A DNA stretch of 64,000 bases from an uncultured delta proteobacterium (GCA_963812015.1 CAWETI010000003.1:1568001-1632000); one strand, 5' to 3'. Shown: positions 1-64,000, counted from the first letter of the stretch. Numbers and translations: made by a program. The notes: generated from the sequence alone by a model not told the origin.

Positions 1-33
1 TGCTGTTGCTGCTCGGGCTCCGCTCTGACCCGG

Positions 34-65
34 AAAAAAATCGGGCTGCCTTGAAGGCAACCCGG
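34..65 (-). terminator. Intrinsic terminator, expression platform of the riboswitch
   Basis: Minus strand CGGGTTGCC-TTCAA-GGCAGCCCG followed by ATTTTTTT; the 5' arm is the 3' end of the aptamer. Confidence 0.8.
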
Positions 66-132
66 CTATCTTTTCTCCTTAAGACCCGTGGTTTTCCGTC
101 CCCATCTCACGGTGGGTTTGGCTTTTCTCAAG
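52..132 (-). ncRNA. c-di-GMP-I (GEMM-I) riboswitch aptamer
   Basis: Minus strand reads GAAAAGCCAAACCCACCGTGAGATGGGGACGGAAAACCACGGGTCTTAAG...GATAGCCGGGTTGCC, matching the GEMM-I pattern (xCAAACC-hairpin-GGGACG.AAA.CC..GG.CT...G.TAGC.GGGTT.CC). The regulated gene lies off the left edge. Confidence 0.88.
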
Positions 133-514
133 TATTAGCGAGCTTAAAAAGGTAAATACGAAAAGTCAAGTAATTAATATTGAAATTAGAATATTTTTTA
201 ACATTTATTTCCCCTGCCTAAATTCTCTACCAGGTAAAATAATTGACACAAGATGGCCCCAGATGCGCCAGGGGGCGCTCAGGAGGGAAAAGGGGGTCAT
301 CGGTCGGCCTGCCCGCGGGGCGATGCTGGCTCCGGCGGGCTGAGGGCAAAATGCCTCCCTGTCACCGAAAATATTGCCGCTACCGGGGGATCAAAGCCTG
401 CCCCAGGAGGCATATCCACGGGGGACTTGCACGGTAACGAGTTTTTATGGCGAAAAGGCGTTTTTTTATCAGGCCGGATAGTATAAAATAACAGAATAAT
501 TCGCCGGTTAAAGG

Positions 515-1171
515 ATGAAGCACACCATGTTTACCGGGCTAGTGGAAGGCGTCGGAGAGATCCTCGGCCTCACCTCCATGGCCGAGGGGCTGCGGCTTGC
601 GGTCAAGAACTCGTTTCCCGCCGGGGAGCTCGTTCTGGGGGAATCGGTGGCGGTAGCGGGGGCCTGCCTCACGGTGGTGGCTTTAGCCGCGCCCCGGGCC
701 AGCTTCGAAGTTTCCCCGGAAACCCTGGCCCACACCACTTTTCCCTTGAAAAAGGTGGGGGACCGGGTAAACTTAGAACGAGCCCTCAAGCTGGGGGACC
801 GCCTGGGCGGGCACCTGGTCACGGGTCACGTGGACGGCGTCGGCATGGTGCGGGCGCTTAGACCCGGCCCGGCTCACATCGGGCTCACGTTCGAAATGCC
901 CGGCCCCCTGGCCCGCTTCGTTATCGAGAAGGGCTCCATCGCCATCGACGGCGTCTCTCTGACAGTGAACTCCTGCCAGGGCAATACCTTTACGGTGAAC
1001 GTCATCCCTTTCACCGCCCGGGAGACCACCCTGGCCGCCCTCAAAGTGGGCGACCGGGTCAACCTGGAAACTGACCTGATCGGCAAATACGTGGCCCGGC
1101 TCCTGGGTCAGAACGCCTCCCAAGGCGGGGGGGTCACCCCGGAGTTGCTGGCCCGGCACGGGTTTTTCTAA
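515..1171 (+). CDS. ribE: Riboflavin synthase (alpha chain)
   Basis: MFTGLVE N-terminal signature (true start may be 527), [31 protein letters not shown]. Confidence 0.96.
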
Positions 1172-1263
1172 GTGAGCCGTGAGCCCAAGACCCCACCGGC
1201 AAGATGCCGGTGCCACTCATAATCGAAAAGAGCAAACTGAAAACCAAAAACAGGATCTTAACC

Positions 1264-2466
<1,203 letters not shown>

Positions 2467-2553
2467 TAACTTCTCTCGCCAAGCTGCTCAGGATGCAAAG
2501 GAATTATGCTTTGCTCTTTACGCCTTGGCGTGAACCAAACCGAGGGGGGGCAG

Positions 2554-3021
2554 ATGCGAACCATAGAAGGCAAGCTCATCGCCGAAGGTCTGAAATTCGC
2601 CCTGGTAGTGAGCCGCTTCAATTCCTTTATCACCGAGCGCTTGTTGGAGGGCGCTCTGGATTGTCTGCGGCGCAAAGGGGTTGCCGAGGAGCACCTGACC
2701 CTGGTGCGGGTGCCCGGAGCCTGGGAGATTCCCCTGGCGGCCAAGCGCCTGGTCCAGGCCGGGGGCCACGATGGGGTCATCTGCCTGGGCGCGGTGATCC
2801 GGGGTTCCACGCCCCACTTCGATTACGTGGCCGCAGAGGTGAGCAAGGGGATTGCCCAGGTGTCCCTGGACAGCGGGGTGCCCATCGGTTTTGGCATCCT
2901 GACCACCGATAGCCTGGAGCAGGCCATTGAACGGGCCGGCAGCAAGGCGGGCAACAAAGGCTTTGCCGCGGCGGAAGCCGCCGTCGAGATGGTCAATCTC
3001 CTGAAAGAACTGGGAGCCTGA
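2554..3021 (+). CDS. ribH: Lumazine synthase
   Basis: [36 protein letters not shown]; start at MRTIEG after a GAGGGG RBS. Confidence 0.97.
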
Positions 3022-3025
3022 CTGT

Positions 3026-3445
3026 TTGGCGGCTTATTCCCGCAGCCACTGCCGGGATTTGGCCTTGCAGTTTCTCTATCAGGCCGAGTTCTCAGGGCCG
3101 CCCCGGCCCGAGGCGGTGGAACGTTTCTGGCGGCATTTCCACAAAGAAGGCACCCCCCCCGCCTATCTCAAGGAACTGGTGGAGGGGGTGGGGTCCCACC
3201 TGGAGGAACTGGATGCCTTCATCGTGCGCTACTCGGAGCATTGGCGCCTGGAGCGCATGACCATCGTGGATCGCAACCTCCTCCGGCTGGCCATCTATGA
3301 ACTCCTGTACCAATCCCAGATTCCGCCCAAGGTGGTGATCAACGAGGCGGTGGAGATGGCCAAGCGTTACGGCAGCGAGGCCTCCGGGGGTTTCGTCAAC
3401 GGCATCCTGGACCAGGTAAGAATGTCCTTGGGCCGGGAAGTTTGA
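3026..3445 (+). CDS. nusB: Transcription antitermination factor NusB
   Basis: ALQFLYQ, WRLERMTIVDRNLLR, VVINEAVEMAKRY, FVNGILD; classic ribH-nusB order. Confidence 0.95.
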   Translation: MAAYSRSHCRDLALQFLYQAEFSGPPRPEAVERFWRHFHKEGTPPAYLKELVEGVGSHLEELDAFIVRYSEHWRLERMTIVDRNLLRLAIYELLYQSQIPPKVVINEAVEMAKRYGSEASGGFVNGILDQVRMSLGREV

Positions 3446-3609
3446 GGCTGGAACGAGCCGCCGGCCTCAGGGCTTCGACATTCAGGGCTTGCATGTTGGG
3501 GTCTGAAGCATTAATGATATATACGAAACCTGAAAATCAATCGCGGTCGACATTCCCTGGCACAGGGCGCTGGCATTCTTGATCCGCACTGCGGAAGGAG
3601 GGAGACAAG

Positions 3610-4245
3610 ATGACCCGGAAATGGTTGGCGATGGCTGTAGTAGTCCTCTTGGCCGTGTCTTTCGTGGGCTGCGCCACCGAAAGCGGCTATTATGACCCGG
3701 CTCGGTCCGCTGGGGCCGGCGCCTTGGGTGGGGCCGCCACCGGCGCGGCCATCGGCGCCATCATCGGTGCGGCCACCGGCTCACCCGCCACCGGCGCCTG
3801 GATCGGCGCGGCCGCCGGCGGTGTCCTGGGGGGCGTGGGCGGGGCGCTCTATGCCGAGCACCGCAACAGCGAGATCCGCTCGTCCGAGGCTGCGGCCCAG
3901 GCCTATAACTACCAGGGCCAGGGCAATGTGGTCAGCGTGGACAACGTAACTGCTTCTCCTTCCACCGTCAGGCGGGGGCAGCAGGTTAACCTGAGCCTGA
4001 GTTATACCATCTTGACCCCCTCTAATGACCCGGTGAACATCACCCTGGTGCGGGAGATCAGGTTCAACGGTCAAATGGTGGGGTCGCCTTACCAGAGCAC
4101 GGTGACCAATACCAACGGGTCCTATACGGACAACGTGGCTTTTGCCGTGCCCAGCAACGCCGGTCCCGGCACCTACACCATCAGCAGCCGGGTGATGAGC
4201 GACTACGGCTCCTCCCAGCGGGACGGGTATTTCAACGTGCAGTAG
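3610..4245 (+). CDS. Glycine-zipper lipoprotein with a C-terminal beta-rich (Ig-like) domain
   Basis: Signal peptide with FVGC lipobox, GAxxGAxxGA glycine zipper, strong AAGGAGG RBS. Confidence 0.8.
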   Translation: MTRKWLAMAVVVLLAVSFVGCATESGYYDPARSAGAGALGGAATGAAIGAIIGAATGSPATGAWIGAAAGGVLGGVGGALYAEHRNSEIRSSEAAAQAYNYQGQGNVVSVDNVTASPSTVRRGQQVNLSLSYTILTPSNDPVNITLVREIRFNGQMVGSPYQSTVTNTNGSYTDNVAFAVPSNAGPGTYTISSRVMSDYGSSQRDGYFNVQ

Positions 4246-4359
4246 CGCCGCGAATTCAGCAAAGCCGGGGATATCTTGCCTGAGGGCCGAGATTTCCCCG
4301 GCTCCTTCTGCCTGCCCCATTGACAAGCCGATCCCCTTCTGATAAATAATCATTTTACC

Positions 4360-4410
4360 CTTCCTTGCCCTGGGCCGGTGCGTACCAGGGCCATGAGACC
4401 ATAAGGAGGA
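4360..4410 (+). promoter_or_regulatory. S6:S18 ribosomal-protein leader RNA (TTGACA -35 at 4320)
   Basis: CTTCCTTGCCC..GGGCC..AGACC..AAGGAGG: the anti-SD CCTT pairs with the rpsF RBS around an inner GCCC/GGGC stem, the known S6:S18 autoregulatory layout. Confidence 0.8.
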
Positions 4411-4413
4411 AGA

Positions 4414-4839
4414 ATGCGCCGCTACGAATCGCTCTGGGTGGTTAATGGCGACCTCCCGGATGAAGAAGTAAAATCCGCCATCGACAAGTTTTCCCGGATT
4501 ATCTCCTCTCAAGGTGGAACCGTGGTGGGAGTGGAAGAGTGGGGCCGGCGCAAGCTGTCCTACAAGATCCAAGGCACCATCCGCGGCTTTTATGTGCTAG
4601 CCGATTTTGCCGGTTCGGCCGAGACGGTCAAGGAGCTGGAACGCAACTACCGGATTGACGATCGCATCCTCCGCTACCTCACCACCAAGAAAGCCGACCA
4701 CGTGAACCTGGATGCCCTGCAGGCCGAAATCGCGGCCAAGGCCAAGGCGGCCGCGCCGCCCGAACCCGAAGCCGCCCCCGTGGCTCCCGCGGAAATCGCC
4801 GTCCCGGAAGAACCTGCAGCCCCAGCCAAGGAGGAATAG
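4414..4839 (+). CDS. rpsF: 30S ribosomal protein S6
   Basis: MRRYE, WGRRKLSYKI, ELERNYRIDDRILRYL; Ala/Pro/Glu tail. Confidence 0.96.
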   Translation: MRRYESLWVVNGDLPDEEVKSAIDKFSRIISSQGGTVVGVEEWGRRKLSYKIQGTIRGFYVLADFAGSAETVKELERNYRIDDRILRYLTTKKADHVNLDALQAEIAAKAKAAAPPEPEAAPVAPAEIAVPEEPAAPAKEE

Positions 4840-4842
4840 TCC

Positions 4843-5100
4843 GTGCCTGTAATGCCTCGCCGCAAACGGAAACAATTTTACGTCCGCCGCAAGGTCTGCC
4901 GTTTTTGCGTGGACGCCAATCTGCCCATTGATTACAAGGACGTCAACACCCTGAGACAGTTTGTCACGGAGCGGGGTAAGATTATCCCCCGCCGCATCTC
5001 GGGTAACTGCGCCCGTCATCAGCGCCGGGTCACCCGGGCCATCAAGCAGGCCCGGCTCCTGGCCCTGATTGCCTATACCCCCCAAGTGCCCATTACGTGA
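4843..5100 (+). CDS. rpsR: 30S ribosomal protein S18 (zinc-binding type)
   Basis: [38 protein letters not shown]. Confidence 0.97.
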
Positions 5101-5122
5101 GGGCTGGGGTAACCGGTAAGCC

Positions 5123-6061
5123 GTGGGTCGAGGTCTTTCCATCTGGTTCCTCTGCCTGGGCGCCCTCCTGGTAGGGTACCTGGGGGCCCAGGTAAATCCC
5201 CTGGCCTTCCTGATGGTCGGCGTTCTGGCGCCCTTGCCGGTGCTGGTAACCGGCTGGCGCTCGGGGGAGTTGGCGGGCCTGGGACTGGCCCTGGCTGCCG
5301 TGGCAGCAATCTTCTGTCTGCACCCCGTTCTGGACACCCTCTGGCAAAACCTGGGTTTTCTCAATCTGCTGCTCATGGGGGTGATACTGGCCAGCTTGCA
5401 ATGCCGGGGGGTGTCAACGCCCCGGGCTATTATCCTGACGGTGGCGGCCTTGGTCGTCGGGGCTTTGCTGGTTTTTGTCGGGCAGGCCATCTTTATGGGG
5501 CTGTCCCTCCAGGACCTGCTGGCTCAGAAGAGCGCCGAGATCATGGACACGGTGCGCAAGGTCTTGGGGGATGCCGGCGGCGGCGCCCCCGGTCCCCTGA
5601 TCCCGGGCGTGGCCCCGGACCAGGTGGAGGCCTTGCTCCGGCGTCTCCTGCCGGGGTTGCTGGTGACCAATATGGCCCTGGTGGCCTGGCTGAACGTCAT
5701 CCTGTCCCGGCAGGTGGTCTTTCTCCTGGGATGGGGCGAACCGGAGCCGCCGCTGTATCACTGGGTGGCCCCGGAGTGGCTAATCTTTGTATTGCTGGGG
5801 GCCGGCTTTCTCCTGCTGGTGCCGGTGACCGGGGCGCGGTTCTTTGGCCTGAACCTGATCATGGTGGTGGCGGTGCTTTATTTTTGCCAGGGAGTGGCGG
5901 TGGTGGCCACCTGGTTTCATCGCCTGGGGCTGCCTCGCCTGCTGCGGATGATCGGCTACCCCTTGCTGTTCTTGAATCCGTTTTTTTTCTTGATTATCAC
6001 CCTGGGGTTGTTGGACCTGTGGCTGGATTTTCGCCGGTTGCATCGACCCAAGGATGCCTGA
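5123..6061 (+). CDS. YybS/DUF2232 family membrane protein
   Basis: Multi-TM protein, LYFCQGVAVV and GLLDLWLDFRR motifs, conserved position between rpsR and rplI. Confidence 0.85.
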   Translation: MGRGLSIWFLCLGALLVGYLGAQVNPLAFLMVGVLAPLPVLVTGWRSGELAGLGLALAAVAAIFCLHPVLDTLWQNLGFLNLLLMGVILASLQCRGVSTPRAIILTVAALVVGALLVFVGQAIFMGLSLQDLLAQKSAEIMDTVRKVLGDAGGGAPGPLIPGVAPDQVEALLRRLLPGLLVTNMALVAWLNVILSRQVVFLLGWGEPEPPLYHWVAPEWLIFVLLGAGFLLLVPVTGARFFGLNLIMVVAVLYFCQGVAVVATWFHRLGLPRLLRMIGYPLLFLNPFFFLIITLGLLDLWLDFRRLHRPKDA

Positions 6062-6074
6062 GGAGGAGTTTTCG

Positions 6075-6524
6075 GTGAAGATCATCTTGACGCAAGATAT
6101 TACCCCTTTGGGCGCCATGGGCACGGTAGTGGACGTGGCCCGGGGCTATGCCCGTAATTACCTGATACCTCAGGGGAAGGCTATGGAAGCCACCCCGGGG
6201 AACCTGGTCCAGGTGGAAAAGGCCAAAGTGAAGTATCTCCAGACGCAGGCCACGTCCCGGGAAGCCGTCATGGCCCAGGTGGCTCACCTGGAAGGGGCGA
6301 GCGTCACCATCGCCCAGAGGGTGGGCGAGGAAGAGCGCCTCTACGGCTCCGTCACCGCCGCCATGATCGCCGAGGCCTTGGAAGACCAGGGCTACGTGGT
6401 GGACAAAAAGCAGGTGGAACTGTCGGAACCCATCAAGCAGCTGGGTACCTACGAGGTTACCATCCGTCTGGCTCCGGAAGCCAAGGGCACGGTCACCGTG
6501 CAAGTGGTGCCCGAGAACGCCTAG
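6075..6524 (+). CDS. rplI: 50S ribosomal protein L9
   Basis: VKIILTQD..LG..G..V.VARGYARNYLIP, LYGSVT, PIKQLG; GTG start after AGGAGG. Confidence 0.97.
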   Translation: MKIILTQDITPLGAMGTVVDVARGYARNYLIPQGKAMEATPGNLVQVEKAKVKYLQTQATSREAVMAQVAHLEGASVTIAQRVGEEERLYGSVTAAMIAEALEDQGYVVDKKQVELSEPIKQLGTYEVTIRLAPEAKGTVTVQVVPENA

Positions 6525-6657
6525 CAGGCTGTTAAAAAACCACGATTTCCCCAGCATGTCATTCTAAGCGAAGCGAAGAATCTCGTATTTTCAGATAGAT
6601 GAGATCCTTCGCTACGCTCAGGATGACAAAAAAGGCGGTTTTTCAACAGCCTGCTAG
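6521..6657. mobile_element. MITE-like element with ~21-bp terminal inverted repeats and an internal palindromic repeat
   Basis: CTAGCAGGCTGTTAAAAAACC ... GGTTTTTCAACAGCCTGCTAG (CTAG at both ends); inside, GTCATTCTAAGCGAAGCGAAGAATCTC pairs with GAGATCCTTCGCTACGCTCAGGATGAC. Confidence 0.75.
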
Positions 6658-7184
6658 TAGCCATCGGGAGTTTGATGGGAAGGGGGCCAAGGCCGCTTAA
6701 GCCCTTACCCCCTTTCTGCTCACCTCCTCCGCCAACTCAATCAGAACTAGCGGGCGGTACCGCCTTCCGCAGGTAGCTGGGGTGAAATCTCCGACGGCTT
6801 CCACGCCGGCTCCGCCCTTCCCGGCCTCTAGGCAAAAAAGGGAAAAACCCGAGATTTTGCCAGCAGGCGCAAGCTCCCATCCCGCCAACTCCACTTACTG
6901 CCAGGGAGACTGCCCCGGCGATTCACCCCCAGCGGCTCTCCCGGACCCAGGTCGAGCTTGTAATCCTTTTGTGCTTCATTTATGGTTTAACATCGACGGC
7001 AGGCCACTCCTCCTCCGGCGCCATTCAGCTGATGGGCGCTCATACCCCGTTGCCGTCAAAAAGTGATCGCCTTGTAGGGGCCTGATGAATCACGCCCCCA
7101 GGCGCAATCAATTGCGGCCTTACAGTGAAATCCTGGCTGAGAACCCTTTACCCGACAACCTGACGCAGTTGTGAGACTGACCTT

Positions 7185-8603
7185 ATGCCCAAAGTTAGCA
7201 GCCGTTTTGCCGCGGCCGAAGCCCCTACTCCGGTGGGCTACACCCCCCCGGCCAACCCCGAGGCCGAGCAATCGGTGCTGGGGGCCATTCTGGTGCGGCC
7301 AGAGGCCATGGACCGGATCGCCGACCTGATTGCCCCCGAGGATTTCTACCGGGAGGCCCACGGCCGCATCTACAAGGCCATGCTGGACCTCTACGGCCGG
7401 GGTGAGCCGGTTGACCTGGTGACGGTCAGCGCCCTGTTGAAAGAACGGGGCCAATTGGAGGGGGTGGGGGGGCCGGTGTTCCTGGCCGGCCTCAGCGAGC
7501 AGGTGGGGTTCGCCACCAACGCCGAATACTACGCCAGCCTGGTGCGGGATAAAGCGGTGTTGCGGCGCCTGCTGGACTGTGCCCAGGAGATCGCCTCCGC
7601 CTGCCTGGCCCCGGTGGAGAATGTCGCCGAGTTTCTGGACCGGGCCGAACACAAGGTCTTCCAGGTGGCCGAAGCCAAGGTGCGACCGGGGTTTTCCCCC
7701 TTGAGCGCCCTGGTGGACAACGAGATTGCCACCCTGGAGGCCATCTGGGGGCGCAAAGACGGCTCCCTCACCGGGGTGTCCAGCGGCTTCACCGACCTGG
7801 ACAATTATACCGCCGGTTTCCAGGCCAGCGACCTGATCATCCTGGCGGCCCGCCCCAGCATGGGCAAAACCGCCCTGGCCCTGAACATCGCTTTTAACGC
7901 GGCCTACGGCGGGCCCCCGGAAAAGCCCCATTCCCGGCAGACGCCGGTGCCGGTCGCCTTCTTCTCCCTGGAGATGTCCAAGGAACAATTGGTCCGCCGC
8001 CTGCTCAGCAGCATCGGCAAGGTGGACGCCTCCCAGATTCGCCGGGCCACCTTCCTCACCGGCCCGGAGTGGACCAAACTCCAGGAAGCCGCGGGGATTC
8101 TGGTGGATTGCCCCATCTATATCGACGATACCCCCGCCGCCACCGTCCTGGACATCCGGGCTAAATCCCGGCGCCTCAAGGCGGACGGCAAGTTGGGGAT
8201 GGTCATTATCGACTATCTCCAGCTCATGCAGGGGCGGCCCGAACTGAACAGCCGGGAGCAGCAGATCTCCGAGATCTCCCGCTCCCTGAAAGGGCTGGCC
8301 AAAGAACTGGCCGTGCCGGTGATGGCCCTGTCCCAGCTCAGCCGCGAGCCGGAGAAGCGGGAACGAAAACGGCCCCAACTGTCGGACTTGCGGGAATCCG
8401 GGGCCATCGAACAAGACGCCGATGTGGTCATATTCATTTACCGTGAGGAGGTCTATACCAAGGACGAGAAACACAAGGGGGTCGCCGAAGTCATCTTCGG
8501 CAAACAGCGTAACGGGCCTATCGGCACGGTAAAGTTGGCCTTTCGGGACCGCTTCACCCGCTTCGATGATCTGGAAAGGGACGAGGCCCCCGGGGGTTAT
8601 TGA
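7185..8603 (+). CDS. dnaB: Replicative DNA helicase
   Basis: AEQSVLGAIL, AARPSMGKT (Walker A), FFSLEM, IIDYLQLM, LSDLRESGAIEQDAD, KQRNGP; no intein. Confidence 0.98.
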   Translation: MPKVSSRFAAAEAPTPVGYTPPANPEAEQSVLGAILVRPEAMDRIADLIAPEDFYREAHGRIYKAMLDLYGRGEPVDLVTVSALLKERGQLEGVGGPVFLAGLSEQVGFATNAEYYASLVRDKAVLRRLLDCAQEIASACLAPVENVAEFLDRAEHKVFQVAEAKVRPGFSPLSALVDNEIATLEAIWGRKDGSLTGVSSGFTDLDNYTAGFQASDLIILAARPSMGKTALALNIAFNAAYGGPPEKPHSRQTPVPVAFFSLEMSKEQLVRRLLSSIGKVDASQIRRATFLTGPEWTKLQEAAGILVDCPIYIDDTPAATVLDIRAKSRRLKADGKLGMVIIDYLQLMQGRPELNSREQQISEISRSLKGLAKELAVPVMALSQLSREPEKRERKRPQLSDLRESGAIEQDADVVIFIYREEVYTKDEKHKGVAEVIFGKQRNGPIGTVKLAFRDRFTRFDDLERDEAPGGY

Positions 8604-8747
8604 CAAGCCCGGGATGGGCCGGGGTTCCTCAACCCTGATCCATCCCGTCAAATTTCCCGGTCCCGTCCCTGAGGGGCGGGGTAGGGGAGGGGCCCAAAGG
8701 TGTCATGGATGACGCCCTTGGGCCCGGCTTTTTTCTGGTTAGGTGGC

Positions 8748-9149
8748 TTAGCCCACCTTCACTTCGATCTTCCGGGGTTTGGCCTTCTCCACTTTGTGCA
8801 TCACCAGGCGCAACACCCCGTCCTTCATGGTGGCCTCGATCTTGCTCTGATCGATGAGGCTCCCCAGGTGGAAATCCCGCTGGAAGTCGCCGATGTAGTA
8901 TTCATGGTCCACCATGGCCTCCCCGGGACCCACGGGCGGGCCGACTTCCCCGTAAATGGTGAGATAATTCTCCTTGAGGTCCAGGGTCACTGTATCACCG
9001 GAGACCCCCGGCATATCGGCCACCAGAACCAGGGTCTCCGGGGTCTCGAAAATATCTACCCCCGGGACAAAAACCCGGCCGGGCCGGACCCGTTCCCCTT
9101 TGGCCGGAGCCTCTTCTTTGACTTTGGCTTGCAGTTCTTTGTCAGTCAT
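8748..9149 (-). CDS. Hsp20/alpha-crystallin small heat-shock protein
   Basis: PGVDIFET, ADMPGV, IEATMKDGVL, KPRKIEV (IXI/V tail); start MTDKEL after GGAGG. Confidence 0.92.
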   Translation of the reverse strand: MTDKELQAKVKEEAPAKGERVRPGRVFVPGVDIFETPETLVLVADMPGVSGDTVTLDLKENYLTIYGEVGPPVGPGEAMVDHEYYIGDFQRDFHLGSLIDQSKIEATMKDGVLRLVMHKVEKAKPRKIEVKVG

Positions 9150-9162
9150 GAACGGGCCTCCT

Positions 9163-9612
9163 TTAAGCAACCTTTACTTCGATTTTGCGCGGTTTGACTT
9201 CTTCCGGCTTGGCCATCTTGATGGTCAGGATGCCGTCTTTGCAAGTGGCTTCCACGTTACCCCCCTGAACCATCGCCGGTAAGGCCACAATCCGCCGGAA
9301 AAACCCGGATTCCCGTTCCCGCCGGTGGTAATTGACCTGCTTTTCTTCCGCCGCGATCTTGCGTTCGCCCCGCAGAATCAGGCTATTATCCTGCAAGGTG
9401 ATCTCCAGATCCTCCGCCTTGACGCCGGGCAGCTCGGCCCGGATGTAGAGGTAATCCCGGTCTTCGGAGATGTTCACCAGGGGATATACCCCCACCGGCC
9501 ACGGACGCCCTTCCGTGCCGTAACTTTGTTGAAAGAGGCGGTCCATGCGGCGTTGCAGCTGTTCCAGTTCCCCCAGAGGATTCCTCCCCGGTTCCCTGAA
9601 AAAAATCGGCAT
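9163..9612 (-). CDS. Hsp20/alpha-crystallin small heat-shock protein
   Basis: YPLVNISE, AELPGV, RRERESGFFRR, KDGIL, KPRKIEV; tandem pair. Confidence 0.93.
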   Translation of the reverse strand: MPIFFREPGRNPLGELEQLQRRMDRLFQQSYGTEGRPWPVGVYPLVNISEDRDYLYIRAELPGVKAEDLEITLQDNSLILRGERKIAAEEKQVNYHRRERESGFFRRIVALPAMVQGGNVEATCKDGILTIKMAKPEEVKPRKIEVKVA

Positions 9613-9772
9613 GCTCGTCTTCCTCCGTAATATGTGAGATTCTCAAGTTTTTTTGCTGTTAACTAAGGTTAAACTAAACACTTCCTCCGTGCCGGTCAAG
9701 GGCCTTACCGGTTGATAATGAGGAAATATTCGGATACATAGAGTCAGCAATCTCACCGAGAAAGGAACCCCG

Positions 9773-10426
9773 ATGGGTTTTCCCTGGGACGACATAACCT
9801 GGGTGCTCCTGGACATGGACGGCACCCTGCTGGACAAGCATTTCGACGATTATTTTTGGGAGACCCTGGTGCCGCAAGAGTACGCCCGGCGGCAGGGCAT
9901 GGACCTGGCCCTGGCCCGGGACCTGGTGTTCGCTCGCTATCAGAGTGAGGAAGGCACCCTCAACTGGACGGACATCGATTTCTGGTCCCGGGAGCTGGAC
10001 CTGGATATCCCGGCCTTAAAGGAGGGCATCCGCCACCTCATCGAGGTGCACCCGGACACGGAAGATTTTCTCAACTTCCTGAGAATGAAAGAAAAACGGG
10101 TGGCCCTGGTGACCAACGCCCACTACAAGACCTTGAGCCTCAAGATGAACCACACCGGGCTGTTGGGCTACTTCGACGAAGTTATTTCTTCCTTCGACCT
10201 GGGCAACCCCAAAGAAGATCTGCGCTTCTGGGAGATCCTCCAGGATCGCCTCCACTTTGACCCCAGCCGGGCCCTGCTGGTGGACGACAACGCCGACGCC
10301 CTGGCCGCAGCCCGAACCTTCGGCATCAAATACCCCTACTTCAAGGCCAAATCCAGCTCCCGCCAGGAGAGCGAATCCCACCCGGACTTCCCCTCCATCG
10401 AAAGCTTTGATGAGCTGATGGGCTGA
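9773..10426 (+). CDS. HAD-family hydrolase (YrfG-like purine nucleotidase)
   Basis: LLDMDGTLLDKHFDDYFW, TLNW, VTNAH, PKED, LVDD. Confidence 0.88.
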   Translation: MGFPWDDITWVLLDMDGTLLDKHFDDYFWETLVPQEYARRQGMDLALARDLVFARYQSEEGTLNWTDIDFWSRELDLDIPALKEGIRHLIEVHPDTEDFLNFLRMKEKRVALVTNAHYKTLSLKMNHTGLLGYFDEVISSFDLGNPKEDLRFWEILQDRLHFDPSRALLVDDNADALAAARTFGIKYPYFKAKSSSRQESESHPDFPSIESFDELMG

Positions 10427-10435
10427 AAATATTGA

Positions 10436-10628
10436 AGGGAGGGCCAGGGGACGCCCTTACGAAAAACCCCCCGCCCTCCCCTCAAACTCCCCTCCCACCC
10501 CCCTGTAAGGGGTGGGGTAAGGGGGGGCCGCCAGCCCCGCCTCAGTTTATCTTTTAGCCACCCTTAAGGGATTGGGGAGGGGGTTTGGGGGAGGGGTAAG
10601 GGCTTCTGCCCTTAGCCCCTCCCCCAAA
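10436..10628. repeat. Cluster of G/C-run palindromes (GGGGCCAGGGG...CCCCT family)
   Basis: Nested inverted G- and C-runs; related copies at ~6676-6713, 14359-14500, 16451-16498, 20120-20148, 47180-47232, 52740-52786, 54496-54538. Confidence 0.65.
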
Positions 10629-10630
10629 GT

Positions 10631-11881
10631 CTACGCTGCTTCCCGCCTTATCCGCGCCCCTAATGCTGACAGTTTTTCCACCAGTTGGGCGTAGCCCCGG
10701 TCCAGGTGGTAGACCCGGAGGACTTCAGTGGTGCCGGCCGCAGCCAGGCCGGCGATGACCAGGGAGGCGCTGGCCCTGAGGTCCGTGGCCATCACCGGGG
10801 CGCCGTGAAGTTGGCGTCGTTCCCGGACAATGGCGAGGTTGCCGGACACGGAGATATCCGCGCCCAGGCGCCGCAGTTCGCTGACGTGCATGAAGCGGTT
10901 CTCGAAAATGGTTTCGGTGATGACGCTGGCCCCTTTGGCCAGGGACATCAGGGCCATGAACTGGGCCTGCATGTCCGTGGGAAAGCCGGGGTATGGCCGG
11001 GTCTTGACGTCCACGCCGATGAGGGACCCCCCCGGCTCCACCATGATCCGGTCACCGGTGGTGCTGAGGCGCACCCCGGCTTCGTGGAACTTTTCCAGCA
11101 CCGCCGCCATGTAAGGCACCGGCGCGTTGGTGATGGTGACCTGGCCCTTGGTGATGGCCGCGGCCGCGAGATACGTCCCCGCCTCGATGCGGTCGCTCAT
11201 GATGGTATAGGAGGCCGGGGTCAGGGCCTGCACCCCATGGATGGTGAGGACGTCGGTGCCGATGCCTTCGATCTGAGCCCCCATGGCCGTGAGGAACCGG
11301 GCCAGGTCCGTCACTTCGGGCTCCTGGGCGGCGTTGACGATTCTCGTGGTCCCCTTGGCCAGGGTGGCGGCCATCATCAGGTTTTCGGTGCCGGTGACCG
11401 TGGGCAGGTCCAGGGTGATGTCGGCGCCGTGCAGCCGTTTGGCCTTGGCCTCCACATAGCCCTGGTTCAGGGTGATCTTCACCCCCATGGCCTCCAGACC
11501 CTTTAAGTGCTGGTCGATGGGCCGGGCCCCGATGGCGCAGCCGCCGGGCAGCGAGACGCTGGCCTGCCGGGCCCGGGCCACCAGGGGCCCCAGGACCAGG
11601 ACCGCGGCCCGCATGGTCTTGACCGTCTCGTAGGGGGCCATCCAGCCGGTGAGGCGGGTGGAATCCACCACCAGGGGCTCGCCGTCTTCAAACTGCACCC
11701 CCATGAGGCCCAGGAGCCGTTTGGTGGTGCGGATATCAGCCAGGGGCGGCACGTTGGCGAGCCGGTGCACCCCCGGGGCCAGCAAAGTGGCGGCGATGAT
11801 GGGCAGGGCGGCGTTCTTGGCCCCGCTGATGGAAACTTCCCCCGAAAGCGCCACTCCGCCTTCAATGACGATTTTGTCCAT
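10631..11881 (-). CDS. murA: UDP-N-acetylglucosamine enolpyruvyl transferase
   Basis: [46 protein letters not shown]. Confidence 0.98.
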
Positions 11882-11893
11882 TCAATCTTTCCG

Positions 11894-11960
11894 TGTAGGG
11901 TGGGCGCCGCCCACCATCCCGAGATTTTTTGAAAATATGGTGGGCAATGCCCACCCCACA
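11894..11960. repeat. Inverted pair of GTAG-type REP palindromes
   Basis: GTAGGGTGGGCGCCGCCCACC and GGTGGGCAATGCCCACCCCAC; similar units at ~30112-30163, 45727-45748, 47142-47162. Confidence 0.7.
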
Positions 11961-11965
11961 TTTTC

Positions 11966-12907
11966 TTATGATGGAGAATCTTCGGCCAAAAGCTCCAAGA
12001 GGCTGGGTGCCAACACTTCCCGACTGAACAGTTTGATCCGTTTTTCCGCCAGCCGGACGTACTCCGCCTCGATCTCGCAGCCGATGTAGTGCCGGTTCCC
12101 CTGGAGCGCGGCGATGGCCGTCTGCCCGCTGCCCATGAAGGGGTCCATGACCACGTCGCCCTCATAGGTATAGAGCTGGATGAGGCGGTAGGGCAGGGCC
12201 ACCGGGAAGGGTGCCGGATGACCGATGCTTCGGGCCGACACCGCCGGGAAGGTCCAGACGCTCTTGGTGAGTTCCAGGAACTCCTCCCGGGAGATGGTGG
12301 CCCGGTTTTTTGCCGGGTTTTTCCGGGAAAATCCGGCCTTAGAGAAGATCAGGATGTATTCGTGCACGTCCCGGAGGGTCGGGTTGGCCGGCGACCGCCA
12401 GCTCCCCCAGGCGGTGGACGGGGAGGCGCTGGCGGCCTTGTTCCAGATAATCTCCCCCCGCATGAGAAAGCCCATCTCCACCATGCCCTGAATAATATAG
12501 GCGTGCAGCGGGATATACGGTTTGCGGCCCAAATTAGCGATGTTGATACAGGCCCGGCCCCCGGGCACCAGAACCCGGTGGACTTCTCGCCACACCTTAA
12601 TGAGAAATTCGAGATACTCTTCTAAGGTAAGATCTTCGTCGTAGTCCTTGCCCACGTTATACGGCGGCGACGTCACCATCAGGTGGACGCTGTTATCCGG
12701 GATTTCTGCCATGGCCTCGGACGATTTCACCTGGATGGTGTTCAGGTATTCCGGCGGGATGGGATTCTCGATGTAGTCGCAGGCGACGGCCGGGGGAACC
12801 TGGGAGTAAAGTTTGCCGGCATAGAAGGCCGAGGCATCGTGGGATATTCTTCCCGAGGTGCCAAAGGCGCTGGTCCGGGTCTTCTTTTTGGCGGGATTAT
12901 TTTTCAT
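11966..12907 (-). CDS. Site-specific DNA methyltransferase (N4-C/N6-A, beta class), no cognate nuclease adjacent
   Basis: Catalytic TSPPY precedes HPAPFP and SAM-binding DPFMGSGQT. Confidence 0.92.
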   Translation of the reverse strand: MKNNPAKKKTRTSAFGTSGRISHDASAFYAGKLYSQVPPAVACDYIENPIPPEYLNTIQVKSSEAMAEIPDNSVHLMVTSPPYNVGKDYDEDLTLEEYLEFLIKVWREVHRVLVPGGRACINIANLGRKPYIPLHAYIIQGMVEMGFLMRGEIIWNKAASASPSTAWGSWRSPANPTLRDVHEYILIFSKAGFSRKNPAKNRATISREEFLELTKSVWTFPAVSARSIGHPAPFPVALPYRLIQLYTYEGDVVMDPFMGSGQTAIAALQGNRHYIGCEIEAEYVRLAEKRIKLFSREVLAPSLLELLAEDSPS

Positions 12908-13014
12908 CTACCGGGGGCGCCCCCATGTCCCTGATTTTACCTTGGTTTATCCGGGCCCTGTATGGTAGGATAATACATTGGGAAACGTAAGGCAAGGAAA
13001 GGAAATTTGCATAT

Positions 13015-13659
13015 ATGGATTGGTGGTTGTTGGCCGGGGTGCCCGTCACGTCGTTCATCGTGGCCCTTTCCGGGGCCCTGATGCCCGGCCCGCTGTTGAC
13101 CCTCACCGTGAGCGAGGCGGCCCGCCGGGGCTTCTGGGCCGGCCCCCTGATCATCGTGGGCCACGCCCTGCTGGAACTGGCCCTGGTCCTACTACTCCTG
13201 GCCGGGCTGGGGGTCTGGCTGCACCGCCCGCTGGTCTTGGGCCTGGTGGGGGTGTTGGGCGCCGCCATGCTGGGGTGGATGGGCCTGGGCCTGCTCAAGG
13301 CCTCCCGTCACAGCCACCTGCAATTCGACCCCAAGGGTGACTCGGGCCTAAACCCCATCGTGGCCGGGGTGCTGATGAGCGCCGCCAACCCTTACTGGCT
13401 GATCTGGTGGCTCACCATCGGCCTGGGCTACGTCATGTTTTCCATGAAATACGGCTGGCTGGGCGTGGGCCTCTTCTTCATCGGCCACATCCTGGCCGAC
13501 TTCGCCTGGTACACCCTGGTGTCCGGGGCGGTGTCCCAGGGGCGAAGGTTCATTTCCGATGGCCTCTACCGCGGTTTTTTGGCGGGATGCGGCGTCTTTC
13601 TCTTCGGCTTCGGAGGCTACTTCGCCGTCCAGGGTGTGAACTTTCTGCTTAATGTTTAA
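13015..13659 (+). CDS. LysE-family translocator
   Basis: ALSGALMPGP, GHALLE, ANPYWLIWW; six hydrophobic segments. Confidence 0.88.
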   Translation: MDWWLLAGVPVTSFIVALSGALMPGPLLTLTVSEAARRGFWAGPLIIVGHALLELALVLLLLAGLGVWLHRPLVLGLVGVLGAAMLGWMGLGLLKASRHSHLQFDPKGDSGLNPIVAGVLMSAANPYWLIWWLTIGLGYVMFSMKYGWLGVGLFFIGHILADFAWYTLVSGAVSQGRRFISDGLYRGFLAGCGVFLFGFGGYFAVQGVNFLLNV

Positions 13660-13736
13660 ATTGTCGGGGCGGGCCTCAGTGTCCGCTCTGTTTGAGGGCG
13701 CCCACCCAGGCGCGCCCCTCCAGGGAGCAGCCATCA

Positions 13737-14360
13737 ATGATCCAAAAAGCGCTAACCGTGGGTTTGCTGGAAGTGAATTGTTATATCCTGGGCGACGAGG
13801 AGACCCGGGAAGCCGTGGTTATCGATCCGGGGGGAGACGAAGACGAGATTCTCGACACCTTGAACCGTAACAATTTCCAATTGAAGCTGATCATCGACAC
13901 CCACGGCCATTTCGACCATGTGGACGCCAACCAGCCGCTCAAAGAAGCCACGGGGGCGAAGATCGCCATTCACGAAGCCGATGGCCAGATGCTGCACAAA
14001 CCTTCGGCGGAGGCCATGTTTTTCACCGGTAACCGCCTGCGCCTGTCCCAACCGGATATCCTGCTGAAAGAGAACGATATCCTCACCTTCGGGCAGTACC
14101 GACTGAAGGTCCTCCATACCCCGGGACATACCCCGGGGGGCATCAGCCTGGTGCTGGAAGACCACCCGTATGTCTACGTGGGCGACCTGCTCTTTGCCGG
14201 CTCCATCGGCCGCACCGATTTTCCCGGCGGCAGCTACGACGACCTGATCAACGCGGTGAAAACCAAGATCTTCCCCCTGGGGGATAACTACACCGTCTAC
14301 CCCGGCCACGGCCCCGTAACCACCGTAGCCCAGGAACGCAAGTATAACCCGTTTTTCTAG
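13737..14360 (+). CDS. MBL-fold metallo-hydrolase (glyoxalase II-like)
   Basis: NCYI, IDPG, THGHFDH, HTPGHTPG, GSIGRTD, PGHG, ERKYNPF. Confidence 0.92.
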   Translation: MIQKALTVGLLEVNCYILGDEETREAVVIDPGGDEDEILDTLNRNNFQLKLIIDTHGHFDHVDANQPLKEATGAKIAIHEADGQMLHKPSAEAMFFTGNRLRLSQPDILLKENDILTFGQYRLKVLHTPGHTPGGISLVLEDHPYVYVGDLLFAGSIGRTDFPGGSYDDLINAVKTKIFPLGDNYTVYPGHGPVTTVAQERKYNPFF

Positions 14361-14511
14361 GGGAGGGGGCCAGGGGCTTTTTCGTAAGCGGCCCCTGCCC
14401 CCTCCCCTAAGACCCCTCCCCCAACCCCTTACAGGGGGTTGGGAGGGAGGCCCGGAGGGAGGGCGGGGGAATTGACTCCCCCCGGCCCTCCCTCCGGAAA
14501 AGGTTCTTCTT

Positions 14512-15732
14512 ATGACTTTCTCTGGTAAGCGCATCTTATTAGGGGTGACGGGCGGCATTGCGGCGTACAAGGCGGCGGAGGTGGCCCGGCGGCTCATCGG
14601 TTGCGGCGCCCTGGTCAAGGTGGTGATGACCCGGTCGGCCCAGGAGTTCGTGGGCCCGTTGACGTTTGCGGCTCTGACTGGAGAGCAGGTGGGGACCGGG
14701 CTCTGGGGAGCCGGCAGCGAGCCGTTGGAGCACGTGGCCCTGGGGCAGGAGGTGGACGCTATCGTGGTGGCCCCGGCCACCGCCAATTTCATCGGCAAGG
14801 TGGCTTCGGGGATCGGGGACGATTTGCTCACCACCATCATGTTGGCGTCCACCCGGCCGGTGCTGATCTGCCCGGCCATGAACGTCGAGATGTGGGCCAA
14901 CCTGGTGGTCCAGGGGAATCTGGCCCGGCTCAAAGGCCGGGGTCTGATGGTGATGGAGCCGGCCGCCGGTCCCCTGGCATGCGGGGCAGTGGGACTGGGC
15001 CGCATGCCGGAGCCCGACCAGGTGGTGGAAGCCTGCGCCCGCCTTCTTAGTTCCCAAGATCTGGAGGGGCGAAGGATTTTGGTTACGGCCGGGCCCACCC
15101 ATGAAGATTTCGACCCGGTGCGGTTTTTAACCAACCGTTCCAGCGGCAAGCAGGGCTATGCCCTGGCCCGGGTGGCTTGGCGACGGGGCGCGGCGGTCAC
15201 CCTGGTGAGCGGTCCTACCAGCCTGCCGGCGCCTTACGGGGTGCACCTGGTCCAGGTCCGCTCCGCCCGGGACATGCAGGTCGCGGTGGTTGAGGCCTTC
15301 CCGGAAGCCGACGCCCTCTTGATGGCCGCGGCGGTGAGCGACTACCGGCCCACCCAGGCGGAAATCCGGAAGATCAAGCGGGCCTATGAGGAGATGCAGT
15401 TTCATCTCACCCAGAACCCCGACATCCTGAAGCAGGTGGCCCCGCTAAAAAACCGGCAGATCGTGGTGGGGTTCGCGGCCGAGACCCATGATATCGAGGC
15501 CGAGGCCCGCCGCAAGATGCGGGAAAAGCACCTGGACCTCATTGTGGCCAACGACGTCAACCGGCCGGATTCCGGGTTCCAGGTGGACACCAACGAAGTC
15601 ACCCTCATGCCCCGGGAAGGCGAGGCGCTGCCTCTGCCCCTGTTGAGCAAGGAGGAGGTGGCGGCAAAGATTCTGGACCGGGTGGTGGACCTGTTGAACG
15701 CCCGGGACCGGGGGCTTGACAAAGATGCCTGA
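14512..15732 (+). CDS. coaBC: Bifunctional phosphopantothenoylcysteine decarboxylase/ligase
   Basis: GVTGGIAAYK, APATAN, PAMN, TAGPT..DPVRFLTNRSSGKQG, GFAAET, ANDV. Confidence 0.97.
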   Translation: MTFSGKRILLGVTGGIAAYKAAEVARRLIGCGALVKVVMTRSAQEFVGPLTFAALTGEQVGTGLWGAGSEPLEHVALGQEVDAIVVAPATANFIGKVASGIGDDLLTTIMLASTRPVLICPAMNVEMWANLVVQGNLARLKGRGLMVMEPAAGPLACGAVGLGRMPEPDQVVEACARLLSSQDLEGRRILVTAGPTHEDFDPVRFLTNRSSGKQGYALARVAWRRGAAVTLVSGPTSLPAPYGVHLVQVRSARDMQVAVVEAFPEADALLMAAAVSDYRPTQAEIRKIKRAYEEMQFHLTQNPDILKQVAPLKNRQIVVGFAAETHDIEAEARRKMREKHLDLIVANDVNRPDSGFQVDTNEVTLMPREGEALPLPLLSKEEVAAKILDRVVDLLNARDRGLDKDA

Positions 15733-16423
15733 AGACCCGGTCAAGGAACTGGCGGAATTGGTGGACAATCTGTCCGGCTGGCTCCGCTATCAACGGCGTC
15801 TGGGATGGCGGGGCCTGCCGGGGAAGGTTGTGGCTCAAATTAAAGACAGTGAGCAGCCGTATGAAAAAACCCTGGAGGAGATTCGGGCCGAGATGGGGGA
15901 GTGCCGCCGGTGCAAGCTGTATGCCGGCCGCACCCATCTGGTATTCGGCGACGGGGCCTCCGACGCCCGGCTGATGTTCGTGGGGGAGGCCCCGGGGGCC
16001 GACGAGGACGCCCAGGGAGTGCCCTTTGTGGGGGCCGCGGGAAAACTCTTGAACAATATGCTCGACAAGCTGGGCCTGCGCCGGGAAGAGGTCTACATCG
16101 CCAATATCGTCAAGAGCCGGCCCCCGGGAAACCGGGACCCCGAGGCCGACGAAATTGCCGCCTGCCTGCCTTTCCTGGAAAAGCAGATCAAGGCCATCCG
16201 GCCAAGGGTGATTGTCACCCTGGGGCGCATTGCCACCCACGCCTTGTTGGGCACCAAGGAACCTCTGACCCGGTTGCGGGGAAACTGGCAACGGTACCAT
16301 GACATCCGGGTGATGCCCACGTTTCACCCCTCTTACCTGCTGCGGGCCCCCCAGGAGCGGCGTAAAACCTGGGACGACATGCAGCAGGTCATGGAATATC
16401 TGGCGGCGCATGAAGAAAATTAA
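15725..16423 (+). CDS. Family-4 uracil-DNA glycosylase ([4Fe-4S])
   Basis: CRRCKL, GEAPG..ED..G.PFVG, RPPGNRDP, TFHPSYLLR. Confidence 0.93.
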   Translation: MPEDPVKELAELVDNLSGWLRYQRRLGWRGLPGKVVAQIKDSEQPYEKTLEEIRAEMGECRRCKLYAGRTHLVFGDGASDARLMFVGEAPGADEDAQGVPFVGAAGKLLNNMLDKLGLRREEVYIANIVKSRPPGNRDPEADEIAACLPFLEKQIKAIRPRVIVTLGRIATHALLGTKEPLTRLRGNWQRYHDIRVMPTFHPSYLLRAPQERRKTWDDMQQVMEYLAAHEEN

Positions 16424-17798
16424 CCAGAGATTTTTGGAAAAACGCCTTGGAGAGAAGGGGCCAGGGTCTTTTTGTCAGTGTCCCTCCCTCCTCCCCTCAA
16501 AAGACTTGTTTAGAGGTTTTTGTCTGCTCATAGCCTTGCTGCTGGTGCTGCTCCTGGCCGGCGGGGCGGCCGGGGCGGCTGCGCCCCGGGCGGTTTACGT
16601 GCTCCGGGCGGTGGGCTCCATCAATCCGGGGCTGGGGGAATTCATGATGGAAGGCATCCGCCAGGCGGAGCGTGAAAACGCCGCAGCCCTGGTGATAGAG
16701 CTGGACACCCCCGGCGGTCTGGAAACCTCCATGCGCCAAATGGTCCAGGCCATCAGCAATGCCAGGGTCCCGGTGATCGTCTACGTCTATCCCCGGGGGG
16801 CCCGGGCCGCCTCGGCCGGGGTCTTCATCACCCTGGCGGCGGACGTGGCGGCCATGGCCCCGGGCACCAATATCGGCGCGGCCCACCCGGTCTCCGTCGG
16901 CATGGGCAAGATCGACAAGACCATGGAGAAGAAGATCCTTAACGACATGGTGGCGTTTGGGCGTTCCCTGGCCGCCGAACGGGGCCGCAACGCCGAGTGG
17001 ATGGAAAAGGCCGTCCGCCAGAGCGTCTCCATCGCCGCCAGCGAGGCCGTGAAGCTCAAGGTCGTGGACCTTATGGCGGATAATCTGGAAGACCTGCTCA
17101 CTAAGATCAACGGCCGGAATGTGGAGGTGGGAGGCAAAAAGCTGGTCCTCCACACCGTGGGGGTGCCCGTCAAGGAGATCCCCGAAGGGATGCGTTTCCG
17201 GGTGTTGAAGTACATTGCCGACCCCAACATCGCCTTTATCCTGATGATGGTCGGCCTGGCGGGCATCTATTTCGAGTTCGCCCATCCGGGAGTGGTGCTC
17301 CCCGGGGTCATCGGCGCCATCTGCCTGCTCTTGGCTTTTTTCGCCTTTCAGACCCTGCCTATCAATATTATCGGTATCCTATTGATCTTCCTGGCGTTTA
17401 TTTTCTTCATCCTGGAATTTAAAATCACCAGCTACGGCCTGCTGTCCGTGGCCGGGTTGGTCTCCCTGTTGTTAGGGGGTATGATGTTGTTTCATGGAGG
17501 TGAAGGAGGCGTGGATATTTCCTGGAGTGTCTTGATTCCTACGGTGGCCATCGTCTCTCTGTTCTTTATCATGGTGGCCGGGATTGTCTTTCGCAGCCAC
17601 CGGCGGCGTTCCACGACCGGCGCCGCCGGCATGGTGGGGGTGCGAGGCACGGCCTACACCCCTCTGAACCCGGAAGGGCAGGTCTTTGTCCACGGCGAGT
17701 ACTGGCAGGCTGTGAGTGACGAGCCCATTGCCAAAGGGGAAGCCGTGGTGGTGTTGGAGGTAGTGGATTTGAAGCTCCGGGTGCGCCGGGCTCAATAA
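16410..17798 (+). CDS. nfeD: NfeD-family membrane-bound ClpP-class protease
   Basis: LDTPGG, AASAG, GAAHPV, TM region, C-terminal OB fold G.V.VHGEYW.A; start uncertain. Confidence 0.92.
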   Translation: MKKINQRFLEKRLGEKGPGSFCQCPSLLPSKDLFRGFCLLIALLLVLLLAGGAAGAAAPRAVYVLRAVGSINPGLGEFMMEGIRQAERENAAALVIELDTPGGLETSMRQMVQAISNARVPVIVYVYPRGARAASAGVFITLAADVAAMAPGTNIGAAHPVSVGMGKIDKTMEKKILNDMVAFGRSLAAERGRNAEWMEKAVRQSVSIAASEAVKLKVVDLMADNLEDLLTKINGRNVEVGGKKLVLHTVGVPVKEIPEGMRFRVLKYIADPNIAFILMMVGLAGIYFEFAHPGVVLPGVIGAICLLLAFFAFQTLPINIIGILLIFLAFIFFILEFKITSYGLLSVAGLVSLLLGGMMLFHGGEGGVDISWSVLIPTVAIVSLFFIMVAGIVFRSHRRRSTTGAAGMVGVRGTAYTPLNPEGQVFVHGEYWQAVSDEPIAKGEAVVVLEVVDLKLRVRRAQ

Positions 17799-17810
17799 AA
17801 GGAGGCAGGC

Positions 17811-18620
17811 ATGTTTCAGTATCTTTCCGGTACTCTTCTCTTTGTCATCATCATCGCGGTGTTCTTCCTGATGAGCGCCATCAAGATCTTGAATGAATTC
17901 GAACGGGGCGTGATCTTCCGGTTGGGGCGGGCTCTGCCCTATCCCAAGGGGCCGGGGCTGATCCTCTTGATCCCCATGATCGACCGGCTGGTCAAAGTCA
18001 ACCTGCAGCTGGTGACCTATGACGTCCCCCCCCAGGACATCATCACCCGGGACAATGTCACCATGAAGGTGAACGCGGTGGTCTATTTCCGGGTCATCGA
18101 CCCACTGAAGGCGATCATCGAGGTCCGGGATTACTGGAATGCCACCCAGTTGCTGGCCCAGACCACCCTCCGGAGCGTCTGCGGCCAGGTGGAGCTGGAC
18201 GAATTGCTCTCGGCCCGGGAAAAAGTCAACGCCCAACTGGCGGAGATCCTGGACAAACATACCGATCCCTGGGGCATCAAAGTGACCCTGGTGGAACTCC
18301 GGGCCATCGACCTGCCCATCGAGATGCAGCGGGCCATGGCCAAGCAGGCCGAGGCCGAGCGGGAACGGCGGGGCAAGGTGATCAACGCCGAGGGCGAATT
18401 TCAGGCCGCCGCCAAGATGGCCGAAGCCGCCCATGTCATGGCCGCCGAGCCCATGTCTCTGCAACTGCGCTACCTCCAGACCTTAAGGGAGATCGCCGCG
18501 GAGAAGAACTCCACCACCCTGTTCCCCATCCCCATCGACCTGATTACCCCCTTCATCAAGATGGCGAACCGGTGGGAGAGGTTGGAGGAGGAGAAGGAGA
18601 AGGAGCAGGAGAAGGGGTAA
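17811..18620 (+). CDS. SPFH/stomatin (slipin) family protein
   Basis: [49 protein letters not shown]; paired with nfeD. Confidence 0.95.
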
Positions 18621-18891
18621 GAAGTTTGCCAGCCGGCTGAAAATTTGTCATCCGGAACGGAGTGGCAGATAAAGAACATAAATTTTCGGTTTTCTGTAAG
18701 GGGCCGATGCCCCGGATGGCTCTTTAAGGTTGAGGAATCGGCGAAATATCGGTAAAGTTAAGGGAACGCTGGGGAAAAAGCTCCGGCTGGCGGGGCGCCG
18801 GGAGCCGGGGTCCGGTGCGGAAACCAAAATAATCTAAAAGGGTAGGGGGGGTAATCCTGCCCCTACCAGAAAATACCACAGGAGAGACAGC

Positions 18892-19224
18892 ATGGCCAAA
18901 AAGGAACGCAAAGAGAAAAAGGAAAAACCCCTGGACAAGATGACCGCCACGGAAATGCGGAAGTACGCCCTGGACCTGGGAGAGATCAGCGGGGTGCACG
19001 GCATGAATAAAGAGGAGTTGTTGAGCGCCATCAAGCAGGTGAAGGGCATCAAGGATGAAGGCAAGGTCACCGAGAAGGTCAGCATGCGGGACTTGAAGGA
19101 AAAAGCCGCCGCGATGCGGGCCAAAAAACTGGCAGCCATCGCCGCCGGAGAACCCCAGGTGAAGATCGATATCCTGCGCAAGAAAGCCAACCGCATGAAG
19201 AAGCGCACCCGCCGGGCGGCGTGA
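18892..19224 (+). CDS. Small basic protein with a Rho N-terminal-like domain
   Basis: LDKMTATEMRKYA..I.GVHGMNKEELL.AI resembles the Rho N-terminal helical domain; Lys/Arg-rich C-terminal helix; AGGAG RBS. Confidence 0.7.
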   Translation: MAKKERKEKKEKPLDKMTATEMRKYALDLGEISGVHGMNKEELLSAIKQVKGIKDEGKVTEKVSMRDLKEKAAAMRAKKLAAIAAGEPQVKIDILRKKANRMKKRTRRAA

Positions 19225-19247
19225 TTTTGCCCGCATAAGATATTTTT

Positions 19248-19280
19248 ATCAAGGTAGGGGCGGGTTTTAAACTCGCCCCT
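19248..19280 (+). repeat. GTAG-type REP palindrome (GTAGGGGCGGGTTTnAAACCCGCCCCT)
   Basis: Copies at 19254, 33374-33402 (minus) and 45660-45688; relatives at 18842, 50290-50313, 62340. Confidence 0.75.
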
Positions 19281-19300
19281 TTGCAGTTTGGAGATGAGCC

Positions 19301-19498
19301 ATGAAATATCTGGTGGTGCTTAAGAAGACCGAGGAAGGCTATAGTGTTTCCTGCCCGGGATTGCCTGGATGTTGGTCCCAAGGCGAAACCGAAGCGGAAG
19401 CCATGGAGAATATTCAAGATGCCATCCAGGAATATTTGGCTGCCGTAACTCAATCAGTTCGGGGCGAGGATGTGCGGGAAATTGACGTTGCTGGGTGA
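19301..19498 (+). CDS. hicB: HicB-family antitoxin
   Basis: GYSVSCPGLPGCWSQGETEAEAMENIQDAI. Confidence 0.92.
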   Translation: MKYLVVLKKTEEGYSVSCPGLPGCWSQGETEAEAMENIQDAIQEYLAAVTQSVRGEDVREIDVAG

Positions 19499-19500
19499 GT

Positions 19501-19716
19501 ATGCCGAAGATTCCCGGCATTAACCATCTTCAAGCCATCAGGGCTTTGAGAAGAGCAGGTTTCCGGCTGGTGCGTCAGGGTCGAAAACATGTGGTCCTGT
19601 CTAATGGCATTCGCTTTTTGACTATTCCCCGTCATAATCCCATCAATGGCTATACCATGGGCGGGATCGTGCGTGATGCGGGATTGAGCGTAGATGAGTT
19701 CCTTGATTTGCTTTAA
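19501..19716 (+). CDS. hicA: HicA-family toxin (mRNA interferase)
   Basis: AIRALRRAGF.LVRQG.KH, LTIPRH, TMGGIVRDAGLSVDEF; start 19495 or 19501. Confidence 0.9.
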   Translation: MPKIPGINHLQAIRALRRAGFRLVRQGRKHVVLSNGIRFLTIPRHNPINGYTMGGIVRDAGLSVDEFLDLL

Positions 19717-19946
19717 CGATATCTTGCCCAAGAAATCCAACCCTTGGCAGTAACCTTTTCTGCCGTTCCCACCCATTAAGGTATTCCGTTTCTTAAAATC
19801 AGGGTTTTGCCGCGGTTAATCCGGTTTGCCCTGATTTTCCTTCAAGAGGTTTTCTCCTAATGTGTCACTACTTGCCCCAGTACCCCTCGTAAGGCGCCGC
19901 GGGCATGAGTTCCCCCTCAACCGCCCCTACCCCCGGGGCGAACCCG

Positions 19947-19978
19947 GCCCCGGTCTCACCCGAGACCGGGGCTTTTTT
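19947..19978 (+). terminator. Intrinsic terminator
   Basis: GCCCCGGTCTC-ACCC-GAGACCGGGGC followed by T6. Confidence 0.8.
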
Positions 19979-20172
19979 GTCCGGGGGGCCACACAGGTGT
20001 GCCCCTCCGCACAATTCATTCATTTTCGACTGCAACCCGGTATTGCCGGGCCTCATTACTCCGCCATAAGAACAATCCACCCGGATACGAACTCTTTCAT
20101 GATTTATGCGGGGAAAAAGAAAGGGCCAGGGGAACGGCCCCTGACCCTGAGGATTTCGCTAGGCTTATGGGT

Positions 20173-21633
20173 TTACAAGCCCGGGAAGATCTTCACCGCA
20201 TTCATAGCCAGGTTGTAGAGGCACCCCGGGAAGATGCCGATGGCCAGCACCCCGGCGGCGGTGACGGCCACCACCGCGGTCTGGGCCGGGGAAAAGGTGA
20301 CCAAGCCTAGGTCCGCCTCCGCCGGCTTCATATACATGAGCACGGTGATGCGGAGATAGTAGAAGACCGACACCAGGGAGTTCATGACCCCGATGATGGC
20401 CAGCCAGATATAGCCGGCCTGGATGGCGGCGGAGAAGATATAGAACTTGCCCACGAAACCCGCGGTGGGGGGAATCCCCGCCAGGGCGAACATGAACAGG
20501 GCCATGGAGGCGGCCAGGACCGGATGCTGGGCCCCCAGGCCCGAGTAGTCGTAGATGTTGAGATAGCTGTCCTTTTTCCGCCCCACCAGGATCACCACCC
20601 CGAAGGCCCCCAGGTTCATCAGGGTATAGGCCAACAGGTAGTACAGCAGGCTCACAGCCCCCAGCTGGTTGGCGGCCACCAGGGCCACCAGCAGATAGCC
20701 GGCGTGGGCGATGGAGGAGTAGGCCAGCATGCGTTTGATATTGGTCTGGGAGATGGCGGCGACGTTTCCGATGGTCATGGTAGCCACGGCCAGGACCCAC
20801 AGGAGCATGGTCCAGTCCACCTTCATGGCCGGGAAGGCCAGGAAGAAGACCCGGGCGAAGGCGGCGAAGGCGGCGGCCTTGACGGCCACGGCCATGAACG
20901 CGGTCACCGAGGTGGGGGCGCCTTCATAGACGTCCGGGGTCCACATATGGAAGGGGGCCGAGGCCACTTTGAAGCCGAAGCCCACGATCAACAGGCCCAT
21001 GCCCAGGAGGACCAGGGGCTGCATGGCCGGATCGGCGCCTAAACGCGATGGCAGGTCGCTCAAAAACAGCGTGCCCCCCGAGGCCCCATAGAGCATGGCC
21101 ATGCCGAAGAGCAGAAAGGCGCTGGAGAACGACCCCAGGATGAGGTACTTCAACGCCGCTTCATTGGAGCGCAAATCTTCCCGAAAAAGGCCCGCCAGGA
21201 CATAAACCGCGATGGACATGACCTCCAGGCCCAGGAAGATCATGATCAGGTGGGCCCCCGCCGCCATGAGCATCATGCCCACGGTGGCGAAGAGCATGAG
21301 GGCGTAGTATTCGCCCATATTCTTGCCGTAGTCTTCCAGGTACTGCCGGGAGATGAGCACCGTCAGGGCCGCGCCCAGGATGAAGATCATATAGAAGAAA
21401 CAAGAGTAGTTATCCAGGTAGACCATGCGGGCGAAATCGGTGCCGTTTTGCCCCCAGAGGCCGATGGTCTGGATGGCGGCCACCGCCAGGCCCACCAGGG
21501 CGACCCAGGAAAAGCACCCCTTCTGCCCTTTGGGGGAGAGGGCATCCAACACCAGGATGAGGATGGCGGTCACGGTGAGCGTCAGCCAAGGCCCGATGCT
21601 GCTCAGATGGAAGCTGGGGATGATGAGGTTCAT
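20173..21633 (-). CDS. nuoN: NADH-quinone oxidoreductase subunit N
   Basis: EAALKY, FKVASAPFHMWTPDVYEGAPT, KRMLAYSSIAHAGY, GIPPTAGFVGK. Confidence 0.97.
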   Translation of the reverse strand: MNLIIPSFHLSSIGPWLTLTVTAILILVLDALSPKGQKGCFSWVALVGLAVAAIQTIGLWGQNGTDFARMVYLDNYSCFFYMIFILGAALTVLISRQYLEDYGKNMGEYYALMLFATVGMMLMAAGAHLIMIFLGLEVMSIAVYVLAGLFREDLRSNEAALKYLILGSFSSAFLLFGMAMLYGASGGTLFLSDLPSRLGADPAMQPLVLLGMGLLIVGFGFKVASAPFHMWTPDVYEGAPTSVTAFMAVAVKAAAFAAFARVFFLAFPAMKVDWTMLLWVLAVATMTIGNVAAISQTNIKRMLAYSSIAHAGYLLVALVAANQLGAVSLLYYLLAYTLMNLGAFGVVILVGRKKDSYLNIYDYSGLGAQHPVLAASMALFMFALAGIPPTAGFVGKFYIFSAAIQAGYIWLAIIGVMNSLVSVFYYLRITVLMYMKPAEADLGLVTFSPAQTAVVAVTAAGVLAIGIFPGCLYNLAMNAVKIFPGL

Positions 21634-23165
21634 TGCGCCTCCCCCTTAAACACATGGGATTGAGAAACCTGCGTGGACTTGGCTTTAGCCATCATGGCCA
21701 GGAAGTTCTGCGTCGACGCCTTGGTCTTATCTAAAAAGGTGCTGGGGTAGACCCCGATCCAGATGATGAAGAGGATCAGGGGCGCAAAGATGGCGATTTC
21801 CCGCCAAGACAGGTCCTTGAGGTCCTTGTTTTTCTCGTTGGTCACCTTGCCGAATACCACCCGCTGGAACATCCACAACATGTAGCAGGCCGCGAAGATG
21901 ACCCCGGTGGCGGCAATGACCGCGTAGAGCTTGTTGACCTTAAAGGTCCCCAGAAGGATGAGGAACTCACCCACGAAGCCGTTCAACCCCGGCAGCCCGA
22001 TGGAAGACAGGGTCACGATCATGAAGATGATGGCAAAGATGGGCATCGGCGTACACAGGCCGCCGAATTCCGAGATCATCCGGGTGTGGCGCCGCTCGTA
22101 AATCGTGCCGACGATCAAGAACAAGGCCCCGGTGGACAGCCCGTGGTTGATCATCTGGATGATGCCCCCCTGGACCCCCGGCATGGTGAAGGTAAACAGG
22201 CCCAGCATGACAAAGCCCAGGTGGCTTACCGAGGAGAAGGCGATGAGGCGCTTCAGATCTTTTTGCACCATGGAGACCAGGGCGCCGTAAACGATGCCGA
22301 TGACCGCCAGGATGCTGAACAGGGGCACAAAGTAGTGGGCCGCCTCGGGAAAGAGCGGCATGTTGAAGCGCAGGAAGCCGTAAGTCCCCATCTTCAAGAG
22401 CACTGCCGCCAGGATGACCGACCCCACGGTGGGGGCTTCGGTGTGGGCATCCGGCAACCAGGTGTGGAAGGGGAACATGGGCACCTTGATGGCAAACGCC
22501 AACCCGAAGGCCAGGAACATCCAGAACTGCAGGTTGAAGGGGATCGAGATGCTATAGAGCTTCAACAGGTCGAAGGTATATGTGCCGGTGGTCTTGCCGT
22601 AGTGGAAGTAGAGGACCAGAATGGCCACTAACATCAGCAAGGAGCCGAACATGGTGAACAGGAAGAACTTGATGGCCGCATAGACCCGGCGGGCCGGATT
22701 GCCCCAGACGCCGATGAGCAGGTACATGGGGATGAGCATCACTTCCCAGAAGACGTAGAACAGAAAGAGGTCCAGGGAAACGAAGACGCCGATCATGCCG
22801 CTCATCAGGGCCAGCAGGCATACCATGAATTCCTTGACCCGGTGCTGGATGTCATCCCAGGTGGCCAGCACGCACAGGGGGGTCAGAAAGGTGGTGAGCA
22901 TGATGAGCAGCAAGGAAAAGCCGTCCACCCCCACGTAGTAGCTGACGCCGTAGGCCGGCAGCCATTCCCGCCGCTCCACGAACTGCATGGCCGCGGTCTG
23001 ACTGTTGAAATTAAACCAGAGGGGCAGGGAAAAGAGGAACTCCGCCACGGTTATGGCCAGGGTGGCGACCTTCAGGCCCTTGTGGTGCTTCCGGTTCAGG
23101 ATCAGCAGTATCCCTATCCCCACCAGGGGGAAGAAGATCAGAATGGAGAGGATTGGTAGTTGCAT
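21630..23165 (-). CDS. nuoM: NADH-quinone oxidoreductase subunit M
   Basis: FYVFWEVMLIP, AIKVPMFPFHTWLPDAHTEAPT, LLKMGTYG, GLPGLNGFVGE. Confidence 0.97.
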   Translation of the reverse strand: MQLPILSILIFFPLVGIGILLILNRKHHKGLKVATLAITVAEFLFSLPLWFNFNSQTAAMQFVERREWLPAYGVSYYVGVDGFSLLLIMLTTFLTPLCVLATWDDIQHRVKEFMVCLLALMSGMIGVFVSLDLFLFYVFWEVMLIPMYLLIGVWGNPARRVYAAIKFFLFTMFGSLLMLVAILVLYFHYGKTTGTYTFDLLKLYSISIPFNLQFWMFLAFGLAFAIKVPMFPFHTWLPDAHTEAPTVGSVILAAVLLKMGTYGFLRFNMPLFPEAAHYFVPLFSILAVIGIVYGALVSMVQKDLKRLIAFSSVSHLGFVMLGLFTFTMPGVQGGIIQMINHGLSTGALFLIVGTIYERRHTRMISEFGGLCTPMPIFAIIFMIVTLSSIGLPGLNGFVGEFLILLGTFKVNKLYAVIAATGVIFAACYMLWMFQRVVFGKVTNEKNKDLKDLSWREIAIFAPLILFIIWIGVYPSTFLDKTKASTQNFLAMMAKAKSTQVSQSHVFKGEAQ

Positions 23166-23174
23166 GTGCCCCCC

Positions 23175-25073
23175 CTAACGCCCGATAAGATAGCCGGTGA
23201 CGAGCACCGCACCGAGGAGGATGGCCAGGGCGTAACTTTGCACAAACCCGGTCTCCAGCTTTCGGAGGTGGCTGCTCAGCCAACCGACGGTAGTGGCGCT
23301 GCCGTTCACCGCGCCGTCAATGACATTTTCGTCCACGTTGTGCCACAGGAAGTCGGAGCCGTTCTTGATGGGCTCCACCACCGTGGCGTCATAGACCTCG
23401 TCCATGTAGTACTTGTGGTACACCAGGTCGTAGATGACCGGGATTTTCTCGATCACCTTTTCTGGCAGTTCGGGTTTCTTCATATAGAACTTGTAAGCCA
23501 TAAAGATACCCGACGCGGCCACCGCCATGGAAAAGACCATCATGGTGATTTCGAACCAGGCCGGGGCGTGCACCTCATGCACCAGCGGAGTAATGGCCGG
23601 GGCCAGGAACTCCTTGAATTTATTGGCGCCTTCGATGATGGGGAAGCCCACCAGGCCGCCCACCACCGAGAGCCCCGCCAGGGTCATCAGGGGCACGGTC
23701 ATCAGGGGCGGTGATTCATGGGGATGCACATGATGATGGTCGAACTTTTCCTCGCCGTGGAAGGTCATGAACACCGCCCGGAACATATAGAAGGCGGTGA
23801 TGAAGGCCGCCACGGTGGCGATGCCCCAGAAGACCGTATGGCCGCTCACCAGGGAGTGGAACAGGATCTCATCCTTGCTGAAGAAACCGGCGAAGGGGAA
23901 AATCCCGGCGATGGCCAGGGTGGCCAGGATAAAGGTCCAGTACGTGATGGGCATGTACTTTTTCAGGTTGCCCATGTTGCGCATGTCTTGTTCGCCGTGC
24001 ATGCCGTGGATGACGGAGCCGGACCCCAAGAAGAGGAGGGCCTTAAAAAAGGCGTGGGTCATGAGATGGAAGATGCCGGAGGTAAAGGCCCCCACCCCAC
24101 AGGCCAGAAACATATAGCCCAACTGGCTCACGGTGGAGTAAGCCAGGACGCGCTTGATGTCGAATTGGGTAATGCCGATGGTGGCCGCATAGATGGCCGT
24201 GAGCGCCCCCACTCCCGCCACCACCGTCATGGAGATGGGCGACAGAACAAACATGGTGCTGCACCGGGTCACCATGAAGACGCCGGCGGTGACCATGGTG
24301 GCCGCATGGATCAAGGCGGATACCGGGGTGGGACCTTCCATGGCGTCAGGCAACCAGGTATACAGGGGTATCTGGGCCGATTTGCCGGTGGCCCCTAAAA
24401 ATAGGCACAGGGTGATAGCGGTAAGGACCCCGGACCCCATGGGAAACTTGGCAGCCAGGGGAAAGACATCCGCGAAGTTCACCGACCCAAAGGTCCAGAA
24501 GATCAGGAAGACGCCCAAGAGGAACCCGAAGTCGCCGATCCGGTTGACCACAAAGGCTTTTTTGCCCGCGTCGGACGCCGACTGCTTTTCATACCAGAAC
24601 CCGATGAGCAGATAAGAACAGAGACCGACGCCTTCCCAGCCCACGAACATCAGGAGGAAGTTGTTGGCGCTCACCAGGATGAGCATGGCGAAGACGAAGA
24701 GGTTCAGGTAAGCGAAATAACGGTAAAAGCCCTCGTCTTCGGCCATATAGCCGATGGAATAGATATGGATGAGGGTGCTCACCCCGGAAACCACCAGCAG
24801 CATGATCAGGGAGAGGGGGTCGATCAGGAAGGCCACCGAGACTTTGAAGGTCCCCGAGGCGATCCAGGTGTACATCACCTTTTCCACCGCGTGGACCCCC
24901 TCCGGGAGCTTTAGGAATTCCAGGAAGATCGCCACGGTGACCAGAAAACTCAAGCCCACAGCCGCGGCGCCGATGGTTCCCACCACTCCCTTGGGCAGAC
25001 TCTTGCCCACCAGGCCGTTGATCAGAAAGCCGATGAGGGGAAAGAGGGGTATCAGCCAGACATAATCCATCAT
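23175..25073 (-). CDS. nuoL: NADH-quinone oxidoreductase subunit L
   Basis: GWEGVGLCSYLLIGFW, GKSAQIPLYTWLPDAMEGPTPVSALIHAATMV, HAFFKALLFL. Confidence 0.98.
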   Translation of the reverse strand: MMDYVWLIPLFPLIGFLINGLVGKSLPKGVVGTIGAAAVGLSFLVTVAIFLEFLKLPEGVHAVEKVMYTWIASGTFKVSVAFLIDPLSLIMLLVVSGVSTLIHIYSIGYMAEDEGFYRYFAYLNLFVFAMLILVSANNFLLMFVGWEGVGLCSYLLIGFWYEKQSASDAGKKAFVVNRIGDFGFLLGVFLIFWTFGSVNFADVFPLAAKFPMGSGVLTAITLCLFLGATGKSAQIPLYTWLPDAMEGPTPVSALIHAATMVTAGVFMVTRCSTMFVLSPISMTVVAGVGALTAIYAATIGITQFDIKRVLAYSTVSQLGYMFLACGVGAFTSGIFHLMTHAFFKALLFLGSGSVIHGMHGEQDMRNMGNLKKYMPITYWTFILATLAIAGIFPFAGFFSKDEILFHSLVSGHTVFWGIATVAAFITAFYMFRAVFMTFHGEEKFDHHHVHPHESPPLMTVPLMTLAGLSVVGGLVGFPIIEGANKFKEFLAPAITPLVHEVHAPAWFEITMMVFSMAVAASGIFMAYKFYMKKPELPEKVIEKIPVIYDLVYHKYYMDEVYDATVVEPIKNGSDFLWHNVDENVIDGAVNGSATTVGWLSSHLRKLETGFVQSYALAILLGAVLVTGYLIGR

Positions 25074-25083
25074 GGGGTTCGCC

Positions 25084-25389
25084 TCACCACTTGAGGATGT
25101 TGAGATCGTCTACGTAGACGGTGCCGCGATTGCGGAAGATGGCCACGATCAGGGCCAGTCCCACCGCCACTTCAGCCGCGGCCACGGTCAGGACAAAGAA
25201 CACGAACATCTGGCCGTCCACCGCTTTGAAGTAATCGGCAAAGCCGATGAAGGCCAGGTTGACGGCATTGAGCATCATTTCGATGCACATGTAGATGACC
25301 AGGGCGTTGCGCCGGATCAGGACCCCGATCACCCCCAGGGCGAACAGGGCCACGCTCAAGGCCAGGTAATATTGGACAGGCACTACCAT
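25084..25389 (-). CDS. nuoK: NADH-quinone oxidoreductase subunit K
   Basis: [25 protein letters not shown]. Confidence 0.97.
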
Positions 25390-25409
25390 CCGGAATTCTC
25401 CCTCGCCGG

Positions 25410-25907
25410 CTACTTCAGCCGGGATTTGGCCAGCACCACGGCCCCCACGATGGCCACCAGGAGCAGGACCGAGGTGACTTCAAAGGGCAGCAGATAGTCG
25501 GTGAACAGACTCCGGGCGATGGATTCGGTGTTGCCCAAACCCGGGGCCATTTCCTTGCCGGTGGTCAGTACGGCTTTAGTCACGCCGTAAATCAGGATCA
25601 GCCCGGTGAAGCCCGCCAGAATGATGCCCCCCAGTTTCCGTCCGATAAAGGGGATCTTGGGCTCCTCCTCCGGCTGCCTGATATTCAGGAGCATGATGAC
25701 AAACAGGAACAGCACCATGATGGCCCCGGCGTAAACGATCACCTGGATGGCGGCGATGAATTCGGCGTGGGCCAGCAGGTAGATGCCTGCCACCGCAAAG
25801 AAGTTGACGATGAGCCAGAGGGCGCTCCTCAGGGGGTGCTTCTGAAAGACCACCAGGCCACCGGATACCAGGGCCACGGCGCCCAGGATGAAAAACAGCG
25901 TCTGCAT
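25410..25907 (-). CDS. nuoJ: NADH-quinone oxidoreductase subunit J
   Basis: [33 protein letters not shown]. Confidence 0.97.
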
Positions 25908-25945
25908 CCCTCGGGCCTCCTATTCCTGCCGCACCGCATGGGGTT

Positions 25946-26377
25946 TCATAACCAATCCCCCAGGCGCAGTTGCGGCTTACTTTGGGTGGCTGTCTCGATG
26001 TCGAGGACGAGCACCTTTTTGTCGTATTGAGCCAGTTCGTAAAGGTTGTTCAGCTTGATGGCGCCCTTGGGACAGGCCTCCTGGCAGAAGCCGCAGAAGA
26101 TGCAGCGCTGCAAGTCGATGGTGAAGGCCACCGGGTACTTCTCGTGTTCCGCACCTTCAGCCGCGACAATGGCCTTGATGGCGTTACTCGGGCAGACCAC
26201 CATGCACAGGGTGCAGGCCACGCAACGCCGGCTCCCGTCCTCATTGATGGTGAGTTCCGGATGGCCCCGCCAGCGAGGCGAGGGCACCCGTTTCTCTTCC
26301 GGATACTGGAGGGTGAGGGGTTTGCTGAAAACCATCCTGAGGGTGGTCGCCAACCCTTTGAGCAAAGGAATAATCAT
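25946..26377 (-). CDS. nuoI: NADH-quinone oxidoreductase subunit I
   Basis: TLQYPEE, two CxxCxxCxxxCP motifs. Confidence 0.96.
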   Translation of the reverse strand: MIIPLLKGLATTLRMVFSKPLTLQYPEEKRVPSPRWRGHPELTINEDGSRRCVACTLCMVVCPSNAIKAIVAAEGAEHEKYPVAFTIDLQRCIFCGFCQEACPKGAIKLNNLYELAQYDKKVLVLDIETATQSKPQLRLGDWL

Positions 26378-26380
26378 AGA

Positions 26381-27412
26381 TTAACCCTTGATAAGTAAGA
26401 TAACCGCCCCGGTGACCAGGATGTTCACCAGGCTCAGCGGCAAAAGGATCTTCCAGCCCAAGGCCATGAGCTGATCAAACCGGAAACGGGGGAAGGTGCC
26501 TCTCACCCAGATGAAGAAGAAGACCAGTGCGAAGGTCTTGCCCATGAACCAGACCACGGGGGGCAGCACCGGCCCCTGCCAGCCGCCCAGGAACAGGGTG
26601 GTGGCCAGCGCCGAAGCCACGATGATGTGGGTGTATTCCCCCATCATGAACAGGGCAAACTTCATGGAGCTGTATTCCGTCTGGTACCCGGCCACCAGCT
26701 CGTTTTCGCACTCGATGAGGTCAAAGGGCGTCCGGCCGCATTCGGCCATGGCCGCAGTCATAAATATCAGGAAGCCCAGGGGCTGGTAAACGATGAAAGG
26801 CAAACACTTTTGGGCTTCCACGATCTTCACGGTGCTCAGGGACCCGGCCAGCATGATCACCCCGATGACGGAGAGCCCCAGGGCCAACTCGTAGCTGACC
26901 ATCTGGGCGCACAGGCGCAGACCGCCCAACAAGGAATACTTGTTGTTCGAGGCCCAGCCGCCCAGGATCGCCCCGTACACCCCCAGCGAACCCACCGCGA
27001 AGATGTAAAGCAGGCCGATGTTGGTGTCCGCGACCACCCCCTGGTTCAGGGCGGCCACGGTCAGGTCGACCTTGTAGCCGTAAAGGGTGAACTCCGGGGG
27101 CAGGATATTGCCGGCGAAGGGGATGACCGCAAAGGGCAGGAACGCCGCTCCGGCGGTGATGGCCGGCGCCATGAGGAACAGGATCTTGTTGGCTCCCGGC
27201 GGCGTAAAGTCCTCCTTAAACAGCAGTTTGAGGAGGTCGGCCACGGGCTGGAGCAGCCCCCATGGCCCTACCCGGTTGGGGCCGTAACGCAGCTGGATGA
27301 AACCCAGGACCTTACGTTCCATGAGCACCGTATAGGCTACGCATGTGAGCAGGACCCCCATCACCACGGCGATCTTTAGGACGCTGATAAGTATTAAGAG
27401 GGGCAGATTCAT
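26381..27412 (-). CDS. nuoH: NADH-quinone oxidoreductase subunit H
   Basis: ERKV..IQLRYGPNRVG, QPVAD.LKL..KE, RTPFDL.E.ENELVAGY.TEYS, PRFRFDQLM. Confidence 0.97.
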   Translation of the reverse strand: MNLPLLILISVLKIAVVMGVLLTCVAYTVLMERKVLGFIQLRYGPNRVGPWGLLQPVADLLKLLFKEDFTPPGANKILFLMAPAITAGAAFLPFAVIPFAGNILPPEFTLYGYKVDLTVAALNQGVVADTNIGLLYIFAVGSLGVYGAILGGWASNNKYSLLGGLRLCAQMVSYELALGLSVIGVIMLAGSLSTVKIVEAQKCLPFIVYQPLGFLIFMTAAMAECGRTPFDLIECENELVAGYQTEYSSMKFALFMMGEYTHIIVASALATTLFLGGWQGPVLPPVVWFMGKTFALVFFFIWVRGTFPRFRFDQLMALGWKILLPLSLVNILVTGAVILLIKG

Positions 27413-27416
27413 GTTC

Positions 27417-30020
27417 TCAACCCTTTTGGATGGTCACGCGCACCAGGTTGGAGTTAAGGGTTAAATCGTTGGCGGCCGGAGTAGCAAAATGCTCCGGCAG
27501 AAACACCACGCCCGGGGGCACGTTCGAGGACAGCCTCACCGGCACCGTGATCTCCCCGTGGGAGGAAATGACCTTGGCAACCTCCCCCGCCGCCAGTTCC
27601 AGACTCTTGGCGTCTTCGGGGTTGACCGTCAGGGACGCCCCGCCGGTAACGGACATGGTGCCACAGGGGTGATGCGTGGTGTATGACCCCGAGTGCTGCA
27701 GGGACTTGCCAATGATCAGGGTGTAGGGCCGCCGGCCAGGCAGGCTGATGTCTACCTCGAAGGGAACGAACGTGCCGCTCAGATTGGCCTTGCATTGCGG
27801 GCACGGCGCACTCAACGTGGGCGCCAGACCGGCCCACAGGGGCATCTTCCGGGCCAGTTCCCGGAAAATCTCCTTGGCGTTGATGTAGTTCAACGCGAAC
27901 CCCATCTTGGCCCCAATCTGGCTGATAATCTGCCAGTCGGGCCGCACCCCGTTGGTGGGCAAGGCCTGCTTGAGCAACCCCAGTTGGCCGGTGCTGCTGA
28001 TGAAGGTGCCTTCCTGCTCGGCGTGCACCGCCACCGGCAAGACCACGTGCGCCAGCTTGGCGGTTTCGGTGAGGAAGGCATCCTGGACCACGATAAAAGG
28101 AACCTTCTTGAGCAGTTTTTCCACCCGGCCGCGCTGGGGCAGGCTCCGCAGCAGGTCCCCCCCCAACAGATACAGGGCCTTGGGGGCCGCGGGGTCATCC
28201 TTCTCCAGGAGGTCCAGCGCCTCTTCCAGGGTGGGGCCGGGCTCCGAACCTTCCACCGGCATATAGCCGGGGAGCATATCCGGCAGGACCCCAACTTCGC
28301 TGACCCCCCGGGTGTTGTTCTTTTCGGCCACGGGGTACAGGGCGCTGCCGGGGGCCTCGGGTTTGCCCACCAGGAGGAAAAGGTCGGCCAGGGCCAGGGC
28401 GTTCTGTTGGCCTTTGTCCTGGCTCAACAGCTCGGTGCCGAAGATAATGGCCGGGGCCTGGGCCTTCGCCAACAGGGCCGCCACTTCCTTGAGGACGCTG
28501 TCCTCTATCCCGGTTTTGGTGGTGATATCCTTGGGGCTGATCTTGATGCTCTCTTTAAACTCGTCGAACCCGCTCACCTTGATGGCCGGAGTCCATTCGG
28601 GATTGTCGGCCAGGAAGAACTTGATCAATCCGGCGATGAGGACCCGTTCGCTCCCGGGCTTATACCGGAGAGACAGGGTGGCGTAGCGGTCGAACTTGGT
28701 CTTGCGGGGATTGGCCAGCACCAGGCGGAAGTTGGGGTTTTCCCGGGCTTCCATGAGCTTCCAGCCCAGGGGCGGCATCTCCGGGGTAACGTCCGTGCCC
28801 ACCACCAGGACCAGGTCGGCCTTGGGGAGGTCCGCCAGTTTCCCCAGGACAAAGGGGAAGCCGCTGCCCTGGGCCTCTTCTTTGACGGCCAGGGGGGAGT
28901 GGTAGGCCGGCGCCAGGCTGCCGCCGGGTTCCACGCCTTCGAGCTTGAGCCCCCCGAAGACCTCGGCCAGCGCCTTGAGGGCCCGGACATAGTTGTAACG
29001 GCCCGGGTTGTCCAACTGGTTGGTGGCGAGCCCTTCCCGGAAAAATTTCTGGAAGGCGTAATTGGCTTCGTTGGTGGCCCGGGGCGAGCCGACGCCGTAA
29101 ATGGACTTGGCCCCGTCGGTCTCAACCGTCTCCTTGAATTTGGCGGCCACCAGGTCCAGGGCCTCATCCCAGGAGGCGGGCCTAAACGCGCCGTTTTCCC
29201 GAATCAGCGGGGTCTTGAGGCGGTCGTCCGACTCCACCACCGGCCAGCCGAAGCGGCCCCGGCCGCAGAGCAGCACGCTGTCTTCGTTCAACACCCGCAT
29301 GATGCGGCCGTCTTTGGTGTGCACCTGGTAAGTGCAGCCGCCGCCGCAGAAGGGGCAGGCGATTTCGGTCTTGGTCACGTCCCAGGCCCGGGTCCGGTAC
29401 TTGAACTGCTTGTTGATCAGGGCTCCCACCGGACAGATGTCGATGCAGGATCCGCAGAATTCGCAGTCCAGGGGTTGGGCGCCGCTGGCCAGTTCGGTGA
29501 AGTAGCCCCGCAGGGTGAAGTTGATGGCCATGGCCCCCACCCGGTCCCGGCAGATGCGGACGCAGCGGCCGCAGGTGACGCAGCGGTCCGGGTGGCGCTC
29601 CACCAGTTGGGAGACGTAATCCGGATTGGGCGGCAGCTTGACCGCATCCAGATCAACCGTGGGAACCCCCAGAGTATGGGTGAGGTTCTGGAGTTCGCAT
29701 TCCCCGCCCTTGTCACAGATGGGGCACTCCAGGGCGTGGTTGATGAGGACCAGCTTCATCAGTTCCTGACGGAGAGCCACCAGCTTAGGCGAGTTGGTCA
29801 CCACCTCCATGCCCTCATTCACGTACGTGGCGCAGGCCGGTAGGGGCCGCGGCGGCCCGGGCTTGATCTCCACCACGCAGATGCGGCAGGAGCCGATGGG
29901 TTTCAACGCCGGATGGTAGCACAGGAAGGGGATAAAGACCCCATTCTCTTTGGCCACTTCCAGGATGGTCGAGCCCGGTTTCGCCTGAATGGCCCGCCCG
30001 TCGATGGTCAGATTAACCAT
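27417..30020 (-). CDS. nuoG: NADH-quinone oxidoreductase subunit G (molybdopterin oxidoreductase fold)
   Basis: [2Fe-2S] LCYH..GSCRICVV..PAC, HALECPICDKGGEC, CVTCGRCVRIC, CEFCGSCIDICP, CPFCGGGC..LCGRG. Confidence 0.93.
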   Translation of the reverse strand: MVNLTIDGRAIQAKPGSTILEVAKENGVFIPFLCYHPALKPIGSCRICVVEIKPGPPRPLPACATYVNEGMEVVTNSPKLVALRQELMKLVLINHALECPICDKGGECELQNLTHTLGVPTVDLDAVKLPPNPDYVSQLVERHPDRCVTCGRCVRICRDRVGAMAINFTLRGYFTELASGAQPLDCEFCGSCIDICPVGALINKQFKYRTRAWDVTKTEIACPFCGGGCTYQVHTKDGRIMRVLNEDSVLLCGRGRFGWPVVESDDRLKTPLIRENGAFRPASWDEALDLVAAKFKETVETDGAKSIYGVGSPRATNEANYAFQKFFREGLATNQLDNPGRYNYVRALKALAEVFGGLKLEGVEPGGSLAPAYHSPLAVKEEAQGSGFPFVLGKLADLPKADLVLVVGTDVTPEMPPLGWKLMEARENPNFRLVLANPRKTKFDRYATLSLRYKPGSERVLIAGLIKFFLADNPEWTPAIKVSGFDEFKESIKISPKDITTKTGIEDSVLKEVAALLAKAQAPAIIFGTELLSQDKGQQNALALADLFLLVGKPEAPGSALYPVAEKNNTRGVSEVGVLPDMLPGYMPVEGSEPGPTLEEALDLLEKDDPAAPKALYLLGGDLLRSLPQRGRVEKLLKKVPFIVVQDAFLTETAKLAHVVLPVAVHAEQEGTFISSTGQLGLLKQALPTNGVRPDWQIISQIGAKMGFALNYINAKEIFRELARKMPLWAGLAPTLSAPCPQCKANLSGTFVPFEVDISLPGRRPYTLIIGKSLQHSGSYTTHHPCGTMSVTGGASLTVNPEDAKSLELAAGEVAKVISSHGEITVPVRLSSNVPPGVVFLPEHFATPAANDLTLNSNLVRVTIQKG

Positions 30021-30165
30021 AAGTCTTTCCTATGTTGTTGAGCTGTCAGCGGCCGGCGGTCAGTTTGCATGCCCTGATCCCTGACTGCTGCCTTATCCAT
30101 GCACCGAGGTAAAGTGGGCGCTGCCCACCAGTGCTTATTTAGTGGCGGGCCGGGCCCGCCCGACA

Positions 30166-31368
30166 TTATCGATCAACGTCCGCCAATACGATGTCCATGG
30201 TGCCGATGATGGCGATCATATCCGACAGCAATCTCCCCCGGCACAGCTTGTCCAGGGAGCCCAGCACCACGAAGGACGGGGTCCTGACCTTGACCCGGAA
30301 GGGTTGGGGCCCGCCGTCGCTGACGATATAGAACCCCATTTCGCCCTTGGGGGCCTCGATGGCCTGGTAGACTTCACCCGCCGGCGGGGTAATGCCCTCC
30401 TGGATCAGCTTGAAGTGGTTGATCAAGCTGGCGATGTCACTATAAACCATCTCCTTGGGAGGGAGGCTCACCCGGGGGTCGGCGCACTTGATGTCACCCG
30501 GCTCGGTCTTGGCGATTTTTTCCAGGGCCTGCTTGATGATGTGGTTGCTCTGGAGCATCTCCTGCATCCGCACCAGGTACCGGGAGTAAGTGTCGCCCGC
30601 CTTGGTCCCCAACGGCACCTCAAATTCGAACTCGTCGTAGCTGGAGTACGGATTATCCCGGCGCAGGTCCCAATCCACCCCGGAACCCCGGGCCATGGGA
30701 CCGGACCAGCCCCAGTCCAGGGCGTCGGCGGCGCTTAAGGTGCCCACGTCCATGGTGCGCTGTTTCCAGATGATGTTTTGGGTCAGGAGCGTGTCATAAT
30801 CCTTCCAGTTCTTATCGAAGGATTTGGCGAACTCCCAGGCCGCGGGTATGAAGTCGCCGGGCAGGTCTGCGGCCAGGCCGCCGATGCGGAAATAGAGCGG
30901 GAACATCCGGGCCCCGGAGGCCATTTCGCACAGGTCCATGATCTTTTCCCGCTCCCGGAAGGCGTAAAACAGCGGGGTCATGGCCCCCAGGTCGTGGCCG
31001 TGGGTGCCCAGCCAGAACAGGTGGGAGGCGATCCGGGTCAATTCCACGATCAACACCCGGATATACTGGGCCCGCTTGGGAACTTCGACGCCCAGGAGCT
31101 TTTCCACCGCCAGGCAGAAGCCGAAGTTGTTGACCTCTCCGGCCAGGTAGTCCACCCGGTTCATCAGGGGCAGGCACTTGTGGTAGGTGCGGTACTCGCA
31201 CATCTTCTCGATGCCGCGGTGGAGGTAACCGATGTCCGGGTCGGCGCTGCAGATGAGCTCGCCGTCCAGCTCCACCAGGACCCGAAGGACCCCGTGGGTG
31301 CTGGGGTGGCTCGGGCCCACGTTCAGCATCATGGTTTCGGTGCGTGTCATGGTTCGGGTCTGGTTCAT
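30166..31368 (-). CDS. nuoD: NADH-quinone oxidoreductase subunit D
   Basis: GPSHPSTHGVLR, GYLHRGIEK, EAPKGEMG, DIVLADVDR. Confidence 0.97.
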   Translation of the reverse strand: MNQTRTMTRTETMMLNVGPSHPSTHGVLRVLVELDGELICSADPDIGYLHRGIEKMCEYRTYHKCLPLMNRVDYLAGEVNNFGFCLAVEKLLGVEVPKRAQYIRVLIVELTRIASHLFWLGTHGHDLGAMTPLFYAFREREKIMDLCEMASGARMFPLYFRIGGLAADLPGDFIPAAWEFAKSFDKNWKDYDTLLTQNIIWKQRTMDVGTLSAADALDWGWSGPMARGSGVDWDLRRDNPYSSYDEFEFEVPLGTKAGDTYSRYLVRMQEMLQSNHIIKQALEKIAKTEPGDIKCADPRVSLPPKEMVYSDIASLINHFKLIQEGITPPAGEVYQAIEAPKGEMGFYIVSDGGPQPFRVKVRTPSFVVLGSLDKLCRGRLLSDMIAIIGTMDIVLADVDR

Positions 31369-31455
31369 GTGACATCCCGTCTAGCCGCAGGCTTGAGCCT
31401 GCGTGGGTTATATATTCGTTCGGCGGCGCAGGCTAAAACCTGCGGCAAGAAAAAC

Positions 31456-31907
31456 TTATTTTCCCCGCAGCGGATAGTCTTTGCGCTGGGGGTGGCCCAC
31501 CCAATCCCCGGGCATCATCAGGCGCCTGAGGTCCGGATGGCCGCTGAACCGGATGCCCATCATGTCGTAGGCTTCCCGCTCGTGCCAGATAGCCGTGGAC
31601 CACACCGAAGCTACCGAATCGATGGCCGGGGCCAGGTCGTCCTCCAGCCGGGCCTTCAGGGTGATGCGCTCGTGGTGCTTGTGGCTGTAAAGGTTGTAGA
31701 CCACGCCGAACCGGGGGCTGGCAGGCAGGTAATCCATGCCGGCGATCATGGAGAGGTACTTAAAACCGGTGTCATGGCCGTCCCGGAGGGCCGTGCAGAT
31801 CTCCACGATTAGCGAAGGCTTCACTTCGATGGTCGTATCGCCCCGAAACTCCACTACCTCCACCACTTCTTCGGGGAATTTTTCTTCGAGCAGGGCCACC
31901 GCTTTGT

Positions 31908-31911
<4 letters not shown>
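31456..31911 (-). CDS. nuoC: NADH-quinone oxidoreductase subunit C
   Basis: [31 protein letters not shown]. Confidence 0.96.
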
Positions 31912-32426
<515 letters not shown>

Positions 32427-32545
32427 TCAGGTACTCCTAATGAAAAACCGTTTTTCGTTTTTGGATTTTCGTTTATCGCGCAGATAGGTTAGTGCGCCTT
32501 CTTCATTTACCGAAAACCGAAAACCGGAAACCGCCAACCGTCCTT

Positions 32546-32902
32546 TTACTCCCACTCCAGGGCGCCCTTGCCCCACACATACACCAGGCCCACCGCGATG
32601 ATGCCGATGAACACCAGCATCTCCACGAATCCGAACCAGCCCAGGGGCTTAAAGATCACCGCCCAGGGATAGAGGAAGATGGCTTCAATGTCGAACACGA
32701 TGAAAAACATGGCGATGACATAGAAACGCACCGTGTAGCGGCTGCGGGCGTCGCCGATGGGGTCCATGCCGCACTCGTACGGAATGTCCTTGGCCGGGAA
32801 GTGTTTCTTCTTGCCCAAAAACTCCGACAAGCCGACGATCACTGCCACCAGCCCGATGGCGACCACCATAAAAATCAAGACCGGCACATAGTTGATTAGC
32901 AT
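32546..32902 (-). CDS. nuoA: NADH-quinone oxidoreductase subunit A
   Basis: PYECG, FIVFDIEAIFLYPWA, KGALEWE. Confidence 0.97.
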   Translation of the reverse strand: MLINYVPVLIFMVVAIGLVAVIVGLSEFLGKKKHFPAKDIPYECGMDPIGDARSRYTVRFYVIAMFFIVFDIEAIFLYPWAVIFKPLGWFGFVEMLVFIGIIAVGLVYVWGKGALEWE

Positions 32903-32927
32903 AAGTCAATCCTTAAAATGCATTGGC

Positions 32928-33143
32928 CTACAATTCCAGCGAAATATACTCCGCCTGACTTTTCACCGCAGGGATGGGGAGATTGTCCTCTCGCATACCC
33001 TCCAAATGCATCTTGATAGCCTCAGCCATTCGCTGCTTTACTTCTTCAACAGTTTTCCCGGTGGCGATACAACCAGGAAGGTCTGGACAATAGGCGGAAT
33101 AATTGCCATTGGCCTGTTCAATTACTATCAGAAATTGTTCCAT
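32928..33143 (-). CDS. hicB: HicB-family antitoxin
   Basis: MEQFLIVIE..NYSAYCPDLPGCIATGKT.EE...M.EAI..HLEGM; start at ATG 33143. Confidence 0.9.
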   Translation of the reverse strand: MEQFLIVIEQANGNYSAYCPDLPGCIATGKTVEEVKQRMAEAIKMHLEGMREDNLPIPAVKSQAEYISLEL

Positions 33144-33151
33144 AATTCCGC

Positions 33152-33349
33152 CTACTTCAATTTCAAGCCAGCCTGCTTTAATATACTGTTTAACGTCCCA
33201 GGGCTTCAATCGTCCCGCTGATGCCCGGCGATGGTAACGCGTCCGGTTTTTAAGGGATGTTTAAACTGTCTGTGGCTTTCCGTTCCCTTGCCGCTAATTT
33301 GATACCACCCGTCAGCTTCGATTAATCTTATCACATCCCGAATTTTCAA
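33152..33349 (-). pseudogene. hicA: HicA toxin with an internal nonsense codon
   Basis: Manual translation: MKIRDVIRLIEADGWYQISGKGTESHRQFKHPLKTGRVTIAGHQRDD*SPGTLNSILKQAGLKLK; TGA at 33208-33206. Confidence 0.88.
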
Positions 33350-33420
33350 ACTGTTTCAGCCTGCACGGGGTTTGTAAGGCGGGTTTCAAACCCGCCCCTA
33401 CCTTGATGCTCAAATCCCTG

Positions 33421-35268
33421 TTAATGGGAAGGTTCTTCAGCCTTGCACACCCCCAACGGGCAGTTTCCCGCCAGGTGCGCGTCGTATTCGTCCCGGAACC
33501 GCTCGATGGTGGTCTTGATGAAGAAATACGGGCTCATGCCCAGGGCGCAGTTGGAGGAGTCCACCATGATCTGGCCAATGGAAATCATCCGGTCCAGATC
33601 GGCGGCGCTGCCTTTGCCCGCGGCCACCTTGCTGATGAGCTCGTAGAGCACCCGGGTGCCCCGGCGGCAGGGCAGGCAGAAACCGCAGGACTCGTGCTGG
33701 AAGAAGTATAGAATGGATTTGACCACGTCCACCACGCAGGTGGTGTCGTCCATCACCAGCATGGTGCCGGAGCCCAAGGCGCCTTCGGCCTTGGCCATGG
33801 CGGCGTATTCCATGGGGGTGTCCAGGTGCTCGTCTTTGAAGAACCCGAAGCTGGAGCCCCCGGTCTGGCAGGTCTTGAACTTCCGGCCGTCTTTGATGCC
33901 CCCGCCGTGCTTGTCGATGAGCTCCCTGACGGTCATCCCCAGGTTGGCTTCCACGATGCCGGGCTTGCTCACCTGGCCCACCACCTGGAATATCTTGGTG
34001 CCCGCGGCGTCCGCGGTGCCCTTGGACTTATACCACTCCGAGCCGTTGAGGACGATGGACGGCACGCTGGCCAGGGATTCCACGTTGTTGACGATGGTGG
34101 GTTGGCCCCAGACGCCCACGACGCCAGGGAACGGCGGCTTGACCCGGGGGTTGCCCCGTTTGCCTTCGATGGACTCGATGAGCGCGGTTTCCTCGCCGCA
34201 GACATACGAGCCGCCGCCGGTCTGCACCTTGATATGGAAAGAGAAGCCGGTGCCTTGAATGTTGTCGCCCAGAAGATTCTTGGCGGTGGCAGCCTCGATG
34301 GCCTTATTAAGCCGGAACATGCTCAGGTAATATTCACCCCGGACATAGATGTAGCCGTAGTTAGCCCCCACCCCGTAACCGGCGATGGCCATGCCTTCCA
34401 GCACCCGGTGGGGATCGCCTTCCATGATGTAGCGGTCCTTGATGGTCCCCGGCTCGCCTTCGTCGGCGTTGCACACGATATACTTGGGCACATTGGGGTT
34501 GGGCCGGGTGAAGGACCACTTGAGACCGGTGGGGAAACCGGCGCCACCCCGGCCCCTGAGGCCGGAGTCTTTCACCGTGTTCACCACCTCTTCCTGGGAC
34601 AGGGACAGGGCCTTCTTCAGGCCTTCGTAGCCGCCCCGTTCCAGATAGGCGTCCAGGCTCAAGGGATCGATCTGATCCACGTTGGCCAGGAGGATGAGCT
34701 CATCGCCGCTGGCCACATAATCGCTCAAAGGATTGGTGGTGCGGGGGAGCGTCCGGTAGTCCACGGTCTTGCCGGCCCGATAATCGCTGATGATGTTCTT
34801 GATGCGCTCCGGAGTGAGGCGGCCGAAGACCACTTCGTTGATCTGCATGGCCGGGGAGACCTCGCAGACCCCCAAGCAGGCGGTATGCTCCAGGGTGAAG
34901 AGACCGTCGCTCGTGGTTTCCCCTGACTTGATGCCCAACTCGGCCTTGAGCACCTCCAAGAGGTTGTCGGCGCCCAGGATATGGCACGGGGGCGATTCGC
35001 ACATGCGGACGATGTATTTTCCGCGGGGCGTCGGCGAAAACATGGTGTAAAAGCTCATGACGCCGTAGAGATACGCGTAGGGAATATCCATGCCCTCGGA
35101 GATCATCTTGAGGGCTTCCAGGGGCAGCCAGTTGCCGCAGATGCTCTGGACGTCATGCAGGGCGGGCATCACCCCCCCCTTGACAGCTTTGTGGCGGCTG
35201 ACGGTTTCCTGGATGGCGGATATTTGCTCGGGGCTCAACGTGGCGCTGACGGGGCTCTTAATCTCCAT
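33421..35268 (-). CDS. nuoEF: Fused NuoE-NuoF NADH-oxidising flavoprotein
   Basis: N-terminal CESPPC...ACLGVC [2Fe-2S]; GRGGAGFPTG.KW, CNADEGEPG, YVCGEETAL, ESCGFCLPCR..C; start MEIKSP at 35268 (uncertain). Confidence 0.93.
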   Translation of the reverse strand: MEIKSPVSATLSPEQISAIQETVSRHKAVKGGVMPALHDVQSICGNWLPLEALKMISEGMDIPYAYLYGVMSFYTMFSPTPRGKYIVRMCESPPCHILGADNLLEVLKAELGIKSGETTSDGLFTLEHTACLGVCEVSPAMQINEVVFGRLTPERIKNIISDYRAGKTVDYRTLPRTTNPLSDYVASGDELILLANVDQIDPLSLDAYLERGGYEGLKKALSLSQEEVVNTVKDSGLRGRGGAGFPTGLKWSFTRPNPNVPKYIVCNADEGEPGTIKDRYIMEGDPHRVLEGMAIAGYGVGANYGYIYVRGEYYLSMFRLNKAIEAATAKNLLGDNIQGTGFSFHIKVQTGGGSYVCGEETALIESIEGKRGNPRVKPPFPGVVGVWGQPTIVNNVESLASVPSIVLNGSEWYKSKGTADAAGTKIFQVVGQVSKPGIVEANLGMTVRELIDKHGGGIKDGRKFKTCQTGGSSFGFFKDEHLDTPMEYAAMAKAEGALGSGTMLVMDDTTCVVDVVKSILYFFQHESCGFCLPCRRGTRVLYELISKVAAGKGSAADLDRMISIGQIMVDSSNCALGMSPYFFIKTTIERFRDEYDAHLAGNCPLGVCKAEEPSH

Positions 35269-35778
35269 CGTTATCGATCCATTGTGCTGGTTCTTTGTGA
35301 AAATTTTCTTTATTACTCTGGAGTTTTTATTATCAATCCCCCCTGGTGTCAAGCAAATTTTTCTTTTTTCTGAACGGGGCCGCGAGGGGGAAACCGAGGT
35401 CAGGAGTAATCACCGGGTTTTTCTTTTGTTCTCTCGTAAGTTAGCTGCGCCACTTCCGCCCGTCGCATGTTGCTGGGGCCGGAACTCACTGCCGCAGCCG
35501 ACCCCGCCGCCCCGGGCCGGGTCGAGTGCGCCCAGGTGAGCAAAATCCTTGGATTGTACGTAACTGCAATAAATTCGCCTTACCATTCTAGATGAGCGCT
35601 CATTGAGCCGAAGCGGGGAATTAAAACCCCATTGGAACTATCGCTCAATTACACCACCAAGTAATAGGTCTGCTTTGAAAAGTTCTTATAAACTGGTGGC
35701 ACAGGCGCCCCGCCTGTGCTTGATGCAGGGCGCGGCCGCCCCCCATCTTTGGCGGGAAATGCCCGCCCTCCCTGCTTA

Positions 35779-36414
35779 TTATCGGGGACGTCGCGGTTCC
35801 AGGAGCAGCCGCCCCAACACCTTGATCCAGGCCCCCCCTTCCCGGAGGGCCATCTTGGTCAGCCACCGGTAGCGGCGCTGCTGCCAGTAGTGGCGCACCA
35901 GGCCCCGGGCGGCCAAAGGCTGCACGGTGATACCCAGAGGGGCGAACTGGCGTCTAAAGAGGAAAGCCGCCCGGTGGATGTGCAGCGCGTCCGTCACCAG
36001 GGCCACGTTTCGGCTACCCAACCCCTGCACCAGGGGCAGGGTGTGGCGGGCCGAGGCCGCGGTGGACCGGCTGGCTTCCTCCAGGATCAGGCAGGCGGCC
36101 AGCGCCTCCCGGACCTCGGCGCCCCAGTGCGCGGCCGCCCAGGTGAGGGCCCAGTCGGCCATGGCCCGGGCTTCGGAGCAGCCGGCGTGGGGCCAGAAAC
36201 CGCCGGTGAGGATCAGGTAACTTTGAGGACCGCAATGGCGCCAGAGGTTAAGGGCGTGGGCCAGGCGCAGCCGGATCACCCGCCCCGGCCGGCCCTGGGG
36301 GTTGAGGCGGGCCCCCAACACGATGAACCCGTCCGGAAAAAGCTTGGGGGGAAAAGGCGAAAAGGGAAAACGGGGAAGAGGGGAGGAAGGCCCAACGGGA
36401 TAATCAGAGTGCAT
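35779..36414 (-). CDS. DUF218 / YdcF (ElyC/SanA-like) protein
   Basis: IVLGA, RL..AL.L, ILTGG, SEA.AM, LEEASRST..SA, LVTD..H..RA, REG; start uncertain. Confidence 0.82.
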   Translation of the reverse strand: MHSDYPVGPSSPLPRFPFSPFPPKLFPDGFIVLGARLNPQGRPGRVIRLRLAHALNLWRHCGPQSYLILTGGFWPHAGCSEARAMADWALTWAAAHWGAEVREALAACLILEEASRSTAASARHTLPLVQGLGSRNVALVTDALHIHRAAFLFRRQFAPLGITVQPLAARGLVRHYWQQRRYRWLTKMALREGGAWIKVLGRLLLEPRRPR

Positions 36415-36524
36415 GGTTGATCCTTACCCGCTTCTGCCCCTGGCGTGCTCAAGAATCCGGGTGAAGACGGCCGAATATAGAGAACCGCCTTGAAGCTTTA
36501 ACCTTTTCGCCTTTTCGCCCCAAG

Positions 36525-37319
36525 TCATTTCACCCTTTTCGCCTTTTTCCCCCTAATCTCTCCCCCTTTTCCCCCTTTTTTCCGCTTTTTCCGTAAAGCC
36601 CGGGTGCCGGCCTTCCAGGGGGGCTCTTCTTTTTTGCCTTTGGATCGCCGGGGTTTGGCCGCGGGCTGGAACATCCCGGGCAGGTCCAGGGTGAAGCTGC
36701 CGGGGGTGGGAGCCGGGGGCCGGGGCATCGAAGGTTTAGCTTTTTCCGGGACCTGGGGCGGGGGCGGTAGTTGCAGAAGATCCCGGGGCAGGGCCGGGGC
36801 CAGATACAGGCCATCGCCGTAGCCCGTAAAGCTGATGCCGCGCCGGGCCGCGGCCTGGGCTTGGACGGTGACCAGGATGGGCTCCGGGGCCCGGCGGCGC
36901 CCCAGTTTCATGGCCATCTCCGGCGTCGCGGCCAGCACCAGTTCCTGGTCCGGGGGCGGCTTGAGCCCTGCCTCCCACACTTTCCCGTGGGCCTTGGGAG
37001 GGATGGCGGCATAGAGCAGGGCAGGGGGGGGCTCCTCCAGAGGGCGGCGGAGCCGGGCCGGCTCCGGGCTCAGAGCGCGGATCTGCTCCCCGGCCACCTC
37101 GAAGGCCGGGGGCGACATCAGGCCCACCACCTGGTCCAGGTGATGGCGCCGGACGAAACCAAAGCCGGGATCCCTGGTTAAAATCTGGAGCAGGTGCTTG
37201 ATGGGGATGAACCCCGCGTCCGAGAGCACCAGCCCGAACTCGTCGGGCCGGTGGCTCAGGATGTAGGTGAGCATCCGGGCCAGGCCTTCCAGTTGCCGGG
37301 GCAGACGGTACATTTTCAC
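36525..37319 (-). CDS. RNA 2'-phosphotransferase (Tpt1/KptA)-like protein, degenerate active site
   Basis: L.YILSHRPDEFGLVLSDAGF, FE...IRA, PP..LY, GLKP, A.KLGRRR..P.LV.V; catalytic motifs altered. Confidence 0.78.
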   Translation of the reverse strand: MKMYRLPRQLEGLARMLTYILSHRPDEFGLVLSDAGFIPIKHLLQILTRDPGFGFVRRHHLDQVVGLMSPPAFEVAGEQIRALSPEPARLRRPLEEPPPALLYAAIPPKAHGKVWEAGLKPPPDQELVLAATPEMAMKLGRRRAPEPILVTVQAQAAARRGISFTGYGDGLYLAPALPRDLLQLPPPPQVPEKAKPSMPRPPAPTPGSFTLDLPGMFQPAAKPRRSKGKKEEPPWKAGTRALRKKRKKGGKGGEIRGKKAKRVK

Positions 37320-37333
37320 CTTCGCTTAACGCT

Positions 37334-37543
37334 TTACCTATCCTGAGCCGGTGCCCCGGCCGGCGGTTGGCCGGGACTGGTGGGGTTGTACGCTAAAGGT
37401 TCCGTCCTTTGAGATGCCAGGTTTATTCCTGCCGTTGTCTGGAAGGGCTGACTGCTGCTTGACCGCAGCGACTTGGCCCCCCCTCAACAGCCGCACACCC
37501 CCAAAAACATCACCAGAGACAATAAGAGGCCTGCTTTCTTCAC
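37334..37543 (-). CDS. Candidate 69-aa selenocysteine-containing lipoprotein (in-frame UGA at codon 20)
   Basis: MKKAGLLLSLVMFLGVCGC-TGA-GGAKSLRSSSSQPFQTTAGINLASQRTEPLAYNPTSPGQPPAGAPAQDR*; GGGAG RBS, upstream promoter, SECIS-like hairpin after the TGA. Confidence 0.68.
37441..37483 (-). promoter_or_regulatory. Putative bacterial SECIS element
   Basis: After UGA: GGGGGGGC-CAAGUC-GCUGC-[GGUCAA]-GCAGC-AGUCA-GCCCUUCC; apical loop starts with G, 19 nt from UGA. Confidence 0.68.
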
Positions 37544-37572
37544 GTTTCACGCTCCCATCAGGATTTAGAGAA

Positions 37573-37602
37573 AATATATCCCCTGGGGGCGAATTTAGTC
37601 AA
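37573..37602 (-). promoter_or_regulatory. Sigma70-type promoter of the candidate selenoprotein operon
   Basis: Minus strand TTGACT-N18-TATATT, about 30 nt before the GTG start. Confidence 0.6.
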
Positions 37603-37785
37603 ATCATAATGCCCAGGCCAAATCAGGTGACTGCTCATCGGGGCTGTCTGGACTCAAAGCAAAGAACCTTTTAACGCGGCTCGGAAACCTGACCGGGAAA
37701 AATAACCCCCCACCGGCTCACAACTACCAACCATTGTTGATGGCGGTTGACAAGCTGAGAAGAAATGATAATTATATTTGGATAA

Positions 37786-38325
37786 ATGGAACAGGCGCGA
37801 TATTTCCACCAGGATCAAAAGGAGCTTTTGAACGAGGCCGCGGTTATCGCCGAGGAGGTTACCTCCGACTTTTTTAAGCTGTCTGTCAGCCACTGGCGCC
37901 GCGCCCGCTATGACATCCTGACCCTGGAGGCCCTGCGGGCCGAGGAGATCAGCCCCCACGCCCTGGCCATGGTGGCCAAGTACAACGGCTGCCCGCAGGA
38001 TCGTTTGTTGCGTTCTGCGGCCTTTGATTTTTACCGGGTCTGCCTGCAAGACCACAACATCCTCAAGACCTTGAGGCAGTCTGCCGGCTTGAGTCTGTTC
38101 CCCCTGCTCCTTTACATCCTTACCCACGAACTGGTGCATATCGTGCGGTTCAGCCAGTTCCAGGCCCTCTTCGAGACCCCGGAGGAGCAGAAGCAGGAAG
38201 AAGAACGGCGGGTGCACCACCTGACGCAGAAAATCCTGGCGCCCTTGCAGGTTCGGGATTTACCGCCGGTGATGCGATATTATGATGACCAGGTTCAAGG
38301 AGATTGTCGGTATGCCAATTTATGA
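37786..38325 (+). CDS. Hypothetical protein with HExxH zinc-metallopeptidase-like motif
   Basis: LYILTHELVHIVRF plus downstream Glu-rich EEE..V; TTGACA at 37747. Confidence 0.7.
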   Translation: MEQARYFHQDQKELLNEAAVIAEEVTSDFFKLSVSHWRRARYDILTLEALRAEEISPHALAMVAKYNGCPQDRLLRSAAFDFYRVCLQDHNILKTLRQSAGLSLFPLLLYILTHELVHIVRFSQFQALFETPEEQKQEEERRVHHLTQKILAPLQVRDLPPVMRYYDDQVQGDCRYANL

Positions 38326-38611
38326 GTATCAGTGCGCCGCGTGCGGCCAGGTGGTGGAACGGTGGCAGAAGGTTTCCGATTCCCCGCTGAAGGATTGTCC
38401 GGCCTGCGGCGGTAGTCTCAACAAAATCATCAGCTCCTGCGCCTTTCACCTCAAAGGCAGCGGGTGGTATGTAACGGATTACGCCGGCAAGAACCCTGCG
38501 GCCGGCGCCAGTGACAATGGCAACGGGGCCAAGCCCGCCGAAAGCGCCAAAGACGCCAAGTCGTCTGACACCTCCACGACTGAGGCATCTTCTACCCCCA
38601 GGATAAAATGA
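38312..38611 (+). CDS. FmdB-family zinc-ribbon protein
   Basis: MPIYEYQCAACG..CPACGG..FHLKGSGWYVTDY. Confidence 0.92.
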   Translation: MPIYEYQCAACGQVVERWQKVSDSPLKDCPACGGSLNKIISSCAFHLKGSGWYVTDYAGKNPAAGASDNGNGAKPAESAKDAKSSDTSTTEASSTPRIK

Positions 38612-38655
38612 CGCACCTGTTGAACCTTCCGGGTGGGAGAGAAAGGGAGCGATAA

Positions 38656-39234
38656 GTGGCGGAAATTAAAAGTGCCTTAGAGTTGGCCCTGGAAAAGGCT
38701 GAGCAATATGGCCGAGCCAGCCGGGAAGAGATGGCGCTGGCCCAGCACCAGGACCAGGGCCGCCACCTGGCGGTGCAGTTTCTTAAAGGGGAGGGCGACC
38801 TGACGGTTGACCTGAAGAATCTCCCGGCTCCGGCCCAAGCCGCCGCCCGGCTGGCGATCAAAGAGGTCTTCCTGCGGAATCTTGGCCTGCCCCGGGACAA
38901 CACGGTGGACCCCCGCCAAAAGCGGGCCGTGGAAGGCCTGCTCCTGGTGGCCGATAACCCGAAGGCCATGGCGCAACTTCAGGCGGAATTGCAGCAGGTC
39001 CTGCAGCAATACCTCCAGATCCGCAGCAACGCCGTGCAGCAACTCAAGGCCCGGTTTGCCGCCGGGGTGGGGCAGATGCAGCAGGCCATGGAGGCCAAGT
39101 ATCGCCAGAAGATGGACCTGGATGTGGAGCACCTTCCCCAGTTTCAGGAAGAGTGGCGCCGGTTCGATGGGCAGCTCCAGGACCAGTTCGGGGCCATGCT
39201 GGAGAACCTCAAGGCCCGGATGCGGCTTGCCTGA
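38656..39234 (+). CDS. Conserved all-helical hypothetical protein
   Basis: MAEIKSALELALEK start, Gln-rich coiled coil, PQFQEEW; good RBS and codon usage. Confidence 0.75.
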   Translation: MAEIKSALELALEKAEQYGRASREEMALAQHQDQGRHLAVQFLKGEGDLTVDLKNLPAPAQAAARLAIKEVFLRNLGLPRDNTVDPRQKRAVEGLLLVADNPKAMAQLQAELQQVLQQYLQIRSNAVQQLKARFAAGVGQMQQAMEAKYRQKMDLDVEHLPQFQEEWRRFDGQLQDQFGAMLENLKARMRLA

Positions 39235-39262
39235 GAAGCATCCCTGAAGACGATCAACGCGC

Positions 39263-39288
39263 AAGGGCGGCCCCGGGGCCGCCCTTTA
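39263..39288. terminator. Terminator-like hairpin between convergent genes
   Basis: AAGGGCGGCC-CCGG-GGCCGCCCTT followed by TATAGTTTTT. Confidence 0.65.
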
Positions 39289-39372
39289 TAGTTTTTATGG
39301 GCAATTCTTAGGGGAATACACGGCTAAGAGCTGCTTACAAAAAAGCCCCTTTCCCCAACTATTCATGGTCCA

Positions 39373-40131
39373 TTATGCCGCCAAGTGGCATAACCGCCGG
39401 AAGTTGTCCCCCAGGATGGCCCGGGTTTGGGCCTCGGAGAGGTTGAGGCTGAGGATCTTGTCCAGCTCGGCGGCGGGGGTGCTGAAAGGGTAGTCGCTGC
39501 CGAACATCAGGCGGTCGGTGCCGAAGCGCCGGATGAAGTCCTTAATTTCCGGGAGCGCGGCCACCGAGGTGTCGGCATGCACCTGGGGGCGGCGCCACAC
39601 CCCGGCCCGGTCCAGGGCCACGTAGCCCCCGCTCAGTCCCCCCAAATGGGGGATGATCACCGGCAGGTCCGGAGCCAACTTCTCCAGGAAAAATGAGGTA
39701 TTCTCCAGCGACTCTTCCAGAAGGATGGGCAGTTGCCGGTCCCGCACTACCTCGAGGAACTCCCGGCAGCGGGGGTCATTGTAATGGTAGACGGGCTCAT
39801 CGGGGTGGCGGTGCCACTTGATGGCCACGTATTCCGGCCCCAGGTCTTCCCGGGCGAAGTCGTTCCACACGAAAAAATGTGGGTAAATGGCGATCTCCGG
39901 GTCCTTAAGGTCCAGGAGGTATTGGTGGGCCCGGCGGCGGCAGGCCTGCCAGGCGGGCGTGTCGGTGAAATCAGCATCAAAGCGGTTGTAGATGTCCTCC
40001 ACCGGCGGGATGGGCGCGGCCCCGGTGATGCCGGCCTCAAGCAAGAGCGGCCGGATACGGTCCCAGCCCCAGGAGACGTGCTGCACCCCGGTGTGGCAAT
40101 GGCTGTCGATGATCTCAACGTCAACTGGCAT
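39373..40131 (-). CDS. Amidohydrolase-family metallo-hydrolase
   Basis: IDSHCH, IKWH, IIPHLG, LMFGSDYPF, ILGDN..RL. Confidence 0.88.
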   Translation of the reverse strand: MPVDVEIIDSHCHTGVQHVSWGWDRIRPLLLEAGITGAAPIPPVEDIYNRFDADFTDTPAWQACRRRAHQYLLDLKDPEIAIYPHFFVWNDFAREDLGPEYVAIKWHRHPDEPVYHYNDPRCREFLEVVRDRQLPILLEESLENTSFFLEKLAPDLPVIIPHLGGLSGGYVALDRAGVWRRPQVHADTSVAALPEIKDFIRRFGTDRLMFGSDYPFSTPAAELDKILSLNLSEAQTRAILGDNFRRLCHLAA

Positions 40132-40236
40132 GATGAGCCTCCATCCGTTATAAGGGTCCTCCCCGGAAACACCTGAATAAATCGCCCCTGATATTTCCCT
40201 CCCCCGTGGCTGGGAGAGGGTCGCGGAAATCCAACA

Positions 40237-40578
40237 CTAACAGGTTAGGTGCAGGGCCGCGGCCAGGCGGCGCACCCCGCTCAAGTCGTTGATGATCCGA
40301 ACGGCCTCCCCGGTGGGGTGGGCCATCAGCTCCACCCCCCGGCCCTTAAGGTAAGCCGCCAGGGCCGGGTCCACCTGCATTTTTCCGGGCTCCCCCATGC
40401 CCACCACCAGCACCTGGGGGTTCGCGGCCAGGGCCTCGGCCACATCCTCCCGTTGCAGGAAATGGCTCTCCTGGCGCCACCAGTCGCGCTTGATCCGGCC
40501 CGGCCAGACCAGGACGTCGTTCTTGAAGGTCTCTCCGTCAATCACGATGAGCCCAAATTCGTAACGGTCTATATGCAT
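40237..40578 (-). CDS. Mth938-like domain protein
   Basis: IDRYEFGLIVIDG, WWRQESH, LVVGMG..G.M, PT.EAV..N, AALHLTC. Confidence 0.9.
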   Translation of the reverse strand: MHIDRYEFGLIVIDGETFKNDVLVWPGRIKRDWWRQESHFLQREDVAEALAANPQVLVVGMGEPGKMQVDPALAAYLKGRGVELMAHPTGEAVRIINDLSGVRRLAAALHLTC

Positions 40579-40588
40579 ACGGGCCTCT

Positions 40589-41110
40589 CTAAAGGCGGCC
40601 GCCGCGGTAGGGATCAAAGTAGGGCGGCGTGTACCATTTCTCCATGCCGGGAGGGTACCACTCCCGGGGCACGGGATAAAAGAATTTTTCCCAGGTGGGG
40701 AGCGCCACCACCTTTACCTGCCTGGCCTTCAAAAGCAGCCGGCCATTCTTCTCTCCCGCCACTACCCCGGCCACCACCACCTTGCTTTTGGGGAGGAACT
40801 CGTTGGAGTTGAGCCACTGCTCACTCTCCACCAGAAAGGTGCCCCCGGAGGTGGCGCCGATGGGAAAGAGCTTATCGTCCAGTTGCCGCTGGTCCACGCT
40901 CAGCAGGCTGCCGTTGTTCCAGGGCGTCACCTCCATGACCTCGCCCCCCAAGATCTCCAGCCGACCTTGGTACCTTTCCGGATGGGCCGCCAATTCGGCG
41001 AAACTCACCGGCGGACCCGCTTCCTGTTGCAGGCTGGTGGAGATGGCCGGCCCGCATCCCGCCGCCAGGATCAGCCCGAAAATGAGCCCGAAGCTTCCTG
41101 ATAGCCGCAT
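40589..41110 (-). CDS. Slp-family lipoprotein
   Basis: LAAGC lipobox, P..YQG...LGG.V, SGG.FLV, V.VAG.V; Trp/Tyr/Pro-rich tail. Confidence 0.8.
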   Translation of the reverse strand: MRLSGSFGLIFGLILAAGCGPAISTSLQQEAGPPVSFAELAAHPERYQGRLEILGGEVMEVTPWNNGSLLSVDQRQLDDKLFPIGATSGGTFLVESEQWLNSNEFLPKSKVVVAGVVAGEKNGRLLLKARQVKVVALPTWEKFFYPVPREWYPPGMEKWYTPPYFDPYRGGRL

Positions 41111-41356
41111 CCCGTTCTCCTTGCCGGCATGGCTGGTCCTCCTCTGCCGGTCTGAGGTCATTCATCATAATAGTAACTCACTGAGCACCGGATGGCCAGT
41201 AGTTGCCGCTTGTCCGGCTCGGACTTCAGGGACCAGGGGCTGGGGTTATGTGCCAGAACTATTTTTACCAAAATCTCAGGCGGATAATTTCCCCTTCCGG
41301 GCTGAGAGGGGGTGGGGAGAAGGAAAAACTCTTTTCCGAGACAGGGAAATCTCGGA

Positions 41357-41539
41357 TATAGCGTTTGTCACAAATTCATTCCGCTTGCTGATTTATAAAT
41401 CCTCCTAAAGTCCCCCTTTTGCAAAGGGGGACTTTAGAAGCAATTACTCATAATTCCCCCCTTTTCTAAAGAGGGGCAGGGGGAATTTTGGCTTTTGGAG
41501 CATTTCCACTAGCGGAAAAACTTTTTGGCATTAGCTATA
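41357..41539. mobile_element. MITE-like element with TATAGC ends carrying CCCCCTTT..AAAGGGGG palindromes
   Basis: TATAGCGTTTGTCACAAA ... TTTTTGGCATTAGCTATA imperfect IR; inside AAAGTCCCCCTTTGCAAAGGGGGACTTT. Related palindromes at ~42630-42662 and 56629-56730. Confidence 0.55.
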
Positions 41540-41628
41540 ACTTTTGCATCCCCACCTCAATCAGTTTTACTGATTACTGGCCGCTGACTACTCTTTGCCG
41601 GCGGGGCGGGATATGCTAAAGTGCTCCC

Positions 41629-42399
41629 ATGCAAGAGAAACGGAGCAAGGTGGAGCAGGCCGCCCGGGCCTGCCTGGACCGGGTGGCCGTGGTCCTGTTT
41701 CGCCCCCGGCTGGCCGAGAACATCGGCGCCGCGGCTCGGGCCGCCTGTAACATGGGTCTGCGCCGCCTGGTGGTGGTGCAGGCCGAGGACCTGGACCGGC
41801 CCCGCATGGCCATGATGGCCACCGGCTCGGCCGCGGCGCTCCTGGAAACGATGGAGGTCCACGATGACCTGGCCAGGGCCCTCAGCCCCTTTCAGTATAT
41901 CGTAGGCACCACCGCCCGGCTGGGGGGTGTCCGCAACGACTATTTTTCCCCCCGGGAAATGGCCGCCCGCCTCGTGGAAGTCTCCGCCCACAACGATGTC
42001 GCCCTGCTCTTCGGGCCGGAGAACTGGGGCCTCACCAACGACGAGCTGCCCTTCTGCCACGCCCTGGTCACCATCCCCACCGCGGACTGCTCCTCCCTGA
42101 ACCTGGCCCAGGCCGTCATGGTCATGGCCTATGAGCTGTTCACCGCGGTGAGCGTCAAACCCCACTTCGTGCCCCGCCTGGCCAACTCCCGGGAGCTGGA
42201 ATCCATGTACGCCATGCTCCAGGAGACCCTCTTAAAGATCAACTTCATCAGCCACCAGAACCCGGAACACTGGATGTTCAACGTCCGCCGGCTCTTCGCC
42301 CGCCACGGCCTTAGGGCCCGGGAGGCCCAGGTGATCAAAGGCATCTGCCGCCAGATCGACTGGTACGTGGGAAAACGTTTGGAAGAAATGAAGAAATAG
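41629..42399 (+). CDS. trmJ: SPOUT tRNA/rRNA methyltransferase (TrmJ/LasT family)
   Basis: ENIGAAARA..NMG, GTTAR, LFGPENWGLTNDEL, SLNLAQAV..YE. Confidence 0.9.
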   Translation: MQEKRSKVEQAARACLDRVAVVLFRPRLAENIGAAARAACNMGLRRLVVVQAEDLDRPRMAMMATGSAAALLETMEVHDDLARALSPFQYIVGTTARLGGVRNDYFSPREMAARLVEVSAHNDVALLFGPENWGLTNDELPFCHALVTIPTADCSSLNLAQAVMVMAYELFTAVSVKPHFVPRLANSRELESMYAMLQETLLKINFISHQNPEHWMFNVRRLFARHGLRAREAQVIKGICRQIDWYVGKRLEEMKK

Positions 42400-42410
42400 A
42401 GACAAATTAT

Positions 42411-42545
42411 GAGAACCTATTTCAAAACCTCTTTTTGGGCCCGTTTGTCATTCTGAGCGAAGCGAAGAATCTTTTCTTTCCCATAACCTATACCCCTCGC
42501 GGGCGCTCAGGCTAACACAATCAACTGGTTTTGAAATAACTTCTC
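42411..42545. mobile_element. MITE-like element with 19-bp terminal inverted repeats and an internal palindromic repeat
   Basis: GAGAACCTATTTCAAAACC ... GGTTTTGAAATAACTTCTC (17/19); inside GTCATTCTGAGCGAAGCGAAGAATCT at 42447 with a decayed partner arm. Confidence 0.65.
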
Positions 42546-42725
42546 GGGTGTTCCCCAAACCTCAGAACTTTTGTGAAGTTTTCTTTTTCTCGAGGGAGAT
42601 TTAAGGGCATTATTAAGGAGTTATAGGTAATCTCTCCAGGCCCGCCTTTAATAAAAGGGGGAATTAACGCCTTAAACCCCTTCAAAAGTTTCAAATCAAA
42701 GTCTATGGAATTAGGCGACGCATCA

Positions 42726-43562
42726 CTAAGGCTTATAGTACATCAACTGCCGGGCAAACGGCTCTACGGCCGCTTCCAGGCGGCGCTGCTCCTCCGGGGT
42801 CATGGGCACGAAGTCCCGGACCGCCGCGGCCAGTTCCGCCACCTGTTTGGCGGAGTCGGCCCCCACCACCGCCAGGGTGACGGACTGGCTGAGGGCGTAG
42901 GCCAGCAGTTCCCCCACCAGCTTGCCGGGTTCATCCGACAGTTGGGGCAGCTGCCCCCGGCAGAGGGTTTTCATGGCGATGATCCCCATGCCCTTGGCCA
43001 TAGCCTCCTGGGCCACGGGCAGAAAACTGGCCAGATGCGGTTCCGCCGGGTTCACCGGCAGGAGCACCGTGTCAAACTCATATAATTCCAGGGCCCGGCG
43101 CAGGACTGCCGGGTCGTGGTGGCCGGTAATGCCGATGAACCGCACCCAGCCTCGTTCCCGGGCATGGTGCATCGCCTCCAGCACCCCGCTGGGAGCCCCG
43201 ATGGCCGCGACTTCGTCCATGGTCCGGATATCGTGCACCTGCCACAGGTCCAGATAATCCGTATTGAGATTCTTTAGGGTGATGCTGAGGTGGGCCATGG
43301 CCTCGTTGAAAGTCCGGCCATGAGATTTGCTGGTCAGGAAGATCCGGTCCCGGTGACCTTTGAGGCTGCGGCCCAGGTAGGCCTCGCTGCCGGAGTAGGC
43401 CCGGGCGGTTTCAAAATAATTGATCCCCGCTTCCAGGGCCGCCTGGATGACGGCCTCGGCCTGGTGGTCGTAACCGAAGGTCCGCAATATGCCTTCGCCT
43501 CCCAGGCCCAGCATGGTGGCGGCGTGGCCGGTGCGTCCCAGGGGCCTTTGGGGTAATGTCAT
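42726..43562 (-). CDS. Aldo/keto reductase
   Basis: RPLGRTG..LGLGG, GINYFETARAY..SE, TSK, L.TDYLDLWQVH, RFIGITGH, IIAMK. Confidence 0.92.
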   Translation of the reverse strand: MTLPQRPLGRTGHAATMLGLGGEGILRTFGYDHQAEAVIQAALEAGINYFETARAYSGSEAYLGRSLKGHRDRIFLTSKSHGRTFNEAMAHLSITLKNLNTDYLDLWQVHDIRTMDEVAAIGAPSGVLEAMHHARERGWVRFIGITGHHDPAVLRRALELYEFDTVLLPVNPAEPHLASFLPVAQEAMAKGMGIIAMKTLCRGQLPQLSDEPGKLVGELLAYALSQSVTLAVVGADSAKQVAELAAAVRDFVPMTPEEQRRLEAAVEPFARQLMYYKP

Positions 43563-43812
43563 AAAACTCCTCCTTGCCAAAATATGCGACCGGGCTCAGA
43601 TTGAAGCCATCATTATTAAGATTAAGGTAAATTATCCGCCTCAGAACCGGCTGAGGCGAAGAAAGGTGATCCGCCCGGAAATCCCTCTGCGAGCGAAAAA
43701 TAAGCGGGGTGAGCAGAGTCTGGGCAGGGTTGCGGTCCTCCCCGGGGCATTTCGGCTCTGCCGCTCACGATCCGCCTTGACAAGGCAATACTGCCTGTTA
43801 TGGTAATATAAG

Positions 43813-45663
43813 ATGTCTGAACCCGATGTAAAGCCCGCTTCACCGTATCCAGCCCTGGCCGCGGCCATGCCCCGCATTCCCAAGGGTAGCGGGGTCTATC
43901 TGTTCAAGGAGGCCGGCGGCCGGGTGCTCTACGTGGGCAAGGCGGTGAACCTGAAGCATCGCCTGGCTTCCTATCTCAAGACGCCGGCCCGGCACGACCC
44001 CAAGACCGCCCTGATGTTGAGGAAAATGGCCCAGGTGGACGTGATCCTCACCCCCACGGGCCGGGAAGCCCTCATCCTGGAGCGCAACCTCATCAAGGCG
44101 CACCGTCCCCGGTACAACGTCATGCTTCGGGATGACAAGAATTATCTCTGCCTGCGCCTGGATCTCAAGGAAAGCTTCCCTGCCCTCCGGTTCGTGCGGC
44201 GCTTCCACCCGGACGGGGCCCTCTATTTCGGTCCCTATGCCTCCGCCGGCATGGCTCGGGAAACCCTGAAGGTGATGAAGCAGGCTTTTGGGGTGCGCAC
44301 TTGCAAGGAGCGCCGCCTGGCCCCCCGCTCCCGCCCCTGCCTGGAGTTCCAACTGGCCCATTGCCTGGGACCCTGCGCCGGACTGGTGACCGAGGCGGCT
44401 TACCGGCAAGCGGTCGCCGAAGCCATCCTCTTTCTCAAGGGCCGGGGCGGCAACCTCGTGAAACGGCTTAAGGCTCAGATGGCCCAGGCCGCCGCCGATC
44501 TGGATTTTGAGCGGGCCGCCAGCCTCCGGGACCGGATCAAGGCCATCACCGAGACCCTGGAGCGCCAGGACATGGCCCGGCCCAATTTCCGGGATCAGGA
44601 CGTCCTGGGCCTGGCGGAAGACGCCGGTCAAGCCCTCATCGCGGTGCTCCTGGTGCGGGCCGGCTTGGTCACCGGCGGCCGGGAATATTTTTTCCCGGAA
44701 CTCCCTCCCGACGGCGATCTGCTGGGGGCCTTCCTCAAACAGTATTATACCGAGGGCCGGCCCTTGCCCCATGAACTGCTGCTGCCCCATGACGTTCCGG
44801 ACCGCCGGCTCCTGGAGGCTTTGTTTAGCGACGAGAAGGGCTCACCGGTGCGCCTGTTGGTGGCCCCGGGGGGTGAGAAGGCCAGGCTCCTCGCCATGGC
44901 CGCGGACAATGCCCGGGATGCCCTGCGACGCCGCCGGAGTCCCCCGAAGCCCGAAACGGCCCTCTTGGACCTTAAAACCCGCCTCCAACTGGACCGCCTC
45001 CCCGCCCGGCTAGAGTGTCTGGACATCTCCACCCTCCAGGGGGAGCAACCGGTGGGAGCCCTGGTGGCCTTCACCGACGGGGTCCCGGATAAATCCCGCT
45101 ATCGCCGCTTTAAGATCAGGGAAGTGGCGGGCCAGGACGATTATGCCATGCTCCGGGAGGTGGTGGGGCGGCACTACGGCAAGAAAGACCAGGAATTGCC
45201 GGACCTGTTGGTGGTGGACGGCGGCCGGGGCCAGCTCAACGTAGTCCTGCAGACCCTCAAGGAACTGGCCCTTACCGAAATCCCGGTGGTGGGCCTGGCT
45301 AAAGCAACGGAGCAGGGCGGCCGCCCCATACGAGACCGCCTCTTCCTGCCGGGGCGGGTGAATCCCCTCCTGCCGCCGGCCAACGCCCCGGGCTGGCTGC
45401 TCCTCCTCCGGCTCCGGGACGAGACTCACCGCTTCGCCATCACCTACCACCGGAAAAGGGCGAGAAAAGAAATGCTGGCCTCGGCCTTACAAAAAGCCCC
45501 GGGCATCGGCCCCGTCAGGCGCCGGCGCTTGCTTTCGCATTTCCCCAACCTGGAGGCCGTCAAGGCCGCCAACGCTGTGGAACTGGCGGCCCTGCCGGGC
45601 TTTAATCAAAAAGTCGCGGAGAGCTTAAAAGAGTGCCTGGCGGAGGAAGGGGAGGGCATGTAG
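43813..45663 (+). CDS. uvrC: Excinuclease ABC subunit C
   Basis: GVYLF..YVGKA (GIY-YIG), PRYN.MLRDDK.Y, UVR FERAA.LRD, ECLDIS, VDGGRGQL, RDETHRFA, HhH PGIG. Confidence 0.97.
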   Translation: MSEPDVKPASPYPALAAAMPRIPKGSGVYLFKEAGGRVLYVGKAVNLKHRLASYLKTPARHDPKTALMLRKMAQVDVILTPTGREALILERNLIKAHRPRYNVMLRDDKNYLCLRLDLKESFPALRFVRRFHPDGALYFGPYASAGMARETLKVMKQAFGVRTCKERRLAPRSRPCLEFQLAHCLGPCAGLVTEAAYRQAVAEAILFLKGRGGNLVKRLKAQMAQAAADLDFERAASLRDRIKAITETLERQDMARPNFRDQDVLGLAEDAGQALIAVLLVRAGLVTGGREYFFPELPPDGDLLGAFLKQYYTEGRPLPHELLLPHDVPDRRLLEALFSDEKGSPVRLLVAPGGEKARLLAMAADNARDALRRRRSPPKPETALLDLKTRLQLDRLPARLECLDISTLQGEQPVGALVAFTDGVPDKSRYRRFKIREVAGQDDYAMLREVVGRHYGKKDQELPDLLVVDGGRGQLNVVLQTLKELALTEIPVVGLAKATEQGGRPIRDRLFLPGRVNPLLPPANAPGWLLLLRLRDETHRFAITYHRKRARKEMLASALQKAPGIGPVRRRRLLSHFPNLEAVKAANAVELAALPGFNQKVAESLKECLAEEGEGM

Positions 45664-45868
45664 GGGCGGGTTTAAAACCCGCCCCTACCGGTAAATCACG
45701 TGAGAAGGTGGTAAGGCCCACCAGATGTAGGGCGGGCACTGCCCGCCATCTTCACAGGCTGGAAGCCTGTGCCACTGATGGATTTTTCCAGGGAAAAGGG
45801 CCGTGGCCCGCGCTGGTGACCTCCCCCGCCACGGGGCCGGGGGCAACCCTGGGATTTTGCCGCTTGCC

Positions 45869-45982
45869 TCACGGCTTCATGATATCGTTAAAAAGTTCTT
45901 CCGCCTGCTGCGGATCATATCGCCGCAACTCCTTGAGCGCCTCCAGGGCGCTAACGCGGTTAACTGATTTGGCATATGCAAA
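45869..45982 (-). pseudogene. Orphan C-terminal gene stub (TPR-like terminal helix)
   Basis: Startless frame FAYAKSVNRVSALEALKELRRYDPQQAEELFNDIMKP* in host-like GC composition, directly after an in-frame TAA. Confidence 0.6.
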
Positions 45983-46033
45983 TTAAATCTTTAGATTTGT
46001 CCTTTAGCCAATTTGGCCGAAAGATAATACTGG

Positions 46034-47064
46034 TCAAGGAGAAGTGAAATCCTCAGCTAATTTAAATCTCGCATAGCCCCTACGCCCTGCTTTATCAACC
46101 GAATATCCCTCCATAATATCATTGCGCAATTTCAGGAAAAAATCATCAGTGACCCACCATGAGGCGGTGGGATTGCTGCAGTGAATAACCACATTATTAT
46201 CCTTAATGGTTAACAAACCATCAAAGGATACGGTTCTTTGAATATTTTTTCATTCGAATATCTTATTGTAATCCTAGTAAGATACCGATTCTTTTCTAAT
46301 TCCTCTTGTATCTCTAATGTCCCCTGATAGTAATATTGTGACTTCCATTCAATTAGCCAGTGTCGCCCAATACCAAGCGGATCTAATGATTCCTTAGTTG
46401 GTTGAAAAGTTGGTATAGGGCGTTCCAGAATTTTTCCCATGGCGACCTGGCCGATCCACTCCACCGGCAGGGCGAAATTCAGACTTTGGCTATCCTTCAG
46501 GTAGAAGGTGGTGATTCCCACCAGCTCTCCTTCGGCGTTGAACAGGCCGCCGCCGCTGGAACCCTTGGAGATGGCCACCGTGGTTTGAATAATGGGCGGC
46601 GGGTCGCCGCGCAGTTGGGAAACGATGCCTTCGGACAGGGACAGTTCCAGCCCCTGGGGCGCGCCCACGGCATAGACCGGCTCCCCCACCTTGAGTTTCA
46701 CCGCTTGGCCCAGGCGGGCCGGTTTGGCCGTCAGCCCAGTTGCTTTAAGCAGACAGAGGTCCTTTTGGGGATCGCCCGCTTTCAAGGTGGCTGGCATGCC
46801 TTTCTTGCCCTGGCCCACCATATACCGCACCCCCGACTTGACCACATGGTAATTGGTGATGACGTCGCCGGACGGTAGCATGACCCCGCTGCCCAGCCCC
46901 ACCGGTTTACCCTGCTGGTCGTAGGCCTTGACCACCACCACCGAGTCTTTCACCTGCTCATAAACCTGGCTCGCGGTGAGCGCCAGCGCCGATTGCGGCA
47001 ACCCGGCCATCAAAGTAAGGAGGATGAACAACAATCTATAAGAGACCGCCAATCGTGACCACAT
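46034..47064 (-). CDS. Secreted trypsin-like serine protease with an AT-rich C-terminal domain split by a frameshift
   Basis: Signal peptide (ALA), TNYHV / DLCLL / GSSGG triad; the frame stops at 46210 but continues in another frame to 46034 across an A6 tract at 46245-46250. Confidence 0.85.
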
Positions 47065-47241
47065 GGCTCTCCTCCCTGGTCGCCGTTGCGAGCCGGTTTG
47101 CCGCAAATGATACCTTTGGCAGTATATGCACAAAAAAATAAGGTGGGCAATGGCCACCCTACAATTTCTTATGGGATTGGGGTGGGGGTTTGGGGGAGGG
47201 GAAAGGGCTCTCGCCCTTTGCCCCTTCCCCAAAATTTTTCC

Positions 47242-48012
47242 TCAGTGCCGCGACTCCGAGGCGGTCATCGTTTCGATCTGCTCTTGGGTCAGGCCGAAGC
47301 GCCGATCCCGCTGCTGGTAGGTTTCCAGGGCTTTAAGAAACGCTTCTTCCCGGAAGTCGGGCCACAGGGTCTCGGTGACGTACAGTTCGGTATAGGCCGA
47401 CTGCCAGAGGAGGAAGTTGCTCAGGCGATATTCGCCGCTGGTGCGGATCAGGAGGTCCGGGTCGGGCATCCCGGCAGTATAGAGGTAGCGGGAAAACAAG
47501 GCGGCGTCGATGTCCTCGGGTTTAAGCCGCCCCGCCGCAATATCCTGGGCCATGGTTTGAACGGCATGTACGATTTCGCTGCGCCCGCCATAGCTCAAGG
47601 CCAGGGTCAGGTCCATCCGGGTGCCTGCGGCAGTGGCCGCAATGGTATATTCCAGTTCCTGCAGCACCCTCTCGGGCAACAGCTTCAGGTTGCCGATGGC
47701 CTTGAGGGCAATCTGGTTGGCCTTCATCTCCGCCAAATCCCGGCGCAAATAACTCCGCATCAGGGCCATCAAGACCCGGATCTCCATGCGGGGCCGCCGC
47801 CAGTTCTCTTCGGAAAAGGCAAACAGGGTGAGGTGGGAGATGCCCAAGTCGTGGGCCAGGCGGGTCACCACCCGGACCGACTCAATCCCGGCCACGTGGC
47901 CCCGGACCCGCATCAGGCCTCGGCGCTGGGCCCAGCGCCCGTTGCCGTCCATGATGATGGCGACGTGGCGGGGAAGTTTTTTGGGGTCCAAAGGCATAGA
48001 ATATTCAGTCAA
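47242..48012 (-). CDS. uppS: Undecaprenyl diphosphate synthase
   Basis: HVAIIMDGNGRWA, FAFSEENWRRP, SYGGR, DLLIRTSGE.RLSNFLLWQ, RRFG. Confidence 0.97.
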   Translation of the reverse strand: MTEYSMPLDPKKLPRHVAIIMDGNGRWAQRRGLMRVRGHVAGIESVRVVTRLAHDLGISHLTLFAFSEENWRRPRMEIRVLMALMRSYLRRDLAEMKANQIALKAIGNLKLLPERVLQELEYTIAATAAGTRMDLTLALSYGGRSEIVHAVQTMAQDIAAGRLKPEDIDAALFSRYLYTAGMPDPDLLIRTSGEYRLSNFLLWQSAYTELYVTETLWPDFREEAFLKALETYQQRDRRFGLTQEQIETMTASESRH

Positions 48013-48029
48013 CGCTGCCCTCCGGCCCC

Positions 48030-48587
48030 TTAAAAGGACATGATCTCCTTTTCTTTTTCGGCTCCCTGGGCTTCCACTTTCTTGATATATTCATCCGTGA
48101 CCTTCTGGACCTCATCCTGGCCCCGGTGGGCTTCGTCTTCGGGAAGGAGCTTCTCCTTCTTCATCTCCTTGAAATCCTCATTGGCTTCCCGGCGGACGTT
48201 GCGCAAGGCCACCTTGGCCTCTTCCTCCATTTTTTTCACCATCTTCGCCAGGTCCTTCCGGCGTTCGGTGGTGAGGGCCGGAATCGGCAGGCGGATGATC
48301 TTGCCGTCGTTGGCGGGATTCAACCCCAGGTCGGACTTGAGAATGGCCTTTTCGATATCCCCCATCACGGAGGAATCCCAGGGTTGGATGGTGAGCAGGC
48401 GGCTCTCCGGCGCCGCCAGGGAAGCCACCTGGTCCAGGGGCATGGAGGTGCCGTAACAGTCTACCTTGATGCCTTCCAGCAAGGCCACGGAGGCCCGTCC
48501 GGTGCGCACCCGGGAGAGGTCCTTGGCCATAGCCTCCAGGACCTTGTCCATCTTGCGTCTGGTTTCCTTGAGAACCTCATCTTTCAT
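48030..48587 (-). CDS. frr: Ribosome recycling factor
   Basis: VRTGRAS, IQPWD, LGLNP.NDG, LT.ERRK, KEKEIM. Confidence 0.97.
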
Positions 48588-49314
48588 CGCCGCGCTTCTC
48601 CACGATGGTGCCCACCGTTTCTCCGAGCACCACTTTCTTCATATTTCCCGGCTCCAGCAATTTGAAAACGATGATAGGGATATTCTGTTCCATGGCCATG
48701 GTGATGGCGGTGCTGTCCATGACCCGGAGGGATTTTTCCAGAACCTCGAAATAAGTCAGGCGGGGGATCATCTGGGCCCGGGCGTCTTTTTCCGGGTCGG
48801 CGTCATAGATGCCCGGCACCCTGGTGCCCTTGAGGATGGCGTCGGCCCCGATCTCGGTGGCCCGCAAGGCCGCGGCGGTATCCGTGGTGAAATAAGGGCT
48901 GCCGGTGCCGGCTCCGAACACCACGATCCGGCCCTTTTCCAGGTGGCGCATGGCCCGGCGGCGGATATAGGGCTCCGCCACTTCGTTCATGGTGATGGCG
49001 CTCATTACCCGGGTGGGCACCCCGGACTTTTCCAGGGCGTCCTGGAGGGCAAGGGCATTGATGACGGTGGCCAGCATCCCCATGTTGTCGGCCACGGCCC
49101 GGTCAATCCCCTGGGCGCTGGCTTCCAGCCCCCGGAAGATGTTGCCGCCGCCCACCACGATGCCGATCTCCACCTTCAGGTCCACCACGGTTTTGATTTC
49201 CCGGGCGATGGCTTGCAGAGTGGCCGGGTCCAGGCCGAATTTCTTCTCCCCGGCCAGGCTTTCGCCGCTGACCTTGAGGAGGAGGCGGCGGTATTTGACG
49301 GTCTCCGGCGCCAT
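48577..49314 (-). CDS. pyrH: UMP kinase
   Basis: [37 protein letters not shown]. Confidence 0.97.
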
Positions 49315-49324
49315 GGGGCCTCGC

Positions 49325-50185
49325 TTACGCTCCCACCTGGTAGCGGGTGAACCGCTGGACCTTGAGGTCCTTGTCTCCCAGCTTGGCGCCCACTTCTTTG
49401 AGGAATTGGCGCACGGTGATGTCCGAGTTCTTCACGAAGACCTGCTCCACCAGGCAGACTTCCTTATAAAATTTCTCCAGGCGGCCCACCACCATCTTCT
49501 CGATGATCTTTTCCGGCTTGCCGCTCTCCTTGGCCTGGGCCTCGTAGATGGCCTTTTCCTTGGCAATGAGTTCCGGAGAAATTGCTTCCCGGCCCACGGC
49601 CAGAGGCGAAGTGGCGGCCACCTGCATGGCCAGGTCTTTGGCCGCGGCCACCGCCTCCGGGGCGTCGTCGCCGCCGCTCAGTTCCAACATCACCCCGATC
49701 TTGCCGCCGTGGTGAATGTAGGCGGTCACCAGATCGCCGTGAAAACGGGTGAAGTGCCGGATGCGAATGGCTTCCCCGGTCTTGGCGATCACTTCATTGA
49801 GGTAATCGGTCACCGACAGTTTGGGCCGGTGGGGGCAGGGCTGGGTCAGCAATTCATCCACGCTTTCCAGGGCCACCGCGGCCAGATGTTCGGCCAACTT
49901 GGTGCCCAGGTCGAGGAAGGCCGGGGTCTTGGCCACAAAATCCGTTTCGCAATTGACTTCCAACAGGATGCCGGATTTTTGGTCCGGGGCGATGGACGCC
50001 CAGATGGCGCCCTCGGAGGTGGTTCGGTCGGCCCGTTTGCTGGCCACCGCCAGGCCCTTCTGGCGCAGGTAAGCCACCGCGGCCTCCAGGTCCCCGCCGG
50101 TTTCCTTCAAAGCTTTCTTGCAATCCATCATCCCGGCGTCGGTCTTGGCACGCAGGGTTTTTACCAGTTCTGCCGTAATTTCCAA
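49325..50185 (-). CDS. tsf: Elongation factor Ts
   Basis: [35 protein letters not shown] start at 50185 after AAGGAGG. Confidence 0.97.
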
Positions 50186-50382
50186 CGTAAGCCTCCTTAT
50201 CGTGATGCGCGCCGCTTGACCTAAGACGATAAAAGCCCAGCCAAACCGGGACCGCGCCTTGGACGCGACCCCGCTCACCAGGCCCTGCAAGGGCGGTTCG
50301 CGAACCGCCCCTACGCTTGGATACACTTTAGGTCAACTGCGCCGACCTGAAATCTTGCTCATGATGCGGCCCGTAACCGGCA

Positions 50383-51201
50383 TCAAGACTCGGGTTCCGG
50401 GGCCGCGGCTGCTTCCGGGGCGGGGGTCGCTTCCGGGGCCGGGGTCGAAACCTCCGGGAGCGCCTCTACCTCGGCCTCGGCCATCTCCTTGTCGGTGATG
50501 GCCTGGTGGCGTTCTTCGGCCAGCTTCTTGCCGTCCAACACCGCGTCGGCCACCCGGGAGGTGAGCAGGCGAATGGCGCGAATGGCGTCATCGTTGCCCG
50601 GAATGGGGTAAGTGATTTCCGTGGGGTCGCAGTTGCTGTCCACGATGGCCAACAGCGAAATGCCCGTCTTCTGGCCTTCGGCCACCGCGATGTCTTCCTT
50701 CCGGGGGTCGACGATGTAGACGATATCCGGCAGGCGGCCCATATTCTTGATGCCGCCCAGGGAGCGCTCCAGCTTGGCGGCCTTCTTTTCCATCATGAGG
50801 ATTTCTTTTTTGGGGAACCGTTTGATAGTGCCGTCTTCCTTCATGGCCTCGAACTCCTTGAGGCGCTGAATGGAGCGGCTGATGGTCTGATAGTTGGTGA
50901 GCATGCCCCCCAGCCACCGGTGGTTGACGTAGAACATGCCGCAACGCTTGGCTTCTTCGGCAATGGCGTCCTGGGCCTGCTTCTTGGTGCCCACGAACAA
51001 GACGATGCCGCCGTCCGCCACCTTCTGCACCACGTAATTGTAGGCGGTTTTGAAGAACTGCACGGTTTTTTGCAGGTCGATGATGTGGATGCCGTTTCTG
51101 GCCCCGAAGATATACGGCCCCATCTTGGGGTTCCAGCGGCGGGTCTGGTGGCCGAAGTGTACCCCGGCCTCCAGCAATTCCTTCATGGTGACATACGACA
51201 T
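50383..51201 (-). CDS. rpsB: 30S ribosomal protein S2
   Basis: [39 protein letters not shown]; start MSYVTM at 51201. Confidence 0.98.
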
Positions 51202-51212
51202 GGAACTTCCTC

Positions 51213-51292
51213 CTGGTTGGTCCGCCGCGCCACGGCCGGCGGGGCCACCGACCAACCACGGTCGGCACCAGCCCGCCCTAAATGGCGCGTGA
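51213..51292 (-). promoter_or_regulatory. S2 (rpsB) leader RNA
   Basis: Minus strand CACGCGCC..GGTGCC-hairpin-GGTGG..GGCGCGGCGG-ACCAACC before AGGAGG, matching the S2-binding leader layout. Confidence 0.7.
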
Positions 51293-51832
51293 GAATTTTC
51301 AAATCATATTTTTATAACAAATTCAGCCGGGCATGACAAGATTTTTCGGAGCGGGCCGCTTGAGCTGTTTTCGGAGAGAGGGGCGCCGGGGCCCCCGATG
51401 GTGCTCAACCATGAGACCAGGGCTTTCCTCCCGGGGTTTTCCCAGGTCAGCCAGTTATGATAAGCATATCAAATAGTTTTTCAATGGAGTATAAACTATA
51501 TAGATAGTAGCAGTCATCACTTTTTTCCGGTGGCTTGGAATTCAACTTAAGTAGGTCAGATTAATGATGAGGTGAGGTTGTGTAACGACAGTTATCTCGT
51601 GCAGTTCTCTATGCGGGGGAAGGAGAAGCGGCCATTGATCGGCTGATAAACTATGTAATTATTAGGAATTATAATATATAATTCCCACGGAACGATTACA
51701 ACACGCAATAGCTGGCAGATGCAGAGGCTATATTGTAATGCTTAGGTTTGACTTAATCTAGGTCTAACCTTGCAACTGCATCTGCCAGCGTACTGGAAGT
51801 ATTCCTCATTGAAAGAAGTAGGGGTTTTGTTC

Positions 51833-52171
51833 TTAATTTGCGACCTTGTCGTTATGCTTCTTACGGTAGATGTTCCTGCTGGCGCGGTTTTGCTTCCGGG
51901 TCAGTTTGGCGCGTTCCTTCTGGGTCAGGTTGCCATCGGCCTTCATACGATCTTCCGTGGCTTTGATGCGTGACTGTTGGTTCTCCAAACGCGTGGCCTC
52001 GCCTGGTGTCAACTGCCCGGATTTTATTCCCTGCTGAATGCGTTCCTGCTGCTTGACCTCCCTTTCTTGAATCCCAGGATCGTTAACATTTTGCGCGGCT
52101 ACCGGTAGCCCGGTCAAGGTGAGCAAACCCAGAATCAAGCCAGTCTTTAAAAGATTAGTGCCTCTGCTCAT
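51833..52171 (-). CDS. Small secreted helical protein
   Basis: Signal peptide (VAA-Q), repeated G.LT..E..L..Q motif, ends IYRKKHN; AAGGAG RBS. Confidence 0.8.
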   Translation of the reverse strand: MSRGTNLLKTGLILGLLTLTGLPVAAQNVNDPGIQEREVKQQERIQQGIKSGQLTPGEATRLENQQSRIKATEDRMKADGNLTQKERAKLTRKQNRASRNIYRKKHNDKVAN

Positions 52172-52786
52172 TGGATCAATTCTCCTTTTTCATAGCTTTT
52201 ATCAGTTAGAATAAACTCCCGCCGAAATGTTAACCGGGAAATAGCCCTTGAGTGAGCAATCCCCAAGATCCATTGATGTTAAATATGTCTCAAGGGAAAA
52301 GGGGATAAAATAAGGAATCTTCGGAAAGCTCTCTTCTGATTTCCTTAAAATTGAGAAGGGGTAACCCCGAAGGAAACTGAGCAGCATAACTTACCACTAT
52401 CAAAATTACTAAAAAAACAAAGAGTTACTGGTATAATCCGCATAATATCGTCCTGAGCGCCTCGGCTCGGGGAGATTCAAGAAACCGGGAATTGAAGAAA
52501 ATCAGCAGGCTGGGAGGAGAAGAACTAAACAAATTTTCCCGGTTATTCAACTCTGGTGAAAATCTTCCAGGGCGTTTGACCAGTACCGGTAAATCGTTCC
52601 TGCCGTTCTGGCCATTTCTCCCCCATCCCTTAAAGTGAGACACCCGCGACCCGGACGTGTCACTGTCATGGCGATGGCCCTTTAGGGGCTCGAATAAACC
52701 CCCCAAAGGCTCATAAAATTGACGATACGGGGTGATGGTGGGCGGGATGGAGTCCGGGGGCCGCGGTGGGTGAGGCCCAACCACCC

Positions 52787-54478
52787 TTAGGGATGGTTGA
52801 CCAGCAGGCGCATGCCGGGCAGGGTCAAGGCCACCGGGGCGCCTTGCAGGAAAGGCTCGGGGGCCACCGCGTTATCCAGGAGCAAGAACACCTTCCCGGG
52901 CCCCTGCCATAACTCCTGGAGGCGTTCCGGGGTAATGATGTAGTGTGCGGCGGGGTCCACCGGATAGGGAAACTGCGGCAGGCCGTTACGTTGGACCATG
53001 AGGATGTGGCGCCGGGCGTAAAGCTCCAGGGAGGCCCCGTATTCAAACTCTTCAATGGGACCCATGATCAAGAGGTCCTGGGGGGATGCCACCCGCCGGA
53101 TATATTCCCCCACGGCCCGGTCGCACTGCCGGGGGGTGAGGACCATCATGGTCTGAAAGGTGACCCCGGCCAGGCCCAAAGCCAGGAGGCCGTATCCGGC
53201 CACCGCCAGACCGCGGCGACCGAGCCAGGCGGTCGCCACCCCCACCAGGGCTGTCGCCGGAATAAACCAGGTGGCCCGCCAGGCGATGGGGGAGATGAGG
53301 CCGGCCATGTCGATGAATTCCCGGCGGTTGGCCACGCAAACCGTTTGCAGGTAGGGCAGCAGCACCGACAGCAAGAGCCCTAACAGGCCCAGGGCCGCCA
53401 GGCTCCAGGGGATGACCCGGTCCCCCGGCGCGTCCAGATAGCGCTTGATGCGCCACCCGAGGATTAGGGCCAGGGCGGGCAGGGCGGGCAGGGAATAATA
53501 TTCGATGCGGTTGGACGACAGGGTGAAAAAGCCCAGGATGACCGCCACCCAAATGAGCAGCAGGCGTCCGGCGGTCCCCACCTCCCGGCCGGGGCGGCTG
53601 GCCTGCCAGAAACGGTAGAGGGCTGCCGGCAGGATGAAGGTCCAGGGCATCAGCCAGATGGCCAAAAACAGGTAGAAACCGGTGATGGTGAAGGAGTTGA
53701 CGTCCGGGGGCTGCCGGCGGCCCAGGAATCGCATGATCTGTTCATTGATGATCTGGAACTTGAGAAAACCGGGATTGGCCAGCTCCGTGGCCACACCCCA
53801 GAGAACCAGGAGCATCAGCATGACGGCGATGCCCCCAGGAGAGCATAACAGGGAGAGCAGGCGGCGCTCCCGCCGGTGCCAGGCATAGAGGAGACCGATA
53901 GACCCGGGAAAGACCACCCCGATAAAACCCTTGCTGAGAAACCCGGCCACCAGGGCCAGAAAGAACATAGCGGTCCAGCCGCGGCTGGGCTTCTCCTCCC
54001 AGCGCAGCAGCGCATATAAGGCCGCCAGCAGGGACAGGGTGATGAGGTGATCGGTGAGAATCTGCAAGTGGAGGACGAAAAAACCGATGCTGGTGAGCAG
54101 GATGAATCCCCCCAGCCAGGCGGCTTGCCGGCCCACCAGACGTTGGCCGATGAGGTAGGTGAGCCAAACCTCCCCCACGGTGATGGCCAGGGTGGGGACC
54201 CGGGCGCTCCATTCGGAGACCCCCAGGAGTTTGTAGCCCAAGAGTTGGAGCCAGTAAAGCAGGTGGGGTTTGTCCAGGTAGGGGGCCCCGTTGAGGGTCG
54301 GGGTCAGCCAGGAGCCCGCGGCCAGCATTTCCCGGGGGATCAGGGCGTACATGGATTCGGATCGCCAGAGGGGCAGCTGCCAGAAGAGGGGCAGGTATAA
54401 CCCCAGACACAGCAGCACCAGGGTAACGCCGTTCATCAGGCGGGCATCGGCGGCGGGTGGGCTTGGGGAGCGTTCCAC
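52787..54478 (-). CDS. ArnT/PMT (GT39/GT83-like) membrane glycosyltransferase
   Basis: E..YA..REM..G.W.TP.LNG..YLDKP.L.YW, EWSAR.P, L.KG..G, YY.LP.LPALA; start 54478 (GTG) or 54436. Confidence 0.88.
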   Translation of the reverse strand: MERSPSPPAADARLMNGVTLVLLCLGLYLPLFWQLPLWRSESMYALIPREMLAAGSWLTPTLNGAPYLDKPHLLYWLQLLGYKLLGVSEWSARVPTLAITVGEVWLTYLIGQRLVGRQAAWLGGFILLTSIGFFVLHLQILTDHLITLSLLAALYALLRWEEKPSRGWTAMFFLALVAGFLSKGFIGVVFPGSIGLLYAWHRRERRLLSLLCSPGGIAVMLMLLVLWGVATELANPGFLKFQIINEQIMRFLGRRQPPDVNSFTITGFYLFLAIWLMPWTFILPAALYRFWQASRPGREVGTAGRLLLIWVAVILGFFTLSSNRIEYYSLPALPALALILGWRIKRYLDAPGDRVIPWSLAALGLLGLLLSVLLPYLQTVCVANRREFIDMAGLISPIAWRATWFIPATALVGVATAWLGRRGLAVAGYGLLALGLAGVTFQTMMVLTPRQCDRAVGEYIRRVASPQDLLIMGPIEEFEYGASLELYARRHILMVQRNGLPQFPYPVDPAAHYIITPERLQELWQGPGKVFLLLDNAVAPEPFLQGAPVALTLPGMRLLVNHP

Positions 54479-54537
54479 AACGATAGTCTGGTTGAAGGAG
54501 GGGCCGGGCGGGTCTACGAGAGGCTCCGGCCCTCCCC

Positions 54538-55533
54538 TCAAGTGAGATTCCAGCGGAGCATGGTCCAGATATCCGCCAGGCTGTTCATCTGCCGGACCAC
54601 CGTGGGCTCGAACCCCGAATGCATCATACACTGGGCGCAGCGTGGGTCTCGGCCCACCCCGTAGTCCTCCCAGCGGGTCTTTTTCATCAGATCGGCAAAG
54701 GTGGGGTAGTGGGTGTCCACGATCTGGTAGCAGGGGGCCCGCCAGCCCATGGGATTGCGGGTGGGGTTGGCCCAGGGGGTGCACTCGTAGTCCCGCTCCC
54801 CCCGGAGGAAGCTCAGGTACAAAGGGGTGCTGAAGAACTTGAAATTGAGACCGTTCCCCGTCAGACGGGTGAACTTGTCTTTGATCTCCTCCCGGCTCAT
54901 GAATAGCTCATCGTCGACCCCGGCAAAGCTATAGGCCGGGGAGACCAGGAGGCCGTCCACGCCGATATGGCCCAGGTAAGCCAGGAGAATTTCGATCTCC
55001 AGGGGGTCGGTTTGCTTGTAGATGGAGGTGTTGGTGCACACCCGAATCCCCCGGGCCTTGGCGGCCTTGATGGCCTTGATGGCCAGGTTGAACAGCCCGG
55101 GGCGCCCCAGCAGCTTGTCATGGGAGGCGGCCAGGCCGTCCAGATGGATGCTCAGGGTCAGGTGGTCCGATTGGGGCAGCCGGGGCAGGGATTTTTCCAG
55201 TAAGATGCCGTTGGTGCACAGATAGATGTGCTTGCGGCGGTGCACCAATTCTTCCAACAGCTCAAAGACGGGTGGATAGATCAGGGGCTCGCCCCCGGTA
55301 ATGGTGACCACCGGGGCGTCGCATTCCTCCACGGCCCCGAGGCATTCCTCCAGGGTCAGGGCCTGAGCCAGGGTCTCCCGATACTCCTGGATGCGGCCGC
55401 AGCCCTGGCAGGCCAGATTGCACTGATGGGTGGGCTCCAGCATGAGGACCAGGGGAAATTTTTTCTCACCCTGGAGGCGCTTTTTTATGAGGTAGCGGGT
55501 TAAATCAAAACTCAAACTCATCGGGAAACGCAA
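54538..55533 (-). CDS. hpnH: Adenosylhopane-forming radical SAM enzyme
   Basis: FPLVLMLEP..CNLACQGCGRI, GGEPL, CTPWANPTRN..GW..PCY, DPRCAQCMMHSGFEP. Confidence 0.93.
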   Translation of the reverse strand: MRFPMSLSFDLTRYLIKKRLQGEKKFPLVLMLEPTHQCNLACQGCGRIQEYRETLAQALTLEECLGAVEECDAPVVTITGGEPLIYPPVFELLEELVHRRKHIYLCTNGILLEKSLPRLPQSDHLTLSIHLDGLAASHDKLLGRPGLFNLAIKAIKAAKARGIRVCTNTSIYKQTDPLEIEILLAYLGHIGVDGLLVSPAYSFAGVDDELFMSREEIKDKFTRLTGNGLNFKFFSTPLYLSFLRGERDYECTPWANPTRNPMGWRAPCYQIVDTHYPTFADLMKKTRWEDYGVGRDPRCAQCMMHSGFEPTVVRQMNSLADIWTMLRWNLT

Positions 55534-55624
55534 GGTTTTACTCTCCTGGGTTCATGCAGCAATGGCTGGGGCATCAGGCCCACTGCCGCATCCCGGTTTC
55601 TCAGCAATCCACGCACATGATGGG

Positions 55625-56620
55625 TTAGGCATAGCCGTGCCGGCGGAACCATTCCACCGCGTCGGCCAGGGCCTGGCGTACCGGGGTGATGGTTAATCCT
55701 AGATATTGTACTGCTTTCCGGTTATCAAAGTACATATATTTCTTGGCCATGCGGATGGCGCTGACGGGCATGCGGGGCGGTCGCCGGCGGAGGTAGGTGG
55801 CGAAGAACTCGTCAACATAGGCCATCCCTAAGACCGGCCAGTAGGGCAGCCTCACCTTCGGGGCCGCCAGACCGGTAAGGTCGGCCAGTAATTGGAAGAT
55901 CCGGGAGAGGCTGAGGTTGTCGTTGCCCAGGATATATTTTTCTCCCACCCGGCCTTTGCCTTCGGCCAACAGGTGGCCCCGGGCCACATCCCGGACATGG
56001 ATGAGATTGAGGCCGGTCTCCAGGTACGCCGGCATGCGGCGCTTAAGAAAATCCACGATCATCTGGCCGGTGGGGGTGGGGCGAAAGTCCCAGGGGCCCA
56101 CGGGAGTGCTGGGATTGACCACCACCAACGGCAAGCCCTGACGGGCGTAGTCCAGGGCCACCGCCTCGGCCAGGAACTTGGAGCGCTTGTAGTGGCCTAC
56201 CATCTCCTTGAGGCTGACGGGGGTGTCCTCGGCGCCGGGGGTGCCGTCTCCCGGGTTGCCTAAAGTTCCTACCGTGCTGGTATAAACCACCCGATCCAGA
56301 CCCCGGGCCGCGGCCGCCTTGAGCAGGTGCCGGGTGCCGACCACGTTGATGGCGTACATGGTGGCCGGGTCCGGCACCCAGAGGCGGTAGTCCGCGGCCA
56401 CATGGAAGAGGCGGGTGCAGCCCGCCAGGGCGTGATCGAGGGAATCCGGGTCACGGAGGTCGCCCACGGCCACCTCCACCGCCAGACCGGCCAGGGCCGG
56501 ATGCTCCGGGTTGCGGGCCAGGACCCGGACTTCCCGGCCCGCGGCCAACAGTTCCTCCACCACGGCCCGGCCCACGAAGCCGGTGCCGCCCGTAACCAGG
56601 GTTTTACCGGAAGGCGTCAT
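55625..56620 (-). CDS. hpnA: Hopanoid-associated NAD-dependent epimerase/dehydratase
   Basis: VTGGTGFVG, FHVAADYRLW, GHYKRSK, PTPTG.MI.DF; next to shc. Confidence 0.9.
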   Translation of the reverse strand: MTPSGKTLVTGGTGFVGRAVVEELLAAGREVRVLARNPEHPALAGLAVEVAVGDLRDPDSLDHALAGCTRLFHVAADYRLWVPDPATMYAINVVGTRHLLKAAAARGLDRVVYTSTVGTLGNPGDGTPGAEDTPVSLKEMVGHYKRSKFLAEAVALDYARQGLPLVVVNPSTPVGPWDFRPTPTGQMIVDFLKRRMPAYLETGLNLIHVRDVARGHLLAEGKGRVGEKYILGNDNLSLSRIFQLLADLTGLAAPKVRLPYWPVLGMAYVDEFFATYLRRRPPRMPVSAIRMAKKYMYFDNRKAVQYLGLTITPVRQALADAVEWFRRHGYA

Positions 56621-56901
56621 TGCAAAAACCCCCCTCAAGCCCCCTTGAGAAAAAGGGGGACTTCTCTGGCGTTCCGTGGGTGCGCGGAGTTTTTCTTATG
56701 GGTTTCCCTCTCGCGAAAAGGGGGGGTAAGGACAGTGCGATTTACTGCGGTTCCCCGGTAGGGGTGAAGTCTTTCCGCCGTTGGTGGAACTGTGCTCATT
56801 TATTGGACAGGGAATCCCCGCCCTCCGACAAAAAGACATGCCGCCTTTTCAATGAACCGTATTGGGAATAAAGGAGATTTTGACCGGTGATCGCACCCGG
56901 G

Positions 56902-58873
56902 TCATGAGCCGAGAATGCCGCCCTCCGGCGTTTTAAGAGCCTGCAAATAAATCCCCAAGGCCATCAGAGGGAAACAGTCCCGATAGAGGTGATAGCGAAT
57001 CATGAAATGGTTAGGAAAACCGGTGCCGGTAAACTGCTCCTCGTCCCAGCGGCCCTGGGAGTTTTGGGTCTTGACCAGATATTCGACCCCGGTTTTTACT
57101 TCCGGGGCATGAACTTCCCCCGCCTCGATGAGAGCCAGGAGGGCCCAACCGGTCTGGGAGGCGGTGGACGGCCCCTGACCCATGAGTTCCGGGTGGCGAT
57201 AAGATTCGCAGCACTCACCCCAACCGCCGTCGGGGTTCTGGCAGGCTTTGACCCAGTCCACCGCTCGGCGGACGTAGGGTTGGCCCATGTCCTCGCCGAT
57301 GCGTTTCAGGGCCACCAGCACCGACCAGGTGCCGTAGAGGTAATTCACCCCCCAGCGTCCCCACCAGGGGCCGTCGGGGTGCTGGGTGTGGCGCAGGTAA
57401 GCCAGGGCCCGCCGGGCCGCCGGGTGGTCCAGGCCGTGGCCGAAGGCGCCCATCATCTCCAGGATGCGGGCCGTGATGTCCTCGGTGGGCGGGTCCACCA
57501 GGGCCTTGAGGTCCCCGAAGGGAATGGCATTGAGCCACTCCTTGGTATTATCCTTGTCAAAGGAGGCGAAGCCGCCGTTTTTCGACTGCATGCCCAGACA
57601 CCAGTTGATGCCCCGCTGCAAAGCCGCCTGGTGTTTGCCCGTATCCGCCAACCCTTCCTTTAAGGCCACCAGGACCATGGAGCTGTCGTCGACGTCGGGA
57701 TACCAGTTGTTGTGAAACTCGAAGGCCCAGCCCCCCGGCGGCAGCTCCGGGCATTTGATGCACCAGTCCCCGGGCTTGAAAATCTGTTGGGCCAGCAGCC
57801 AGGTAGTGGACTTGGCCAGGGCGGGATGCTCCGGCGGCAGTCCCGCCGCCGCCAGAGCCCGGATCGCCAGGGCGGTGTCCCACACCGGGGAGATACAGGA
57901 TTGCAGCCCGATATGGCCGTCTTTTTCCAGGGTAAAGAATTCCAGGGCCTGCAAGCCCCGCTGGATGACGTCGTGCTCCACGTCGTAGCCCAGGCAGTGC
58001 AGGGCCAGGAGGGAGTTGACCATGGGCGGCTGGATGCCGGCCCAGTCGCCGCTGTCTTCCTGGTGTTCCAGTATCCACTTTTCGGCTTGCTTGATGGCGA
58101 AGTTACGGGGCCAGGGGAGGCCCAGCCCGGCGTAGAGTTTCAAAATCCGGTCCAGGATGACGAAAAGGTTTTCCAGGAGGGAAGATTCAAGTTTCCAGGC
58201 CACCCGGTGCTGGGAAACCGGCTCGTCGGAGGACAGAAAAAGTTCCTGAATTCCCTGCTCCGGCGGCAAGGACTGGACCGGCCGCTTGGCCATGATGATC
58301 ATCAGGGGCACAACGGTGGCCCGGGTCCAGCTGGAGAATTCATAGATGCTCAGTCCGGACCAGGGCGGCAGCAACATGAACTCCACCGGTAACAGCGGGA
58401 TGCCGTCCCAACTGACCTGACCGAACAGGGCCAGGAAGATGCGGGTAAAGACCCGGGTTTTGAGGGCGCCCCCCCGGGCGAGGATAAACTCCCGGGCTTT
58501 GAGCATACGCGGGTCTTCCGCCGCCAGGCCCGCCATTTTCAGGGCCAGGTAAGCTTCCACCGCGGTGCTGATTTCGCCGCCATCCCCATGCCAGACGGAC
58601 CAGCCGCCGTTGGGGAGCTGCTTGTCCAGGATATCCGCAACCATCCGGGGCACTTTGCCTGCGTCCAGACCCAAAAACCGGTGGAGCATGATGTACTCCG
58701 CGGTGATGGTGACATTGGACTCAAGCTCGGCCCACCAGTACCCCGCCGGGTCTTGCATATTCAACATGGCGGTGGTGGCTCGCTGTCACGGCGCGTTCGA
58801 TGCGGTTGAGGTGTATCCTGGGAAGTGCGTCAATCACTGACTGACTGCGGACTGAAATGGTTTCCCCCCCCAC
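56902..58873 (-). CDS. shc: Squalene-hopene cyclase, with an apparent 1-nt frameshift near the 5' end (intact frame 56902..58767)
   Basis: QW repeats (Q..GGW), SPVWDT, YPDVDDS catalytic motif, GRWGVNYLYGT, FTGTGFP; the N-terminal helix is in another frame upstream of 58786. Confidence 0.93.
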
Positions 58874-58965
58874 TTCTTTCCCCCCGAGTTGTTTTCTGAA
58901 TTTGCATACTATACCATAACCCCCAAAAAGACCAAATATTTTAGTCTTAACGTAAGTTCATATTT

Positions 58966-59379
58966 ATGAACTATCAAGACCCCGGGCGCCGGTGGCGAGA
59001 GTTTATATCCATGATTCAACTCCACGGGGTTGGTCTAGCCTATTTTCTGGGCTCCCAGAAAGAGTTAGGGCCTCGTCTCCTGGCCGGCGAAGACGTGATC
59101 GGGGCGCCGGACAGCGATCTCGATCTGGGGGTGGTGTTGCTGGAACATCCCCTGGATTATTGGGAAGGGCAAAAGCTGCGGCGCCGCCTGGAAGACGCCC
59201 TGGCGCCCCTCTTTGCCCCGGTGCGCCTCCATCTCCTGCTGCTGGAAGAAGAAAACGCCCATGTACAATATGCCGCCATCCGGGGTATTCAGGCCTATGC
59301 CGTGCATGAAGACTTTGCCCGCCAGTACCGCCGTCAGGTCCTGACCCTTTATGGTGACTGGCACTCCTGGTGGCCTTAA
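58966..59379 (+). CDS. Minimal nucleotidyltransferase (MNT/MntA-like), no HEPN partner adjacent
   Basis: LAYFLGS.....SDLDLGV (GS + DxD), L..L..A...Y.AI.G. Confidence 0.75.
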   Translation: MNYQDPGRRWREFISMIQLHGVGLAYFLGSQKELGPRLLAGEDVIGAPDSDLDLGVVLLEHPLDYWEGQKLRRRLEDALAPLFAPVRLHLLLLEEENAHVQYAAIRGIQAYAVHEDFARQYRRQVLTLYGDWHSWWP

Positions 59380-59902
59380 GGATGAGCGCCTCAGCGTTGG
59401 TCTGGCCAGTCCCCTTCACGGTTAATCCCCAACCCGCCAACCTTGGGTGAACCTTAAATTATTTCCGTCAATCCCGAAAAGTGCCGGCCTGATTACCGGG
59501 AGGATTTAATAAACCGGACCAAAATGCCGTTGAAGATGATCAAGGCGCCGGATTTGCCCCCAAGCCCCAAAAGGACTGTGGCCCGGCAAAGGTGCGCCCC
59601 CCGGCTGCCGGGCGCCGAGATCAGGATGGATCTCTCCTCGCTTCTTCCCACCGTCCTCGGCAAAATGAGTTTCCCGGTGCAATTCCTCAACCTCGGGGGT
59701 GACAGGTTGCTCTCTGCAATATCGGTATTATTTTAATATATAATTAAATATGAGCCTGACGTTCCGGTTGACCCTCAGGGAAAATTCTGCTAAGGGAGAG
59801 GCATATTGAAGAAGATGGCTGCCACCCAACCCGGAATCCCTCCCCGCCAGCCCACCGGCGCACACTCACATATCGAACCATCCCTATCTCTCAGGAGATA
59901 AC

Positions 59903-62323
59903 ATGGCAACGACAGAAGAAGAACAACAACATATCGTCATTCCCACCCAACTGCCCATGTTGGCGGTTCGGGACGTAGTGGTTTTTCCCAATATGGTGCT
60001 CCCGCTGTTTGTGGGGCGGGAGACCTCGGTACTGGCCATCGAAGCGGCCCTGGCCCAGGACCGCCTGATCTTTCTGGCCACCCAAAAAGACCAATCCGTG
60101 GAAAATCCCGAACCCGAGGACATCTACTCCGTGGGCACGGTAAGCCTTATTTTGCGCATGCTGAAACTGCCGGACGGACGCCTGAAGATCCTGGTCCAGG
60201 GAAAGGCCAAGGCCATGGTCCAGGAATTTATCCAGGAGCGCCCCTACTTCCAGGTGGGGCTGGAAGTCTTACCCGAAACTACGGTCACCGAGATTTCCCC
60301 CGAGGCCGAGGCCCTGATGCGCAACGCCCGGGAGATGTCCGAGAAGATCCTCACCCTCAAGGGCATTTTGTCACCGGATCTTTTGGCCATCCTGGAGTCC
60401 ATCGAGGACCCCGGGCACCTGGCCGACCTGGTGGCCGCCAACTTGCGCCTGAAGATCGAAGAAGCCCAGTTGGTGCTGGATGAAATGGACCCCATCCGCA
60501 GTCTCATCAAGGTCAACGATTTTCTGCGCAAGGAAATGGAAGTCTCCGCCATCCAGGCCAAGATCCAGTCCCAGGCCCGGGAGGAAATGGACCGCACCCA
60601 GCGGGAATACTTCCTCCGGGAGCAGCTCCGGGCCATCAAGAAAGAACTGGGCGACATGGACGAGACCACCAAGGAGATGGAAGAATACCGTCTCAAGATC
60701 GCCCAGGCCCGGATGCCCAAACAGGCGGAAGAAGAAGCCGTCAAACAGTTGTCCCGCCTGGAGCAAATGCATCCCGACGCCGCCGAGGCCTCCATCGTCC
60801 GCACTTACCTGGACTGGCTGGTGTCCCTGCCCTGGAGCAAGGGCACCCGGGACAAGCTGGAGGTCAAAGAGGCCAAGGCGATCCTGGATGAAGACCATTT
60901 CGACCTGGAAAAGGTCAAGGACCGCATCCTGGAGTACCTGAGCGTCCGGAAACTCAACAAGAAGATGAAAGGCCCCATCCTCTGTTTCGTGGGCCCTCCG
61001 GGGGTAGGCAAGACCTCCCTGGGGCAGTCCATTGCCCGGGCCCTGGGCCGCAAGTTCGTGCGCATCTCCCTGGGGGGCATGCGGGACGAAGCCGAGATTC
61101 GGGGCCACCGGCGCACCTATATCGGCGCCCTGCCCGGCCGGATCATCCAGGGGGTCAAGAACGCCGGTTCCAACAACCCGGTCTTCATCCTGGATGAAGT
61201 GGATAAGATCGGCATGGATTTCCGGGGCGATCCCGCCGCCGCCCTCCTGGAGGTGCTGGACCCGGAGCAGAACCACTCCTTCAGCGACCACTACCTCAAT
61301 GTGCCCTTTGACCTGTCCAAGGTGATGTTCATCACCACCGCCAACCTGGTGGACCCCATTCCCTCGGCCCTCCGGGACCGCATGGAGGTCATCCGCCTGG
61401 CGGGCTACACCGAGGAAGAGAAGCTCCAGATCGTCCGCCGCTACCTTTTGCCTCGGCAGTTGCAGGAAAATGGCCTCCACTCCCAGGATTTCAAGATTTC
61501 CACCGAGGTGATCAAGCAGGTCATCACGTACTACACCCAGGAGGCGGGACTCCGCAATCTGGAGCGGGAGATCGGCTCCCTGTGCCGTAAGGTGGCCCGG
61601 CGCATCGCCGAAGGGGAAAAAGGCCCCTTTGCCATTACCCGGGGGAACCTGCACCTGTTCCTGGGGCCGCCCCGCTATCTGCCGGAAGGCGAATTGGAGA
61701 AAGACGAAGTGGGCGTGGCCACGGGGCTGGCCTGGACCGAGGTGGGGGGCGAGACCCTGAAGGTGGAAGCCAGCCTGATGAAAGGCAAAGGCCAGCTTAC
61801 CCTGACGGGCCAGTTGGGCGACGTGATGAAGGAGTCGGGCCACGCGGCCTTGAGTTACGCCCGGGCCCGGGCCGACCGCCTCAACCTGGCGCCGGATTTT
61901 TACGAGAAACTGGACATCCATATCCACGTGCCCGCGGGAGCCACTCCCAAGGACGGCCCTTCGGCGGGAGTCACCATGGCCACCGCCCTGATCTCAGCCC
62001 TTACCCATATTCCGGTCCGGCGGGACGTCGCCATGACCGGGGAAATCACCCTCCGGGGCAAGGTGCTGCCCATCGGCGGCCTCAAGGAAAAGGCCATTGC
62101 GGCCCTCAGGGCCCGGGTCAAGAAGGTTATCATCCCCGCGGCCAACAAGAAGGACCTGGTGGAAATTCCCAAGAACGTCAAGCGCCGCCTCAAGTTCGTG
62201 GCGGTGGCCGACATGGACGAGGTGCTGAACGAAGCCCTGCTGCAGTCGCCCTTCAAGGAGGGCAAAAAAGCCGGGGCCCCGATGGGACGGCTGACCACGC
62301 CGCCTTCCCGGCCGGTAGTCTGA
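59903..62323 (+). CDS. lon: ATP-dependent protease La
   Basis: RDVVVFP, GPPGVGKTS, LDEVDK, PKDGPSAG, IGGLKEK. Confidence 0.98.
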   Translation: MATTEEEQQHIVIPTQLPMLAVRDVVVFPNMVLPLFVGRETSVLAIEAALAQDRLIFLATQKDQSVENPEPEDIYSVGTVSLILRMLKLPDGRLKILVQGKAKAMVQEFIQERPYFQVGLEVLPETTVTEISPEAEALMRNAREMSEKILTLKGILSPDLLAILESIEDPGHLADLVAANLRLKIEEAQLVLDEMDPIRSLIKVNDFLRKEMEVSAIQAKIQSQAREEMDRTQREYFLREQLRAIKKELGDMDETTKEMEEYRLKIAQARMPKQAEEEAVKQLSRLEQMHPDAAEASIVRTYLDWLVSLPWSKGTRDKLEVKEAKAILDEDHFDLEKVKDRILEYLSVRKLNKKMKGPILCFVGPPGVGKTSLGQSIARALGRKFVRISLGGMRDEAEIRGHRRTYIGALPGRIIQGVKNAGSNNPVFILDEVDKIGMDFRGDPAAALLEVLDPEQNHSFSDHYLNVPFDLSKVMFITTANLVDPIPSALRDRMEVIRLAGYTEEEKLQIVRRYLLPRQLQENGLHSQDFKISTEVIKQVITYYTQEAGLRNLEREIGSLCRKVARRIAEGEKGPFAITRGNLHLFLGPPRYLPEGELEKDEVGVATGLAWTEVGGETLKVEASLMKGKGQLTLTGQLGDVMKESGHAALSYARARADRLNLAPDFYEKLDIHIHVPAGATPKDGPSAGVTMATALISALTHIPVRRDVAMTGEITLRGKVLPIGGLKEKAIAALRARVKKVIIPAANKKDLVEIPKNVKRRLKFVAVADMDEVLNEALLQSPFKEGKKAGAPMGRLTTPPSRPVV

Positions 62324-62387
62324 GGGGGGCTGCCCAACCGTAGGGGCGGTGAGCGCACCGTCCCGACAACGACCTTAGGGATGCAGC

Positions 62388-62576
62388 ATGCAGAACAGAG
62401 GTGATACCCAAGTGCTTGCCCAATTTCTCGCTGCCGGTATAATACATGGTGACGCCTTGGACTTGCTTGCACGCCTTCCCCGAGGCAGCATCCACCTTTT
62501 CTTCACGAGTCCACCGTATGCCGATGCACGAGCATATAGCCGGATACATCCAGACCATGCTTTTATGTCAAGTTAA
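62388..62576 (+). pseudogene. Truncated beta-class DNA methyltransferase fragment
   Basis: IIHGDALDLL..LP..SIHLFFTSPPYAD, then an abrupt stop; no SAM-binding motif; followed by AT-rich DNA. Confidence 0.8.
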
Positions 62577-62647
62577 CTACGAAACACTACCATAGACCAT
62601 CATTAAAAACCTTTGGTGCAATCTCTCTAATACGCAACCCTAACGAA

Positions 62648-63928
62648 GTGGATTCCATCCTTGCAAATCCGTATCTGACTCGCTGGCTGGCCATGGGGGC
62701 CTTGGTGCTCCTGGTCGCCTTCTTCGCCATGTCCGAAACCTCCCTCTTTGCCCTGAGCCCCCTGGGTCGTTTGCGTCTGAAAGACAAACGCCCGGCCCGG
62801 GGAGCGCTGGTGGAAGCCCTCCTGGCCCGGCCCCGGCGTCTGTTGGTGACGGTGCTCATCGGGGTGGAAACCTCTAGCATCCTGTTTTCCGTCCTGGCCA
62901 CCTCCATGGTCCTGAGCCTCTGGGGACCCCATAAGGAATGGCTGGTGCTCCTGGTCATGGTCCCCACCTTTCAGTTCCTGGGGGAAATCATCCCCAAGTC
63001 TCTGGCCCTGGCGTACCCGGAGCGCCTGGCCGGCCGGATGGCTCCGTTGATCAGGCCGGCGATCCTTATTCTGTCACCTTTTCGGGTGGTTTTTTTGCAA
63101 ATCAGCCGGGGGATTCTGGTGGCCCTGGGATTCCGTCCGGACCTGCCGGTGCACTCGGTGCAGCAGGAAGATTTTGTCCGCATGGTGGAAGACAGCCACC
63201 GCCGTGGCCTGATCGCCCCCATAGAACGGGATTTTATTCAGAATCTCCTCAATTTTGGGGAGCTCCGGGTGGGACAGATCATGGTGCCCCGCCCCGATAT
63301 GTTCACTCTCCCGGTTGACTTGACTTTCGCCGAGATGGTCAAGGCCATCAAGCAGTCCCGGTTCACCCGGGTCCCCATCTATGAGGAGACCCCCGACCAG
63401 GTGCTGGGGGTCCTCCATGCCAAGGACATCCTGGAGATGTGCCATCAAGGACCCTGCGAGGGCGAGGTCCCCCGGCATCTTTTGCGGCCGGCCTACTATG
63501 TCCCTGAAAACAAGCGGGCCTTCGACCTGTTGACCGAGATCCAGGCCCATAACCAGCGCCTGGCCCTGGTGGTGGATGAATACGGCACCCTGGTGGGCCT
63601 GGTCACGGTGGAAGACCTCCTGGAGGAACTCTGCGGCGACATTCCCCAGGAGTTCAAGGAAGAGGAAGAGCCCCTGACGGAGGTGGCCCCTGGCGTCTGG
63701 CGGGTCAAAGGGAGCATGTCCCTGGCGGATTTTAACGAAGAGCTGGGCCTGAATCTGCCGGCGGAGGAATTCGACACCATCGGCGGGCTGGTTTTGAACC
63801 TCTTCGGCTCCCTGCCCCGGGAAGGGCGGACCATTGCTTATGACGCTTATGAAAAACTCACCTTTCGGGTGCTGCGTATGCAAGGCCCCCGCATCCTCGA
63901 AGTGGAGGTGCGGCGGGAAACCCTATGA
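62648..63928 (+). CDS. Hemolysin/CNNM family protein (DUF21-CBS-CorC)
   Basis: FFAMSETSLF, GEIIPKSLA, IMVPR, VVDEYG...G.VT.EDLLEE..G.I, DTIGG. Confidence 0.93.
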   Translation: MDSILANPYLTRWLAMGALVLLVAFFAMSETSLFALSPLGRLRLKDKRPARGALVEALLARPRRLLVTVLIGVETSSILFSVLATSMVLSLWGPHKEWLVLLVMVPTFQFLGEIIPKSLALAYPERLAGRMAPLIRPAILILSPFRVVFLQISRGILVALGFRPDLPVHSVQQEDFVRMVEDSHRRGLIAPIERDFIQNLLNFGELRVGQIMVPRPDMFTLPVDLTFAEMVKAIKQSRFTRVPIYEETPDQVLGVLHAKDILEMCHQGPCEGEVPRHLLRPAYYVPENKRAFDLLTEIQAHNQRLALVVDEYGTLVGLVTVEDLLEELCGDIPQEFKEEEEPLTEVAPGVWRVKGSMSLADFNEELGLNLPAEEFDTIGGLVLNLFGSLPREGRTIAYDAYEKLTFRVLRMQGPRILEVEVRRETL

Positions 63929-64000
63929 TCTACGGGATTCTGATATTCTGCCTTCCCCTGGTGATCCTGGAAGGGTTTTTCGCGGCTTCGGAAATCTCCC
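63925..64000 (+). CDS. Second CNNM/hemolysin-family gene (5' part only)
   Basis: ATGA overlap; MIYGILIFCLPLVILEGFFAASEIS matches the DUF21 start. Confidence 0.75.
   Translation, partial: MIYGILIFCLPLVILEGFFAASEIS

Follow-up and report, generated by a model that had tools for sequence, protein, structure and literature searches.

A small, unannotated gene for a very short selenoprotein that would also be a lipoprotein is probably present on the minus strand of DNA from an uncultured delta proteobacterium. It lies at positions 37543-37334 of the 64,000-nucleotide stretch analysed (GCA_963812015.1 CAWETI010000003.1:1568001-1632000), which is termed the window here. A predicted lipoprotein signal peptide is followed by an in-frame TGA, the frame stays open past this codon, and a hairpin of the bacterial SECIS type begins directly after it. 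A preliminary description of this DNA had proposed a selenolipoprotein of the cell envelope, some 69 amino acids long, that is missed by ordinary gene callers. The proposal is supported by the gene structure and its conservation, by SECIS properties that include spacing and covariation, by the selenocysteine (Sec) machinery of the genome and by signs of coding both before and after the UGA. The features of the gene, and the gene that follows it, are:

37573..37602, minus strand: sigma-70-type promoter, TTGACT (37602-37597), 18-nt spacer, TATATT (37578-37573)
37552..37556, minus strand: Shine-Dalgarno sequence GGGAG, 8 nt upstream of the start GTG 37543
37487..37543, minus strand: predicted lipoprotein signal peptide, 19 codons with GTG start, MKKAGLLLSLVMFLGVCGC; lipobox Cys codon TGT at 37489-37487
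37484..37486, minus strand: in-frame TGA, the proposed Sec codon, mature residue +2, kept in homologues
37441..37483, minus strand: SECIS-type hairpin, assigned by fold, spacing, covariation and the bacterial SECIS (bSECIS) criteria
37483-37476 with 37448-37441, minus strand: lower stem of the hairpin, GGGGGGGC/GCCCUUCC
37469-37465 with 37458-37454, minus strand: upper stem of the hairpin, GCUGC/GCAGC
37464-37459, minus strand: apical loop of the hairpin, GGUCAA, with 19 nt between the UGA and the loop
37337..37483, minus strand: 49-codon continuation past the TGA, GGAKSLRSSS...APAQDR, from translation
37334..37336, minus strand: TAA stop of the small gene, from translation
36525..37319, minus strand: downstream Tpt1/KptA-like gene, distant member of the RNA 2'-phosphotransferase family (63 bits, cut-off 231; PF01885 39 bits)

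The promoter, the Shine-Dalgarno sequence and the signal peptide are all found where the preliminary description had placed them, and translation confirms its TGA, the 49 open codons and the TAA. Ten of the 12 consensus positions of the promoter are matched; two such sites occur in 1.5 kb compared with 0.3 expected from shuffled sequences, and the promoter sequence is retained in the relatives G012, G005 and G010. The hairpin overlaps the first ~15 codons of the continuation, and the tail of the candidate selenoprotein includes the region ...PQLQVPADSQVDH.... From the stop codon to the listed start of the next gene (GTG 37319) the distance is 14 nt, which agrees with the earlier estimate of about 15 nt. 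No terminator-like site was found on the minus strand between the small gene and the Tpt1/KptA-like gene, and the two are probably co-transcribed. The sole RNA match is one metatranscriptome contig of 172 nt, which is 88% identical and spans 37250-37416; being a single contig of a relative, with DNA carry-over possible, it is too weak to serve as evidence of expression.

A base-call error at the TGA, which would have undone the proposal, is ruled out. An independent metagenome contig (X2) is identical across 37337-37487, and a ~94%-identical relative from a third study (X3), spanning 37431-37631, has the TGA unchanged.

A family of small genes with a conserved TGA

The gene belongs to a genuine, conserved and unannotated gene family. 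Among 41 related genomes searched with blastn, six besides the window genome contain the region. Five of these have a signal peptide ending in Gly-Cys, the TGA and a hairpin whose core reads CUGCGGUC-A-CAG; in G010, the sixth, only the promoter is present, and the Tpt1/KptA-like gene follows it directly. Six sequences were used to build a covariance model of the TGA and hairpin, which matches 45 of the 69 genomes of the same family, representing seven of 14 genera, with up to four copies per genome. The full structure, i.e., signal peptide, Gly-Cys, TGA and open tail, is present in 29 of 30 fetched loci, and the G013 copy is degenerate. Most of the 29 members with an assigned start have an AAGGAG/GGAGG-type site within 20 nt upstream.

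A strict pattern scan of one genome per species, covering 185,579 species, gives 48 loci. The full gene structure is seen in 43 of these, and the other five are chance matches without a signal peptide. Nearly all of the 43 carry the label of Desulfobaccales or 'delta proteobacterium' MAGs, and two are short contigs in bins labelled Peptococcaceae and Bathyarchaeia. The unique copies collected number 98, nearly all from Desulfobaccales MAGs. A six-frame profile search shows matches in 46 of the 83 genomes of the class, a count that includes a false match (G075) and noise (G035), the latter being the only class match outside the family in question (f1). The G075 sequence (Cys-Ala-Gly-Gly, E 5.5e-6) was considered as a non-Sec orthologue and rejected, as it has neither the hairpin nor the conserved neighbours; two matches in G035 and one in G182 consist of the signal peptide only or of weak noise. 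Outside f1, a 401-genome sample of the phylum has one strong match and one weak match limited to the signal peptide. The strong match, the copy in G354, was not taken to indicate a wider range: its context, termed type II below, is 73-100% identical to loci of the family, and it is probably a misbinned contig or a recent transfer. Within the genomes sampled, the family looks restricted to one family-level lineage of the Desulfobaccales.

Bacterial lipoprotein signal peptides are recognised by a charged n-region, an uncharged hydrophobic h-region and a [GAS]-Cys end. The sequence features of all 45 unique signal peptides of the family agree with these properties of n-region, h-region and lipobox. 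Every one has Lys or Arg in the first eight residues, none has Asp or Glu in the last 15, where the mean Kyte-Doolittle value is 2.38, and every one terminates in x-Gly-Cys. The Gly codons (GGC, GGT, GGA) and the Cys codons (TGT, TGC) vary; both residues are invariant. Over the signal-peptide region, pN/pS is 0.66 in frame compared with 1.06 and 1.44 out of frame. Less typical is position -2 of the lipobox, which is often Phe, Tyr, Leu or Cys.

The family alignment also bears on the placement of the Sec residue, for which the preliminary description had given two options. The alignment shows the predicted lipidated Cys to be the residue directly before the putative Sec, which would place Sec at +2 as in the first option. 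The second, an LGVC lipobox followed by a free C-G-C-U motif, is unlikely given this alignment and the variability of the residue two upstream of the Cys that precedes Sec; it is Cys in the window and Ser, Phe, Tyr, Leu, Ala, Gly, Cys or Trp in members. The comparison that had been drawn with the GCUG motif of thioredoxin reductase is weak, since lipidation would block the Cys thiol as a thioether.

The TGA itself is highly conserved. It is present in 51 of the 54 profile matches from the six-frame search of the 83 class genomes, and the remaining three comprise one different small lipoprotein, with Ala at +2, and two noise matches. Metagenome contigs were scanned with the hairpin pattern required and the codon left free, a design that would miss copies that have lost both the TGA and the hairpin. 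Of the 71 loci obtained one is a chance match, and the 70 genuine copies have TGA in 69 cases, CGA in one and a Cys codon in none. A HMMER search of 1.84 billion protein representatives reveals only four gene-called homologues, in clusters of 1-3 members. At the Sec position one has Arg (P0002, one member), one has Gly (P0005, three members), one has Trp, its gene caller having applied a different genetic code to the TGA, and the fourth is frame-shifted. The Arg and Gly variants signify either that Sec can be lost or that these copies are dead. TGA is also the ordinary final stop in some copies, and the organism therefore does not read every TGA as sense.

For most selenoprotein families, homologues with Cys in place of Sec are known. 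Such TGC or TGT forms, the search for which had been suggested at the outset, were not found in the 83 class genomes, the 401 phylum genomes, the 1.84 billion protein representatives or the metagenome contigs that match the hairpin pattern; the sole sense variants are the Arg (CGA) form and the one Gly cluster, both very rare. A selenoprotein family with no Cys form is unusual, and this point weighs against the Sec reading.

The hairpin and the selenocysteine machinery

RNA folding reproduces the two-stem structure that had been noted directly after the UGA, with the GGUCAA loop 19 nt from this codon. The window hairpin has a minimum free energy (MFE) of -29.6 kcal/mol (z = -3.17), and none of 200 shuffled sequences folds as well. 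The exact core motif of the hairpin has a single occurrence in the 3.96-Mb genome. In the bSECIS model, the apical loop has 3-9 nt and the upper stem 4-16 bp (PMC13188914, Fig. 2 legend); a G is found in loop positions 1-2, 16-37 nt from the UGA, and the MFE is <= -7.5 kcal/mol (PMC13188914). With a loop of 6 nt that starts with GG, an upper stem of at least 5 bp and a spacing of 19 nt, the window hairpin agrees with all four criteria as they are given in that review.

The window genome (G000) encodes SelB (368 bits), SelA (608 bits) and SelD (373 bits) and has a tRNA-Sec gene (74.7 bits), all above curated cut-offs. The machinery that the preliminary description had called for is therefore complete. 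The SelD gene itself has an in-frame TGA, and SelD together with FdhA1-3, each with an in-frame TGA, provides an internal control. In these four genes the apical loop starts with GG at nucleotide 22, counted from the U of UGA, compared with nucleotide 23 for the start of the GGUC in the candidate. The FdhA2 loop is GGUCU. SelB is present in 60 of the 69 family genomes, in carriers and non-carriers alike, and its presence does not separate the two.

Covariation was assessed in a MAFFT alignment of 47 unique sequences with 500 shuffles. The local hairpin is 86.4% paired, and compensatory changes are found in 20 cells; no shuffle reaches the first value and none matches the second. The pair 33-48 is A-U in 15 sequences, G-C in 15 and A.C in 17. 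A long-range helix of GGCUGUUGA with UC.AGCAGCC, suggested by RNAalifold from six sequences, did not withstand the same analysis: with the 47 sequences it is equalled by 308 of the 500 shuffles. This helix, which would sequester the Cys and UGA codons, is broken by a synonymous GGA in ten sequences. In G012 the hairpin is 2 nt closer, and the frame is shifted relative to that of the nearest relative. A search of positions 36000-39000 against Rfam shows no family and only chance microRNA-type matches (E 0.22-8.9).

The continuation, the genomic contexts and other readings of the TGA

All copies examined have an open frame past the TGA. The commonest subgroup has a tail of 37 amino acids, and in 38 unique tails, beyond the hairpin, pN/pS is 0.66 in frame versus 0.96 and 1.01. 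Entropies at the three codon positions are 6.98, 7.25 and 10.24, and third positions are thus the most variable. The constraint is weak and is the same as that on the signal peptide; in the group with 42-amino-acid tails (four sequences) it is absent (pN/pS 0.97). After Leu-Arg, tails of the commonest subgroup have the region SSSPQLQVPADSQVDH... and they end ...PADSQVDHxVSGSPVCSQKIAG. Both the position of the stop and the ...QKIAG ending are shared by different genera. Tails of the window's subgroup are divergent and have no second Cys. Tail lengths range from 20 to 57 residues, and some, at 20, barely exceed the SECIS. For residues +3 to +17 the coding sequence is also the hairpin, and their conservation is therefore not creditable to the protein. 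AlphaFold2 gives a helix for the signal peptide only and coil for the mature part, with pLDDT values of 50-57, in keeping with the disordered tail first described. On this modelling, the mature product is most likely a disordered peptide of 50 residues in the window and about 20-57 in relatives.

The small gene is found in three genomic contexts. In type I loci it is located between genes for a PgaB/IcaB-like polysaccharide deacetylase and a DUF4015 glycosyl-hydrolase-like protein, and these are followed by a NagX-like acetyltransferase gene. Type II loci, which have the commonest tail, show a divergent ArsR/SmtB regulator gene and a DGC-domain gene upstream, and a usp gene and then convergent MauE-like and rhodanese genes downstream. 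A repeated motif flanks the small gene in these loci. Copies of the window's subgroup have a divergent 179-amino-acid gene on one side and the Tpt1/KptA-like gene on the other, an arrangement common to G005 and G012. A search by synteny for a Cys form shows the deacetylase and DUF4015 genes of four non-carrier family genomes to adjoin directly, with nothing between them. The type I flanks thus exist without the small gene in these genomes, and it is dispensable.

A rival reading is that the small open reading frame is a Sec-sensing leader, in which termination at the UGA versus Sec insertion at the hairpin would set the expression of the downstream gene, the peptide itself being functionless. 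A same-strand gene does follow the small frame in all three contexts, and in the window it begins only 14 nt past the stop with no terminator between. The presence or absence of the small frame before otherwise conserved genes fits as well, as does the motif repeated around the type II copies. Yet the spacing between the stop of the small frame and the following gene is not constant (about -20 to +835 nt), and the downstream genes (Tpt1/KptA-like, DUF4015, Usp) are none of them selenium-related. A leader would have no need of a signal peptide or lipobox, whose properties are nevertheless kept in all 45 unique peptides while codons and sequence vary. Nor would it call for a continuation that is open in every copy, has a conserved stop and displays the same pN/pS after the UGA as before it. 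A role as leader only is therefore considered unlikely. The element may have a dual role, as the source of a peptide and as a Sec-sensing leader.

The tail also bears on another reading, in which the UGA is an ordinary stop, the open reading frame has ~19-24 residues and the hairpin is another kind of RNA element, such as a stabiliser or a protein-binding site. The frame of the tail, its stop position and its amino acid pattern are kept, and pN/pS is lowest in frame, all of which speaks against this reading. The loop sequence and spacing of the hairpin are as in the SECIS elements of this genome's SelD and FdhA genes, and there is no T-run after the hairpin, so that it is not an intrinsic terminator. 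The product would be a signal peptide and Cys alone, for which we know of no role. The ordinary-stop reading does accord with the failure to find a Cys homologue, and two metagenome contigs (L164 and L170) have TAG three codons past the TGA, which indicates that the long tail is not always kept. Taken together, these observations make an ordinary stop very unlikely.

Structure-stimulated read-through of stop codons is known in general, and the least probable reading, a highly improbable one, is that the hairpin stimulates a frameshift or the near-cognate decoding of the UGA (e.g., as Trp or Cys). Against it, the structure conforms to the SelB-type SECIS model, the full Sec machinery is present, there is no conserved slippery sequence, and sense codons should be common if any residue served, whereas 69 of 70 copies keep TGA. 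Frameshifting on the run of G residues after the TGA was rejected as well, as this run is peculiar to the window's copy.

The proposed product and its relation to known systems

With the UGA read as Sec, translation would begin with the 19-residue lipoprotein signal peptide, whose last two residues are the lipobox Gly-Cys, and the ribosome would then meet the UGA, where the adjoining hairpin, as a bacterial SECIS, would recruit SelB with Sec-tRNA(Sec). Translation would proceed across the hairpin and a flexible tail to the TAA. Once the protein is exported, lipidation of the Cys and removal of the signal peptide would leave an unstructured 50-residue peptide, anchored by its lipid at the membrane surface in the cell envelope and with Sec as its second residue. 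Sec insertion, lipidation and function are here inferred from the sequence.

As to function, one tentative suggestion is a selenol at the membrane surface that carries or reduces sulfur or selenium species, or that binds soft metals. The selenol might partner a conserved Cys proximal to the C-terminus, which two of the three subgroups have. Perhaps the family represents a minimal class, in which the working part is little more than the lipidated Cys and Sec on a short linker, with neither a fold nor a Cys counterpart, that presents a selenol at the envelope surface; this too is offered as a possibility of less than even likelihood. It would fit the shortest forms, which have tails of 20 residues, and one variant that would end after Cys-Sec-Gly-Gly-Gly.

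If confirmed, the protein would be among the smallest selenoproteins and, within the literature compared, the first with Sec directly beside a lipid anchor. It would raise the chemical question of how anaerobic sediment bacteria use a membrane-tethered selenol in their envelope. For annotation, the gene is a warning that very short open reading frames that appear to encode a signal peptide only and end in TGA may conceal genuine genes. The present impact is moderate, as a single uncultured lineage has the family and any function proposed for it is tentative.

The preliminary description did not recognise the protein as a member of a described family, and searches of databases and literature bear this out. 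With the window protein, Pfam and NCBIfam 20.0 show no family at E <= 10, and four typical members give only noise below cut-offs (fusolisin 10.8 bits, DUF6567 17.3 bits). The curated selenoprotein models for SaoC, MbdU, KCU-star and TsoA/B/C/X/Y have no match at E <= 10. Neighbours in type II loci bear some likeness to those of the Tso (three selenoprotein operon) neighbourhood but score far below the cut-offs for the TsoR regulator (43.4 versus 115 bits) and for the rhodanese/DsbD selenoprotein TsoB (51.7 versus 805 bits). A 2026 review lists 119 selenoprotein families and subfamilies in its Table 1, none of which is of this type (PMC13188914). The families of Haft and Tolstoy (2025) were compared by way of the same table and the NCBIfam models. 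The word 'lipoprotein' is absent from the main text of this review and from that of the BSepDB paper. A full-text search of the literature on selenoproteins with a lipoprotein signal peptide or lipobox, or from Desulfobacca, gives nothing relevant except the work of Haft and Gwadz. Selenoprotein discovery is hard in that the Sec codon resembles a stop and pipelines rely on Cys homologues and recognisable domains. The family is missing from Pfam, NCBIfam 20.0 and the 119 reviewed families probably because it has neither.

The selenoproteins with a CU motif described by Haft and Gwadz include SaoC, SaoB, SaoL and HgcA, and members of SaoC mostly have lipoprotein signal peptides (bioRxiv 10.1101/2022.07.06.499078). 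As far as these families are described there, and in the later NCBIfam models MbdU and KCU-star, they resemble the window protein in having a Cys-Sec dipeptide and an annotation truncated at the UGA. They differ in that their CU pair is an internal or terminal part of a longer or folded protein, where both chalcogens are free for metal; SaoC, for example, averages 158 amino acids and has CC or CU at its C-terminus. In contrast, the Cys of the window protein is the lipobox Cys and is predicted to be a thioether after lipidation.

A second likeness is to LptM (YifL) of E. coli (Pfam PF13627), a small, disordered lipoprotein that acts via its lipidated N-terminus. LptM and the window protein are alike in size, lipobox, a mature start rich in Gly and Lys, and an unstructured tail rich in Pro and Gln. 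LptM does not have Sec, and the Lys-Gly-Leu stretch of the window protein is encoded by the SECIS stem, so that constraints of the RNA may account for the likeness. Homology was not upheld: PF13627 (LptM_cons) has no match in G000 at E <= 10 among 73 candidates scored, and in the control this model is above cut-off in one of 14 genomes.

At the level of decoding, the closest systems are SelB-decoded genes of the E. coli fdhF type. These and the window gene share an in-frame UGA, a small loop that starts with GG, a G+C-rich stem and the sel machinery. The protein departs from those of other SelB/SECIS selenoprotein genes by its lack of a fold and of Cys-containing homologues, and by the predicted place of Sec, the +2 position of a lipoprotein, right behind the signal peptide. 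Thus the decoding mechanism is the known one, and it is the type of protein that is new, with no fold, no Cys counterpart and a predicted Sec beside the lipid anchor.

Alternative pairing across the UGA codon

At the RNA level, the Gly-Cys-UGA codons of the small proposed selenolipoprotein gene (GGCUGUUGA) can pair, in most copies, with the sequence UC.AGCAGCC, which is located on the 3′ side of the SECIS-type hairpin.

Window 37490-37441, minus strand: alternative pairing (columns 10-18 with columns 40-49 of alignment A3, the family sequences around the TGA and hairpin)

In alignment A3, 83.9% of the cells are paired in this alternative arrangement, and its covariation is not above that of shuffles. 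The alternative pairing may simply be a by-product of the likeness of GCUGU to the GCUGC of the stem; alternatively, it may mask the UGA in untranslated mRNA.

Shortened, degenerate and possibly frame-shifted copies

On two metagenome contigs (L164 and L170), the copies have a TAG three codons 3′ of the TGA. Insertion of Sec would there yield a mature product no longer than Cys-Sec-Gly-Gly-Gly, and the SECIS would be located 3′ of the early stop. Such a copy is either dead or a minimal form that still functions. The copy at locus L066 of genome G013 is degenerate: the Cys codon is absent and an in-frame TAG stands just 5′ of Gly-TGA, yet the hairpin is intact. The same MAG has a second, partial copy of the small gene at a contig end.

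In genome G012 (loci L002 and L041), the distance between the TGA and the hairpin is 2 nt shorter than in its nearest relative, G005, and a G005-like tail therefore falls in the +1 frame. The in-frame reading is nonetheless open for 45 codons. Either the assembly contains an error here, or the frameshift is tolerated.

Repeated sequences at type II and non-carrier loci

Two type II loci, where the small gene lies between an ArsR/SmtB-type regulator plus a DGC-domain gene and usp, MauE-like and rhodanese genes, each carry two copies of the motif ccggaatttatcacc[ga]ac[ca]ggctcg.

Motif copy 1 (L095 and L103): immediately 5′ of the Shine-Dalgarno site of the small gene
Motif copy 2 (L095 and L103): in the 72-nt spacer preceding usp, immediately 5′ of usp

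The motif could be an operator of the adjoining ArsR-type regulator, or it could be an insertion footprint that arose via a duplicated usp leader. In the non-carrier genome G063 (locus L153), the small gene is absent and a gap of 290 nt separates the polysaccharide deacetylase and DUF4015 genes. An inverted repeat (AGCTGTCAGCTATCAGCTAAAAGC ... GCTGAAAGCTGATAGCC) is present in this gap where the small gene would stand.

Other selenoprotein-related genes of the genome

Beyond the window, contigs C2 and C3 of the same genome, G000, encode SelD and four formate-dehydrogenase-type proteins, whose genes have one in-frame TGA each. The hairpin loop starts at nt 22 in selD and three fdhA genes; the fourth, Fdh-like gene (C2:864408-865160) shows no comparable hairpin fold within the 70 nt examined. 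The window itself has a gene of the FmdB family.

Window 38282-38611, plus strand: FmdB-family zinc-ribbon protein, Cys form (TIGR02605, 74 bits)

For this family, a 2026 review (PMC13188914) lists a selenoprotein form with a UxxU motif.
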